A DNA stretch of 62,688 bases, the filler included, from Platydemus manokwari (lineage: Eukaryota): NCBI GenBank assembly GCA_037951405.1. It is 5 parts of 5 records of this genome, joined end to end, with 100 filler letters (N's around TTAATTAATTAA, not from the genome) between each part and the next. Parts side by side here need not be neighbours in the genome. Positions count along the whole stretch, not along the records: positions 31,646 to 41,183 come from JBBMOY011235431.1; 4 more parts are not named here. One strand, written 5' to 3'. Positions within the stretch are counted from its first letter, which is position 1, and every line of letters starts with the position of its first letter. Both the position numbers and the translations under genes were made by a program. Of this stretch, positions 1 to 62,688 are shown piece by piece. The notes under the pieces were generated by a model. That model saw only the letters and a program-made list of their open reading frames with translations, was not told where the DNA came from and made no database searches.

Positions 1-77
1 ATTGTTTTCCATTTGTTGTAAAATTATGTTTAAATTTTTAATAAAAAATCGGAAAGAACTTTTGGTTCATCCTAATA
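1..77 (+). mobile_element. 3' end/TIR of a mariner (Tc1/mariner) DNA transposon
   Basis: Near-identical to 41313-41390. Ends ...GGAAAGAACTTTTGGTTCATCCTAATA, whose reverse complement TATTAGGATGAACCAAAAG is a mariner-type TIR with terminal TA. The second copy is preceded by a transposase C-terminus. Confidence 0.75.
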
Positions 78-140
78 TAATTCATTCTAAAAACCTCCCA
101 ATAATCAAGCTCATTTAAGTGCAGTGTACTGATTCAAACA

Positions 141-155
141 TTATTATTATTATTA

Positions 156-197
<42 letters not shown>
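141..197. repeat. (TTA)n microsatellite
   Basis: Direct reading. Confidence 0.95.
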
Positions 198-199
<2 letters not shown>

Positions 200-1201
200 T
201 AATTTGTTTTCATTTAATATCTTTTTTTTCACAATTTTTATATTTTCTTTTAGTATGTACTTCTAGTGTAGTACAGATTTGCATTACTAAATTAAAATGT
301 TCGGAAAATTGGTAAAAAATTCATCTTTGAAATTCATTTAAAATCCGTGGATAATGAATGTGATTCATAAATGCTTGCCTTCATGCTTGGAATGCTTGGT
401 TTCTGATGTGTTTACAACATGCCTTCATTAAACTACAGCTGACTAAATGTGTATGAAAAATAATGTTTCTGTGATTAATTCGTTTTCATTAAACACATAT
501 TTTGATTCACCATCATCGGTAGCTGTTTCATGTATCGTCGCCAATAATGTCTCCACTTTTAGCATTCGGTACAAACACGATTAGTCGACTTAATGCGACA
601 ACAAGTTACAGTAGCCATTTATTCTCCTCATAAACATCAGACGGTGCATCTGCAAATTCAATAAAATAGCTTTCAGTTAATTCTAAGAATGATAATAACA
701 TTTTATTGATGAGCTTTTCTTAACGAGATAGTTAGTTTTCACTTTTTTCTGACGCAACAAGATTTTTGTGATTTCAAAAAGAGAAAAAGAATTAATTTTT
801 GAAGATTAGAAGCCTCATATAATTGAAAAACACACAGCCTCTTTGGACGGGGCCGCAGTTTTAAAAAGTAATCGAAGAAATGATGATTGGGGATTAGGAT
901 CTTCTAATTACTTCCAAATCTATAAATGTTCTTGGTATTAGAAATTTGATTATTGAGATTGTTTTTAATAAATATCACGAATCGAAGAAGGATTTTATAA
1001 ATTCCTGTTATAAATCAAAACAAAAGGGGGATTCATTGATTTAAAGTGAACGATATGAACATCGATTTCAAGATTATGGTTGACACCATCAGAAATTAAT
1101 ACTTCTAGTTTTACACACAATAAATTGCGGAAATCAAAGAACTCGTAATATGCTGCACACGAATATCAATATATTTTAAACGATGTCATCTTATTTTCTC
1201 C

Positions 1202-2734
1202 TCAGTTAAAAATGTTCTGCAACTTCTTTGATCGCGAAAATATATTACTTTTCTTGAATGTTTGACGAGACAATATATTGTAATAAGCCAGTAATTCGTT
1301 CGCATAACATTTTAAATGACGAAAGTCGGCCGAATCATGAAGTTTCCAAAAATGATCTTGAAAATTCATAAAGGAATCGATAAAAAATGTAAAATCTCCT
1401 GAAACATAGAAAAATTCGTTCAGAGATTGAAAGTCGCAAAACATAGAGTTGATTCGATTATTTGTGTTTCGAAAAACAAGGAAATGAACTAACATACTGA
1501 CGCTTTGGATTGCGAAATAATACTTTAATTTTGATAAATTAAAGTTCTTTATAAGCTTTCTGTTTTGGAAGTTTATCAGATCTGCTTTAATAATCTGTAT
1601 TGATTGATGTATCGATTGTTCATCTCCATTTTCTAAAATATCGACAAATTCCTTTATTTTTAATGCGATATCGGGATATTCTCTGAATATATCCATGACC
1701 TCCAAGCCTAATTTCTCATAAAATTCAATTATTTCATCACTCAAAGAGCTGTATAATTCTTCATAATTTTTCATCCAATACTGAGAAACCGTGCAATGTC
1801 GATAATCCGAAGAATCTGACATGATTAATTCTACAATTTCATTACTATCGAATGGACAACTGCCATGTGTTACGATATATCGTTTTGTACAATCTAAACA
1901 AAGCTTATGGTCACAATTTTGAAATTTAGAGAATATATTCTCATGAATAACATGCAGACATATCAAACATTTATCGATTTCCGTTTCAATGATATCGGGA
2001 TTATGAATTCGATATGTCTGGCCATTATCAGCGATGAATGTGATAATTAATTTGGTTAGATAACAAGATATTTGCCTCAAATCATCGATATCATCTTGAA
2101 AATGTTGTAATTGTTTGTTGAGAATTGATTTCGAGGAGTCGTTTGTAAATTGAATAAGAAGAAACTTTCGAATGAGTGAATCAATATGGAAATTTATTTC
2201 CTCAAATATAAATGAACTCTTAACATTCAATTGAAACAAAGAAGTTCCTTGGGGATAAATATCGCCTACTAAAGCTGTCCTTTTATTACTACCCAATTTA
2301 ACTGACTGATAGATAACATTCATGTTTCTCTTATCTTGATTTATTTTACCTTTCAATTCCTCGATTTCCCGGTGATTGACTTCGTTCGTTAAACGTATCC
2401 ATTCATGCGCATTCCATAATGTAGATTTCATAGTCGAGAAAATATTGGATAATTGTTGCATGGCAACAGACCAAGTATCGACCATTAATTGAATAATTGT
2501 CTCTTGGTCATTAATCCACATATAGTATTTGTATTGCCGGATGTCATGGACTTCATTTTCTCCATTCTTTCTAACAGATAAATGTGTGCTCTTAATTCTA
2601 TCAAATGGACAATAAACAGTTTTCTGAAAAATGATCTCGTTGGCACAAAATTGACAAAATATGTGACTACATTCTAGAAATGTGATGGAAATGGTGGAAT
2701 TTTCTAACAGTTCGTAACATATATGACACTCCAT
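1202..2734 (-). CDS. Intronless 510-aa protein with two C3HC3D-type RING fingers (putative E3 ligase); internally duplicated RING + helical unit
   Basis: RING1 CHIC..CSHIFCQFC..CPFD (~2600-2728) and RING2 CLIC..CDHKLCLDC..CPFD (~1846-1969). Uninterrupted 1.5-kb ORF in very AT-rich DNA. Confidence 0.85.
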   Translation of the reverse strand: MECHICYELLENSTISITFLECSHIFCQFCANEIIFQKTVYCPFDRIKSTHLSVRKNGENEVHDIRQYKYYMWINDQETIIQLMVDTWSVAMQQLSNIFSTMKSTLWNAHEWIRLTNEVNHREIEELKGKINQDKRNMNVIYQSVKLGSNKRTALVGDIYPQGTSLFQLNVKSSFIFEEINFHIDSLIRKFLLIQFTNDSSKSILNKQLQHFQDDIDDLRQISCYLTKLIITFIADNGQTYRIHNPDIIETEIDKCLICLHVIHENIFSKFQNCDHKLCLDCTKRYIVTHGSCPFDSNEIVELIMSDSSDYRHCTVSQYWMKNYEELYSSLSDEIIEFYEKLGLEVMDIFREYPDIALKIKEFVDILENGDEQSIHQSIQIIKADLINFQNRKLIKNFNLSKLKYYFAIQSVSMLVHFLVFRNTNNRINSMFCDFQSLNEFFYVSGDFTFFIDSFMNFQDHFWKLHDSADFRHLKCYANELLAYYNILSRQTFKKSNIFSRSKKLQNIFN

Positions 2735-5700
2735 ATATTTTTTTGAAAATCAATAATAATAATAATAATAATAATTTTATAATAAACAAACAAATTAGTA
2801 GTATTTGATGAAAAAATAATGCATATATCCGCGTAATCTATTGATTTAATTAACCAATAAGTTTAAAATGCTCGGTACATGCTTCTTGCAAGCGTCATTT
2901 CCAATATTATCTTATAAAACAGTAAAGAATGAGAAACAGTTTTCAAATCCTTATTAATGACCACATTTTCTGGAACATCGATTCCACTTATTATAATATC
3001 TGCTCTTAAAAATGAAAGATTATATTGATTATAGATGACGGGCTGTGGGGTTTTTATTTCTATATAATTTTATTTTATATTTAGGTTATGAGATTACCTA
3101 ACAGTTTTTACGATAACAAATGGCCTGTCACGCAGTGGTTCAGATAAGCTTTTCCAACTTGTTATGTAGACTGAACTGGGATAAAGTTTGAAGTATTTTA
3201 GGCTATGCGATCCATCACTTCTACTTATTAGAATTTGGCCTGCTATCTTGTGGTTTGATTTAACTGGTCTGATCTGACTCCAAAGATCAAATATTGATCC
3301 CACTAGCGTTGGGAAAATTAGTTAAAAGTAATAAAATATAAATCAATAAATAACAATGAATACAATGCTGCCGAATATATAATCAATAACAATAGGTTAC
3401 AATGTATACAATAAATACTTTTGTATATTGTAATTAATTACCTAACTTTTGTGAAAACCTGAATCGGTGAAGTGCTGACTGACGACACGGTGCCTAGGTG
3501 TACAGTCAATAAGACCTATTGTTGAGTAGGTCACAAAAACAGCCAAAAATTAACAGGAACCAAGGAAATAAGCCTTCAAAAGGTTGACACACACAGATCC
3601 GATAAACGCACGTGCCAACAGTCAACCGAATTCTTTCTAATATTGCTCCATATTTAGAAGTCAAAAATCGACTGGCGCATACCAACAAATGGCAGCAATC
3701 TCAGATATCTACCGATGGCGCAAGAGACGCACTGAAAATTGCAAGCAGATCGATGTTGGAACGAAGTCAGCAAATGGAAAACTAAGCTCCAGAACCGCAA
3801 AAGGACATACTCAATAGGTTTATAAAAGAAGTTAAGTTTCATGAGTAACTACCAGTTTGTGTTCTATTCTTGACTTTTACTTGATTTTCAGTAGCCAGTC
3901 CTTTTGGTTGCTTTCTATTCTTTGCTTGAGTTCTGGGTGCTGATCCTGTCTTGGATAACAATTTGTTACTGACTGCTTCTATTCATAAATTGAGCTTGTA
4001 ATATTGATGTTTAAATTATAATTTTCAGGTTTCATTGTTAGTTAATACCTCAACACTATGAAGAAAGAAGGGATGACAACATAGGATCGATTTAATATGA
4101 AGAGGTATTGATTTCGTTTGAGAGTAAAACAAATATATTGCCCGAGAAGATTTCTTGTTGAAATCGTCGATTGAATCGTCGTTATTGAAAATTTATGGTA
4201 GAGTTACGCTGAAAGGTTATGTTTTCGAATTTTATCTCTGGAGTTGGTCAGAATTTTTGGTTGTTGAAGGTTATGCTCACCAATTCACTGCAGAAGATTA
4301 CGGCAAGGATTTAAACCTGGTGAAAATTACCTCTATAAATATTGTAATGACAAATGATGATGTTTCTCACTGATTGGATTCGGTATTTATATTTTCCATT
4401 TATATGTGCGTTTATGTGATGACTAGAGTTTCTTGTCACCCACGATTTGATGTCTATATTTAGTAATTTTAAATAAATAAATTAGTTTACTTGGATTAGT
4501 TATTTCCATATTCGGTACTTACTCCCTCATTTTATTTATGACTAGAAAACGTCACCAATTTTTAATTAATTTATGTTTTATGATTTTTTTAATTATCTTA
4601 TAGTAATTTACCTATTTTTTATGTTGCTAGGGTGTGATTCCCAACACACGTATAGTAAAGGAATCACCAAACACTGTTCTCTTAAAAATATCAATATCAA
4701 GTAAAATATCAATGAAAGTAAAGAATAAATAAATGTGCTAAAAGTTTAATGAGTCAACAAAAGAAAGCAGCAATTCTGTTATAAACACGAATATGAAAAA
4801 CTCAATAACCACCACACGGCAAATGTTTTTATGTTAAAAGGCGAGTACAATAATAATTTTATAACAGAACTCAGGCTAAAGATATAATTTCTATTATTAT
4901 GAATCCAATTTTTGTCGTTAATAGCATTTCAGTTTGTATGGTTTCTCCACTCAAATAAGTTGGCAAAATTAATTTATCGAAAGAATAATGCTTCAAATCT
5001 CTACAAAAATTTCTTTCACTAGGTTTTCGTTAATGGATTGAGAAGAGTTTCTGTTGAAAATTATGTTACACTCGACCATTTGAAATGTAAGGCTAAATAA
5101 TATTAATATTGAGAACTCCTCAACACTGTTCTCGCTTTGATTTCAGTGATTAGATCGGTGTGGTAGTTTTATGTTGAGTTGGTGTTGATATTTTTCTAGC
5201 TCCCTATTGTGCGGTATTTATAATAATTTATTTTTCTTAAATTTTTCTATCTTTTAATTAATTCTATTATCGTTTTTTATTTCTTGTTTATTTATTTTAT
5301 TATTTATTTGCTGTGATCATCTGTTTATTTATAATATAATTCCAAAATAAATCTAATAATAACTTCACAATTTCGATTATAGAGGTTTCATCTTATTTTA
5401 ATTAATTTGGGGTTGTAATTAGCGGTTGTTTGGGTGACAATTTGAAAGGAATGAGATTGATAATTGGGTGAGTTTGGTGTACGATGAGTTGTGACGATCT
5501 AATTATAGATTCTTTACCAATAGATTAATGATTTACTGAATTCAGTTAAATAGCACGAATAGAAACAGAGCTAAAATCGAGATGTTGCTGATTTTGAAGA
5601 TAAAGATGATGAGTCGCTGTTGGTGAAAGGTAGCTGATATGTATTGGATTGAGTGTCTTGATTGACAATTTTGTATGAGCAAGGTCGGATCCCTAAAAAT

Positions 5701-5829
5701 ATATAAAGCTCAGAAAAACCACTATTCAAGAAAGTCTATGCTTAAATAATTAAAAGGTAAAGTATAATATCTGAAACCAATTCACAACAGTATTATACAA
5801 TGAAATAAGGTATCCATTTTTTGTCACAA

Positions 5830-6025
5830 TTCTCAGCTATGACAGAAAATATTACGATTATTATGATGTTTATGATTATGATTATTATTATAATCATTAA
5901 TATTATCATAATAATTATCATTATTGTTATTATTATTAATTTTATTATAATCTATATTATTATAGTATATATTATTATCAATATTAATATTGTTATTATT
6001 ATCATTATTAATATTATTATTCAAT
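5830..6025. repeat. Degenerate (ATT)n/(ATC)n trinucleotide tract
   Basis: Direct reading; gives rise to spurious poly-Ile and poly-Asn ORFs. Confidence 0.9.
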
Positions 6026-8199
6026 AAGCTTTCGCGAAATTATCAATAAAATATTCATTCGTAATTTTCTAATATTAGTTTCACATGAAAGTGAAATAAT
6101 TATGTGATTGTTTTTAAACTTTAAAGTAGCTATTTAAACAAACAGCTCAATTTTTAATTGTGGAAATAAAATATCAAAATTATTTTAAAATCAAAAATTA
6201 TGTCAGGAACATGATTTTAATAATAAAGATTAAGCTTTTAAATTTCATTGGTTAATAATTCAGAAATTGAAATATTATTTTCAAACAATAATCCTTTAGT
6301 GTGTAAAAATCAATACCACAAAAATCTCTTCAATATCTGCAAGTACTCATAATATGTGTAAACAATAAGAGACTCTCAAGTAAGAAAATAAAGAATTTTT
6401 TAAAAAAATATCTAAGAGTTGCTGTTCCTTTTATGTATCCAAAATACTTTAAAAATAGAATCAGGAAAATCTGTGGTTTGTAAATTTTGCCCGGTTTGTT
6501 AAAAAGGTCATTTATAGATTTATTTTACAAAATAATTATGCTTAAAATCTGTGGCAATATTTTAAAGTGTATTGCGCGAGCTTTCCATTTCAACTCCCGA
6601 ATTTCAATGGATTAAAATTCATCTTATTAACTTATTATTGTCAATGAAAAAAAAATAGAGATCAGTGTGAGCTGATTTACAGTTCCGTAATTTATAAATC
6701 AAATTATATATTGGAAATGTTTCCATATCCTCCACTTAGTTCATTAATTTAACAACAAATTTAGCTTGTTATTTAGTTTATCAATATTTTTTAAGGACAG
6801 TCTCAAATTAAGCTGTGATTATTTCGACGGATTTATGTAAATCTAGGCAGTCTTTTTAATATAAATATTATTAACTTTCGACCATTTTTCAACATGATCA
6901 CTTGAATATTAAGTCCATATAAAAAGTTGTTTAGCTATCTTAAGAATTCTTACAAGCCCAGATCGGAAATAGATAAATTATCTGTAATCGTAACTATTTT
7001 ACACAAATCAAACAACATGACTTGATCAAAAAAGTTCATCATTCATTTTTTATGTGTATTTTCAAAATTTTCATCCAAAAATTTATTTTTATTAAAAAAT
7101 ATTTAATTTTAGATCAAAATTGTTTGAATTAATTGCTCTTCATTTCTATGGCTACACATGTTTAGATTTCATGAATCGACGAAGCACTTCCAATAGGTAA
7201 CAGTACCATATTGTCAACTGAAAGTGCGAATATATCTGTAAAACATCCTATGAAGATATAAATAATTGATCCGGCCTTAGCCATTTTCAATCGAATATTA
7301 AGTAATATATCAAATGTTAATTTTATCATTATCTTGTCTTTTGGATTGTAACCTCTCGATTTAGATCGGAAATAGAAAGCGATCATGTTTACGCCAAATT
7401 TCACAACCTAACAAATTATTTAAAATTTCAAGTTTTATTTTTTTGACATTTTTACCATTATGTCAGGGGTGGCATACCCACGATGTTCATTTGTTGCACA
7501 CATTTCGGATGTCGTATTTTAAGACAGAACAAAATCATTAAACCAAGTTCCTATTTTCACCACAACACTTTTTACATTTTGACATTGCTGTCCATATGAT
7601 TCTTTATTTTTGTACCTTAAAATTTTTAATTATATATCGATTTAATAAACTCCTCATATTAAAAAAATTCAATATTATTTGTTCTTATAAAATAATTGTA
7701 AAAATTTAGAGTACATATTCATTGACTTATAATACTAAAAGAAGAGAGTCCTCTTAAATTTTCAGTCAATTGCAATTTAACCTACAGAAAAATTTTATAA
7801 ATTTACATCAACATCCAAACAATAATATTGATTTCATTTTTATTATTTTATATATTCTACGTAGTTCTGATTTCACACCATTTTCTGTAATTATTAAGCT
7901 TGCTATTAAAGTGAAACTCACCTGATGGTTTAGATCGGAACTCGTTTATAAATTAGGTTCACTTTGAAAAATAGTTTTTATAATTAAAAAAATATATTTC
8001 TGCAATAAGTTCCATTTTTTATGTATACACAGTGAGGCAGATAACAAAAATAATCAAATCCTATCGATTAACTAGTTTCTGTACAAATCTGAACTACCCA
8101 GTGCAACTAAAACAATTTTGTCTCTTAGTAATAGACCTATTACGCAACGATAATTATCTAACTAACCCTGTGCTATATTTCATAATGTGTTTATATTAA

Positions 8200-9990
8200 G
8201 GAAATTCGTGACTACCTGGACAGATTAGAAGACAGAGTGATCCTCAAGGAACCCGAAAGCACCACAACACAATTGGACTTGCCTGATATAATCCAACAGC
8301 CAAGTTCCTCATTGGGCCCTCTGTTTTGGATTCTGTTCTCAATAATATCCTAATGAATTTAAACACTTACCTAATAAGAAAGTCACTCCAACAAAAACGT
8401 TTTATTCGTAATTCTTAGCATTCCTAACATCAGAGGGTCTCATGAACCAACAACAATCAATACGTGACACAAATTTTAAGACGACGTCCTATCTGCTTCA
8501 AGATCTTACGAGCTCCAGACAAACTCGCCTAAAAATTAACTGAAGCAACAAATGCAAAAGAGAGCAACATTTAATCAAGATAGACCGCTCCAGCAGAACG
8601 TAAATCCATCCCATGCCTATCCTCACGAAAACCACTGGGCTCCACTCGATCACAAGAAAGAGATCTGCAAAACAAATCGGCTTTCACCTGCAAGACATAT
8701 TTTTAAAAACAACTATATCGAAGAACTCAGAGCCCTCCAATTATTCACAAAGGCACTATCAGCCTGCAATCGTTAAAATGTTAACCAAATTTCTAACACA
8801 ATTTCAGAACAAGTCAAAATCTAAAAATTAACAATAATCTCAACCAGAATTCCAAAAACTGATTAAGATGCTACCAATCTAATGAACTCTAATTCTGAAA
8901 TATATACATTGATAATGGGAATCTATTTCAACAACACTTTCCTGCACTCAAGGCTCCGTTGCACTTCAGAACAGGTTAAAACTACTAAACTCGATTTTCG
9001 CACTCTGATCACTAATGAGGACAGAAAACCGATATAATCCTTCGACAAAAAGATCCGAGCAATCACTCGTAAAATACTGAATCTGTAAGGCTCAAAAACC
9101 ACCAACAATAACTTTCTAAATTCTTCACGCAAATTCGGGGAATCGGCAAAACTAGTTCACTCATGGCGTACTGCATTCAGAGCATTGTTTGTGACTTCAG
9201 AATTCTAACAAGTCCGGACCATCAATTCAGGTCATTTGTCATAAATCATTTAACCAACCATATCAAATACAAACTCAGCGAAGCCACCGAAGTGCATTCT
9301 TCTGGATATCAGACAAAATTGCATCTAAAAAAAAATTAACTTCCACAGCTTAGTGGACCAAGACTAGAATGGAAGCCAAAAAACTCAGGAAGATTCAAAT
9401 TGACTGTGAATTCAGTCATCATAATGATCAAATCCAACCAAAAGCAAATGTTTCACCTCACAATACATGCTTTTTCTCAGAAGACAGCCATGGCAAAGTC
9501 TCACATATTCTACACGATTAGGCATCCATGTCCTTCTTTAACCACTGGTACACAATGAAAAAACAAGAACGGCCGGTTCATTGTATTTTCTCATCTAATC
9601 TATCTCATAAGACATTAAAGTTTAGATAATCACTCACCACCTGCGTAATAATCTCTTACCACTCGATTACATGCGGCACTTTATCGGTCTACTTGGGTAT
9701 TAGAATTCTCATAACGACAAGGTTCTATCGAATATCATACTTAATAAAAAACAAATCACATTTATCTCGGGTTCCTAATAACGATATTGTTCAGGAAAAC
9801 CATAGCACTGTCCAGCCAAAACAGCATGGCTATTCGGCAATGTTGCAAAGCTAATGAGAAGACTTCAAATGAAGAAATCTCGAATCAGAATATCAGACAC
9901 ATCAATCTTAAAAATTCAATTTAAAAGTCGGGGGAGTACTAGTGCCACACCTTCGTTAAATTTATTATGTTTATTTATAATAAATCTTAT
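8200..9990 (+). mobile_element. Highly decayed non-LTR retrotransposon (CR1/L2-like) relic
   Basis: C/A-skewed, less AT-rich block. Around 9110-9235, frameshifted fragments resemble the LINE RT segment K-FG-xGK-xHSW-xTAF...FV...RTINSG. AT-rich 3' end with AATAAA. No intact ORF. Confidence 0.4.
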
Positions 9991-10386
9991 TTTTTTATTT
10001 TCTTCTATTAGCATGTATGTTATACTAATACAGCAAATCTCCTTTTATCAATTTCAACTTGTATAATACCTATATTACCATATCAACGGTGATTTATTAT
10101 CTTTAATAAAAAGAGAAAATTATTATTTTGAATAAGTCTTAAAAGTCGTTATTGGTTAATTTTGAAATGGCAAAGACCACTGTTTTGCTTACATGTTTGC
10201 ATTAATTTTCGATGTACACCCATTGTGTATACCAAGCACATTTCTCCAGAAAGGGATTTAAAAGATTCACTTTATTGTATTTATTATTTTCTCTTTTTTT
10301 CATTAGAAGTAACCTCTTTTGCAATGACCAGAATCTTTAAGCTAAAAGGTACTAAATGATTACCTGACACTGTAAGTTTATTAATA

Positions 10387-11957
10387 ATGGAATATGTAAA
10401 CATTAATTTTTTTCAAATGAATTTCTATAAAAAAAAGGTAGAAAACTATAATTTTCTTATTATTTCTTATACATTGATTTTGCAAACCTTTAAAGGATTT
10501 TTTGTTCCCTCTTGGTAAGTAATTTTGTATTACAAAGTTTTAAAATTTTATAATGATTTGGTTTCTGATCAGATGATGATGTAATTTAGGTCGTCTTTAT
10601 TTTTCTAAACTTATTAATTTATTTGCTGAAAGTTTAATCGAAACATCAAATAACTGAAATAGACTTAAATATTTTTTTGTTAAATGAAGTTCCTAAAGAA
10701 GAAATGAAACTAGTAAAAGCATTTCCGTAGAAAAATATGATGACGTAATATATGAAAATGTATATTAATGAAAATAGCAAATAAATATTAATCGAATAAT
10801 ATAAAATGATTTTTGCAGACGAAATAAATGCCAAAAAAACCCAATCAAAAGTAGCAGAAAATAATAAACTTTTTTTATGTTCTTAATAATGCTGTAGACA
10901 CTCTTAGATAATATTTCGAATATTATGCTGAAAGGACAAATAATGTCGGATAAGTTTTCCCATTTTGTACACTCATTATCAGGATTCGTAGAATCAATAA
11001 GCACATTAAATGATACAATGAAAACATTCGAAAAAGATGCAACAACTGAAAAACTAGGGAATTTGCTCAAAGCTCAAATTAATATAACAGAAAGCGCAGA
11101 TATATTCGATAGGTAAAATTTGGTTTTATTTCATTTAAATGAATCGTTATTGTCTTGTATAGAAACCTGTGTAAAATCGTCAGACGAAACTTTAATAATA
11201 GCACATTGACATGGAAAATGAAAATTGATACGCTCAAAAAGAAATTCGAATCCAACAATTCGTCAGATTTAAAGAAATATAATAGTTATTCAAAAAGAAT
11301 TGAAAATCTAGAAAAAGAAGTAAAAATTGAAATATTTAGTAAAATAGTTTTCAACAAAATCACGTTTTTAACAGAGACCCCGTGCTTCTAATCACAAAAG
11401 AGAAGCAATAAATAAAAAATTAGACGAATTATCATATAAGCAAAGCATATATCATTCGAGATTAAATAAAAATCATGAATTTTATAATGAAGAGTTGGAA
11501 AATTTACAGGAGGAGTTAGTGGAGAAGATATTGAATTATATAGGTCAAATTACTGTAAGGATATAATGGGTGAATCCGCATTTTAAATAATTTCTCCTAT
11601 ATTTAGAAAGAACAAGTTATTCTGAATGATGAAATAAACAGTATTGAAAACAGGACTCAATTAGTAGAATTTTTAGAAATAGCTGATTTCAATCACAATG
11701 TAATCACAATCTATATAATATTAAAAATGATATTGATGCTTTTACAGATGGGTTATTTTGGCAACAAAACAGATGTGTGTACAGATGATGAACAAGATGA
11801 TGATCAAGATCATGACAATGAAAGTATAATCAGCGAAAGGAATTATAAAAAAGGAAGATCAAATAACAGACCCAAATCAAATTCTGATATATCTTGTTTT
11901 ACTAATGAAGATTCAGAAGAAGATGTACCATTCCGTACTGAATTTTATTTTAAATGA
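10387..11957 (+). CDS. Multi-exon gene encoding a divergent I-BAR/IMD-like helical protein with an acidic, low-complexity tail
   Basis: Phase-consistent GT-AG exons: 10387-10437, 10496-10514, 10819-10850, 10898-11112, 11163-11319, 11375-11554, 11607-11699, 11748-11957. Most introns are 47-58 nt. The spliced product (..LDNISNIMLKGQIMSDKFSHFVHSLSGFVESISTL..TEKLGNLL..WKMKIDTL..) parallels the IRSp53/MIM IMD helices. The gene structure is solid; the family call is tentative. Confidence 0.7.
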
Positions 11958-12248
11958 TTTTTTTAATAAAAATATTTCCTTTAAACTATGAATTAGTAGG
12001 CTGATAATTTTGGAATATTTTATATCATATTAAATTATATATAACAAAAGATCATTATAAAGATTATAATGATTATATATAATCAAAAATATAGGAAATA
12101 TCCTTTTATTAAGTTGATATAATATATCATTAATTACATAATATGTACATTAAAATATCATAGGGGTGAATTTATTTGATATCATATTAGCAACATTTAA
12201 ATAGAAAAAGCTAACAATACATAATGAAATCATTTGAATTTAGTTGAA

Positions 12249-12348
12249 NNNNNNNNNNNNNNNNNNNNNNNNNNNNNNNNNNNNNNNNNNNNTTAATTAA
12301 TTAANNNNNNNNNNNNNNNNNNNNNNNNNNNNNNNNNNNNNNNNNNNN
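12249..12348. other. Artificial contig linker 44N-TTAATTAATTAA-44N
   Basis: Exactly 100 nt; the core puts stop codons in all six frames; identical at four sites. Confidence 0.97.
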
Positions 12349-12877
12349 ATCTAATCTCGAGAACCAAATACGTGATCATACTGACCGATAAGACGAGTTA
12401 ATTATATTAATTGTAATCTTATATACAAGAATCATAAAATAAAATAATTTAATACATTGATAGAGATTATTATTATAGAAACATTTTATTTTTAATTGAT
12501 AGTATTTTATTATTTAAAAATCAATTAATTTGGTAGTCATTATCAATAAAGTCGAATTGGGTTTTCAATGTCTACGGAAACCCGGTATGAAAATGTCGAG
12601 ATATAAAGATTCTCTATTGATCGGCAAAGTACACGAAAAATCTTTTATAAAATGAGTTTTCTAAGCATATTTTAATGTTAAAATAGAATTGTTTTTATTT
12701 GTTTTTATTTTCGATTGTTGTCGCTACGACTTTTATTAAATTTTGATTGTTTACATTGAATCTTTTTTTTTCTCGGGAATTCTCTGGTGTCTTTTTACTG
12801 TGATCATATTCAATAATGTAGAGAATGAATATCGAATTCGAGTAATGTAGTAGATTCTGTCTTAAGATAGTAAACGC

Positions 12878-12913
<36 letters not shown>
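12878..12913. repeat. Compound (TA)n(TG)n microsatellite
   Basis: Direct reading. Confidence 0.9.
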
Positions 12914-14021
12914 ATGCAGAGTAATTAATTTTTGATGTTCTTGATAACAAGGATGTAATTCGTTATTCGAATTTTTATTTTAAATGCCATATCTGGATAA
13001 AAGATTTGTAACCAATCCCTGGTTTAACACAACTACTATGTTTACAGAAGTAGTTCAACGGAAATCGTTATTATTCACCACTAAAGCAATTCAATTTGTT
13101 TAACAATCATCGACAAAGTAAATTATATTATAAAATTTCTGCTAAAATTAATCCCGTTTTCGACTTTTCAACAACCAAAATATAATGGAACAATTTATTG
13201 GAAGTATTTTATTAAAAACATTAAGCCAAATACAATGACTTCAAGATTCAATTCCAAAAATTGATTCATTCCCATTTTTCCGTTTCATTATTTGCAGTAC
13301 ACTTAATATTCTTTCAAAAATTCTGACATTTGAGTGAAGAATTTCCAGATTATTTCGATGAAACAATTAAATTTATTACTGGTAGGAAAATTCAATTTGA
13401 AAGTTGTGATGGATATAATTCAATGTAGATTATATCATTCCAAAATTGATCAAACAATATCGAATACTAATCGATTTGTTGAAATTTTATTATATTTTAT
13501 ATATTATCATAAATGAATATATTATTATTAAACATCATTGCATTGTCCTTACGAATGTATAAACACCTAGTATCGACTTTGTTAAAGAATGTATAAGATA
13601 TTTATTGAATTTATATTTTTTATTTTTCGAACAATTGCCGTTCATCTGAGAGAAATTCCACTTGTTTATTCGTAATATTTCAAAGTGGATATTGATTATT
13701 TCCTATGAACGATATAAGAGCCATAATGGAGCATTTTTAATCTCACTCGATTTATTTGTTTTTGTTGCCTTTTTTTAACAGACTGATTTAGCAATGCAGA
13801 ATAACAATTTTGTTCTTATTATAAATTTATAGAAAATTATTTAAATCTCATGAAAACTTTTATCATTTTATTTTCAAATATATCAATTTTATTTCATTGG
13901 GTTATTATTATATTTTGTAAATCAGATTTTAATGATTGGTCTAGTGTATGAATGAAAAATTTTTGGATTGATATTGGTTTTTTAACTCATGAACGTTTGT
14001 GATGTTTTGTTAAACATTTAG

Positions 14022-17000
14022 CAAAATATGACTGCAGCCCATGTTGCTCGTAGACAACACTATCTAAATATTTTCGAAGTATTGAAACGAGTTGTAACGG
14101 TCGTGTCGCGTTGGGAAGAAGAAGAAGAGGAAGTAATTTTTAAAATGGAATTAGACCGACCAGAAATTATGGGAGAAAATCCTGTAACAGATAGTGAGGA
14201 TGATTATGGTAGGAATATATTTTTCATTGTTATCTTTATGTATGATTTTAAATCTCACCACTGAATTTATAGAATTATTAACATTATTCATTGATTTCCT
14301 TTGTTTTTCTTATTTTTACAAATAATAAATACTTTTCTATTCATTCTTAACAAATTCAAATATAATTAATTTATTAATTTGAATTGAAAATTTACATTAT
14401 TGTCTCAATTATAAATTTATATTCCATCTCAATTTCTAGGTGATCCGGACTATACGACGATACCAGCTTCTCCTTTATTTTCCAGGAATATAATGTCTAA
14501 CACTATCCAAGGAACAAATAGTCCTTTTCCAAATAGTAATAGTGGAAATCAATCAAAACATTCAACTCTAGTTAAAAGTCAATCAGACAAAAATTCAACA
14601 ATTTCAGGTATTGGTGTATATTTCTCAATTGATTTGGTTTTATATTTATATAACTAAATAATCTACTTTCAAAAATAAGTAGTAAATTTATTGTTAAAAA
14701 TTAAAATTTAATTTTGATTTTTCTAATTAGGCGAGGATAGTATTCATGAAAGTTTTACGAATGATCAAAATCATGGATGGAAAGAATTGGGTATAAACAA
14801 GGTTATTTTAATTATTTGAGTTGAAAAATATTTTTACAGTGAAATATATAATTCTATAAGTTAACTAAATTTTGAAGATTGTCGATTTATATATAAGGTA
14901 TTTAATATAATATTTTGTTTTTGTAAAACAATTTACAAATATCGATTCGTCACATTTTTTGTAATGCAAATTAATTCGACGAAGATGATGTCAATGTTTC
15001 GACACTGATAAATTAAACATCTTTTTACCAAATGAAGAAATTTAAAGGAAGAAAGCCATTTTTATAAAACGAATAATTCTTAATTTTATACAAAGATAAT
15101 CTGACATTTCATTTAAAAGAATAGAGCTTATTTAATAATTAATATGGAATTACTTGGTGAATAATCATTGTCTACGAAAAGTATTCTTAGAAAAATCCAC
15201 ATATTGATTATATATTAAAATACTTTTCATTGGGTTCTTGAAACTATTTATATGTGTGGGTGTGTGTATTAATCTAACAAAAATTCTTTGCGCTAGTATT
15301 TGTGCACTTATTTCAATTAAGTCGATACATTTGCTATTTATAGTTTATTATGATAAATTTAATGATCAAACCAATTAAATTACGGGTGTGTGCCATAAAC
15401 CTGTAATAGTTTCATCTCCCTATTCCAAATGATTCTTAATAATTTGAAAAATTAAGTTTTTAAAGTTATAATTTATTATATCAAAGGAATTCGATGTTTA
15501 AAACAATCTTAATTCATTGATTGGAAAAAGTGTCAACTTTAAAAAATTATCCCTTTGTGTATAGCTTACAAGGTGAGTGTGCTTGGTGCTAATCATGCTA
15601 TTATATCAAAAGGAAAAGCTTGATATGATGCTGATTCCAGAAAACAAGGATCTGGTTCACTATCTCTGATGAAATAGCACTTGACCTGGCTCTAAATTGT
15701 CTAAATGTGACATCATTAAGGCAAACTTATTATGTATACCCTGTTTATAACTAATAAATTTTTAATGAATAAAATTAATTATTAAGATTGTATGGAAATG
15801 TGATTTATTATTTTGATGTATTTTTTAACTGCTTCTTTCTCTGGTAATTATTTGATATCTTAAATAATTACACAATCCTGTGTGTTTGATTATTTCATTA
15901 TAAATATTCCCACAACTAAATTCATTTATTTATAGCATTATATTTAGTTTATCAAATAAATGACATGATTTCTATTGAGAATATTATAATTATATAATTA
16001 TATCATCCTGTTTTCTCTCCGTTTGTGCATTGAATAATTTTATCTGATCATGAAAATATTTGAGTACATTTTAGTAAATCCCATATAAATATAAATATCA
16101 AATAATAAGCTCGTAATAATCGGTATTAAATCAAATAAAAAGGAATTTAATGATTCAACAAGTCAATGTTTTGCAAAAAATATTTTATAATTCAGATTCC
16201 TCAATAATTACAACTACCAGAATTATTCTGCAACCATGTATAAAAAATATAAAAGGACTTACTTTTAGAACCTTAGTTTGTTGTCCAGCATAAAATTAAT
16301 GCTTCAACATTTCTCAATTTTAGAACTGTTTTTTTATTTAATTTAATAATAAATAAAGAATATTAATAATAAATTTAGTAGTTAATTATTTATTGTTAGT
16401 TTTTTTTCTTTTTTATAATATAATAAATCCAATGAAATCATCATCTTTGTCAATTTAAAATAACTGGGTTACAATTATGATTTGACGGATATTTTATTTG
16501 TAAAATATATTTAAAATTTTTAAAAAATATCTACAAGTCATTTTTGGCAATTAATTTTCATAACAAGCTTTTATTTTATTTCCTTTATTAAAACAATGAA
16601 TACTCTTATATGTGAATTATATTTTCATTCGTTAAGAAATCTTTCGAATTTTCTTGATACTAAAACAACTTTATCAATCATCCTTTTTTCTTTCACTCTA
16701 AATAAATTTATTGACCAATTTTGAAAGCCTTTCAATATTTTAATTTGATCTTATCAGAATTATTTTATAAAGTTCACTCAATTATCATTGACCATTGTAT
16801 TATGCTTTATGTTAGCAACAATATCTCAAACAATGATTAAGAAACATCAATGTATATCAGTATAAACTTTATAAATCATTGTTTTCTAACTTTTCGTGAA
16901 CTTTTCCAAAATTCTCCATGCATATTTGTTTGCACTTGTCTCTTAAAACTTGGTCTATGTGGTTCCTTGGTGGTGATTTTGGTCCTGAACATGGTGAAGG

Positions 17001-20000
17001 AAGAATTATTTATCAAAAATAAATTAAAGTATTGGAGCAAATATAGATCTTGAATAATATTATTAAAATATAGTGATTTGAAACATCAACATCGTATGGT
17101 CAAGTAACGGATGTTTACCAATACTTCAAATAAATTCTCTGTAGACATAGTATTAATTATCAAAGGATGTAAGGACAATCTATGTCACAAACTAGACTTA
17201 TTTCACTGTATTTTATTGTTTTCAAATTTTCTATCTTTATAAATTAATAGTTTTGTGTTGTTTTTTTTCAATATTATTAGGAATCGAATTTCAATTAAAA
17301 AGCCAATTCACTAATAGTGCAAAATATGATTGGAAAATCTTACACGAAACAATGATTTGTTTTATTATTATTATTGTTATTGTCCTTGAAAACATCTTGA
17401 AAATAGTTTATTATTCATCCAATATTATCGTTGCACTATAATTTGTCATTTATAGAAATTTCTTTTCAAGACAAATCTTTGATATTGATTATTTTCCAGC
17501 AAAAAAATAATGATTTAAATTAAAGTCGAATAATTAATTCATTTGAGTTTTAACTGTCGATTTGATAATGAAAAAATATTTTTATTACATGTCTAAAAAG
17601 TTTCACCCGATTTTATAAGATAAGTTATTAATTAATTTCATTGTGTGGTGAATGAGAACTACGAGCACAATGATAACTATAATGAGCCAAAGTTGCAACA
17701 ACGATAAATACTAACAAAATGGTTCAGATTGTTCTTCTTATAAGAAAAGATTTTATAAAATAAACGAATAAAATCGGGCGAAACTTTTTAGATACCTTGT
17801 ATAATTTGTGTTTTTATATCAATTTGATGTTAACTACTTAAATTAATCTAAAACAAGTGGTATACTGTTCAAATATTTATGCAAATTTTCTTTTCTTGCT
17901 TTATAATTCATTGGTTGATTTTTGTTTTTAATTATCGAATTTTTTAAACATATTATTTGAACAAAATAATTATTATAGTATCTCGGTTGGTAAGCTTTTG
18001 ATACGCATCTTGGAATTGTTATATATATGAACATAAATTAAGTGAATTGATTAAAACAATCCGTACAGTGTTGATAGACTGCGTCATATACTACTGGTTA
18101 TAAGAAATATTTTATTTTCTCTTATTGATTTTTAAAATCTATTGAAAAATTATTATATGCACAAAGTGCCTGTAAATGAACAATATTTTTAAGCTACTAA
18201 TAATCTTAATTTTACCAACCCAGGTCATGAAATTTCTTTATCAATTTCAAACTTATGTTTCAAGACTTAATATTAACGATATTGATTTTTAATTTTAATG
18301 AAAATATTGAACTGTACCTGTATTTGATCAGCACGTTATTATTATTATTTATTAAAAATTTATTTACATGCATTTATTTATGATATATCTCTGAGTCACT
18401 AATGTTTATTAGTTTGTAATATTTAATAATCTAAATAATTGAATCATATTTGTAAAAAATTTATGGATTAATTTTTACAGAATTATATAACTCAAATAAA
18501 AGTTGGTAGAGAATTGGCAGCGATATCTCCAAACACTGATTGGGATTATGCCCCAGACAATGTCCCAATTACTCGCAAACCAGTTACTTCTGGGTAATGC
18601 CTATTTAATAACTTCTAATACATGATATTTATATTTCATATCTCTCTACCAAATTATTAAATCTTTGTCGTTGTCTATTTCAATCATCAATTTTTTCTCA
18701 TTATTAACTTGTGTCAATTTTTAATTATCTATTGTTTGTTAATTTAATCAAATTTATGAAGTTATCGTTACGGTATGCCATGCCGATTTCACATTTATAC
18801 ATATATTTACCTAAAATTATTTTCTAATCAACTTGTATAGGTTGTTTCAAACAAAGACTAATTTTATATTTCAATTACCTCGAATCCAACCAAAATCATT
18901 AATTTTCTCCGTTCACAAATGCATACAATCAAAATACAAATAAAAACGGCACGTTTATTTTCCAGACACATGGGCTTAGAACATACATGCCTATAATTTC
19001 TACCTACGTAAATATCTACATACTGTTCTCGTTTGTAATTCACTTATCCCAAAAATCGACTGTTTACGATTATCTGTGTGTATTGATATAAATTTTATTT
19101 CGAATTTATAACGATTTGATTGGTCAATCGTTTCTTGGTTTTCATACTGGCTTTTGTTATTTAATTTTTGTATTTTAATTTCATCACAAAAGCAATTGGA
19201 TATGAGTGAAAATGGAATTTATCATGTAGAAAGGTCAGAATTATGGTTAACTTTTTTATATTACTTTTTTGTTTTATGAATTTTTGTGATAATTTCTTAT
19301 TTCAGGTTTTTAGTCTCATTTTTGGTAGACGCACGAGGTGGTTCTATGAGAGGTAGTCGACATGTTGGGCTTAGGATTTTAGTTCCACCAAGTGCTGCCA
19401 GTGCCCCCACTAGAGTTACATGTCGAATGATAAGAACAGAAAGAGTGCCTCATCCTCCCCAACTGAATGACGGAGAAGGTTTAGCGTGCAGGTTAAAAAT
19501 TTACCAAGTGTAAATGGCCTAAAATTTATTACTTAGAATCCTAGAAATGGGACCACATCCATGCAAATTTAACAGTCCAGTATTGATTGAAGTACCTCAT
19601 TTTGCATCACTGAGAGGAAGAGATAGGGAAATAATTATTCTCCGTTGTGACAATGGGGAAGTATGGAAAGAACATTCATTAGAAACGACTGATCAAGCTG
19701 TAATTGATGCTCTAGGATCGTCATTTGGTAATTATTATTTTGTTGAATCAAATACAGTCTAATTGCTATACAAACTACTTAATGATTTTACGGATCAGTA
19801 AAACACTGCATTATATATTATTCTTAATGCCTTGAAAAAGAAAATTATCTATCTATATTGAATACATTGTTTATCACGATTATGTTATTATTTAATTTCG
19901 TTTTGATATTCAGGCGATAATTTTGAGACAAGTGAAAGTTTACGAGAAAAAAGGATTGTTAGAATATTGACAAATGAGTTTCCTATGTACTTTGCAATAG

Positions 20001-23000
20001 TCACTAGATTACGGCAAGAAATTTCTATGATCGGTGCAGATGGAGGAGTGATTAGCTCTTCTGTAATTTCTCAAGTACAAGCTGTATTTCCAGAAGGTGC
20101 TCTGCAGAAAAGAATCAAAGTTGGCTTGCAGGTAAATCATTGAAAATTCAAGGCATGGTTAATCAAAATTTTACACGCTAGGCCCATTCGATTGACCCAG
20201 AATTAGTGGCCAAATTACTTGGCAATAGAATAGCTGTATCTCCAATTGTAACAATAGAACCAAGAAGACGAAAATTCCATAAACCGATAACAGTAACTAT
20301 TCCATTGCCCCAAGCAGCAAACAAAGGAATGATTAATCAAGGCGAGCTAACAAATTTGCGATTATTGTGTAGTATTAGTGGTGGTACTAATCCGGCACAA
20401 TGGGAAGACATTACCGGGTCGACACCACTTTCACAAGTGAAACAATGTGTCTCCTTCACAACCACTGTTAGCGCTAGGTATGTATGGCATAAGGCATAAT
20501 TTATTAAATGTTTAAATCGGAAAATATGATTTGTTGCTCCATGACTCATTAGAAAATCGTAGAAAGTTGAATTGAAAATTGAAAATAAAATCATTGAATC
20601 TAATGCTCAGGCATTTCCGTGTTATTGCAATCGTAACGATTTGACAAAATAATTTTTATACATTGTATTGAATTTTGATGTTGTCTTTGGTTCAAATCAA
20701 TCCAACATCTCATTTCAAAGAATAATCAAAAACATTCCAAACACCATCGACTCGGCCAATTTCATTTTTACATCACTAATCTGGAACTAATCTTAAATGT
20801 AATATCTAAATGTAACATGATTTTATGGTTCTCTCAATTAATAAAGATAAAATAGCTTTAAAAATTAATTATTTTCGTTATCAGGAGTTCAATATTTTAA
20901 TGAGAACATCATATATTAAGTAAGTGACAAGAATTTTTTTATTATTAATTCCTTTATATTTTCCACTTATTAAAATTAAATAGTTAGAGGAAATGGATAT
21001 TAAAATAATTATGAAATTGGTTGGAAAATATTTTGTTGTGGTATTTGGTGTTTATTGTTTTAAAGTGTTCTCAATCAGGAAAAATTTCCCTTTTTATGTT
21101 ATTGATTATGACTGTCACTGAGAATATATTAGTAGTTACAATATTTAAACAACGATGTACGCCCTGAACTGAATGGTTTGTATTCGACAAATACATAAAT
21201 TGTTTCTCTGGCAAATGATTTATGTCTAAAAATATTTATTTGAATCATTTTTTGATAAGAATAAAATGTATTGAAAAATACCTTGGTAATGTTAAGCGTA
21301 AGTTATAAGGTTTTATGATCCGTATGTTTTTGATCAGTTTTAATTGAAACAAAGATAATTCCAATATATTACAATATACAATGGAATATTATAATATTAG
21401 TAATTGGCATACGATAATAATATGCAAATTGAGTTTATATTATTATAAAATATTATGAATTTTTGTCCGAATTTGGAGCAATCGATAATTTATTGGAATT
21501 TATTGAATATTTCATTTTCTGTAAGAGTAATTGATTTCCAACATATTTTCCTTGGCGGATTAAGTGATTGTCATTCTGTTCTGATGATACACGAATTGTT
21601 TTAATTATTTAAACTTTTATTATTATAATCATAATTTTATTTACAAAAATTTTACCATTCATTATTTTCTTATTCTCATAACGTGAAATCTTTTGAATAT
21701 TTGAGTTCAAATAAAATTTTCTTTATCTAAATTTATTTTTATTTAATTACCTTACATAACATATGTGATAAGCACAGTTCTATATATAATGGAATGAATT
21801 AATACGATCTTGGTATGATATTATTTTGAAGTCACTAAAACATTAATAACAAAACTACACAAAATTATTGACTTCAACAACTAATAATAAAGTTCGAAAA
21901 GAAAAATTTCATTATTCGTTAACTTATCTTTTGTTAGACAGTTCGATTTGATGGGAATTTACAATTGCCAGACATTTTTGTTTGACTATTTTTGAAAATC
22001 AATTAACTTGTAAAATCTTTACAATTATGGGAAAATTAAAATCAAATCTTTGAATACTTTTCGATTTTGAAAATGCTTTCAATCTTGGAATATTTTATAG
22101 ATTCTGGTTGATGGACTGCCACAATCCCCTGGAATGTGCTGAAATGAGTGGAAAACTCTACAAAGAAGCCATTCTCGTACCATACATGGGCAAATTTGTA
22201 ATATTTGCAAAAACTACAGAATATGAAGAAGTTCTTCTTAGATGTTTTTGTATTACTGATGATAAAATTGACAAGGTATCATTTTAAATATTTTGCTTTA
22301 ATTTACATTTATAGTTTTTACAGATGTTTTTAACTATGGTGATCTTATTAAATGCATTAAAAATATATTTTCGATATTCAATTATTATAAATAATAAAAT
22401 TTATAACGGCATTTTAATCGATTATTACCGTTAAAGTATTAATATAGAATATCAAAATAATTATAGTGCAAATATTTAAATCAATTTCATAATATACACT
22501 CATTTATATTTACCAAGTCATTTATTATGCTGTTTATTTCGTAATTAACATTTTTCGTCATTAAATAGCGCACATAAAATTGTGTTGTGTAGTTACTTTT
22601 ATAAATCCCTGGATAGTTCATGGAATTTTTCAGAAAAAAAATATTATTCTTAGTTATCTCGAAAAGTTGATTAATTTATATATTTAATTGACAATAATAT
22701 CGTTGCTTAATTTTTCATAACCACGTTATTAACTAGTCACATTATAGCATCATCAAATTGATAAAAGTCCAGTAATTATCTTTACTTTTAATTCTGAATT
22801 TCAATTGAAATTGTTCCCAAATGATTTAATTCATTGATGAAATTTAGCTGGAGTTAGTAACGTCTTATATTATTCATCGTATTCATTATCATTTTCTACA
22901 TTGTATTATTTTAAACACTCGCATTGATAGTTTTAGCAATTTTCAGTTTTGAGAAAATTATTTTTGTTCAAATCGAACAAAATTTCATAAAATTATTCAA

Positions 23001-26000
23001 ATACGCATTAATTTATTGCAAATTATTCTGTTTCATTTATTTAATAACGATTTAATTGTTGTTAAGGACCATACATACAATCTCTCACACATAAAATCCG
23101 TTTATAGAAGTTTATTACTTTATTTAACGTATCTAGTGATCATCTTTAACCTTTACTTATTTAAATTGATTTACATCAGTAATTAAATTTATAAATTATG
23201 ATTTGAAATTGTAAACAATTTAGGATAAACAAGAATTATTTCATAACAATCTCTGGATAAAAGTTGTACTTTTATATCTTCATATTGTGAAACGGTATCA
23301 ATCGAGCAATGATTCATATATCATCTTAAATTCGTAATAATGTTTATTAACCACAAATTATGTGGATATCAAATAGAATGGTTTAATCTCTTAAAAATTA
23401 GTTTAATGAATTGTAGACAAAAATTGTGTTCGTTTCATTTTTAAATGTTGTTGACATCATTATATAGACTCTAGAGTGTCAGGAAGGATTTGAACTGAAA
23501 GCTGCCAGTCCTGAAGTAGAAGTTTTAGATGATAGAGATAATTGGCTAGAAACTGCAGGAAATATAATTCCAGTGACAAAATTGGGTGACCAACTTCGAT
23601 TGCATTTCAATGCTTTTAGAGAGAATCGATTACCTTTTCCAGCAAGACTTAAGGATGCAAGTTTAGAAAATTCAATTGGTAAAATCGCATTTATGAGAGA
23701 TCCTAGAAATTGTCAAGGTAATTATACTGTCAAATATTCAAATTTTACAATTTAATGTGATCCAGCTACCATGAAATCGAACGAATATTTAAAAATTTAA
23801 GTAAAATAACATTTAATATTTCATATTTGATTTTAGTTCATGAGTTTGTCAGTACAAATCTTAGCCAACGATATTAATTCTTAAACTTCAATAATTAATC
23901 CCATTTAAATATTAATTTATTTGAAGGTGTGCTGAAGTCTGAAATCAGTCACTTTATATGAAATAAAAGCGAGTTGTTTTAAAAACAAAGTTATATGAAA
24001 AATAAAGAACTCATTTCAACTTATTAAAAGATTCAGTCGATTTATTTGACCTATGTGGAGAGCAAGCGAAATCTTGAAAATTAAAAATTTGGAAGAGAAC
24101 AACTTGAATGAATTAAAACAAAGAAATTTTTAAGCCGGTGAACCATAAAATGTTAATAATATTATCTGTGGAAGAAATAGTCTTGTTATAAATTTTTGTC
24201 GGATGATCGGTTGATTTTCAGATTGAAATTGTCGAATGAAATCAGTCAAGATAAAAATGAAATCTTGATATTCTTAAACAAACTTATGACTACATTAAAA
24301 CAAATCTTGAAATCATTACTGATATTAAATTAGATTATATCAATTCTATAATTGTGAATATCGAAAATAATGAGAAATATTAATTTTTGGATATTCAATA
24401 CACCTTTTATTAATAAAATATCCAATTTTAGATTCATTTTATTAAATTTAGAGAGTAAATTATTTGGATTGTTAACAAACAATCTTAAAATCAGTTGTAT
24501 TTCCTATATAAATTATTATTATTTAATGATACAACGTAAATGTTTTGTGGGTTGTAAAATTTTGTTTGTTTAAATGTGCGAAAACGTCTCATAATAGATG
24601 ATTATTTGTTTACATTGAAGTATTCGATGAAGTTTTTCGGTTTAAGTGAAGCAAAATTTTAAAAAATCACAATGAATTAATCTATTATAATAATTTATGG
24701 ATTATTTTGTCTTGATAATTTTTATTTACCATTATTATATCGATTATTCATCAGGATTTGCCGGAGTAGAATATTCTGGTCAATCAGTTCCACAAAAACC
24801 ACTGTGCACATTAGAAATAAAACTTAACAATGCTCATCATTCTTGTGAGCATCTGCCTCATGTTTCTGAAGGATTTTCAATTAACGGAAAAATTGAGCAT
24901 GATTCCAAAGGTCGACCATTAACAGAAGAAGCTCAAAAAGATTGGATCAACATAGGTAGAGAAATCATTCGATAAAATGTGTAAATGTTTTGTTTTTTTT
25001 ATTTACTAGATAATTCAACTGATACAATTGCGAGATCTGATTTAGATTTGCATGAAGTAGCCCAAGAAGTTGGCAGTGATTGGCCAACTCTAGCAAAGGA
25101 ACTGGGAATGACCAACAACTTCATAAATAAACTTCAAAATGAACATATAAGTGAAGAAGAGAAATCTATAAATTTATTAATATCTTGGAGTGAAGATAAT
25201 AAACATATTGCCACTGGTAACGAATTAGATCGAGCTCTTCGACGGATAGGAAGAGAGGATGTTGTTAAATCGTGCATGAAAAATTTTCAACGGGTTACCG
25301 AAGAAGAAGAACAAGCCAAAGTGATTTTTACTCTTTTATGTCGTGGTTATTACAGAAGTTATCTTTTTAAAAAAAAACCAAAAAATAGTAAAATTAAATA
25401 TCGTACCACGATCACTTAGTCAATCAAGTTTATAAATGATGTTTGTGATTTTAAGATTAGAAGCAATAGCAATTTTCTGAATTATAATTACGATAATATT
25501 TATCTAGAATAAACATTAAGATAATTTTACAATTGTTTATTTCATTCTCATATATGGATATGCTTGATCATTATATTCAAAATATTTACCACATTGTTGC
25601 TTGATTATCAGAATGACTACATTTTGGATATATAATGATTAATAATATGTATATGGTTTTTTGTAGGCTAAACATCAAATGAGTAGAGATAATACTATAG
25701 AGGCATCATTTGATGTTGATAGTCAAAGTGAATTCCTGGCCCTATCAGATGAATACGAACAACGAAATTCAGGAGAAACACTACCTCGCAATACAGACGA
25801 GGGTAAAATGGAACCTGTCGATATTCCAGATACTGATATAGTTCGTGAAAGTGAATCCATGACGACGAGTGACTTTGATGATCATGATGAAAATGGAACT
25901 AAAGACGTTATTGCCAATGTGCCTAGCAATAATTGTAAATAATTTGTATTTAATCATTTTGAATAAATAGTTTTATTGAGATGTCCAACATTAACTGTTC

Positions 26001-28052
26001 ATAATTATTTCTCATATTTCAGATATAGACAGTGCTCTCATCAATCGGTTTGATGAATTACAGAAATCTGTAGAACCATCTCTTGCGGAAGTCGATGGTA
26101 ATCAATATTTATTATATTAATTTTTGTTAATTTTATAAAATATAATTTAAAACACTTTATAATTACCTCACCATAAAACTGATTTTTATATCCATATTTG
26201 TTTTTCGGCAAGATTTTCAGTGAAATTTTTAAAAAAATTGTGTTATACACTAATTTGAATATAAAGAGTAATCCTTAAATTTCTTCTGTTAATTGTAAAA
26301 TAGGTAACGCAGTATTTATAAATGCTAATGTGTGTCTTAGCTTATTCTTGAATAATCCATGAACAAATCCACTCTTCCATCTATAATATTTTACACAGAA
26401 GTACGATTCATAGTTGTAGAAATGTGGCGAACTCACCTAATTCATATTAAATCGTCAAGGGTAACGGACGAGAATTTAAAACTTCAATCACTTGTTTCTC
26501 ATTTGATTGTTATCATTTATTATATTATACAGTTGTTCCTCCCACAACTCCGTACTTACTTGTCAGGAGAAAGTTGTATTATGTTTAACATCTTCAGACG
26601 TTTAATTGGACGTTAGACTTTGTTTTCATTATTAATAAATTATAGAAATGTAATCCCTTTTATATATTGACATAAAAAAATATCATTGAAACTTAGCTTT
26701 AATATATTTCTCAAACGCTATCATTCAATTACGATGATTGTTTATTGATTATTTGCCTTTATAAAGGTTTGAAATCCTTTGAAGAATTTATTTGCATAAT
26801 TTTTATTGTCAACTTATAAGGAGATGCTGGATATTAATAATTAAGATATCAGTAATAATATAATGCAAAAGTTGAGTATTAAATTTTATTTTAGGAAATT
26901 AATAGATTTTTGGCCTCACAAATATCGCACATTTTATTTGTAAATGATAAGCTCGCAATTAATATGGAGATCTATTTGTATATATTAAGATTCTATACAA
27001 TCTCTTATATCAGTAAACATCTATTGGAGTTTCCATACTGGCTTTATGTTGATACAAATTTTGATTGGTCTTCCCTTCCTAAACATAAGTTTAGGGTTTG
27101 ATATCGGAATCTTCTAACCCAAATTTATTGCATTAATTTTAACCATATTATCATTGTGAAGCATATTTTTTATATTTCAAAGCATTTCTTCAAAAAATAC
27201 AGTAACTACTAACGAAGTAGCTTTTACTTCTATGTATTTTTAGTCAAATTATTTAATGTAACTTTACTTTTACGTGGTAAGTTCATAGGTTAAAAAATCA
27301 ACTTTCGGTTTGAAAATTTAAACATGGATTAAAAGAATAATTCGAGTCTAAATCTATTTCAATAAATATAATAATTTTTATGAGTTTAAGAATTTAAAAT
27401 TAAATATCCCTTCAATTCTTGCAAACCATTTCCAAAAATTCAATAGGCAAATCCGCAACAATTTTTCAAGTTTTCCATTTCTTTTACGATTTATTAAATA
27501 TTTTTATTAACGAGATGGTTAAATTAATTTATTATGATCGACTGGTGTTACCTTAATCCACCTTTGATTGAATCATGTACTTTACCAATTCCTGACAATA
27601 CATGAACTGATGGATTAACACCCACATAATGATATATACTTGATTTATTATTTTTATAAGTCGAAAATAACAATTTCGAATGAATTTATTATTGTATTAT
27701 TTAAGATGCTAGAGATGATCAAGAAATACAAGATGACTCTACCAGGGTCGAATTAGACAAAGTTCCAATTGACATTTCAAAATCTGATTCACATGAAAAT
27801 ATTCAAGAGTTGCCTTTGACCAATAAACCAGTGATTGGGAAATCTTCACATTCTGATTGTATTGAAACGAGCGAAACACTAAAAGATTCTCAAGAAATCT
27901 CAGAAAACAATAAAACGATAACCGAAATTCCAAATGAGTCACCGGAAGTGCCCCAAGACGTTGATTCACGAGACACAAGGGATGATTTGATGAAACATGA
28001 GTCAGAAAAATGCGAAAATAGTGATTCAGAAGGAACGCCAAACGCACTTTGA
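14022..28052 (+). CDS. ANK2: Ankyrin (ANK2/UNC-44-like), 3' half: last ANK repeat, ZU5-ZU5-UPA spectrin-binding region, death domain, acidic C-terminal tail; 5' exons lie outside this contig
   Basis: Phase-consistent exons: 14022-14208, 14440-14607, 14731-14801, 18481-18593, 19306-19491, 19537-19727, 19914-20131, 20182-20477, 22101-22275, 23468-23717, 24755-24955, 25010-25320, 25667-25934, 26023-26097, 27706-28052. Hallmark motifs: [87 protein letters not shown], and death domain [26 protein letters not shown]. Confidence 0.95.
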
Positions 28053-31000
28053 AGCCTCATTCACATTAATGATTGAAAATTAAACGTGATTTCGAGACAA
28101 CATTATTTATTGGTGTAAAATATCTTTATATTTGATTAGATTTACTTATGGTTGTAATGTATCGTATTTGCATGGATCTAACCGGGATTGTCCTTGATTT
28201 TAATGAGTTTCATGTCACTATTTTTAACAGAACTTACTATGTTCATGCTGGTATATATTTTTCGATTATTATAATAATTATTATTATTATCATTAGAATG
28301 GTTGATCAACTGTGATTTCCATAATTATTGATCTCACCTAGTAACGTTTTTATTTGAAATCATTGATTTATTTAGACTTTCTTCATATTAGAACATTTGT
28401 TTCAAATGAAATTGTTGCTATAATAAATGATTTTAATTTATAGCTTATCAATGCAGTTCTTATTTATCAAAACCAGATTTCGATGATTTGTAATTTGAAT
28501 TTAAATTTTATGAAATATCATTTGATGAAATTTATCTTCCTTTTAAATTAGAATGTAAAGAAAGTATGGATTTACCATTTGCAATGTTAATTACAGAGAC
28601 ACGAATTCGGAAAGAAAATGATTTCGAATCAGCATAATCTGAATCGAGTGAATTCGAATTCAACACCTCTGACCTGAAATTCGTCTCGATCTTAATTTTC
28701 TCAACTAGTTACAATAACCCAATTGCATTTAAGCGTATTTGTGTGTCTATAGTAATGATGTTAATAAACAGTTGCCTGCGTTAGCTAATTTCTACTGTTT
28801 CCGCTTGTATTTTCAACCAGTTTTCAGTGTTTAATGATAGAGTAATCGATTTTATGAGCTGTTTATTATTTTTTTGTATCAAATCAACTAAAGCCAAAAT
28901 TATGCTAAGCATGCACACTTGTAACAAACCTTAAATAACGGCAATACATCAACGAGAGTTAGCCTTTACAATAGATACTCTTTTCATTTGACAAATTTGC
29001 TATCAAATATAGTTAACAAATACCTTGGCAATTACCTTTACAAATATTACTACAATCACTTCATGGTATTAGACTCCCATCGTATCGTTATACATTTTCG
29101 TGATTACCTTATTTTGATAATATTATACAATATAAAATTATTATTAATATTAGTACTATAATATTATAATTTTTTCCTATAATTAATAGCAACAATTATT
29201 GTGTTTAACATCTAACTTTGACTATAATTTTATTTAATGATTAATTAACTGTTACGTTTACAAAAAAATTATTTAATGTAAGAGAATCTAATGCAGGAAG
29301 TCATATAATAAAATCTGCAAGCAATATTCAATAAAACCCAAGAAAAGTCTTTAAATAAATGCATCAATGATAAAAATTAATTTTTATTGTTTATGAATGT
29401 GTCTGAAATAGAACCGAACTACCAATATCATTGTTTTCAAAAATTATTTATAAATACATTACAACCTATTAAATTTATAAATAAAATTTATATTATTATT
29501 GCCGAAGTTTTTCATATTTTTCTTGAAGAACTAAAATTTCATTATCAATCAGATCTAAATGTTCAAAAATCATTTCATTAATTAGTTCTTTAATAATGGA
29601 CTTAAATGTAAAAAAGGAAATACAACAAGTCATAACTGATTTTAAAAATTTATTATCACGTGATTTAATTGCTAGTTTTCCAGAAATACTGAGATTTTTA
29701 GACTCGAAGAAGACATCATGAAACTGTATAATGAGATTTATGTGAAAGCATAAGCAATAAAATATACATTTTGGAAATAGCCATCAAAATACCGTGCGTT
29801 TCATAAGTCAACGTCTCTAAAACTAAAATGAATATTAAAAGAATAAAAGAATATTTGAAAGGTTTTGTTTTTTCTTCCTTGAGAAATCTGTGGATACCAG
29901 TTTGTGAAGTCATACACACTCATGCAGTTTCTCGTTCATTTGTGCCCTCATTCTCTTTTATAAAATCTACCAGTATTGCATTGTTGTCCTAGCTAATGGT
30001 GCTCGACTTGAATGTTGTTGAAATTCTTGCCAAGCTTTTGCACTAATCTGGTACACTATTACATGGCTAACTAAAAACACTCTATCCACAAGCGATAATT
30101 TGACATCACCAGCTGCTTCCGCCGTATTGTAATAATGCAAATGATTAATAAGAAATAAAGTACGTTAATCAGTGAATAATAATTAATATCAATGAGTATA
30201 AATATGTGAGTATAAATTATATTGTTTTATTTTATTTTAGTTTTAGAGACGGAGACTTATGAATAAAAATTTTCTAACACAACTTATTATTTAATTAAAA
30301 ACAAAAGTTCTCCATAATATTTATCTTGCCTTGCTACTTAATTAAGCTCAATTAATGATTTTCTAATAAAACCTTCGTATGAAATTGAAGTAACACATGA
30401 GTATCTAAAAGAATTTTTGAATTGAAAATCAACTAATTTAGATTTGACAATAAAATTTAACGAATTCTCTATAGCCAGTGATTATATATAAAGCATGTGA
30501 AATTCTTCTTTTCTTGAAAGCTGGACATATAAGATTGACATTCCATGATATATTAATATGATCATTTAAACTTTGAAATCGTGCCAACTGAATTGATTGA
30601 TTGATTAAAAGTTTTCGTCATTTGGATTTCAAATTTTTGCAAAAATATTTTACTTGAATTCATAAAACTATGCCGTAATTAAAAAGCAACCAAATTAAAT
30701 AAATCCAATTATTATTACTTATTTTTAAAACCACGTCGTACTTACAGTTCAATATCAAAAACACCACGTCAAAAAATTAACCGAGGAAAATAAATTTTTA
30801 TATAGCGCATATTATTTATTTAAATATGCCAAGTTCAGACACAACTTAACATTTAAAAATCACTGATTTCATTTGATTTATCTGCAATTATCAATCTCGT
30901 TTGAATTTTTCCTTTGAGGTTATCAATTTAATTTTGTTAAACCGATATATTTACTGACAATTTTATTTCTATCAAAAATGAAAAATAAAATTAATGAGTG

Positions 31001-31367
31001 TCAATTGAAAATAGAATGAAGCTTTTGACCATATCTATTTCCTATCAAGCTTCTTTAGAACATTTTTTTTGTATTATCAAGTAACAATCAAAGTTTATTT
31101 TTACTATACCACAATTCACCCAGAAATCAATATCGTCTTTAAATTCAAAATGAAGAGAATCATAATTGATTATATTTTTATAGGCTTAATATTATATAAT
31201 TTGTTTGTTTCATTCTCATTCGCCACTCATATTCTTAAAATGTTGCTTGGAAATTGTGATTTTTGAGAAACGTGAGATTGGTCACTCCTATTTTTGCTCA
31301 CTTGTGAGAATTTGCATTTCGTTGGAATTCATTGGTACAGTTTTTGTAGTAACTTTAAAAATAATAA

Positions 31368-31545
31368 ATACTGTAAAATCCCGAGTATAAGATGCAGCGC
31401 TTATTAGCTGCAGATGACATTTTTATAAAAATGTATTTTTTAGTCGTATAAACTACAGCACGTTTAGTTGCACCATTTGCGTTAAAAACACATGATTTTA
31501 AAATCAGCAACCTATCATTAAAAAACAAATTTCACCGTGACAATA
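31368..31545 (+). mobile_element. 5' terminus of a pogo/Tigger-like DNA transposon, truncated by the contig end
   Basis: TACTGTAAAATCCCGAGTATAAGATGCA resembles pogo/Tigger TIRs (TA target). An internal echo (GTCGTATAAACTACAGCAC) follows. Confidence 0.5.
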
Positions 31546-31645
31546 NNNNNNNNNNNNNNNNNNNNNNNNNNNNNNNNNNNNNNNNNNNNTTAATTAATTA
31601 ANNNNNNNNNNNNNNNNNNNNNNNNNNNNNNNNNNNNNNNNNNNN
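31546..31645. other. Artificial contig linker
   Basis: 44N-TTAATTAATTAA-44N. Confidence 0.97.
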
Positions 31646-31771
31646 GAAAGATGGGGAAATGTTGTAACTTCCGATGGACATTACTTTGGATAACAGAATT
31701 GTACAAGATTTTCTTTAATAAAAACTCAATTGTTCTAAAAAAATTCCGGTTTTTAAGTTATAGACCCAATA
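31646..31771 (+). mobile_element. 3' end of a mariner element (different family from 1-77 and 41284-41390)
   Basis: Encodes ERWGNVVTSDGHYFG*, the typical mariner C-terminus (RW--V---G-YF). Followed by TIR-like ...CCGGTTTTTAAGTTATAGACCCAATA. Confidence 0.8.
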
Positions 31772-31772
31772 T

Positions 31773-32314
31773 TATGACAGGGTGATAAATTTAATAAAAA
31801 TCTAAGATAAAGTAAAAGTTAATTAAAGTTTAAACAATGTAAAATTGAAAAAATACATAGGTAATACTATACAAATAAGATAAAAAACATAAGTGGACTT
31901 ATAATTGTTAGATTGTTAACTGACGCTAAATATTCAAAGTTACGATTTCTCTGATCACAGTTTGTATAGTTTAAATAAAATCGCTAATGTACAACACTCA
32001 GGATACAAAACTCAACGTCATTCAGAAAACAAAGATCCATAATGAGACCCGAATGATAAAACATTAATAGAAACTAGGGACAAAGAATGTTTGCAGCCAT
32101 CGAGACTCAACTTCTTTTATAGACTTGTCATGAGTTGAAATATTGTTTTACAGCTTTGTCTTTCATTCGTTAGGACCACCGGAGACTAAGTTATTGACAT
32201 ATTTATCTCTCTCTCGCTTGTCATTGACGTATCTCAATGCTAGCTGCTTGCTTTGGTGTGCACAGTGGCATATAAGACTAAAAAGATTTATAAAATGGTT
32301 ATAGCCTGTGCACA
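31773..32314. mobile_element. Possible solo LTR
   Basis: ~540-nt block bounded by imperfect inverted termini TATGACAGG...CCTGTGCACA. No second copy or clear TSD. Confidence 0.25.
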
Positions 32315-32859
32315 TATGAATATTTTTTTATCATGTTTTTATATTTTATTTCATTAAGTTTTGAATTTTTGAATTTTTATCTACTTTATTGTTTTTTCAT
32401 TTCTGTTTATTATACATGGGAAAATGTTCAATTGATATTATATGTGAGTATTATAATATGTGCAATTTATATATTGTGTTGCATCTCATTGTGAAGAAAA
32501 AAAGTTTAATTCAAAAGAAAAATACCATATGAAATATAAAAGGCTTGTTGAAATGCATGGGGATGAAATATCGAGAAAAAATAATTTTGTATATTTAGAT
32601 CTAATCTGAATCTGATTGTGCTTCATGTCTGTGTTGCCATCTGCCTTAAAACACTGAGTAGATTCTGAAAAATATTTACTTATCTTATATTTATTTAAGA
32701 GAATTACTAATTTAAAATAATATTTTTTCATCCGACACAATATTATTGTAATAGCTGCTACAAAGATACTCCACTTGTATAAAATTGTAAAGAACATGAA
32801 GCTATCTTAAAAGAAGTGTTTGAGTGCATTCACGCCACTGGATTGAATTAAATTTTTGA

Positions 32860-34820
32860 GTCATCTGATAAGCAAAGATGGAAAAAAAAAGTTATGCCTA
32901 TAAAAATTTTCAAATTAAAAATGCTCAAGAACCACAAGGCATATCAAAATTAGGATAATTTATAAGCCTCACAAATTACTACGGAAGATTCATCAAGGAC
33001 TATGCAAAGGTAGCACTACTTCTGTATGCAGAGATATTTGGAAATTATATAACTTTACAATGGATCGAAGAATGTCGAGAAAGATTTATGAAATTAGAAA
33101 TAGCCTTGTGTGAAGGCCCTATTCTGCATGACCCGCTAGAAAATAGAACATTTAATATGGATTCTGGCTCAAATTTTGGAGAAATAAGTGCAAAATTAAG
33201 TCATATAAGAGAAAATGGGTAGAAAGTAGTGACAGCTAATGAATTGCAGTTGTTGATGAGTCATGAAAATGAAAGAACCTTTGGCCTTTCACGAATTCGT
33301 TAAATATTTTAGACAATATCGGTGTGGGAAGAAATTTATTGTGCGCACAAATCATAAAGCCTTAGTATTTATTGTCTTTATTAACTCGAAGGGATTATCT
33401 TGAATTGGAGAAGATTGGTGTTTTCAATGCAAAAACAATAATGTGTTTGACAAAGCTAAGAAAACAAAATACTTTTAATCAAAATACTAGTATTGGAGTA
33501 CTATCAACCATACCTGATGTCGACCTGGCTGTTGATAATATCCTTACAAAAATATGATGATAGTGATATTATAAATGAAAATCAAAAATTGAAACTGAAA
33601 TTGCTGATTAAACAATAAAACAACTGAAAAGGATGATAATCCTTTAAAATGACTTATGCATCATAGAGATGCCACTAGTCGATTAATTAAATGGGTCAAG
33701 ACAATCCAATGATATGATATTTAAATCAGTTATAGATCTGAAAAATGTAATGCCAATGCGAGAATTAAAGAAGATGAAATTAACAACAGAAAAACCTTCT
33801 TTAAAATCTTACTTAAAACGATATCGAAATTAAACGAATCAGAACATTACTGGAAAAACGAGGGTACAACAGAACCCAAAACAAATAGTACAACTTGTAT
33901 ATTTTAATAAAGATATATTACAACGATAAAAATATAGTACTAGTGGTATCTGAGAAATATAAACATATCCTTTTCATGCAGTACCATGGCGGTGCATTAG
34001 AAGATCGTTTATCAACGAGAAAGATATTATTGAGACTGACATTGAGCTACAGTCGAACATGATGCTAGATATTAGTGCAAATCTTGTAAAATATGTATAA
34101 CCAGATGAAATACTAGAGCACGAATTAAAGAACCATTGATACCCATACCCATGGAAATGTCAGTCATGAAGTAGAAACTATAAAAGGCAATAAATATATC
34201 ATTGTATTTAGGGATTATTTGACAAAATAATCAGAGACCTTAGCAATTAATAATAAAAAAGCAGAAACAGTTGCATATGTGTTTATAGAAAAAATAGTTT
34301 TTAAGGATTCTTAAGAAATTACGAACTCTCTGTAATACCAATTTTCTTCATGAATAATTGAAAGCTATAATGGATCTGTTTGAGATCCTGAAATTAAACA
34401 CATCATCGTGTCAGCCGCAAACAAATGAAGTAATGGAGAGATTAATTGGCATTTTAATTAATATGTCATCATCGTATACTAGAAAAGCTCAAAGAGATTG
34501 GAATCTGTATACCAAGCCTTCTTTATGCGCATACAAAAACGCAGTGTATGAGGCAACAAGAGAAACACCATTTTATTTAATGTATTTAAGGATAAAGAAT
34601 ATACCTATAAATTTGAATTATCAGGAACTCAGTATATGGACATAGATGATTATAAATCATTATTTCAAGACAAATAATAGTCAATTTAGCCTCAGAAATA
34701 AAAATATCCAAAATAAAATATAAATGCGAGGAAAACAAGGTCGTTTGCGATCAGAAGGCATGTGAACATAAAATTAAAACAAGAGACTTAGTGTATATAT
34801 TTCGTCTCCAAAATACGTAA
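32860..34820 (+). mobile_element. Decayed Ty3/Gypsy pol fragment (RT C-terminus/connection, RNase H, integrase)
   Basis: TNYYGRFIKDYAKVA, W-EEC---F--L--ALC-GPIL, FIVRTNHKAL, GNKYIIVFRDYLTK, QPQTNEVMERL..RDWN..ATRETPFYLMY. Many stops and frameshifts. Confidence 0.85.
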
Positions 34821-36459
34821 ACTTACTAGACAAAGAAGACAACTTGAAAGATTAGACAATTACGACGAGCACTTAAAAATGTTGACCAACCTTACAATGA
34901 CCACAGTCCAAAGCGAAATGCTAGAAGAAGATCACAGCCCTCTAGCTTCGAAGCTGGACGAAATGGTACGCTGAATGGGCCCTAACAAATAAATTGGTTG
35001 ATCAGAGTTTGGGAGAAATTCTTAGCGTATTCCCCGATTGAAAATATGGATGAATACTCTCACTTAAAGAACAGACAATACCACTTCAATGCAAGATCAT
35101 CCTAATCAAATGTTGTAAAATCTGTGAACTGGAAGGATGATTATAGCAAACAAATTTCAAGCATACGGAAATCAAGCGATAACATCTACAACATGAATTC
35201 AAACAAGGAACCAAATTCAACTACACTTGACGAAGAAGATTTCAAAATGATAAGGAGGAAAACACGACGAAACCCATAGTTCAAATCAGAAAATCAAAAA
35301 ACGAATATAAACTTATCACGTATTGACTTTACAAGAAAAATGGAAGAAAAAAATGAAATTCATTCTAAGGAAAAACGGAGACCCCTTATTTCTGCTACTA
35401 TTAACACCGACAAGTCATGGTCTCTTAGCATTGACATCGAATCCCTAAAAGATGAACCGCATCTCAAAACAACTTTAGATAAATTCAGAAAAATCTTTGG
35501 AGAAAGGGAAAAGACAGCAGAATGAAGCTAACGAACATGAAAACAAATGTTAAGGTCCCATCTGTAACCCTAATAATATCCCAGCATTAAAGAATAAAGA
35601 CGCACCATTGCAATTCAAAAATAATCTTCGTAATTATGGAGGAGAAGATAAAGTTACTGATAAAATCATTGGAACACTGAAAGATATATTTCGGCTAACT
35701 AATACATTAAATAATGATAAAAGAAGTAACTTGGACTATCAAAACTCATACAATATAATTGAACTTGGCAATGGCACGGAAAACATAGGGAATCCTAAAG
35801 CCAAATAATTGAAAGAAGTTGATCTCGATATAGCAACCACAAATCACTTGAACCTGGATATCCTCAACACAAATGTAAGCAAGACTAGTATACAAGCTAA
35901 AGAGACGAACCTCAAAATGATTAGCTTAGCTACGCAAACAGAAGTGCTTACAATAGACCTGGAGAGTGACACGAACTCACATTTTACTGAAAAAAACCTT
36001 AAAGTGAATGCGGTAACATCTCCTTTATCGTCATTGAGAATTGATAATGCGATAGAATTGGATAAGTTCTACGGTCCTTCCACAGTCAAAAATAGGTCTG
36101 ATGTTCTCCAATTCATCAAAAGATTTGAATTAGAAAAAGAAAAAATGAAGGACAAGTTCATGGGAGAATATACCAAAAATAAACTCAAGAAATCTATGCA
36201 TCTCAAGAAGAAGCAGTGGACCCAGGGATTAAAGAAATCAAAATAAAAAAATTCACTACGAGTCAAGAAAAAATGCTGAACCTGAACAGGCCATAGCGTC
36301 GACTCCAACAAACATAAACAAGAATCGTTTCCTGTCAACCATCCCCAGCTTAAGGTTGTTAGATAATGAGGAGAACTCTTTGTCTAGTACTGCGAGCTAC
36401 ACAGAATCTGACTTTTAATGGGATCCCACTGGGTTAGGGCGAACAAAAGGACCTCAGTG

Positions 36460-36953
36460 TCGAATACCGAATGGTTCTCCGGAGACCAGATTGATAAAAA
36501 TGTATCAACACATGTTAAGTTAAATGATTGCATGTTCATTAGAAGCTATGTTGCAGAATTAATTACAAATGGAGCCAATCTCAGTGAAGTTAGTATCAAT
36601 CCCATGAAGCTCACATGTAAAACGGTCCTTGCTCCAATTAACATACGAAACCAACACTGGACGCTACTAGTGATATACCATTTGGGGGAGGTATACTTGA
36701 CGCATTGAGTAGTGATGAATTCTTAAATGAAGCTGAAATCAAAGCGAAGAGAATATGCAACACACTCAAATACGAAAACATACTTTGGAAAAACTCAAAG
36801 ATAAAAAGAAACTTCTTTGATAAGAAAGAACGACAATTACAAACAAATAACTTTGACTGCGGCTCATTAATATGCGGCTACATTGATTGCGTAGCCAATG
36901 ACCAATCATTCATAGACATAGACGTCAGAACCATCAGAAGAAAATGTAAATAA
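36460..36953 (+). pseudogene. Ulp1/SENP-like (peptidase C48) domain 1 of the retrotransposon, frameshifted
   Basis: WFSGDQID..PINIRNQHWTLLVI (His 36655), ILDAL (Asp 36699), QTNNFDCG (Cys 36858): the H-D-C triad plus the oxyanion Gln. Confidence 0.85.
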
Positions 36954-37019
36954 AATATTTCAGAAGATTCGATTAACCAATTAACAGGGTGGGATCTGCA
37001 ACTGCAGAAAATCAGGATG

Positions 37020-37480
37020 ACCATATCCTCTTTACAGAAAGACACATGATGGCCTTATGTAAAAAAGAATTTTATAGTCGAAAATTTCTAGTACCCGATC
37101 CTTTTATTGGTAGAGCCATCGGAATAAATGAGATTAAAGATATTTTGGAATTCCTGTCGTTCCAGTATTTCAAAAACAGAGAAATTATCTTATGTTCACT
37201 TCTGATGAATTCTAAACGCTGGATTCTAGTGATAATATTTGTAACAGAAAAATCAATTCAATTGCTGGACCTTAGAGGTGATGATACAGATGATGGAAAA
37301 CAAAATTACTCAGTAATCTAAATAGAAATATTTCCATAATGATATGGAACAGAGAAGGTCTGAAAGAAATTGAGCCTACAAAACTCAGACTCACACAGTG
37401 CAATTTTGGAGAAAGTGGGCCACTGGTATTTGGGTATATGTTGAACATCAGCCATAATTTCCAACTGATGAGAATAAATA
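37020..37480 (+). pseudogene. Ulp1/SENP-like domain 2 with substituted catalytic residues
   Basis: IILCSLLMNSKRWILVII..IQLLDLRG..QCNFGESGPLVFGYM aligns with the C48 pattern P---HW-L-V..YDS..Q-N--DCG-F. His is replaced by Arg (37217) and Cys by Ser (37414). Confidence 0.7.
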
Positions 37481-40329
37481 TAAAGACAATAAAGAAAAAA
37501 GCAAATAAAGCGGTCCTTGAGCATGAATGGAAGGTCAAGAAAGAGGAAAAACTATTGTGCATTCCTGATAATGGCCCAAAAGATACATTTGAATTCAGGA
37601 AATCATTAGCAAAAGGAGTGGCTAACAACTTTACATATGAAACAGTAGATGAAATGTTTAGCAAATACTGTGAATTTATTTGCTGTGTCTGCACAATTAA
37701 ATAATCAAGTAACACACACTTGGATAGAGCTAATGATGAAAAAAGAGGTGAAACTGACCTAAAACTAAGGAGACTGTTTAACCATCTGCTGCCTTTGAAT
37801 TAGCCACGCAATACACAAAAGTCGACTGTCGACATTTCGAAGAAAAACAGAAGCTAAAAGCAGATCTTCCTGATTGTGAAGGATTGTGTACGAAAGCATG
37901 TCAAAAATTTTGTTAACTAAAGAGAGTTACTAAAAGGGGCCAAAATTTTGACTTCAGCATAATAGAACCAGGAACAATTTATAAAACCCTTTGCGAAAAG
38001 GACCCAAGTGCTCCTGGAAAAAACAAGATCAATTATAAAGATATTCTATATGCAGACCCAGAGACAAAAATCATAGACAAGATTTTCACAAAATGTCTAC
38101 ATAACCAAGAAATACCAGTGGAATGGAAAACATATACATTGATGATACCGAAACCCATGAAAAAAGGTCATTATCATCAAGTCAACTCCTGGAGCCCTAT
38201 TGCTCTGCTCAGCTGCAGCTATAAAATTTTCACAACTATTCTGTACAAACAACTGAAAAATTGGATTGATGAAAACAACTTAATACATCCACTCCAGAAG
38301 AGCCTAGGTCCAAATGACGAATGTGCTGAGCGCAACTTTTTACTTCGAGCCATTATAGAAGAACACAGCAAGAAAAATATCGATAATGTTCACATCGGAT
38401 TCTCAGACATCGAAGAAGCCTTTCCTCCATTGGATCTTGAAGCGATGTTCACTATGTTCAAGAACTGTTCATCAACATTGGAACGCTGATGAATAAACTG
38501 GAAAAATGCATTTTATTACCATTGCAGAAATTAGGGGCCTTTGAGTTGTTCGTACCCATCAAAGTGATCTTCTACATGAGAAATTATTGTCACTTATAGT
38601 AGATTACTGCAGTTTGATGTGATGATAAGAAAATATCTGAAAAAAATCCTTAGCTTACCGAAATTTTGCTCATCAAATTACCTCAACTTAACAAAATCAA
38701 ACGGTAGTTGTGGACTACGAAGCATGACGGAGGAGTATACAATACAATCCATCACCCACGCGTATCATCTATTAACTAGCAAACATGAAATGATTAGGAT
38801 GACTGCCATACACTTCTTGTGCAAAATCACTGAATTGAATAACCAAGTTGCGACAATCGAAGAAGAATTAGGTTGGGTTAATTCACATATTCCATCAAAT
38901 GAAAGGAGCAAAACATGGTGGGGTAAAATAAGAGAGATTATTAAATATGCCGCAAAAAAACATATACCACGGTTTCTTTCACTATTATCAATTGTGAGAT
39001 AATGCTTAGAGTTCAACTTTAGCCTTACAATCAATGGTTCCCATCACGAAAGGAATGCCATAGTGGAACCAAAGAAAATCAAAGAAACGTCAAAACTGCT
39101 GAGACAATGTTTCAAATCAGAAATGAACGCTATAGCAGATACTCAGAAGCCATTAGTCCAATGAAGTCAAAAGTGGTTTTTAATGGGCACCTAACTATTG
39201 CTGAATTCAGATTTATTCATAATGCAAGGACGGACAACCTTCCCACTATGAATAAAAAGTACATGAGAGGAATGGCATACAGAAAATGTTTAAATGAAGT
39301 GGAATCGTAAACACACGTCTTCACCTGCTTCAACCATCCCACTCTTTTGTACTCTATAGACACGACAGAATCATGGACATACTGGACAAGGAAATTGTTT
39401 ACAATATGGATTACAGAGCCTTTGTAGGGAAAGAATGTCAATTTACAGAATCCAAATTAAGGGTAGATCTTCAACTAATAAATGATCGAAAATCCACGAT
39501 CGTCCTAGTCGATGTAAAATGCCCCATGGACGAACCTGATTTAATGGCCGAAACAGCCCAAAAGAATATAGAAAAATACACAGACCTCTGAAATGCGATA
39601 AAAAAAAGCGGCCGACTGGACTGTGGAACTGTTCACTTTTGTTGTAGAGTATCTCGGAACTTGGCAAACACAGACGAACGATTCAGTTCTAAAGAAATTA
39701 GGAATGACAACATTTCCAAGACAACATCGACTGGATGACGGAAACAGAATTGAATGAAATGTTGAATTGATTGTATGATTGAACTAGCGAACTGTGATTC
39801 ATGGATTGATCGAAAGAAAGAACCATATATATCCCATATTTTAATGTATGGGTTTCTCGAATATCAATGTTTATGAATAAATATTAATGTGTTTTTCGTG
39901 ATAAATTACAAACAACAGGTAATGTAAAGTTGTTGGGGGCTGGTACTTGATTCAAATTCTTTTGTTTATTATTTTTCACTTGCTTCATAATCTATTTTAA
40001 GATCGATTGTACAGTTGCAAAATGATTCCATCAAAATTAGAAATTGAATTAATTGAAGAATTAAAAACTTATTATTCATATACTAACCTCATTTGGGTAT
40101 ATAAAAGTAGCAATCCAGGAACTCTCCGAAATTGGCCCTTATACCAAGATATCTCTGAAGTATTTACACTAGTCTAGTTTAATAAAAATTAATTATTAAT
40201 GGCCTGATATCGAATAGTGATACACTTGGAAAACAGCATTTTGGATTAATCCCAATCGTGATTTTGGATGGCTCGATGAGGTTACCACTGTAGTGCAGGA
40301 ACTGCTGAAAGGAAAAATAATGGTACGTA

Positions 40330-41040
40330 ATGATTTACTAATCAAATTTAAATATTTAGCCAATTAATTGTAGTTCCAGGTTTCAGGAACCTCAAAATCC
40401 ATGCAAAGGCTATGAACAATACTAAAAATTATATTCGTAAGCAAAACAAATTGCCAAATTGCACAAGAAACTAATTCATTCCTTCTTAAAGGATGCCAAG
40501 CCATGAGATAAATATAAAAAAGTGGATCGATCACTATACACCACCACAAATACTAGGACAGCAAAAGAGAAAAATAACCTTAATGGATTATGATCAGAGA
40601 AAATTGAAAAGTGTGAACACCGAACAGACCGAATGCTCCAGAGAAATAGAAATCTTAATATAAAACGAGCATTTTAGTGGAAATAGCGTGGCAACTATGC
40701 ATAATGTCGACGACATTTGGAAGAAATAAATGACAGAGATGAAATATTCAAAATCAGTACAGAACAGGTAGTAGTAATTGCTAGCGAGATGATAACTAGA
40801 ACAATTGATCACTTGAAATGTTTCATATGACTAGAGACAGAGAACACTCAAAAAGAAACCCAAAAGTCAGTTGGAAAATCGAATATTTCAATTTTCTGAT
40901 TCTGGCAGTTTTCAAAATGTTTGAGACAGTCATTCCCTACGAGCAGACGGGAAACAAATGAGTGTCAGTGAAAATAATCAGAAAGATGAAGTGGACAAAA
41001 TAAAAAATAATGTGGAAGTATTCTACAAACTGCGGTGTAA
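40330..41040 (+). mobile_element. Very decayed LTR-retrotransposon integrase-like fragment
   Basis: Remnants LHKKLIH, TIDH and TVIPYEQTGN (cf. T-PYHPQ-NG) occur in the expected order. No ORF. Confidence 0.3.
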
Positions 41041-41110
41041 TGAGAAAAGAATAAAAAAATGATTCGAATTAATTGACATTTTTAATAATTATTTTGTTAA
41101 TTAATGAATA

Positions 41111-41112
<2 letters not shown>

Positions 41113-41183
<71 letters not shown>
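41113..41183. repeat. (TTA)n microsatellite at the contig end
   Basis: Direct reading. Confidence 0.95.
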
Positions 41184-41283
41184 NNNNNNNNNNNNNNNNN
41201 NNNNNNNNNNNNNNNNNNNNNNNNNNNTTAATTAATTAANNNNNNNNNNNNNNNNNNNNNNNNNNNNNNNNNNNNNNNNNNNN
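41184..41283. other. Artificial contig linker
   Basis: 44N-TTAATTAATTAA-44N. Confidence 0.97.
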
Positions 41284-41390
41284 GATTCAAATGGTCTTTA
41301 CTTTGAAACTTAATTGTTTTCCATTTGTTGTAAAATTATGTTTAAATTTTTAATAAAAAAATCGGAAAGAACTTTTGGTTCACCCTAATA
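41284..41390 (+). mobile_element. 3' end of a mariner element, same family as 1-77
   Basis: DSNGLYFET* transposase end, followed by a TIR ending GGTTCACCCTAATA. 41313-41390 matches 1-77 almost exactly. Confidence 0.8.
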
Positions 41391-44118
41391 GAATTCAATG
41401 AATTACTTTATATCTAATTTTATTATCGGAACAGCTATTCATACATTTTATTGGGGGTTTTACAACTGCCTACGAACATATCACAGTTCAAAGCGATTCG
41501 TCAATCCATAACCCTTGGATATTTATATCCATAATAATGAAGAACAAAGGTAACACAATTTTATATTATTTTCTGTATATAATTCAAAATGTTTTTGGAA
41601 AATTTTAATTTTAGAAAATTATAACAAAAATTCATCTATAAAATCAATATACACGAGTAAAATCATTACAATAAAATTAAATCAAAAAACCCCTTTTCTT
41701 AACTTAAGCCGATTGACAAATTCGAATTTTAAATGAGTTTTAATAGAGATTGAAACATCAAATTATCTTTAAAATTATTAAAAATTATCATATTGAAAAA
41801 AAATATAAGAATACTGAACCATTCGAAACTAATGGGCCTCCAATTTAAACCATTTTATTAACCCAATAAAGTTGTGTGCTGACATCTTAATTTCAATTTT
41901 TAAAGTAGTTTAATAGATAAAATTATAAATTTATTCAAGATTGTTATCGAAACATGTATTCAAATTAAAAATCTCGAAACTTTATTATGGTTGCTGGAAA
42001 AGAACTTTCAAAGGAGTTTTCGAAAAGGAATTCATAAAATTTATGTTTTTAGAATAATTAAGATGATATTAATCGTAATAAAAATAATTATCATCCCGAA
42101 AACGTAATAATATACGAAGTAGAGGAAACATTAAGACTACTGCAGTGTAATATTAAATTGAAAATAGACATGGATGATAGGAACGATAGCAAGAATAACG
42201 GAAGTAAGTGAGGTAAATTTTTCATTATATGATATCGACAAGAAATATATAATGAAAACGATTTAATACCGTGAATAAAATTATCGATTTTTTATTAAAT
42301 TATATTTTTATTTAAAGAATAAGGGATTAATTAAAAGCACGTGTGTTGAGAAATATCTAATATGTTGGTAATTGAACTGATGGGATGGCAAATATTAAAG
42401 ATTTTTATATATGGAGATAAAATGAGAATATTGTATTTCCCACAATAGGCCGAACAGTATTTTGTCTAATGGGATTAATTGATCTCTTATATTTGATTAT
42501 CATCTAGGTGCATTCTGGAGCCTGAATAGTGGGTTATCGGATTATGAGTACATTTGCCTTCTCTTAATAAAGATTTAAACAACCCAAATAAAAATATAAA
42601 TTGATTTACAAAATATATTGAACCCGTAGCCATGGATGAATTACTAGTGGAGTTAAATGATTTGCTAGTTAATTGCTCCATGTTTGTGGAATGTGAATGA
42701 TCAAAGAATCTTTGTATTCCAATTTAGACATCAATTATAAAATTCATTACTTTGGATAATTGGTTTTCAAGAAGAAAATATTCGAAAGTGTTGATTTCTG
42801 GAACTTCGCAACCAATTCAGAATACTGGAAACCTTAATCAATACAAACTGCATTAAAATATCTTGTCATTCATTGGATTCCATAAATAAAGACGATTATT
42901 GTTGATTATCTTTATTTGTATATCGATTTTGGTGCAGATCATCATTAAGAAAATGGAGATTTCCTTTTTATAATTAAAAGTTCTTTTATCTGATTCCTTG
43001 TGATTAAGTATATGTTTGCCGAATATCATCAAATAAAAATGCAGTAACCACCATAAAGGGCATGCCGTTATATGAAACAACATTGAAAGGTTTCCTAGGC
43101 AATATGATAAAGGTTAATCTCCACATGTGATAAAACATTGAATTAGAATCATTGAATGGTGAATTGAAGGCTATTTTTAGTAGATAGATCTATAAAAAAT
43201 GTCTCTGTTGGACTGCCAATGGAATTACTTTTGGTGCAATCAACGAAACCCTATAACCCAATCAACTGTCCAAGAATCTTGACAGATAATATATTATATT
43301 TAAAGATAGACTTTTAAATTGTTTAATAAATAATAAGGGCACCGAATAACAAAGTAACTAAAAGAAATGAAAAAAATTGAAAAAAAAGATATATTTTGCC
43401 AAATTTTTGGCAATATATGTCACCAGGGACTTGCATAGGATCAAACTCAAATTGTTCAATGAAATATTAATATAATTTATGAGGCTAAATTGGAAATACA
43501 ATTCACTGCCTTAGCTAAAGATATTGTTACGAAACTAAATTAATATAAACTGCATTACGAATATAGAAACATCGAATAGAAGCAAGTTTAATTTTATTAA
43601 TTAATCTAAAGTTCAAAGAGATCTTCGACGTTTTGAAACAAATGGCAAACCAAAGCGGAAAGAACAAAGATTATGCAACCAAATGAGATGAATTGTCGAT
43701 ATGAAGATTGTATATGGGAATCGAAATAAGCGTGATCAACAATTTACCTCAATAATTTTGAAAATATCAGTTGATCAATGATATATATATATATATATAA
43801 TTGATGGCTTCACAATTAAATTAAACAAACTAAAGCTACCACTTGGTTAGGAAAATTCATAAATTCAAAAGTGATAATTTTTATGAGTTATATTCGATTA
43901 TCAATTATTTTTAAAATGTTAAGATTGGTCAATTTTTGTGCTTATATAATTGTGAAATCATGGATGTCTCTCACATTTTCATTGATTTGGTTAACTATGA
44001 ACGCGTATATGACAATAATAATAAAAACAAGGATAACAAGGTGCTAAGCACCATTATCTATTTACCAGATCCTTCCACAATTAATAATAATATCAATATT
44101 TTTATATCAATGATTATT

Positions 44119-44120
<2 letters not shown>

Positions 44121-44158
<38 letters not shown>
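44121..44158. repeat. (AAT)n microsatellite
   Basis: Direct reading. Confidence 0.9.
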
Positions 44159-44160
<2 letters not shown>

Positions 44161-44491
44161 CATAGGTGAAAATTCGGTATAATCATACAGCAGTGCATTT
44201 ACAACTTTGATCATGTTGTGACTCCGATAAGAATGTCGATTATCACTTTAATCTGTTTGATTAATTTGGATTTATCTGCCATATAAATATCGAACAGCAG
44301 TTAATGCAAGCTATTGTTTTCTTTCAATGATAATCCCAGAAAGTAATCAAGTTCTTAATGGGTGTTTTAACTGCTTTATTGATTTCCATTAATTGTGTCA
44401 TGGTGATTTGTTTCCTTTATTCTGTATCTCTATCTGTCTAAGTATATATATGGTAATAATTTAGTGTCCTAGTTATATTCCTGTTAATTCC

Positions 44492-44492
44492 A

Positions 44493-44564
<72 letters not shown>

Positions 44565-44582
44565 GTAATATTATTATTATTA
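44492..44582. repeat. (ATT)n microsatellite
   Basis: Direct reading. Confidence 0.95.
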
Positions 44583-47500
44583 TTTATTAAGTAACATTTA
44601 ATCCTATAAAAGCAAAAGTAAACAATCTGTAATTTAAGTGAAAACTAATTATATTTCTTTCAGAAAATTCAAAATTGTCTGATTCATTCTCTCTCTTTGT
44701 TTTTAGATGAACTTCATTTTGTATAAAATGTCTTTTCTCTTTATTCTATTCTTTTATTTAATCGGATTTTCGGTATTTTAATTAATTGTGTGTTGCGCTA
44801 TCGAAATAAACAACTCATTTTTAATTTAGAAACGGAAACACAATCAACCAATGGATTTTTATATTTTAAATTATCTCGTATAGAAATCCCCATTGGGGAG
44901 TTTATTTTATTTATCTGAATCTATACCTGAAGTCGAACATGTACCAAATAATCCCGGATAGTGTTTGTAAGCTGCTATAACTGTATGTAGCCAGTATTTT
45001 TGTGAGGATTATAATTTAAATAATATTACGATTAATAATTAATAATATTTTTAATTGATTATTTTAAAAATATTTCATATTTGTATTTATCTTGCTCAAA
45101 CATTTTGCTTGCTCATTTTAATTTTAATTTTAACTGTAATTTTTATTTTTAAAGAATGTTGAAAATAATCCATAATTTGTTTGAAAAGATTGTATTATAT
45201 ATACGCATTATTTGGTGTGATAAAATTATCTCTTCTGAATTAAACATGAAACTTGAAGAAGTGTTTACTCATAACATATTTAAAACCAACTGAAAAGTCA
45301 CGCCATCAAGTTATATATTTAAATACAAATTAATATAATTTTATATAAAATCTGAATTAAATCTTTAAAAATTAAATTTATCTAAAAATTCTGAGAGTTC
45401 ATATTAAAATTTAATTCCGTTTTTATTAAAATGGAGAAAAACATCCAAAAATATTTAAAATCTGAACACAGAGGTGCATTAATCAGAATTATGTAACGTG
45501 GTATAACAATTGAAAGTTATTGGAATAAGGAATCACAAAAAATATTTTATGTTCTTTTTAATGTGGCGTATTTTAACACCAATTTAAAAATAACTGGCAT
45601 TTAATAAAGATATTTATTAAATCAGTTACAGCTGGAACATTTTATAGATTTGTGTTTTCAATTTATCATTTTAGATATTCAAAAGATATCCATTAATAAC
45701 AAATATTGTTGCTGTTGTAAGACAGCCTAACATTTTGGAATATTCTTTATTATATTAAAGCATAAGTGATCATATCTCGAGTAACCCTTTAATATTTCAC
45801 ATTTTTTTTCGTTTTAGAATAAAAAATGAGGTCTTTGTAAAAGAATTTTCTTTCATGTTTTTGTTATCGAAAAGTTCAACAACATAATGAGGTTAAACAT
45901 TGCCTCAAGTAATTCAAAGTATGTCGATCTTCCCAAGAATATTTGATGGGGATTTGTAAGAGAACTTCTATAATATATTAGATAATCAATTTCTCTTAAA
46001 AGATAACTGTCAATTCCCAAGTTGCGAGAAACTGGAGCAATTAATTCCAGTTCATTAAACTGTGCCACAGGTTTTTGTTGTTATATTGTATTTGTTTGTT
46101 ACATTATTTGTGGAGAGTTGTTAACAGGTTTTAGGAGAGTTACAAAATCACTTGAATTCTGTTTCATATTCTCATCCCAGTAAATCATTAATAATCTCAT
46201 TTAAACTAGAAATAAACGTGCAAATTACACAAATCATTGAACGATTTGTTTGAAAATACATTCCAGTACCATATAGGATCATAGTGTTTGTAAATTTGTG
46301 GTTTTGTCTATTCTATTGATTTGAAATTACAAAAATCAGAGAAACCCATCCACTCATCTCCTTGAAACTAGCCAGGCTGTTATAAAGGATTTGATTTGTT
46401 GAATTAAATAAAAAATTGATACTTTTGAAATCGCAAACCGATTTGAAAATTTTAACTTTTCGAAAATGATTTTTTTATTTTTATGTCTTCCAATATAAGC
46501 TTTATTGACTCTAATTAATGCCATTCGTAACCAAATAACAAACATAATAAAAGTCTTGGCCGACCTCCACTGATAACCATTGGGGCAATACAAATATAAA
46601 AAATGGAAACATTTTCCTTGTCTTCTAATGTCAGTGCTCGCTAAGTGAGTTGTAGTTTTTGTTCGTGCTTCTCGATTATGATTGAGTTTAACGATATATA
46701 ATGACTTGGGTTGGTCAATCGAATTGAAAACTTATTTATACATTACTTCTGATTGGTTGATTATTGTGTCTGTATAAGCTATATAAAAAGTCAAAATATG
46801 TGCTCTAAAGTACCAAGTATTTTCTATCATATTTGTTTACAACATAATGACAGGAATAAAATACAGTACTATTAAAATACAAATGAGCGTTCACAATATC
46901 ACCTTACAATAATCCATTCGCAATTTACTATAGATTTATCGGTTATTTATTTCAATCGATATTATTTTGTTATATAATATTTCATAACATACGAATTGAA
47001 AAATATTTAAAAAGTTCATTCCAAAAATCTATTTTATCAATTATTCAATAAAATTATATTGATCATTTATATTGTTTATTATGTCAATATATTTTTATTT
47101 AAAACGATCATTTAAATATTGATTGATTTTGAAATGTTAATACTAAATACAAATTCCATTCACTAAACATCCCAACAACCAACTGGTATATTGATTGTAA
47201 AATGACATTGATTTTGAACTTCACTTATTATTGATTTAATAAAATTTGACACATTTAAGATTGTAAGTGATATTGATGAGTAGAAAGACTTAAAATGCAT
47301 ATGTTTTACTGAATTGCCCATTGATAGTGGCAATTGATCTGGTGTAATCATCATTAATAAAAAACCAAAATATTAACCAATATTGATAATAATGAGCGTC
47401 ATAATAAAACCTGCTTCACACCAAAACCCGAGATGTTCGATATGAATTATTCTTATACATATCAGATCCCATTAACTGTTCTGAAATGATTTTAATTTCA

Positions 47501-48831
47501 TTTCGAAAATTTACAGAGGCGTTCACATCAGTAATAAGTGAAAGAAAAAATATTGATATCTTTTTTGAAATGGGGTTTTTATCACATTTATATAGTATAT
47601 TGATTTTGTCATAAATTAATTAAGAATTCGTTTGATAATTTGATTCTCCAACGTCTATTAGAGATTGTCGAATGGTTGAAAAAACAAAACAATTATTTAC
47701 TAGCAATGATATTGTGTAAACATTAACCGGCTCCCATATATCGGTCTGATCAAACATATCATGATGGATGTTTATAAATTGATAATATGATGAATCTCTT
47801 ATTATCTGGATGTCGATGAATAATTGTTTTATATAATTAATAATTTATTATTAATTATTATTTTTAATTATAGCAAACTGTTTGCTGATATGTCGGCCGT
47901 ATGAATGTCAGCGTTCTGTTAGCGAGTTAATTTACTGCTAAAGTGAAATTAGAAACAAATGCTTTCTCCGAAACCTAATATTGTGGAAGATGAAATCAAC
48001 TGAAAAATTTCTTTGATAAAAAATTAAGTCGGAAAATATTTATCGAATTTTAGACTCCAAAATCAATTCGAAATTCACAATTTTGTCGATATCATGTTAT
48101 TATATAAGATTTCAAGATAAAAATCACAAATCAGATGTTAAAATCAAATCGTTCAAATGTTAGCCTGTAATTTAGTTTCAAATTGAGTATTGGAGCCTCA
48201 AAAATCCAAAAAATATAAATATAGAGCTAAAATACGAAATTACATCAATCTAACTAGTTCGACTTATCAGTCTCGATAAAAGACTAAAAATCCATAAAAA
48301 TGAAAAGTGAACAAAGCCTAGTGATGCATGTTGATCGATCTACCACGAAAATATTCCAAATAAATCAATAAATAAACACATAAAGAATTCAAGTACATTG
48401 TCCTAAAATCAAGCCAAATGATAATGGTAATGATTGTCTATCGAATATCATCGATTGAACTAATAATTCTGAAATCATAGTTTGTCATGATATTTGTGAA
48501 GATTTATAAACGAATGAATATCATTGAAATTATTGATTTTATTTGTTCAAATATATTTTTTAAGTGCCATGATTTTCCAATTATTTTTACTGTGCTTAAT
48601 TATGTAAGAGCAGCTAATAGTGTTAAAATATGATGATGAGAGTCTCGAAACAATTTTGTTTTGTTTTCCAAGATTATTAAATTTTAAGGTCAATGTCTGA
48701 TTTATACCTTGCTGATTTTAAATGAAGCTAGTCGTGTTGTGAAGATATAAAGTACCTAGAATACTAATATTTATTTCATATAAATTTGAAGGCTATTATG
48801 GTGCGGTTTTCAAAATTCAGAAATTCCATTT

Positions 48832-50290
48832 TTAACCCAGTATGTAATGCTAGTTTAAGCTAGTGTAACGCTACGAAAGTTATTTTTACAGATAGAGATT
48901 CCAAGCTGATAATTCATTTGAATCGACTGGACTTAGTCCCTATTTATAATTTCCATAATCAATTCGTTGTTGGGTTCTTACTCGAACTGCTTTGCTCAAA
49001 CTGTAGAATAAATATAGAATTTTAATCAGAAAGTGTCTTTTGTTTAACCTCGCTGAAAACCTTTTACAGTTGAAATGCAGTCAGATAAGAAAATAGAGAA
49101 CGTTAATTTTGAGTGTTACCAAACTGGATGCTTTTTAAAATCCTTTTGGATTGATTTCAAATTGTTTATCACACTCCTATCAATAACGTCATCAGATTTA
49201 TTACGTTATTAGCTAACAATAGCGATAAATTAATATACTGAGTAATAAAATAAATGCCAGAACCATCGCAAAAATGTTTTGCGGAGAAAATTCACCATCC
49301 TTGTCTTAGCAACTTAATAGAAGCAAATGTTTTCAAAATCCTACTTAAAAAAAGCAAAACAATATCCAATTCGAAATCGATAATTTCTGCCAAACATCAT
49401 TTTCATTGAATTTTTGTACTTAATTTATTAATTAATTCCAAAGTATTTGATGGCACTTTAATTAATCAATTTTATCATTGATTTCTATTTGATGACAGTC
49501 AATAAAATCACCGGTTTCCAGTGATAATGCAATAAAAAATCAAACATAAAATAAATGGCTCAAACAAATATATGTAAAAAAGAATAAAACAAACTCATAC
49601 GAAATCGATTCGTTTGGGTCGATCGATTTCAATCGACATCGTTGCCGTATGAGAATTGGTGAAACAAATCAATTCACGGATATTAAACATCATAAAGTGA
49701 ATAATGAAAACTTAATTAAAACTTTATCCCAGTGCTCTCTTACGAAAAATCTTTTCCAGACCAATCAAGGAAATGAATACGAATTAGAGCTGATTGTAGA
49801 AATGGAATTTTTATTGCTTGACAATATGGGGGAAAAATCGTTGAAATATTCGTAATTTATTCCATAATTAAGCGATACTATGTGGGATAATTTTGCGCGA
49901 AATGCTAGAGAAATCATGGAATATTAATTGTATAACTCGTTTTGCATTTGGCGGCATAAAGAATTGGTTTTTTTTTCAAAAATTGAGTTATAGTTCTATT
50001 AGCAACGGTGATGTTTTCCACTAGAAAGTTCAACCAGTTGGAACAAACTTCAGATCTGATTGGAATCTTCCAATGATTGGCTTTCAACATAAACAGAGAA
50101 ATAAACGATGAGCGGCAAAAATATTGAACGGATCACATTATTATCCTGAGATATATCAGATTGAAAATTATTAGGATTTCAAAATTGCCAAATGAGCGAA
50201 TAGATGATCAAAAAAATGTCTACAAAAGTCACCAGACGAATCGTCTGGCATCCAATTTGCATCATTACTTTATCTGGCAAACAATTGGAA
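48832..50290 (+). mobile_element. Probable decayed piggyBac-like transposon
   Basis: TTAA-CCC start at 48832. Remnants KQYP (~49358), NMG (~49823) and KRYYV..LYNSFCIW (~49870-49950) follow the order of piggyBac QY-P-K / YN--MGGVD / KW..NSY. No matching right end found. Confidence 0.35.
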
Positions 50291-51495
50291 ATTTAGTAAT
50301 TCTTGAAGAATAGAAACTTTAATTTGAATAATATTTTATGTAGCAATATTATTGATAAATTTATGAGTAATATCGAACACAGCTGATAGTTTAATCGGGA
50401 TCCTTGTCTATTCTAAATCCAACAAGGAAAAGTCTGTGTGTATTGATTAAAATAAGTATTTGTATCACAACAGTTTACAACTTTAAACTAGCACAAGGGG
50501 CCAGGAGCACAAATAGAAATAAGCCAATGAAATGACGCGAACACATTGGGAAATACTTATTATAATCTTGGCTTAAGTTATGTAAAGGGATCCTTTGACC
50601 TACTTTTATAATAATGAATTTTCGCATGAAATAATTTTATAACTTAATTTTATATATAACTGCAATGTTTGAGTTATTCGTATAATTCAGTTAATATCTC
50701 ATTTTTTAGGTTGTCTAATAGAGAGAAAAAATTTTCAAAACGAAGTTCCCATTCTAATCACAACGCTTCTATATAATTATTTGAGTTTTTTAATTTATAA
50801 TTTTTATAATTATAAATCGTGCTAGTTAATTACAGATATGTTTAATAATATCATTGCTTATTTTTATAAAATAATTGTAAAAAATGAAAATATATCCTAA
50901 TTTGTTTGTAATGTTAAAAAATGGATCCTCATTAATTTTCAATGAATTGCAAGTCGACCTACATTTATCCCTCATTCAGATAATCAAATTTTAGGAGATT
51001 TTTAATCTCTAGTGTATTTAATATTTGATTTCAAACAACCAATTTTCTTCTTAAGTACTTAAATAAAGAATTCAAAATATTTTTAAAGAATATAATTAAA
51101 ATTTTGCAAAACATTCAACGAATTAAAAACTCTATTATTGAACCCCTTTTATAAATTTAGCCGAATCTTATATTAGCTGAATATCTTTCACGTAAATGAT
51201 TAGCTACTCTAAGTGAAATTTAAGCCTTAAAAACGGGGTATACTGGTGTGATTTTATGTTTTCTTTTACCCGAAATTACCCTAAATGCATTTCTGTTGAT
51301 TTTCTTTCTTAAAACATTGGATTTTTAGTTTGTATGCCATATTTTGTGTACAGACTTACGGTGTGTACTCATACATGACAAATGTGCTTCGTAATTGCTA
51401 TTTTTAAATTTATATTTATTTATTAGATTATTATTCAGCTTTTAAAAAGAGAAAAAGTGATATTTTTTAAAATTTTATTCGAATGAAATCATATT

Positions 51496-51595
51496 NNNNN
51501 NNNNNNNNNNNNNNNNNNNNNNNNNNNNNNNNNNNNNNNTTAATTAATTAANNNNNNNNNNNNNNNNNNNNNNNNNNNNNNNNNNNNNNNNNNNN
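51496..51595. other. Artificial contig linker
   Basis: 44N-TTAATTAATTAA-44N. Confidence 0.97.
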
Positions 51596-54420
51596 TAGAT
51601 CCATTTATCGATGATGGCCTTTGAAATACTAGTTTCGTCTTGTCGAATAAGTGGCACCAAGCTTACTAACTTCTGAATCTATCTACTATAACCAACAAAT
51701 GTCTGTTTTTAGTCATAAATTCCCCAAAGTGCGCAACATCAACCACGATCTGTTCCAGAGGCCCAAATTCTGCCCTTGGAATCATAATCTCTTTAGTCTG
51801 CCCAGTGTATACCTTCCGTTTAGCACAAGTATCATAATATCGTACTTCATGTTCAATGCTTAGTGAAATATTTGGCCAGAAGTAAATTTTTTGAATATAA
51901 TCGACCAATTTCTTATTACCAATATGATACAACTCTTCATGAAGGTATCTCGTAAATTTCTGCGAATAAACCTCTGGTACAACAATTAGCTTCTTTCCAT
52001 TCTCATTATACACCACCAAAATAATTCATATTTCTGTAAACTGTAAATATTTGCTTGTATTGACCGCTGAATTGACTTCTGCTTCTGTTTTCCGTAACCA
52101 TTTTCGAATGGAACCAACGACAGTACCTTCCTGTTGAATCTTTCTTAGTTCGTCATTATTTGCAATTGAATGCTCGACAACATTAATAAACCAACTTTTT
52201 GGTTTACCTTCTTTTGCATCTTGGTGCTGAGTTAAGCATTGTGAACAAAATGCTTCGCCTATCCTCGAGAGTCCATCCGCATTTCCATGATCTGATTCTT
52301 TCCGATATTGAAGTTCAAAATTTAATCCAGATAAGTTAGTAAACCATGTCTGAAACTGAGGGCTTATCGGTTTGTTAGTTTTCTTCGTGTACGTCAAGGC
52401 TTTGTGATCGGTGCGAGTCATAAATTTCTTTCGCAACAAATAATGTTTTAAATGCATAGTAAACTCGTGGATTGCCAAAAGCTCTTTCCTGATAACGCAA
52501 TAACCTTTTTCATGTCTGTTAAGAATTCAAAAACCATAAGCTAGTACTGTCATTTTCCATTATCATCTAGGTGGCTTAGAAAAAATTGAGCCATTTTCTT
52601 TTATACACCTATTCAATGAAATATCATTCTGGTCAGAAATACTCTTCAGGGCCATTTCGATTCTGTCTTGTTCGCTGGATTTCTTTCCCACATTCTTGGC
52701 ATCAATTGATGTTATCCCCGCAAGGAATACTCCACAAGTCTTCATCATATCAACTCATCCGATAAATATTGGAGAAATTTCTTTTACTACAATGATCTCC
52801 TTTACTAGAATTTTGTTGTGCCAAACTATTGGGAACACGAACTATTCCCTAGACACGATTTGTGTGTATTGGAGAATACGCCAGCCAATCGAATATCAGA
52901 ACTTTTAATCTGGGACTCTCCAATGCGCTTCCAATTGCTCTCGTCCATTATTGTTATTGATGCACCAGAATCCCATAACATTTCAATATGTGTACCATCG
53001 CACTCAATTGTACTCCACTGTCTACCATCTGCTTTCTGATACATCTATAAATGCTTCCTCTTCCTCTTGCCGTCTTTCTTCTTTACATCTATTCTATCTC
53101 TAGCTGATATATGTTCTATTTACTCAACCCCACTAACGAGATAGGCACAGGAGGTTGATTCCAGTTTTTTTTCTTCCATGGAGAGTGAGCTTACACAATC
53201 ACTTGCTTCACTTTCAGTTTGAATATCGGCTTTATCTTCTTCGTCATGGATGCACAATATTATCCTCGGACTGTTGTAACTAAGCTTTCTGGCTAAATGA
53301 CATTCTCGGAACGAATGTCCTTCTTATCCGCATATCAAACATTTATTCCGTTGTGGACATTCAAACTTCCGGTGTCCAAGCTCTCCACAGCAAAAACAAG
53401 CACTGGGTTTCAAATAATCGCCACGTGGTGTGGGTTTTTCTCTGCAATCGTTGTAGAATTTAGAAGCAATAGCCTTCATTAATCTTGTTGGTCTCTCATT
53501 GTTTGGAGATTCAGTGCGATTAACTGAAAATCGATGATATTCCTTTACACCAAAATCCCTTTCCTGCACAATTGGGCTTGGCGTTTTGAACGACGTCTCC
53601 TTTTGAAAGGTCTTTATTGGTTCACTCTGAAATACTGACTGAGCTTATGTCTTCTTGATGGCGTTTATGGGCTTCGTCGGAGTCAACTTCTCAAAATTGA
53701 CAGCCAGCTCTCTTCTTCTATCGTCGGACATTGCAGGGTCGAGAGTAAATGAATCTTTCAATTTCTTGCTATTTAGACCTTGAAGAATAAATAGTCTTGA
53801 AATTTCATCAAGAGTGTATTTCTTGTCAAACACCTCCAAAGCTAGCTTCTTTACTCGAAGTTCATAGCTGCGATATTTTCCATCTGGCCTTTGTTGCACT
53901 GATGCCAAATCCTGAACCTTGTCATAAACTGTTTTGGCATGTGAATATGTTTCTAAAAACCATTTCTCAATTTCTTCATTTGAAACACTCTCTTTGAAAC
54001 TGCTGAATTCTTGCCACTGTTGTTTGGCGTCATCTCTCAAAAGCATATCAAATGCAAATGACAGTTCCATTTGATTAAAGCATGCGAAATCTTTTGTTGT
54101 TTGAAACCATTTCTCAACGTCTTGGATCGATGAATCGAAGAATGATGGTTTTGGAATTAATAGTTCCTGAGTATTTTGTCTGCAAAATTTTCTGTCTCTC
54201 TTCTCGTTTAGCTCTAGTCAGAGCGTTAATTTCGGCGTGGTCGCCAGTAAAAAGATAACTCGCTTGAATCAAAATTGTATTCTAATTAAATATTACACCG
54301 TTTGTTTTATCATATTTAAACAAATCTCATTTTTTATCTAACTCACATATTACACACAAATCCCAAGTATAAATACGAAAATGTCCAACCGTCAGTTGGA
54401 AGCCGAGTATTATGAAGTTG
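51596..54420 (-). mobile_element. Ty3/Gypsy LTR retrotransposon: partial 5' LTR, PBS, gag with two CCHC knuckles, protease, RT deleted, RNase H, integrase truncated by the contig end
   Basis: gag ~53290-54170 with CFCCGELGHRKFEC and CLICG*EGHSFREC. Protease LWDSGAS (~52965). RNase H ELLAI..RTDHKAL..HGNADGLSR. Integrase LHEELYHIG..WP..TCAK, VDVAH..LVIVDRF. Confidence 0.92.
54233..54246 (-). promoter_or_regulatory. Primer-binding site of the Gypsy element (probably tRNA-Arg)
   Basis: Minus-strand TGGCGACCACGCCG lies just upstream of gag and is complementary to a tRNA 3' end ...CGTGGTCG-CCA. Confidence 0.7.
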
Positions 54421-54959
54421 TTGTATTTAATTTATGTAGTGTTTTCATGATTTTCAAAATTGTCTATGTGCGTACTGATTAGTATTGTTGAGTGAAATGT
54501 AAATTGCAAAGTTCAATATAATAAATAATAAAATATAATTAATTGTTGAACCAGTATTATCCAGTTCTTGTGCTAAAGGCTGTGCCATCTTGAGACCTCG
54601 AACTTAAAACAAAACTAATTCAACACTCAGTTATTTAAACAAATATAACATATTTTTATACTGAACCACTTTACTAATATCAAAGCATTGTGTGCATTCA
54701 TTATTAGTAATAAAAAATGAATAAAAAATATTTTTAATCATTAAGTTTAGCTGCTATTGGCAATAAAGAAAGAAGTCCATTTGAAAAAATCACTTAAATT
54801 GAGCCTTGATGGATTTAATTTTGAATTGATCGATAATTTAGTAAACATTATAAATGGGGGGACAAATAATCTAAATTATGTCTGTAATAATTTTTAAATT
54901 AAAATATGTTAACCATTCACGAGAACCAATGTAATATATTACCGATAACTAAATGAAAT

Positions 54960-55944
54960 AAGAAAATAGGAACTTATCGACTGATGCGACTTCTTTTCAA
55001 GATTTATCAAGTATTAATTCGAACGAAAGTCTTTGAAGAATGATATCGAAAAATATTTTGTTATTGATTAATCTATTTTTAATTCCAATCATAATTTTTT
55101 TTAATCAGTATGATTTGTTAATTTTTTTATCAAAATCACAGATTACCATTAAAAGAAGAAATTTATATATTTTTAAAATTATAATTTTATTAGCTATACA
55201 GACTCACTTAGACTATTTCAAAACTCCCTAGATAAGATAAATTAATCAATGAAAGATGAGGAATGTTTAGAATTAAGGAAAGAGTTTTCTGAAAATTATG
55301 AAGGAGAAAGGAATTTATCGATATAATTATATAAGATTATTTGAAATTTTAAATGAAACTAGTTTACAATCAATAGAATGTTTTTATTCTAAATTATATT
55401 ATTAGATGCAGCTCATTATGTTTCTAATCTATCTTTACCATGGGAATCGGGATTAAATGAAAGCAATATTGAATTAGAATTATTATTAGAATTAAAACAG
55501 AGTATATTTTAAAAGATTAAGTATTAAATGATGAAGTATTAAAGAATGAATTTGATTTCTCAGATTATAATATAGATCAACCATTATATAACACAATAAA
55601 TAAAAAAGTAACCCGAAAATTTATTGATGAATTAAATGGTAAAATTTAGAAAGAATGAATATCAATTAGATCTGAAATGTTATTCATGTAAAACTGTAAA
55701 TAATCAATCAACGACAATAAAAACTAAAGGCATTCAAAAAGAAGTAACTAAAAAGATGATGAATATGGGTTTATTTATAGATTGTTTATTTAATAATAAA
55801 GTAAATCGTCAAAATGTTATAAGGATAAATTCTGATAAACATGATATTCAAATATCGAAAACTAATAAATTAGCATTTTATTATTTTGATCAAAATATTT
55901 GTGATAATGGAACAAAAACTGTTTTATTTGGCAGACTGGATTGA
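54960..55944 (+). pseudogene. Polinton/Maverick protein-primed DNA polymerase B relic with large deletions
   Basis: DSLRLFQNSLDK, FYSKL, LDAAHYVSNLSLPWE..IELELL (cf. LDPAHY--PGL-W..ELELL), K-YS..KTKGI-K..CL..IRINSDKH..KLAF..D..DNG-KT--FG. Confidence 0.8.
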
Positions 55945-56406
55945 CAATATATTATCGAAACATTTTAATCAATTAATTTTTCATCAACAGATAAATTTGT
56001 TAACTCTTCATGATATTTTTCTTTTAATTCTCACTTATGCTTCTACTTTGTTTCTTTTAGTATTTTATTTTCTTATTTTTCTTTTTCTATAATCTTCGAA
56101 AATTTCTTCACGTAAATCTTTGATAACTTCCTTAGTCTTAATTATTTCTTCATCGGTTAATATATTAACCTCCTAAGCTATTATTTGGAATAAATATAAT
56201 TTATCACTACTATGTTGAAGCGCTTCACCAACTTTCCTATAGATTTTTTCTTTTAATCCAATATGAAAAGACTCTCTGATAACAAAATTTATTATTGTTA
56301 ATAAACAAGTTCTTACCCTACAATACAAAGTAATTACCGGTAAAATTCCAACACCAATGTACCTAAAGTTCCACCAGATATTAAAATAAAGTTAAATTCT
56401 TTTTTT

Positions 56407-56740
56407 TCTAGAGTGTTGAAAAATAAGCGAGAGTATATTAGATTTTGATCATCTTTGTCTAATTTAAACAAAATAAAGAAATGTGCCTTATATCTGAACG
56501 TATCTTTAGGTTGGCGAAACCAACTTTGTGATAGATAAATACTATTACAACGATTATGTTCTCCTCAACAGTTAACATTCTAAAGGAGGGAAAAATATTT
56601 TCATGATTATTTTATTTTATTTTATTCCGATCCTAAGCAAAGAACATCCTTGGCTTGTATTTCTGTTGTGCAATTTTTGAGATTTAAAAATTACAAAAGA
56701 CAAATAATATTTGATATAATTTATCTTGGAATTCTCTAAT
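56407..56740 (-). pseudogene. Polinton A32-like packaging ATPase relic
   Basis: *GEHNRCNSIYLSQSWFRQPKDTFRYKAHFFILFK (56407-56566) matches the GRH-N-S---L-Q-Y--PK--R-N---ILF motif. Convergent with pPolB. P-loop not recognisable. Confidence 0.7.
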
Positions 56741-57144
56741 TAAAGATTCTGACAATTTTTGACGATATGTAATAGTGCTCCATTCAACTCGAAATTTTCG
56801 GATAAAATCTTTGAAATCACCAAATCGCTGTTTAATTCAATCAGATTTGGATATTTCCTTTACTGGTATTTGGACCAATTCGATTAATTTCTTATTAGTT
56901 CTTATTGAAATTCGAGCAGTACTGGTGAATTTAGAAATTATTGATTTATGATTAAAAATTCAATGTTAAATTTATACAATAATATCGATTGTTTCACTAA
57001 ATCAAATTTTATTTATTTATTTATTTAACTTAATTTACATTTAGCTCAATTTATATTTAACTTTAGCAGCTTTCATTAATAATTATTTACAGTTCTTGCT
57101 TTTCATGCGTGGATTCAAATTTTAGATTATCAAATAATCGACCA

Positions 57145-58499
57145 ATGAGTGAGCAACTATACGACACCATGTGGGCAGTTATGAGACAACATCGTTTAGT
57201 CATCATTGATGATACGGGTTTGCCTTATGAGTGTAAAATTTGCAACAATATCTTGATTGAAGCGTGTAATGCACCTTGTGGGTGTCGATTTTGTATTGAT
57301 TGTATAAAGCAATATTTGAAAGACGGGGAAAAGAAATGTCCAGGTCAACTCGAACACTGTGATGAAAAGATTTTAGATTTCGAAAGAGATATCCAAATAA
57401 ATCAAACGATCGATATGATGGTTTCCAAATTAATTTCGAAATGTCCGAATGATGGTTGTGAATCGATTATAGAATTGCAATCAATATCAGTTCATTTAAA
57501 CAATTGTAAAAATAAATCTGATAAATCGTGTGATTTTGATTGTGAAGAGATTGGCCAAGCGAAAAATCATCTGACAGTGGAGATTTCGTCACAAATATCA
57601 CAGCTGACTGATAAAATCAATAATTGGCAAAATGAATTTGAAATTATGAGAAGAGAAAATTGTGATTTGAAAGAAATATTTCAAACTGAGAGCAAGTTAA
57701 TAAAAGAACAAATCGAGATAGAAAGCATTGAGAAGACAAAACAAGCAAGATAAATTGCTGTGATCTTGGATTATCTGATATTTTTCGATTCAGATTTCAC
57801 AATTAAGGGGACTAATAGTCAAACAAGCTCAACAACAAGATCAATTTACGCAATTAATTGAAAAAAAATTTGTAAATTGAATATGTTTATCAAATAAATG
57901 AATTTCCTCCTTTCAAGGAACAGCAGCAATTGAAGCTGGACGAGATATCGCGCACTGTCAACACATTGGTGAATGAATTTCAAATCAATTTTAAAAAATT
58001 TGTCGAAAGTCAACAGATGAACAATAAAGCAGATGACTTCATTTGGCCTATCGATGGTTTAAAGGAAAAAGTCTCCGAAGCAAATAAGGATACTTATCAT
58101 TTTCACAGCCATAATTTTCTGACTCATTCCAATGGGTACACAATATGTCTTTACGCTGAAATTACTAGGGATTGTCGTATCTTTATTCGTTTCAAGATTT
58201 GTAAAGGTCCATTTAATGACAATTTAAAATGGCCTTTCGATCGAGATGTGGAATTTTCAATTATTCATCCGAAAACTGGGCTCGATCATGAGGTGTCACG
58301 TATTAAGTGTTCCTCTTACTATGATTATCAATCTCGGACAGAACTGCAAAAACCAAGGGAAAATGATAACTACAAATTCGGACATGGTTATTCTTTTAGT
58401 TTCTATGAAAACCAAGATTTTCTACAAAGAAATGAAATATTTATCAAATTCAAATCTTTCGAGCATCAGCATAGTAATGATTTTCCATTCAATAAATAA
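57145..58499 (+). CDS. TRAF-family protein (RING, TRAF Zn finger, coiled coil, MATH/TRAF-C)
   Basis: Exons 57145-57744, 57794-57871, 57918-58499 splice in frame. RING CKIC..CGCRFCIDC..CPG; Zn finger CPNDGC..HLNNC; MATH FIWPI..F-T--GY--CL..GPFNDNLKWPF..IFIK. Confidence 0.9.
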
Positions 58500-61400
58500 T
58501 TCAATAAATTGATTGAATATTTGTTGTTGATGTAACTGATTATGGCTCTGTAAAATCAATAAATAGATAAAATACATTTGCAGTTGTATTGAGCTGATCG
58601 AATAAGGAAACAGTCGATCTCTGAATGTCGTTTTCGATTATTTATAATGATTTTTATCAATATTCGCCTCCATTAGCAACAACTACAAAATTTTCAATGA
58701 TAAAACACTTCCTTAATAAGTCTACAACTAAAGAAATATATAGTCAGAGCTTAACTCGATAATATTGATTAATTAAATGATATAAAATAAAATATAAAAT
58801 AAAAGTAATAGAGGATATATTAAAAGTGAAAATGATAAAGAAATGATATAACCATAGCAACATACAGCTTATCGTAAAACGTAAAAATTAAAACAATATA
58901 TATAAATATTAAAGAAAATACAAATAAGACCAACAGCATATCTAATAATGGAGAATAATCAATAACGGCAAACAAAATATACTGCATATGAGCAAATTTA
59001 TTTCAAGAAATTTAGTAGCAATGAACTCAGGGGAAGAAATTCATCGAACATTTGACAATTTTTATTAAATCCATTCTCCTTCATCATTCTTTTCCTCCAT
59101 ATTTAGATGGTATTAGCTCCATACAGTGTTTGTGAAAATGATTATATTTCCATTATTAATAAATAAATAAATAAATAAATTCATCAACAATTTAAACAAT
59201 CGGTTCATTTAAATATTTAGGTAATCATATATTGGCCAGTATTTATCACCAACAACCAAGGGTAAATAATGAAGTGTCAATGACAACGATGATCATTTTT
59301 ATGATAGTGACAGTGACGATTATCTGAAACAATATTTGACATTTTATCAATAAATTTTGTGAACCTTTGTATGTTTTGGCGAAGCGATTTCTGGTAAAAA
59401 AATTACAGTGATGACATTTTAATTGCTGACAAGAAATATGTGATGATTAAAGATCTTTTATATCTAATGAATGTGATCAGTAATTGCGTTGTAGCTCATT
59501 ATTTCAAGCAGATATTTGACATATTAAAATCAATATTGATTTATAACATATAGATCAAGTAGCTGTTGTGTTCTCAACGAAACAGGTCACTTATTTCTTA
59601 AATTGAGTATTATTTAATTTCTGAGTTAAGCTGTGCTCATTTGTTTTAATTAACTGTTTATAAATCAATAATTTTGTGAACATTAGCGTTGTATATCAAT
59701 TGTATATAAATAATCAAAGCTACAATCATTACTTGTGCGTGTTTTATCTGTGAATATCTGGACGATATAGTTTTTGTTATTGATTATTTAATTAAATGAT
59801 ATATTATGGACTCAATTAAAATATATTATAATTAAAGGCCCTTAACTCGATAGTGAATATCTGCAACTTCAACTATAAATGCACAACTTGTAAGAAAATT
59901 AGATTAGAAGTTAAACACACAAAGTAACATAAGATTTTTAAAAATTAGAAATGCCCTCTATATTGAATAATACTAATCACTGCCAATATTATTAACGACT
60001 ACCAATTAAAATCAATACGTAGAATGATTAGGAATGAAATCATTAAACAAAAGAATATGAATACAAATTATATTGACTATGATGTGTAAATCAATAATAA
60101 CACTGATTTCGACTGACTTACCACCAAGTACTGACGCAAAAAAATAGGAAGATGTGAAAAATTTCAACTTTCCTGAGCTTATGTTCTAACTATAGATTAC
60201 TGGTTCTACAAATCTTATCCATTTCCAGAAATTTGAAAATTTACTTCGCCTCATCTCTACTAACATCTAGAAGCGTGGATTCGGTTAATTGACTTGAAAT
60301 CAAATATTAACTTTAATGGTCGTGATGTCATCGCAAAATATGCTTGCTGACTGTTTTGTGAGAGATTATTTGGTCAAGTCTTTCAAATGATGTTCTACTT
60401 CTATTAGCAACTGTCAGCCAAATAAGTTTTTGTGCAGAAATATTGTACGTACAAGAAATATTCATTCTGAATGTGCCTTTTATTTTATTCTTATCATCTA
60501 TTGTTTGTGATTTGAGAATCTTTCATATAAAACAATTATTAGGAATTCATTTCTAGTAATTCTTATATATTATTTTTGCTTTGACTGCTGTGGTTGGAGT
60601 TTTGATATTCGATTCTTTGTGAGAATAATGACTCGAAACAATCTGCTTATATAGGTGCTTACGTCTGCTTTATATGGATGTTTCAGTTGATAATGTCAAT
60701 GATTCGCTCAAAGTTATTATTTATAAATGAATTAATTTTATAAATAATAATATATATTTTATAATTTTTAATAATCATATTAAAAATTCCTTCAATTATT
60801 TAGAAGCACGGACTGGTCAATAGAATTGATAAAATGGCTATATTATATTGATTATATTTCTAAATTTATGAGCTAGATATGTTTTGCTGATGATAAGATG
60901 GTCCACAGATTAAATAAAAATTCGAATCTTATATTATAGCCTAAGATATTGAAGTGTGTTTTTTTAAAATCTGTTTTCAATATCTTTACGAACGTATTTT
61001 CTCAGTGCTTAAATAATTTATGGTAATTTGTTTTTATCTGCTCAGGAGATTATTAGCGATTTAATATACAAATTATACACTCGTTTTGATAATTTTTCTA
61101 AACTGCTTTCCCAACAGATTTTAAACTGAACAAAAAGTTGTTTCACATTGCACTTTGTACCCGATGGTTAATAAATAATTGACTGGAATTTACTTATTTT
61201 TCGGTACCAAATACCATCAAAGGACTTAATGATTCTTTCAAGTCTAAATTATCAACATTCATTATATATTTCCAAATATCTACAATTCCAAAAATAATCC
61301 ATATAAACATAAAGTTTTGTTTTAATAATATTTGATTTGTTCACAAATGGTTTTGTATGCAATCAATAAATGACAGATAAAAATTTCTAGAAGCGAATTT

Positions 61401-62688
61401 CAAGAAAAGTATGTCAATGAATGACAGATTCAGATTTCCATCTCAATGATGAGATAAGAAGATGGAATGCATGATTATGAAAGAGCTTTAGGAAGTGAAA
61501 AACATTTGAAATCGCCATTGTGATCAAATAATATTTTTCAAATCACATGTAAGTCAAGTTTTTTCAGAGATTTCTCACCTAGGTGATACTCGTAGTGTAG
61601 TGATCGCTGTTATCTAAGTAGGAATACTGGAATATTTGTTGTTTACCTGTTTCAATGTCCTTTTTTTGATGTGACTTTCGGTTTCACGTTTGATTAATTT
61701 GGCTTGTTGTTTGAGTTATCTCGGTTTTTTCCCAGTCTGTTATTTAGTCTCATGTTTGATTGTCGAGGAATTTTTTGTGGAATTTTTTGATAAGCCACAG
61801 AATGAACGCAGGATTCCCTGTAGTCATCTGTGGTGATTCATGGTGAATAGCTAGATTGGTCCTGAATCTGAAAATTTCTGATTTTTAATGAAAATTTTTA
61901 ATGGTTTTGTTTGGTGACTGGGATCATGATTAAACTCGTCATCTTTGTGGAAACAATCTTTTGGTATTGTTTTATCAAAATTCACCATATCAAGAAATAT
62001 TTAGCAAGTATTGATCAAAATAATCATCGTATTTTTATATCTTGTTAATTACATAATCCAAGTGGTTTAAAATATTCAAAGTTTCACGTGGTAGACTCAA
62101 TTCAAACAGTTGATTGTGGATCTAGATATGATAAACTGCGACTAAATAAACATTTATTGGCGCGATTTTCTTTATTTTTTTCTCTTCTATTCCTTTTTAT
62201 TTGTCCATTAATTATTGATTTGCAGTCGGATTTAATAAAATAAAATTTGATATTACGATTTCAGATCGTTGGATTTATGATAATTATTCCTATTGAATAT
62301 GGACATGATGATATTGATTATCACTGTCTACATCATTTTACTGAGTTCTTATCGACCTTCATTAAGTATTTAAAACTTGATTATTATAGATGATATAGAT
62401 TAGTTAATTTACTATTGATTTTACCAAAGATATTAAATTGATGATATAGATGAGTGTAATCATTAGATTATCTAAATCTTCTATGTCTAATCTTTAAATA
62501 TCTTGATTGTTAGTTGTTTCTAGTGATCCGATGAATAATTGATTATGTTATCGATTATGATTCTTTATTTGCCATGAGATTTTACGAAAGTATTTTGTGT
62601 TTGTCTGATCAGCTATTTATATTAGCCAGGTCATTCAGTGTTTCGAGTTTATAACACAATTTATGCATTCTTCGAATGTCTTTCTTGC

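What the first reader, a model, noticed from the sequence alone, without database searches (positions are those of the whole stretch)
36418..37704. RLE retrotransposon carrying two tandem Ulp1/SUMO-protease-like domains, the second apparently catalytically dead
Seen: two consecutive C48-like folds upstream of the RT. Domain 1 keeps His-Asp-Cys (NQHW / LDAL / QTNNFDCG). Domain 2 has RW / LDL / QCNFGESG. Known: NeSL-clade elements such as C. elegans NeSL-1 carry a Ulp1-like protease ahead of the RT, and SUMOylation acts in piRNA-guided TE silencing in animals. Inference: an active deSUMOylase fused to a pseudo-protease (a possible SUMO-binding module) could be a TE counter-defence or polyprotein-processing device. 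Caveat: both substituted codons (CGC vs CAC, AGT vs TGT) are one change from catalytic, so the family may instead have two active proteases, which would also be notable.
Basis: partly seen in the sequence, partly recalled or inferred. Interest (0 to 1): 0.75.

Follow-up and report, generated by a model that had tools for sequence, protein, structure and literature searches.

The report
LINE with active-plus-dead Ulp1 protease pair
A broken copy of an R2-type jumping gene carries two Ulp1/SUMO-protease-like domains in a row, and the second has lost its catalytic histidine and cysteine in every related lineage found while staying conserved, so it is probably a retained non-cutting partner and not decay.

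Summary
On the + strand, 36418-37704 encodes two consecutive CE-clan (Ulp1/SENP, Pfam C48) domains upstream of an R2-like reverse transcriptase. Each domain is split by one frameshift. The copy is dead: stop codons, and an internal deletion of the RT core.

- **Domain 1** keeps His, Asp, Gln and Cys.
- **Domain 2** has Arg, Asp, Gln and Ser at those positions.
The losses are not decay of this copy. Seven database fragments, forming about three further lineages at 31-51% identity to the window's domain 2, show the same layout.
- **His position:** Lys in 6 of 6 fragments that cover it.
- **Cys position:** Ser in both fragments that clearly cover it, inside a conserved GES[GS]PLV[FY]GY motif.
- **Asp position:** one lineage has also turned it into Asn.
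- **Domain 2 is C48.** Pfam scores it above threshold in a relative. Language-model features, the ESM Atlas model and a weak Foldseek result agree.
- **Conservation:** domain 2 is more conserved than the linker behind it.

The most likely function is a non-catalytic ubiquitin-like-protein or substrate-binding partner of domain 1, resembling laboratory Ulp1 C580S substrate traps. This is inferred, not shown. NeSL-clade membership, host species and dN/dS could not be tested. No prior description of the tandem layout was found.

The parts
36418..36950 (+). C48/Ulp1-like domain 1. It has the canonical catalytic set and is split by one frame change near 36680-36700. N-half 36418-36705; C-half 36687-36950 in another frame.
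   Evidence: Pfam PF02902 hits of 15.6 and 14.2 bits, collinear. SENP1 alignment over the Cys helix, E 0.016. Codons.
36655..36657 (+). Domain 1 catalytic His codon (CAC) in NQHW. Asp is at 36699-36701, oxyanion Gln at 36840-36842, Cys (TGC) at 36858-36860.
36977..37500 (+). C48-derived domain 2, a pseudo-protease, split by one frame change near 37285-37300. N-half 36977-37318; C-half 37294-37500.
   Evidence: Atlas features 0.95 to Peptidase_C48. Homologues P0001-P0005 and P0007. Pfam C48 on domain 2 of relatives, with P0003 at 21.9 bits above the 20.7 cut-off. BLASTP to P0001: 4e-23 and 2e-20.
37217..37219 (+). Domain 2 Arg codon (CGC) at the catalytic-His column. Asp is at 37268-37270, Gln at 37396-37398, Ser (AGT) at the catalytic-Cys column 37414-37416.
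   Evidence: The His and Asp columns are fixed by the SENP2 and SENP5 alignments of P0001.
37501..37871 (+). Linker between domain 2 and the RT. It is poorly conserved and holds stops and frame changes in this copy.
   Evidence: Identity to relatives is 16-22%.
37872..37913 (+). Conserved CX3CX3CX3C cysteine motif just upstream of the RT.
   Evidence: The same spacing occurs in P0006 and P0007.
37917..38486 (+). RT N-terminal extension and first RT motifs, up to the motif with the first catalytic Asp.
   Evidence: Pfam RVT_1 24.2 bits. A profile that includes this piece hits solved R2 proteins 9nl3, 9dou and 9nl2, E 1e-12 to 6e-11. Identity to P0006 and P0007 is 54-58%.
38535..38639 (+). Remnant of the RT 'PLS' motif (38535-38564), followed almost directly by the post-RT thumb motif (38607-38639). 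The RT core with the YxDD box is missing, so this is an internal deletion.
   Evidence: Direct reading. The expected order of motifs comes from general knowledge of R2-type RTs.
38580..38999 (+). Thumb/linker region after the RT.
   Evidence: Open frame of 140 aa. No database hit. Assigned by position only.
39281..39384 (+). Decayed CCHC-type zinc-knuckle region ahead of the endonuclease, with a stop and a frame change inside.
   Evidence: Direct reading. Assignment rests on my knowledge of R2-type elements.
39457..39588 (+). Restriction-like endonuclease (PD-(D/E)xK type) motifs: RVD, VDVK and KNIEKY.
   Evidence: Direct reading. No Pfam or PDB sequence hit. Motif identity rests on my knowledge of R2 RLE alignments.
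39592..39754 (+). C-terminal tail of the ORF. The 3' end of the element is not defined and no poly(A) was seen.

Best explanation
The window holds a dead copy of a non-LTR retrotransposon of the R2 superfamily (RT followed by a zinc knuckle and a restriction-like endonuclease). It has frame changes and stops and lacks the RT core.

Ahead of the RT, its single ORF carries two tandem domains of the Ulp1/SENP (C48, CE-clan) fold:
- Domain 1 keeps the His-Asp-Cys triad and the oxyanion Gln, so it is presumably an active cysteine (iso)peptidase.
- Domain 2 is an old, conserved pseudo-protease. The His is replaced by Lys or Arg and the Cys by Ser in all lineages seen. One lineage also has Asp replaced by Asn.
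- In domain 2 the fold, the Trp next to the former His, the Gln (in 3 of 4 lineages) and an acidic residue in the N-terminal helix stay conserved.

Shown: the anatomy, the homology, and the family-wide loss of His and Cys.

Inferred: domain 2 no longer cuts. It acts as a binding module for a ubiquitin-like protein (most likely SUMO) or for the substrate peptide, working beside domain 1. It would be a natural counterpart of the laboratory Cys-to-Ser 'substrate trap' of Ulp1. The pair would serve either removal of SUMO from host or element proteins, or processing of the element's own polyprotein.
For: Anatomy.

Domain 1 is C48.

Domain 2 is C48:
- Pfam PF02902 on P0003, a single stretch inside domain 2, 21.9 bits against a cut-off of 20.7.
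- P0001 scores 35.6 bits, with its best stretch at residues 118-218 on profile positions 78-187.
- Weaker collinear hits occur on P0002, P0005 and P0007.
- Atlas features score 0.95.
- In the Atlas's own model of P0001, residues 49-238 match a SENP2-like cluster at TM 0.58, and all five listed rows contain C48.
- In Foldseek on my AF2 model, the top hits are almost all SENP, Ulp1, NEDP1 or XopD, best E 5.7e-4.
- The C-halves of domains 1 and 2 align at E 8e-6 and 3e-6.

Catalytic columns:
- SENP2 and SENP5 alignments place the Lys of P0001 on the catalytic His and its Asp on the catalytic Asp.
- His column: K in P0001-P0005 and P0007, R in the window.
- Cys column: S in the window, P0001 and P0007.
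- Asp column: D in four fragments and the window, N in P0002 and P0007.

The tandem layout is shared. P0001 and P0003 contain the end of domain 1, with an intact NN[HY]DCG motif, followed by domain 2. P0007 and P0006 run on into the same RT.

Conservation between lineages: domain 2 31-51%, linker 16-44%, RT N-terminus 54-67%.

The RT is R2-like.

Precedent for the mechanism: the Ulp1 catalytic domain with C580S binds SUMO and SUMO chains avidly (Kd 12.8 nM reported) and does not release them (PMC3216068). Solved SENP1 C603S and SENP2 C548S complexes with SUMO are listed.
Against: - No biochemical data exist. Binding of any ubiquitin-like protein by domain 2 is untested.
- The first of the two Trp residues that clamp the Gly-Gly tail in Ulp1/SENP (my knowledge) is Phe or Ile in domain 2. 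The His is replaced by a charged residue, so the groove may be altered.
- Only three sequences cover the Cys column (the window, P0001, P0007). A fourth, P0005, ends there with Thr.
- All relatives are short singleton ENA fragments of unknown organism. Their DNA could not be fetched, so no dN/dS was computed.
- Both AF2 models are of low confidence (pLDDT 43).
- The window copy of domain 2 itself gets no Pfam hit.
- The N-halves of domains 1 and 2 show no detectable similarity to each other. Origin by tandem duplication is therefore supported only by the C-halves.
Confidence: 0.6

Rival explanations
1. The pair serves only the element's own polyprotein processing. Domain 1 cuts the ORF product in cis, as was proposed for NeSL-1. 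Domain 2 is a non-catalytic helper that holds or presents the cleavage site or stabilises domain 1. There is no link to SUMO or host silencing.
For: - NeSL and Utopia-1_TSP carry one Ulp1-like protease ahead of the RT (PMC4640811).
- Linkers of relatives hold Gly-Gly-Asn or Val-Gly-Asn motifs, between the domains in P0003 and P0001 and after domain 2 in P0007. CE-clan proteases cut after Gly-Gly (general knowledge).
Against: The Gly-Gly motifs are not conserved across lineages: LGD in P0001 and P0006, none readable in the window. No cleavage has been shown for any LINE protease as far as I know. Nothing here distinguishes this reading from the SUMO reading.
Confidence: 0.3
2. Domain 2 is still a hydrolase that uses a changed mechanism. 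The Ser at the Cys column acts as nucleophile and the Lys at the His column as general base, a Ser-Lys dyad in a CE-clan fold.
For: Ser and Lys are the residues conserved at the two columns in the relatives. The Gln of the oxyanion hole is kept in 3 of 4 lineages. Ser-Lys dyad peptidases exist in other folds (general knowledge: signal peptidase, LexA, Lon).
Against: The window has Arg, a poor general base. One lineage has also lost the Asp and the Gln. No papain-like or CE-clan enzyme with a Ser-Lys dyad is known to me. Laboratory Cys-to-Ser SENP and Ulp1 are inactive traps.
Confidence: 0.06
3. Domain 2 is a functionless relic of a tandem duplication and is drifting neutrally.
For: It has lost its catalytic residues. 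The window copy gets no Pfam hit.
Against: It is retained at 31-51% identity across about four lineages whose linker regions have diverged to 16-44%. It has invariant positions, including the Trp after the former His, and a conserved GES[GS]PLV[FY]GY motif.
Confidence: 0.05
4. The tandem arrangement is an artefact of this decayed copy or of the assembly, for example a local duplication.
For: The copy is heavily damaged, and both frame changes sit at homopolymer runs.
Against: Independent database fragments P0001 and P0003 contain the end of domain 1 followed by domain 2 in one open frame. P0007 contains domain 2 followed by the RT. The two domains in the window are far too diverged to be a recent duplication.
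Confidence: 0.01

Closest known systems
[quoted passage not shown]
   Same: A single ORF with a Ulp1/C48-like domain ahead of the RT, and a zinc knuckle plus restriction-like endonuclease behind it.
   Different: Those elements are described with one protease domain. Here there are two in tandem, the second without His and Cys. The N-terminal zinc fingers typical of those elements were not seen; instead there is a CX3CX3CX3C motif before the RT. No spliced-leader, U2, rRNA or tRNA target was seen next to this copy.
R5/LIN lineage of platyhelminth RLE LINEs (Repbase LIN_SM families; PMC4640811)
   Same: RLE-type LINEs grouped in the NeSL clade.
   Different: Neither membership nor host was tested. 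I could not see their sequences or domain maps, so they may or may not have the same two-domain layout.
R2 elements (solved R2 proteins 9nl3, 9dou, 9nl2)
   Same: The RT N-terminal extension and first RT motifs align at E 1e-12. The overall order RT, zinc knuckle, RLE is the same.
   Different: R2 has zinc-finger and Myb DNA-binding domains at the N-terminus and no protease domain.
Laboratory substrate-trap mutants Ulp1 C580S, SENP1 C603S and SENP2 C548S
   Same: A C48 domain with Ser at the catalytic Cys that binds SUMO tightly without cutting (PMC3216068; PDB entries 2g4d and 5aek listed).
   Different: Those keep the catalytic His and both Gly-Gly-clamping Trp residues. Domain 2 has Lys or Arg for His and Phe or Ile for the first Trp. 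Binding by domain 2 is untested.
Active/inactive paralogue pairs among deubiquitinases, such as the MPN+/MPN- pairs Rpn11-Rpn8, CSN5-CSN6 and BRCC36-Abraxas (my own knowledge)
   Same: An active isopeptidase is paired with a catalytically dead paralogue that scaffolds or activates it.
   Different: Different fold (JAMM metalloprotease). The partners are separate polypeptides. They are cellular complexes and not transposon-encoded.
Ulp1 domains captured by DNA transposons (plant MULEs, CACTA, hAT; Ginger elements; PMC2836005, PMC8978399, Atlas rows)
   Same: A transposable element carries a C48 domain of unknown role.
   Different: These are DNA transposons, mostly of plants. I know of no report there of an active-plus-dead tandem.

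Membership tests
Peptidase C48 / CE clan (Ulp1, SENP) | Domain 1 matches the family profile | tested here: inconclusive
   The two frame-separated halves score 15.6 and 14.2 bits. Each is below the 20.7 cut-off, but they are collinear on profile positions 82-102 and 161-190. The C-half aligns to SENP1 at E 0.016. The N-half gets no PDB hit.
Peptidase C48 / CE clan (Ulp1, SENP) | Domain 1 has the catalytic His, Asp, Cys and oxyanion Gln | tested here: met
   H 36655, D 36699, Q 36840 and C 36858. The Cys motif is also intact in P0001 and P0003.
Peptidase C48 / CE clan (Ulp1, SENP) | Domain 2 matches the family profile | tested here: met
   The window copy gets no hit. Its homologues do: P0003 21.9 bits from a single stretch in domain 2 (cut-off 20.7), and P0001 35.6 bits with the best stretch in domain 2. 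P0002, P0005 and P0007 give weaker collinear hits.
Peptidase C48 / CE clan (Ulp1, SENP) | Domain 2 adopts the CE-clan fold | tested here: inconclusive
   In the Atlas model of P0001 (pLDDT 0.56), residues 49-238 match a SENP2-like cluster at TM 0.58. Foldseek on my AF2 model (pLDDT 43) gives almost only CE-clan hits, but E is only 5.7e-4 and TM is at most 0.45.
Peptidase C48 / CE clan (Ulp1, SENP) | Domain 2 has the catalytic His and Cys | tested here: not met
   Arg (window) or Lys (6 relatives) at the His column. Ser at the Cys column in the window, P0001 and P0007. Domain 2 is therefore a homologue of the family but not a canonical enzyme of it.
Peptidase C48 / CE clan (Ulp1, SENP) | Isopeptidase or endopeptidase activity on SUMO, NEDD8 or ubiquitin | not testable with these tools
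   Needs a biochemical assay.
RLE-type (R2-superfamily) non-LTR retrotransposon | RT related to R2-type RTs | tested here: met
   The only PDB hits of the profile are R2 proteins, E 1.4e-12 to 6e-11. Pfam RVT_1 scores 24.2 bits, below the 29.6 cut-off, because only the first motifs survive.
RLE-type (R2-superfamily) non-LTR retrotransposon | C-terminal CCHC knuckle and PD-(D/E)xK restriction-like endonuclease | tested here: inconclusive
   The motifs RVD, VDVK and KNIEKY, and a decayed Cys/His region, can be read in the expected order. No profile or PDB sequence hit supports them.
NeSL clade (NeSL, Utopia, R5/LIN) | RT groups with the clade in a phylogeny | not testable with these tools
NeSL clade (NeSL, Utopia, R5/LIN) | Ulp1-like protease domain ahead of the RT (present in NeSL and Utopia-1_TSP, not in all members) | tested here: met
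   The literature basis is PMC4640811.
NeSL clade (NeSL, Utopia, R5/LIN) | Site-specific insertion into a multicopy RNA gene or repeat | tested here: inconclusive
   The piece has no Rfam family (E up to 1) and no tRNA. The ends of the element are not defined, and the upstream flank is a Ty3/gypsy remnant.

The most novel reading that the evidence does not exclude
A lineage of RLE LINEs encodes a two-part device against SUMO-dependent silencing. A live deSUMOylase is fused to a natural Cys-to-Ser 'SUMO trap' that recruits the enzyme to SUMOylated chromatin or silencing factors, or sequesters them. This would be a transposon-encoded counter-defence against SUMO-dependent heterochromatin formation.
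Probability: 0.2. Interest if true: 0.8.

Novelty: new variant of a known kind. Interest (0 to 1): 0.5.

Why it matters
Ulp1-like proteases in LINEs have been known since NeSL-1, but their role has never been settled.

An old, conserved pairing of an intact and a dead C48 domain argues that the protease module is under selection for something more elaborate than a single self-cleavage. It also supplies a natural experiment: the dead copy carries the same Cys-to-Ser change that turns Ulp1 into a nanomolar SUMO binder in the laboratory.

If domain 2 binds SUMO, this would be a transposon-borne reader/eraser pair for a modification that animals use to silence transposons. It would also be a rare natural pseudo-enzyme in the CE clan.

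If it only assists self-processing, it is a modest addition to LINE domain diversity.

Tried and rejected

Blank or uninformative searches:
- Word-index protein search with the domain 2 N-half found nothing. Its length limit makes that uninformative.
- PDB sequence search with the window's domain 2 N-half gave only a chance RelA hit. The RLE piece and thumb piece gave nothing meaningful. The domain 1 N-half gave nothing.
- The PDB profile search with A6 found only R2 RT hits and no SENP at E up to 1.
- An HMM of domain 2 against all six-frame pieces of the window found no significant match to domain 1. Its C-half columns were dropped for lack of depth, so the test is weak.
- BLASTP of the two N-halves found no alignment.
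Two scans of JGI metagenome contigs, with domain 2 patterns and with RT patterns, found no relatives.
- Rfam and tRNA scans of the piece found nothing, so no target gene was identified.

Low-confidence models:
- Two AlphaFold2 runs on shallow alignments gave pLDDT 43. Only the first was used, and only as weak support.

Literature:
- Searches found no description of a tandem or dead C48 domain in a LINE.
- Malik and Eickbush 2000 is not held.

Not done:
- No complex-prediction job was sent. No intact domain 1 and no eukaryotic SUMO reference were available.
All comparisons used the pieces as they stand.

Full report
**What is in the window**

The piece 31646-41183 is AT-rich, 28-39% G+C. On its + strand it holds the remains of two retroelements.

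- From about 32919 to about 34980 there are fragments of a Ty3/gypsy-type pol. One fragment gives a weak RT_RNaseH_2 hit, and integrase-like segments can be read.
- From roughly 36400 to 39754 lies a non-LTR element, readable only by hopping between the three forward frames.

The order of parts in the non-LTR element is:

| Part | Coordinates |
|---|---|
| C48-like domain 1 | 36418-36950 |
| C48-like domain 2 | 36977-37500 |
| Poorly conserved linker | 37501-37871 |
| Small CX3CX3CX3C motif | 37872-37913 |
| N-terminal part of an RT | 37917-38486 |
| Remnant of the RT 'PLS' motif | 38535-38564 |
| Post-RT thumb motif, following almost at once | 38607-38639 |
| Decayed Cys/His knuckle | 39281-39384 |
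| Restriction-like endonuclease motifs (RVD, VDVK, KNIEKY) | 39457-39588 |
| Short C-terminal tail | to 39754 |

The RT core with the YxDD box is absent. Together with several stops and frame changes, this makes the copy non-functional.

**Checking the observation**

- Domain 1: His CAC 36655, Asp 36699, Gln 36840, Cys TGC 36858.
- Domain 2: Arg CGC 37217, Asp 37268, Gln 37396, Ser AGT 37414.

Each domain is interrupted by one frame change, near 36680-36700 in domain 1 and near 37285-37300 in domain 2. Both sit at short homopolymer runs, so an assembly error cannot be excluded for these two breaks.

The resemblance is not chance:

- The halves of domain 1 hit Pfam Peptidase_C48 collinearly, at 15.6 and 14.2 bits.
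- Its Cys helix aligns with that of SENP1.
- The C-half of domain 2 aligns with the C-half of domain 1 at E 8e-6.
- The N-half of domain 2 gets Peptidase_C48 clusters as 27 of its 30 nearest feature neighbours, top score 0.95 with 182 shared features.

**Relatives**

An exhaustive HMMER scan of 1.84 billion representative proteins with the domain 2 N-half found five homologues, P0001-P0005, E 1.5e-14 to 3.3e-4, at 34-40% identity. Word-index searches added P0006 and P0007.

All seven are singleton ENA fragments without names. Their organisms are unknown. They fall into about three lineages besides the window's:

- P0001, with P0006.
- P0003, P0004 and P0005.
- P0002 and P0007.

Alignment A6 is collinear with the window pieces from domain 2 through the linker and the cysteine motif into the RT. 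P0001 and P0003 start inside domain 1, with intact NNHDCG and NNYDCG motifs, and continue into domain 2 in one open frame. P0007 and P0006 run from domain 2 or the linker into the RT. The tandem layout ahead of the RT is therefore a family trait and not an accident of this copy.

**Is domain 2 a C48 domain?**

Yes, by several partly independent lines.

- Pfam scores P0003 at 21.9 bits from a single stretch that lies wholly in domain 2, above the curated 20.7.
- Pfam scores P0001 at 35.6 bits, with its best stretch (residues 118-218) on profile positions 78-187.
- P0002, P0005 and P0007 give weaker hits in the same register.
- phmmer aligns domain 2 of P0001 to SENP2 and SENP5 over the His and Asp strands.
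- The ESM Atlas holds P0001 letter for letter. Its model, over residues 49-238, matches a SENP2-like cluster at TM 0.58 by target. All five family sets listed contain C48.
- My own AlphaFold2 model is poor, pLDDT 43. Foldseek nevertheless returns almost only SENP, Ulp1, NEDP1, XopD and NopD, best E 5.7e-4. I count this as weak support only.

**Is domain 2 dead, and is that a property of the family?**

| Column | Window | Relatives |
|---|---|---|
| Catalytic His | Arg | Lys in all six that cover it |
| Catalytic Cys | Ser | Ser in P0001 and P0007, within the shared motif GES[GS]PLV[FY]GY; P0005 ends exactly there with Thr |
| Asp | Asp | Asp in four fragments, Asn in P0002 and P0007 |
| Oxyanion Gln | Gln | Kept in P0001 and P0005, Asn in P0007 |

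The alignment to SENP2 and SENP5 fixes the His column.

Lys and Ser at these columns in lineages only 31-51% identical to the window make a recent loss in this copy very unlikely.

Conservation supports retention under constraint:

- Domain 2 is 31-51% identical between lineages.
- The linker is 16-44% identical.
- The RT N-terminus is 54-67% identical.
- The Trp after the former His is invariant.

No dN/dS could be computed because the DNA of the relatives could not be fetched.

**How it most likely works**

Shown: a LINE family carries an intact-looking C48 domain followed by a conserved C48 homologue that lacks the nucleophile and the general base.

Inferred: domain 2 does not cut and has been kept as a binding or scaffolding module.

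The closest mechanistic precedent is the laboratory Cys-to-Ser form of the Ulp1 catalytic domain. It binds SUMO and SUMO chains tightly, with a reported Kd of 12.8 nM, and traps SUMOylated substrates (PMC3216068). SENP1 C603S and SENP2 C548S have been crystallised with SUMO (entries listed).

Domain 2 also keeps an acidic residue (Asp or Glu) in the N-terminal helix motif. By my recollection of the Ulp1 sequence, this corresponds to Asp451, the residue that PMC3216068 shows is needed for SUMO binding. That correspondence is my reading and not a tool result.

Against a simple trap:

- The first of the two Gly-Gly-clamping Trp residues is Phe or Ile in domain 2.
- A charged residue replaces the His.

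What the pair is for remains open. I put about 0.35 on a role with a ubiquitin-like protein such as SUMO, about 0.3 on pure self-processing of the ORF product, about 0.06 on a Ser-Lys hydrolase, and small odds on neutral decay or artefact.

**Comparison with what is known**

RLE LINEs with one Ulp1-like protease ahead of the RT are known: NeSL in nematodes and Utopia-1_TSP (PMC4640811). The same paper places platyhelminth R5/LIN families in the NeSL clade.

The RT here is R2-like by tool evidence. This copy is not next to any recognisable RNA gene.

I found no description of a tandem or catalytically dead C48 domain in a LINE in the held literature. Repbase could not be consulted.

I therefore rate it a new variant of a known kind.

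**Limits**

- The evidence for the Ser column rests on three sequences.
- All relatives are anonymous fragments.
- The structure models are weak.
- No function was tested.
The pieces were searched apart.

Noticed in passing
window 32919-34980 (+): Decayed Ty3/gypsy-type pol directly upstream of the LINE. It includes an RT-RNase H connection (weak Pfam RT_RNaseH_2 hit, 18.8 bits) and integrase-like segments, with many stops. It is unclear whether the LINE inserted into it or beside it.
   Followed up: partly
window 37872-37913 (+); also P0006 and P0007: A CX3CX3CX3C cysteine motif is conserved just upstream of the RT in all three lineages that cover it. It sits where R2 elements carry zinc-finger/Myb DNA-binding domains, so it may be a small metal-binding or DNA-binding knuckle.
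   Followed up: no
window 38565-38606 (+): The RT 'PLS' motif remnant is followed within about 15 codons by the post-RT thumb motif. Roughly 150-200 codons, including the YxDD catalytic box, are missing from this copy.
   Followed up: partly
P0003 residues about 100-105; P0007 residues about 222-228; P0001 residues about 60-65: Gly-Gly-Asn or Val-Gly-Asn motifs occur in the linker between the two C48 domains (P0003, P0001) and in the linker after domain 2 (P0007). They could be cleavage sites for a Gly-Gly-directed protease. They are not conserved in all lineages.
   Followed up: no
window 36680-36700 and 37285-37300 (+): Both frame changes inside the protease domains fall at short homopolymer runs (G-rich and A-rich). 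They could be assembly errors and not mutations.
   Followed up: no
window 35280-36415 (+): Long low-complexity, Lys/Asn/Glu-rich open segments (81, 84, 145 and 61 aa) lie upstream of domain 1. They have no family hit and may be the N-terminal part of the ORF or a 5' region. The 5' end of the element is undefined.
   Followed up: partly
window 41109-41183: A (TAT)n microsatellite of about 25 copies lies at the right edge of the piece.
   Followed up: no
P0004 (126 aa): This relative passes from the domain 2 N-half almost directly into the post-domain linker (KPVNSLLVR...). It lacks the C-half with the GES motif, so it is a deleted or rearranged copy.
   Followed up: no
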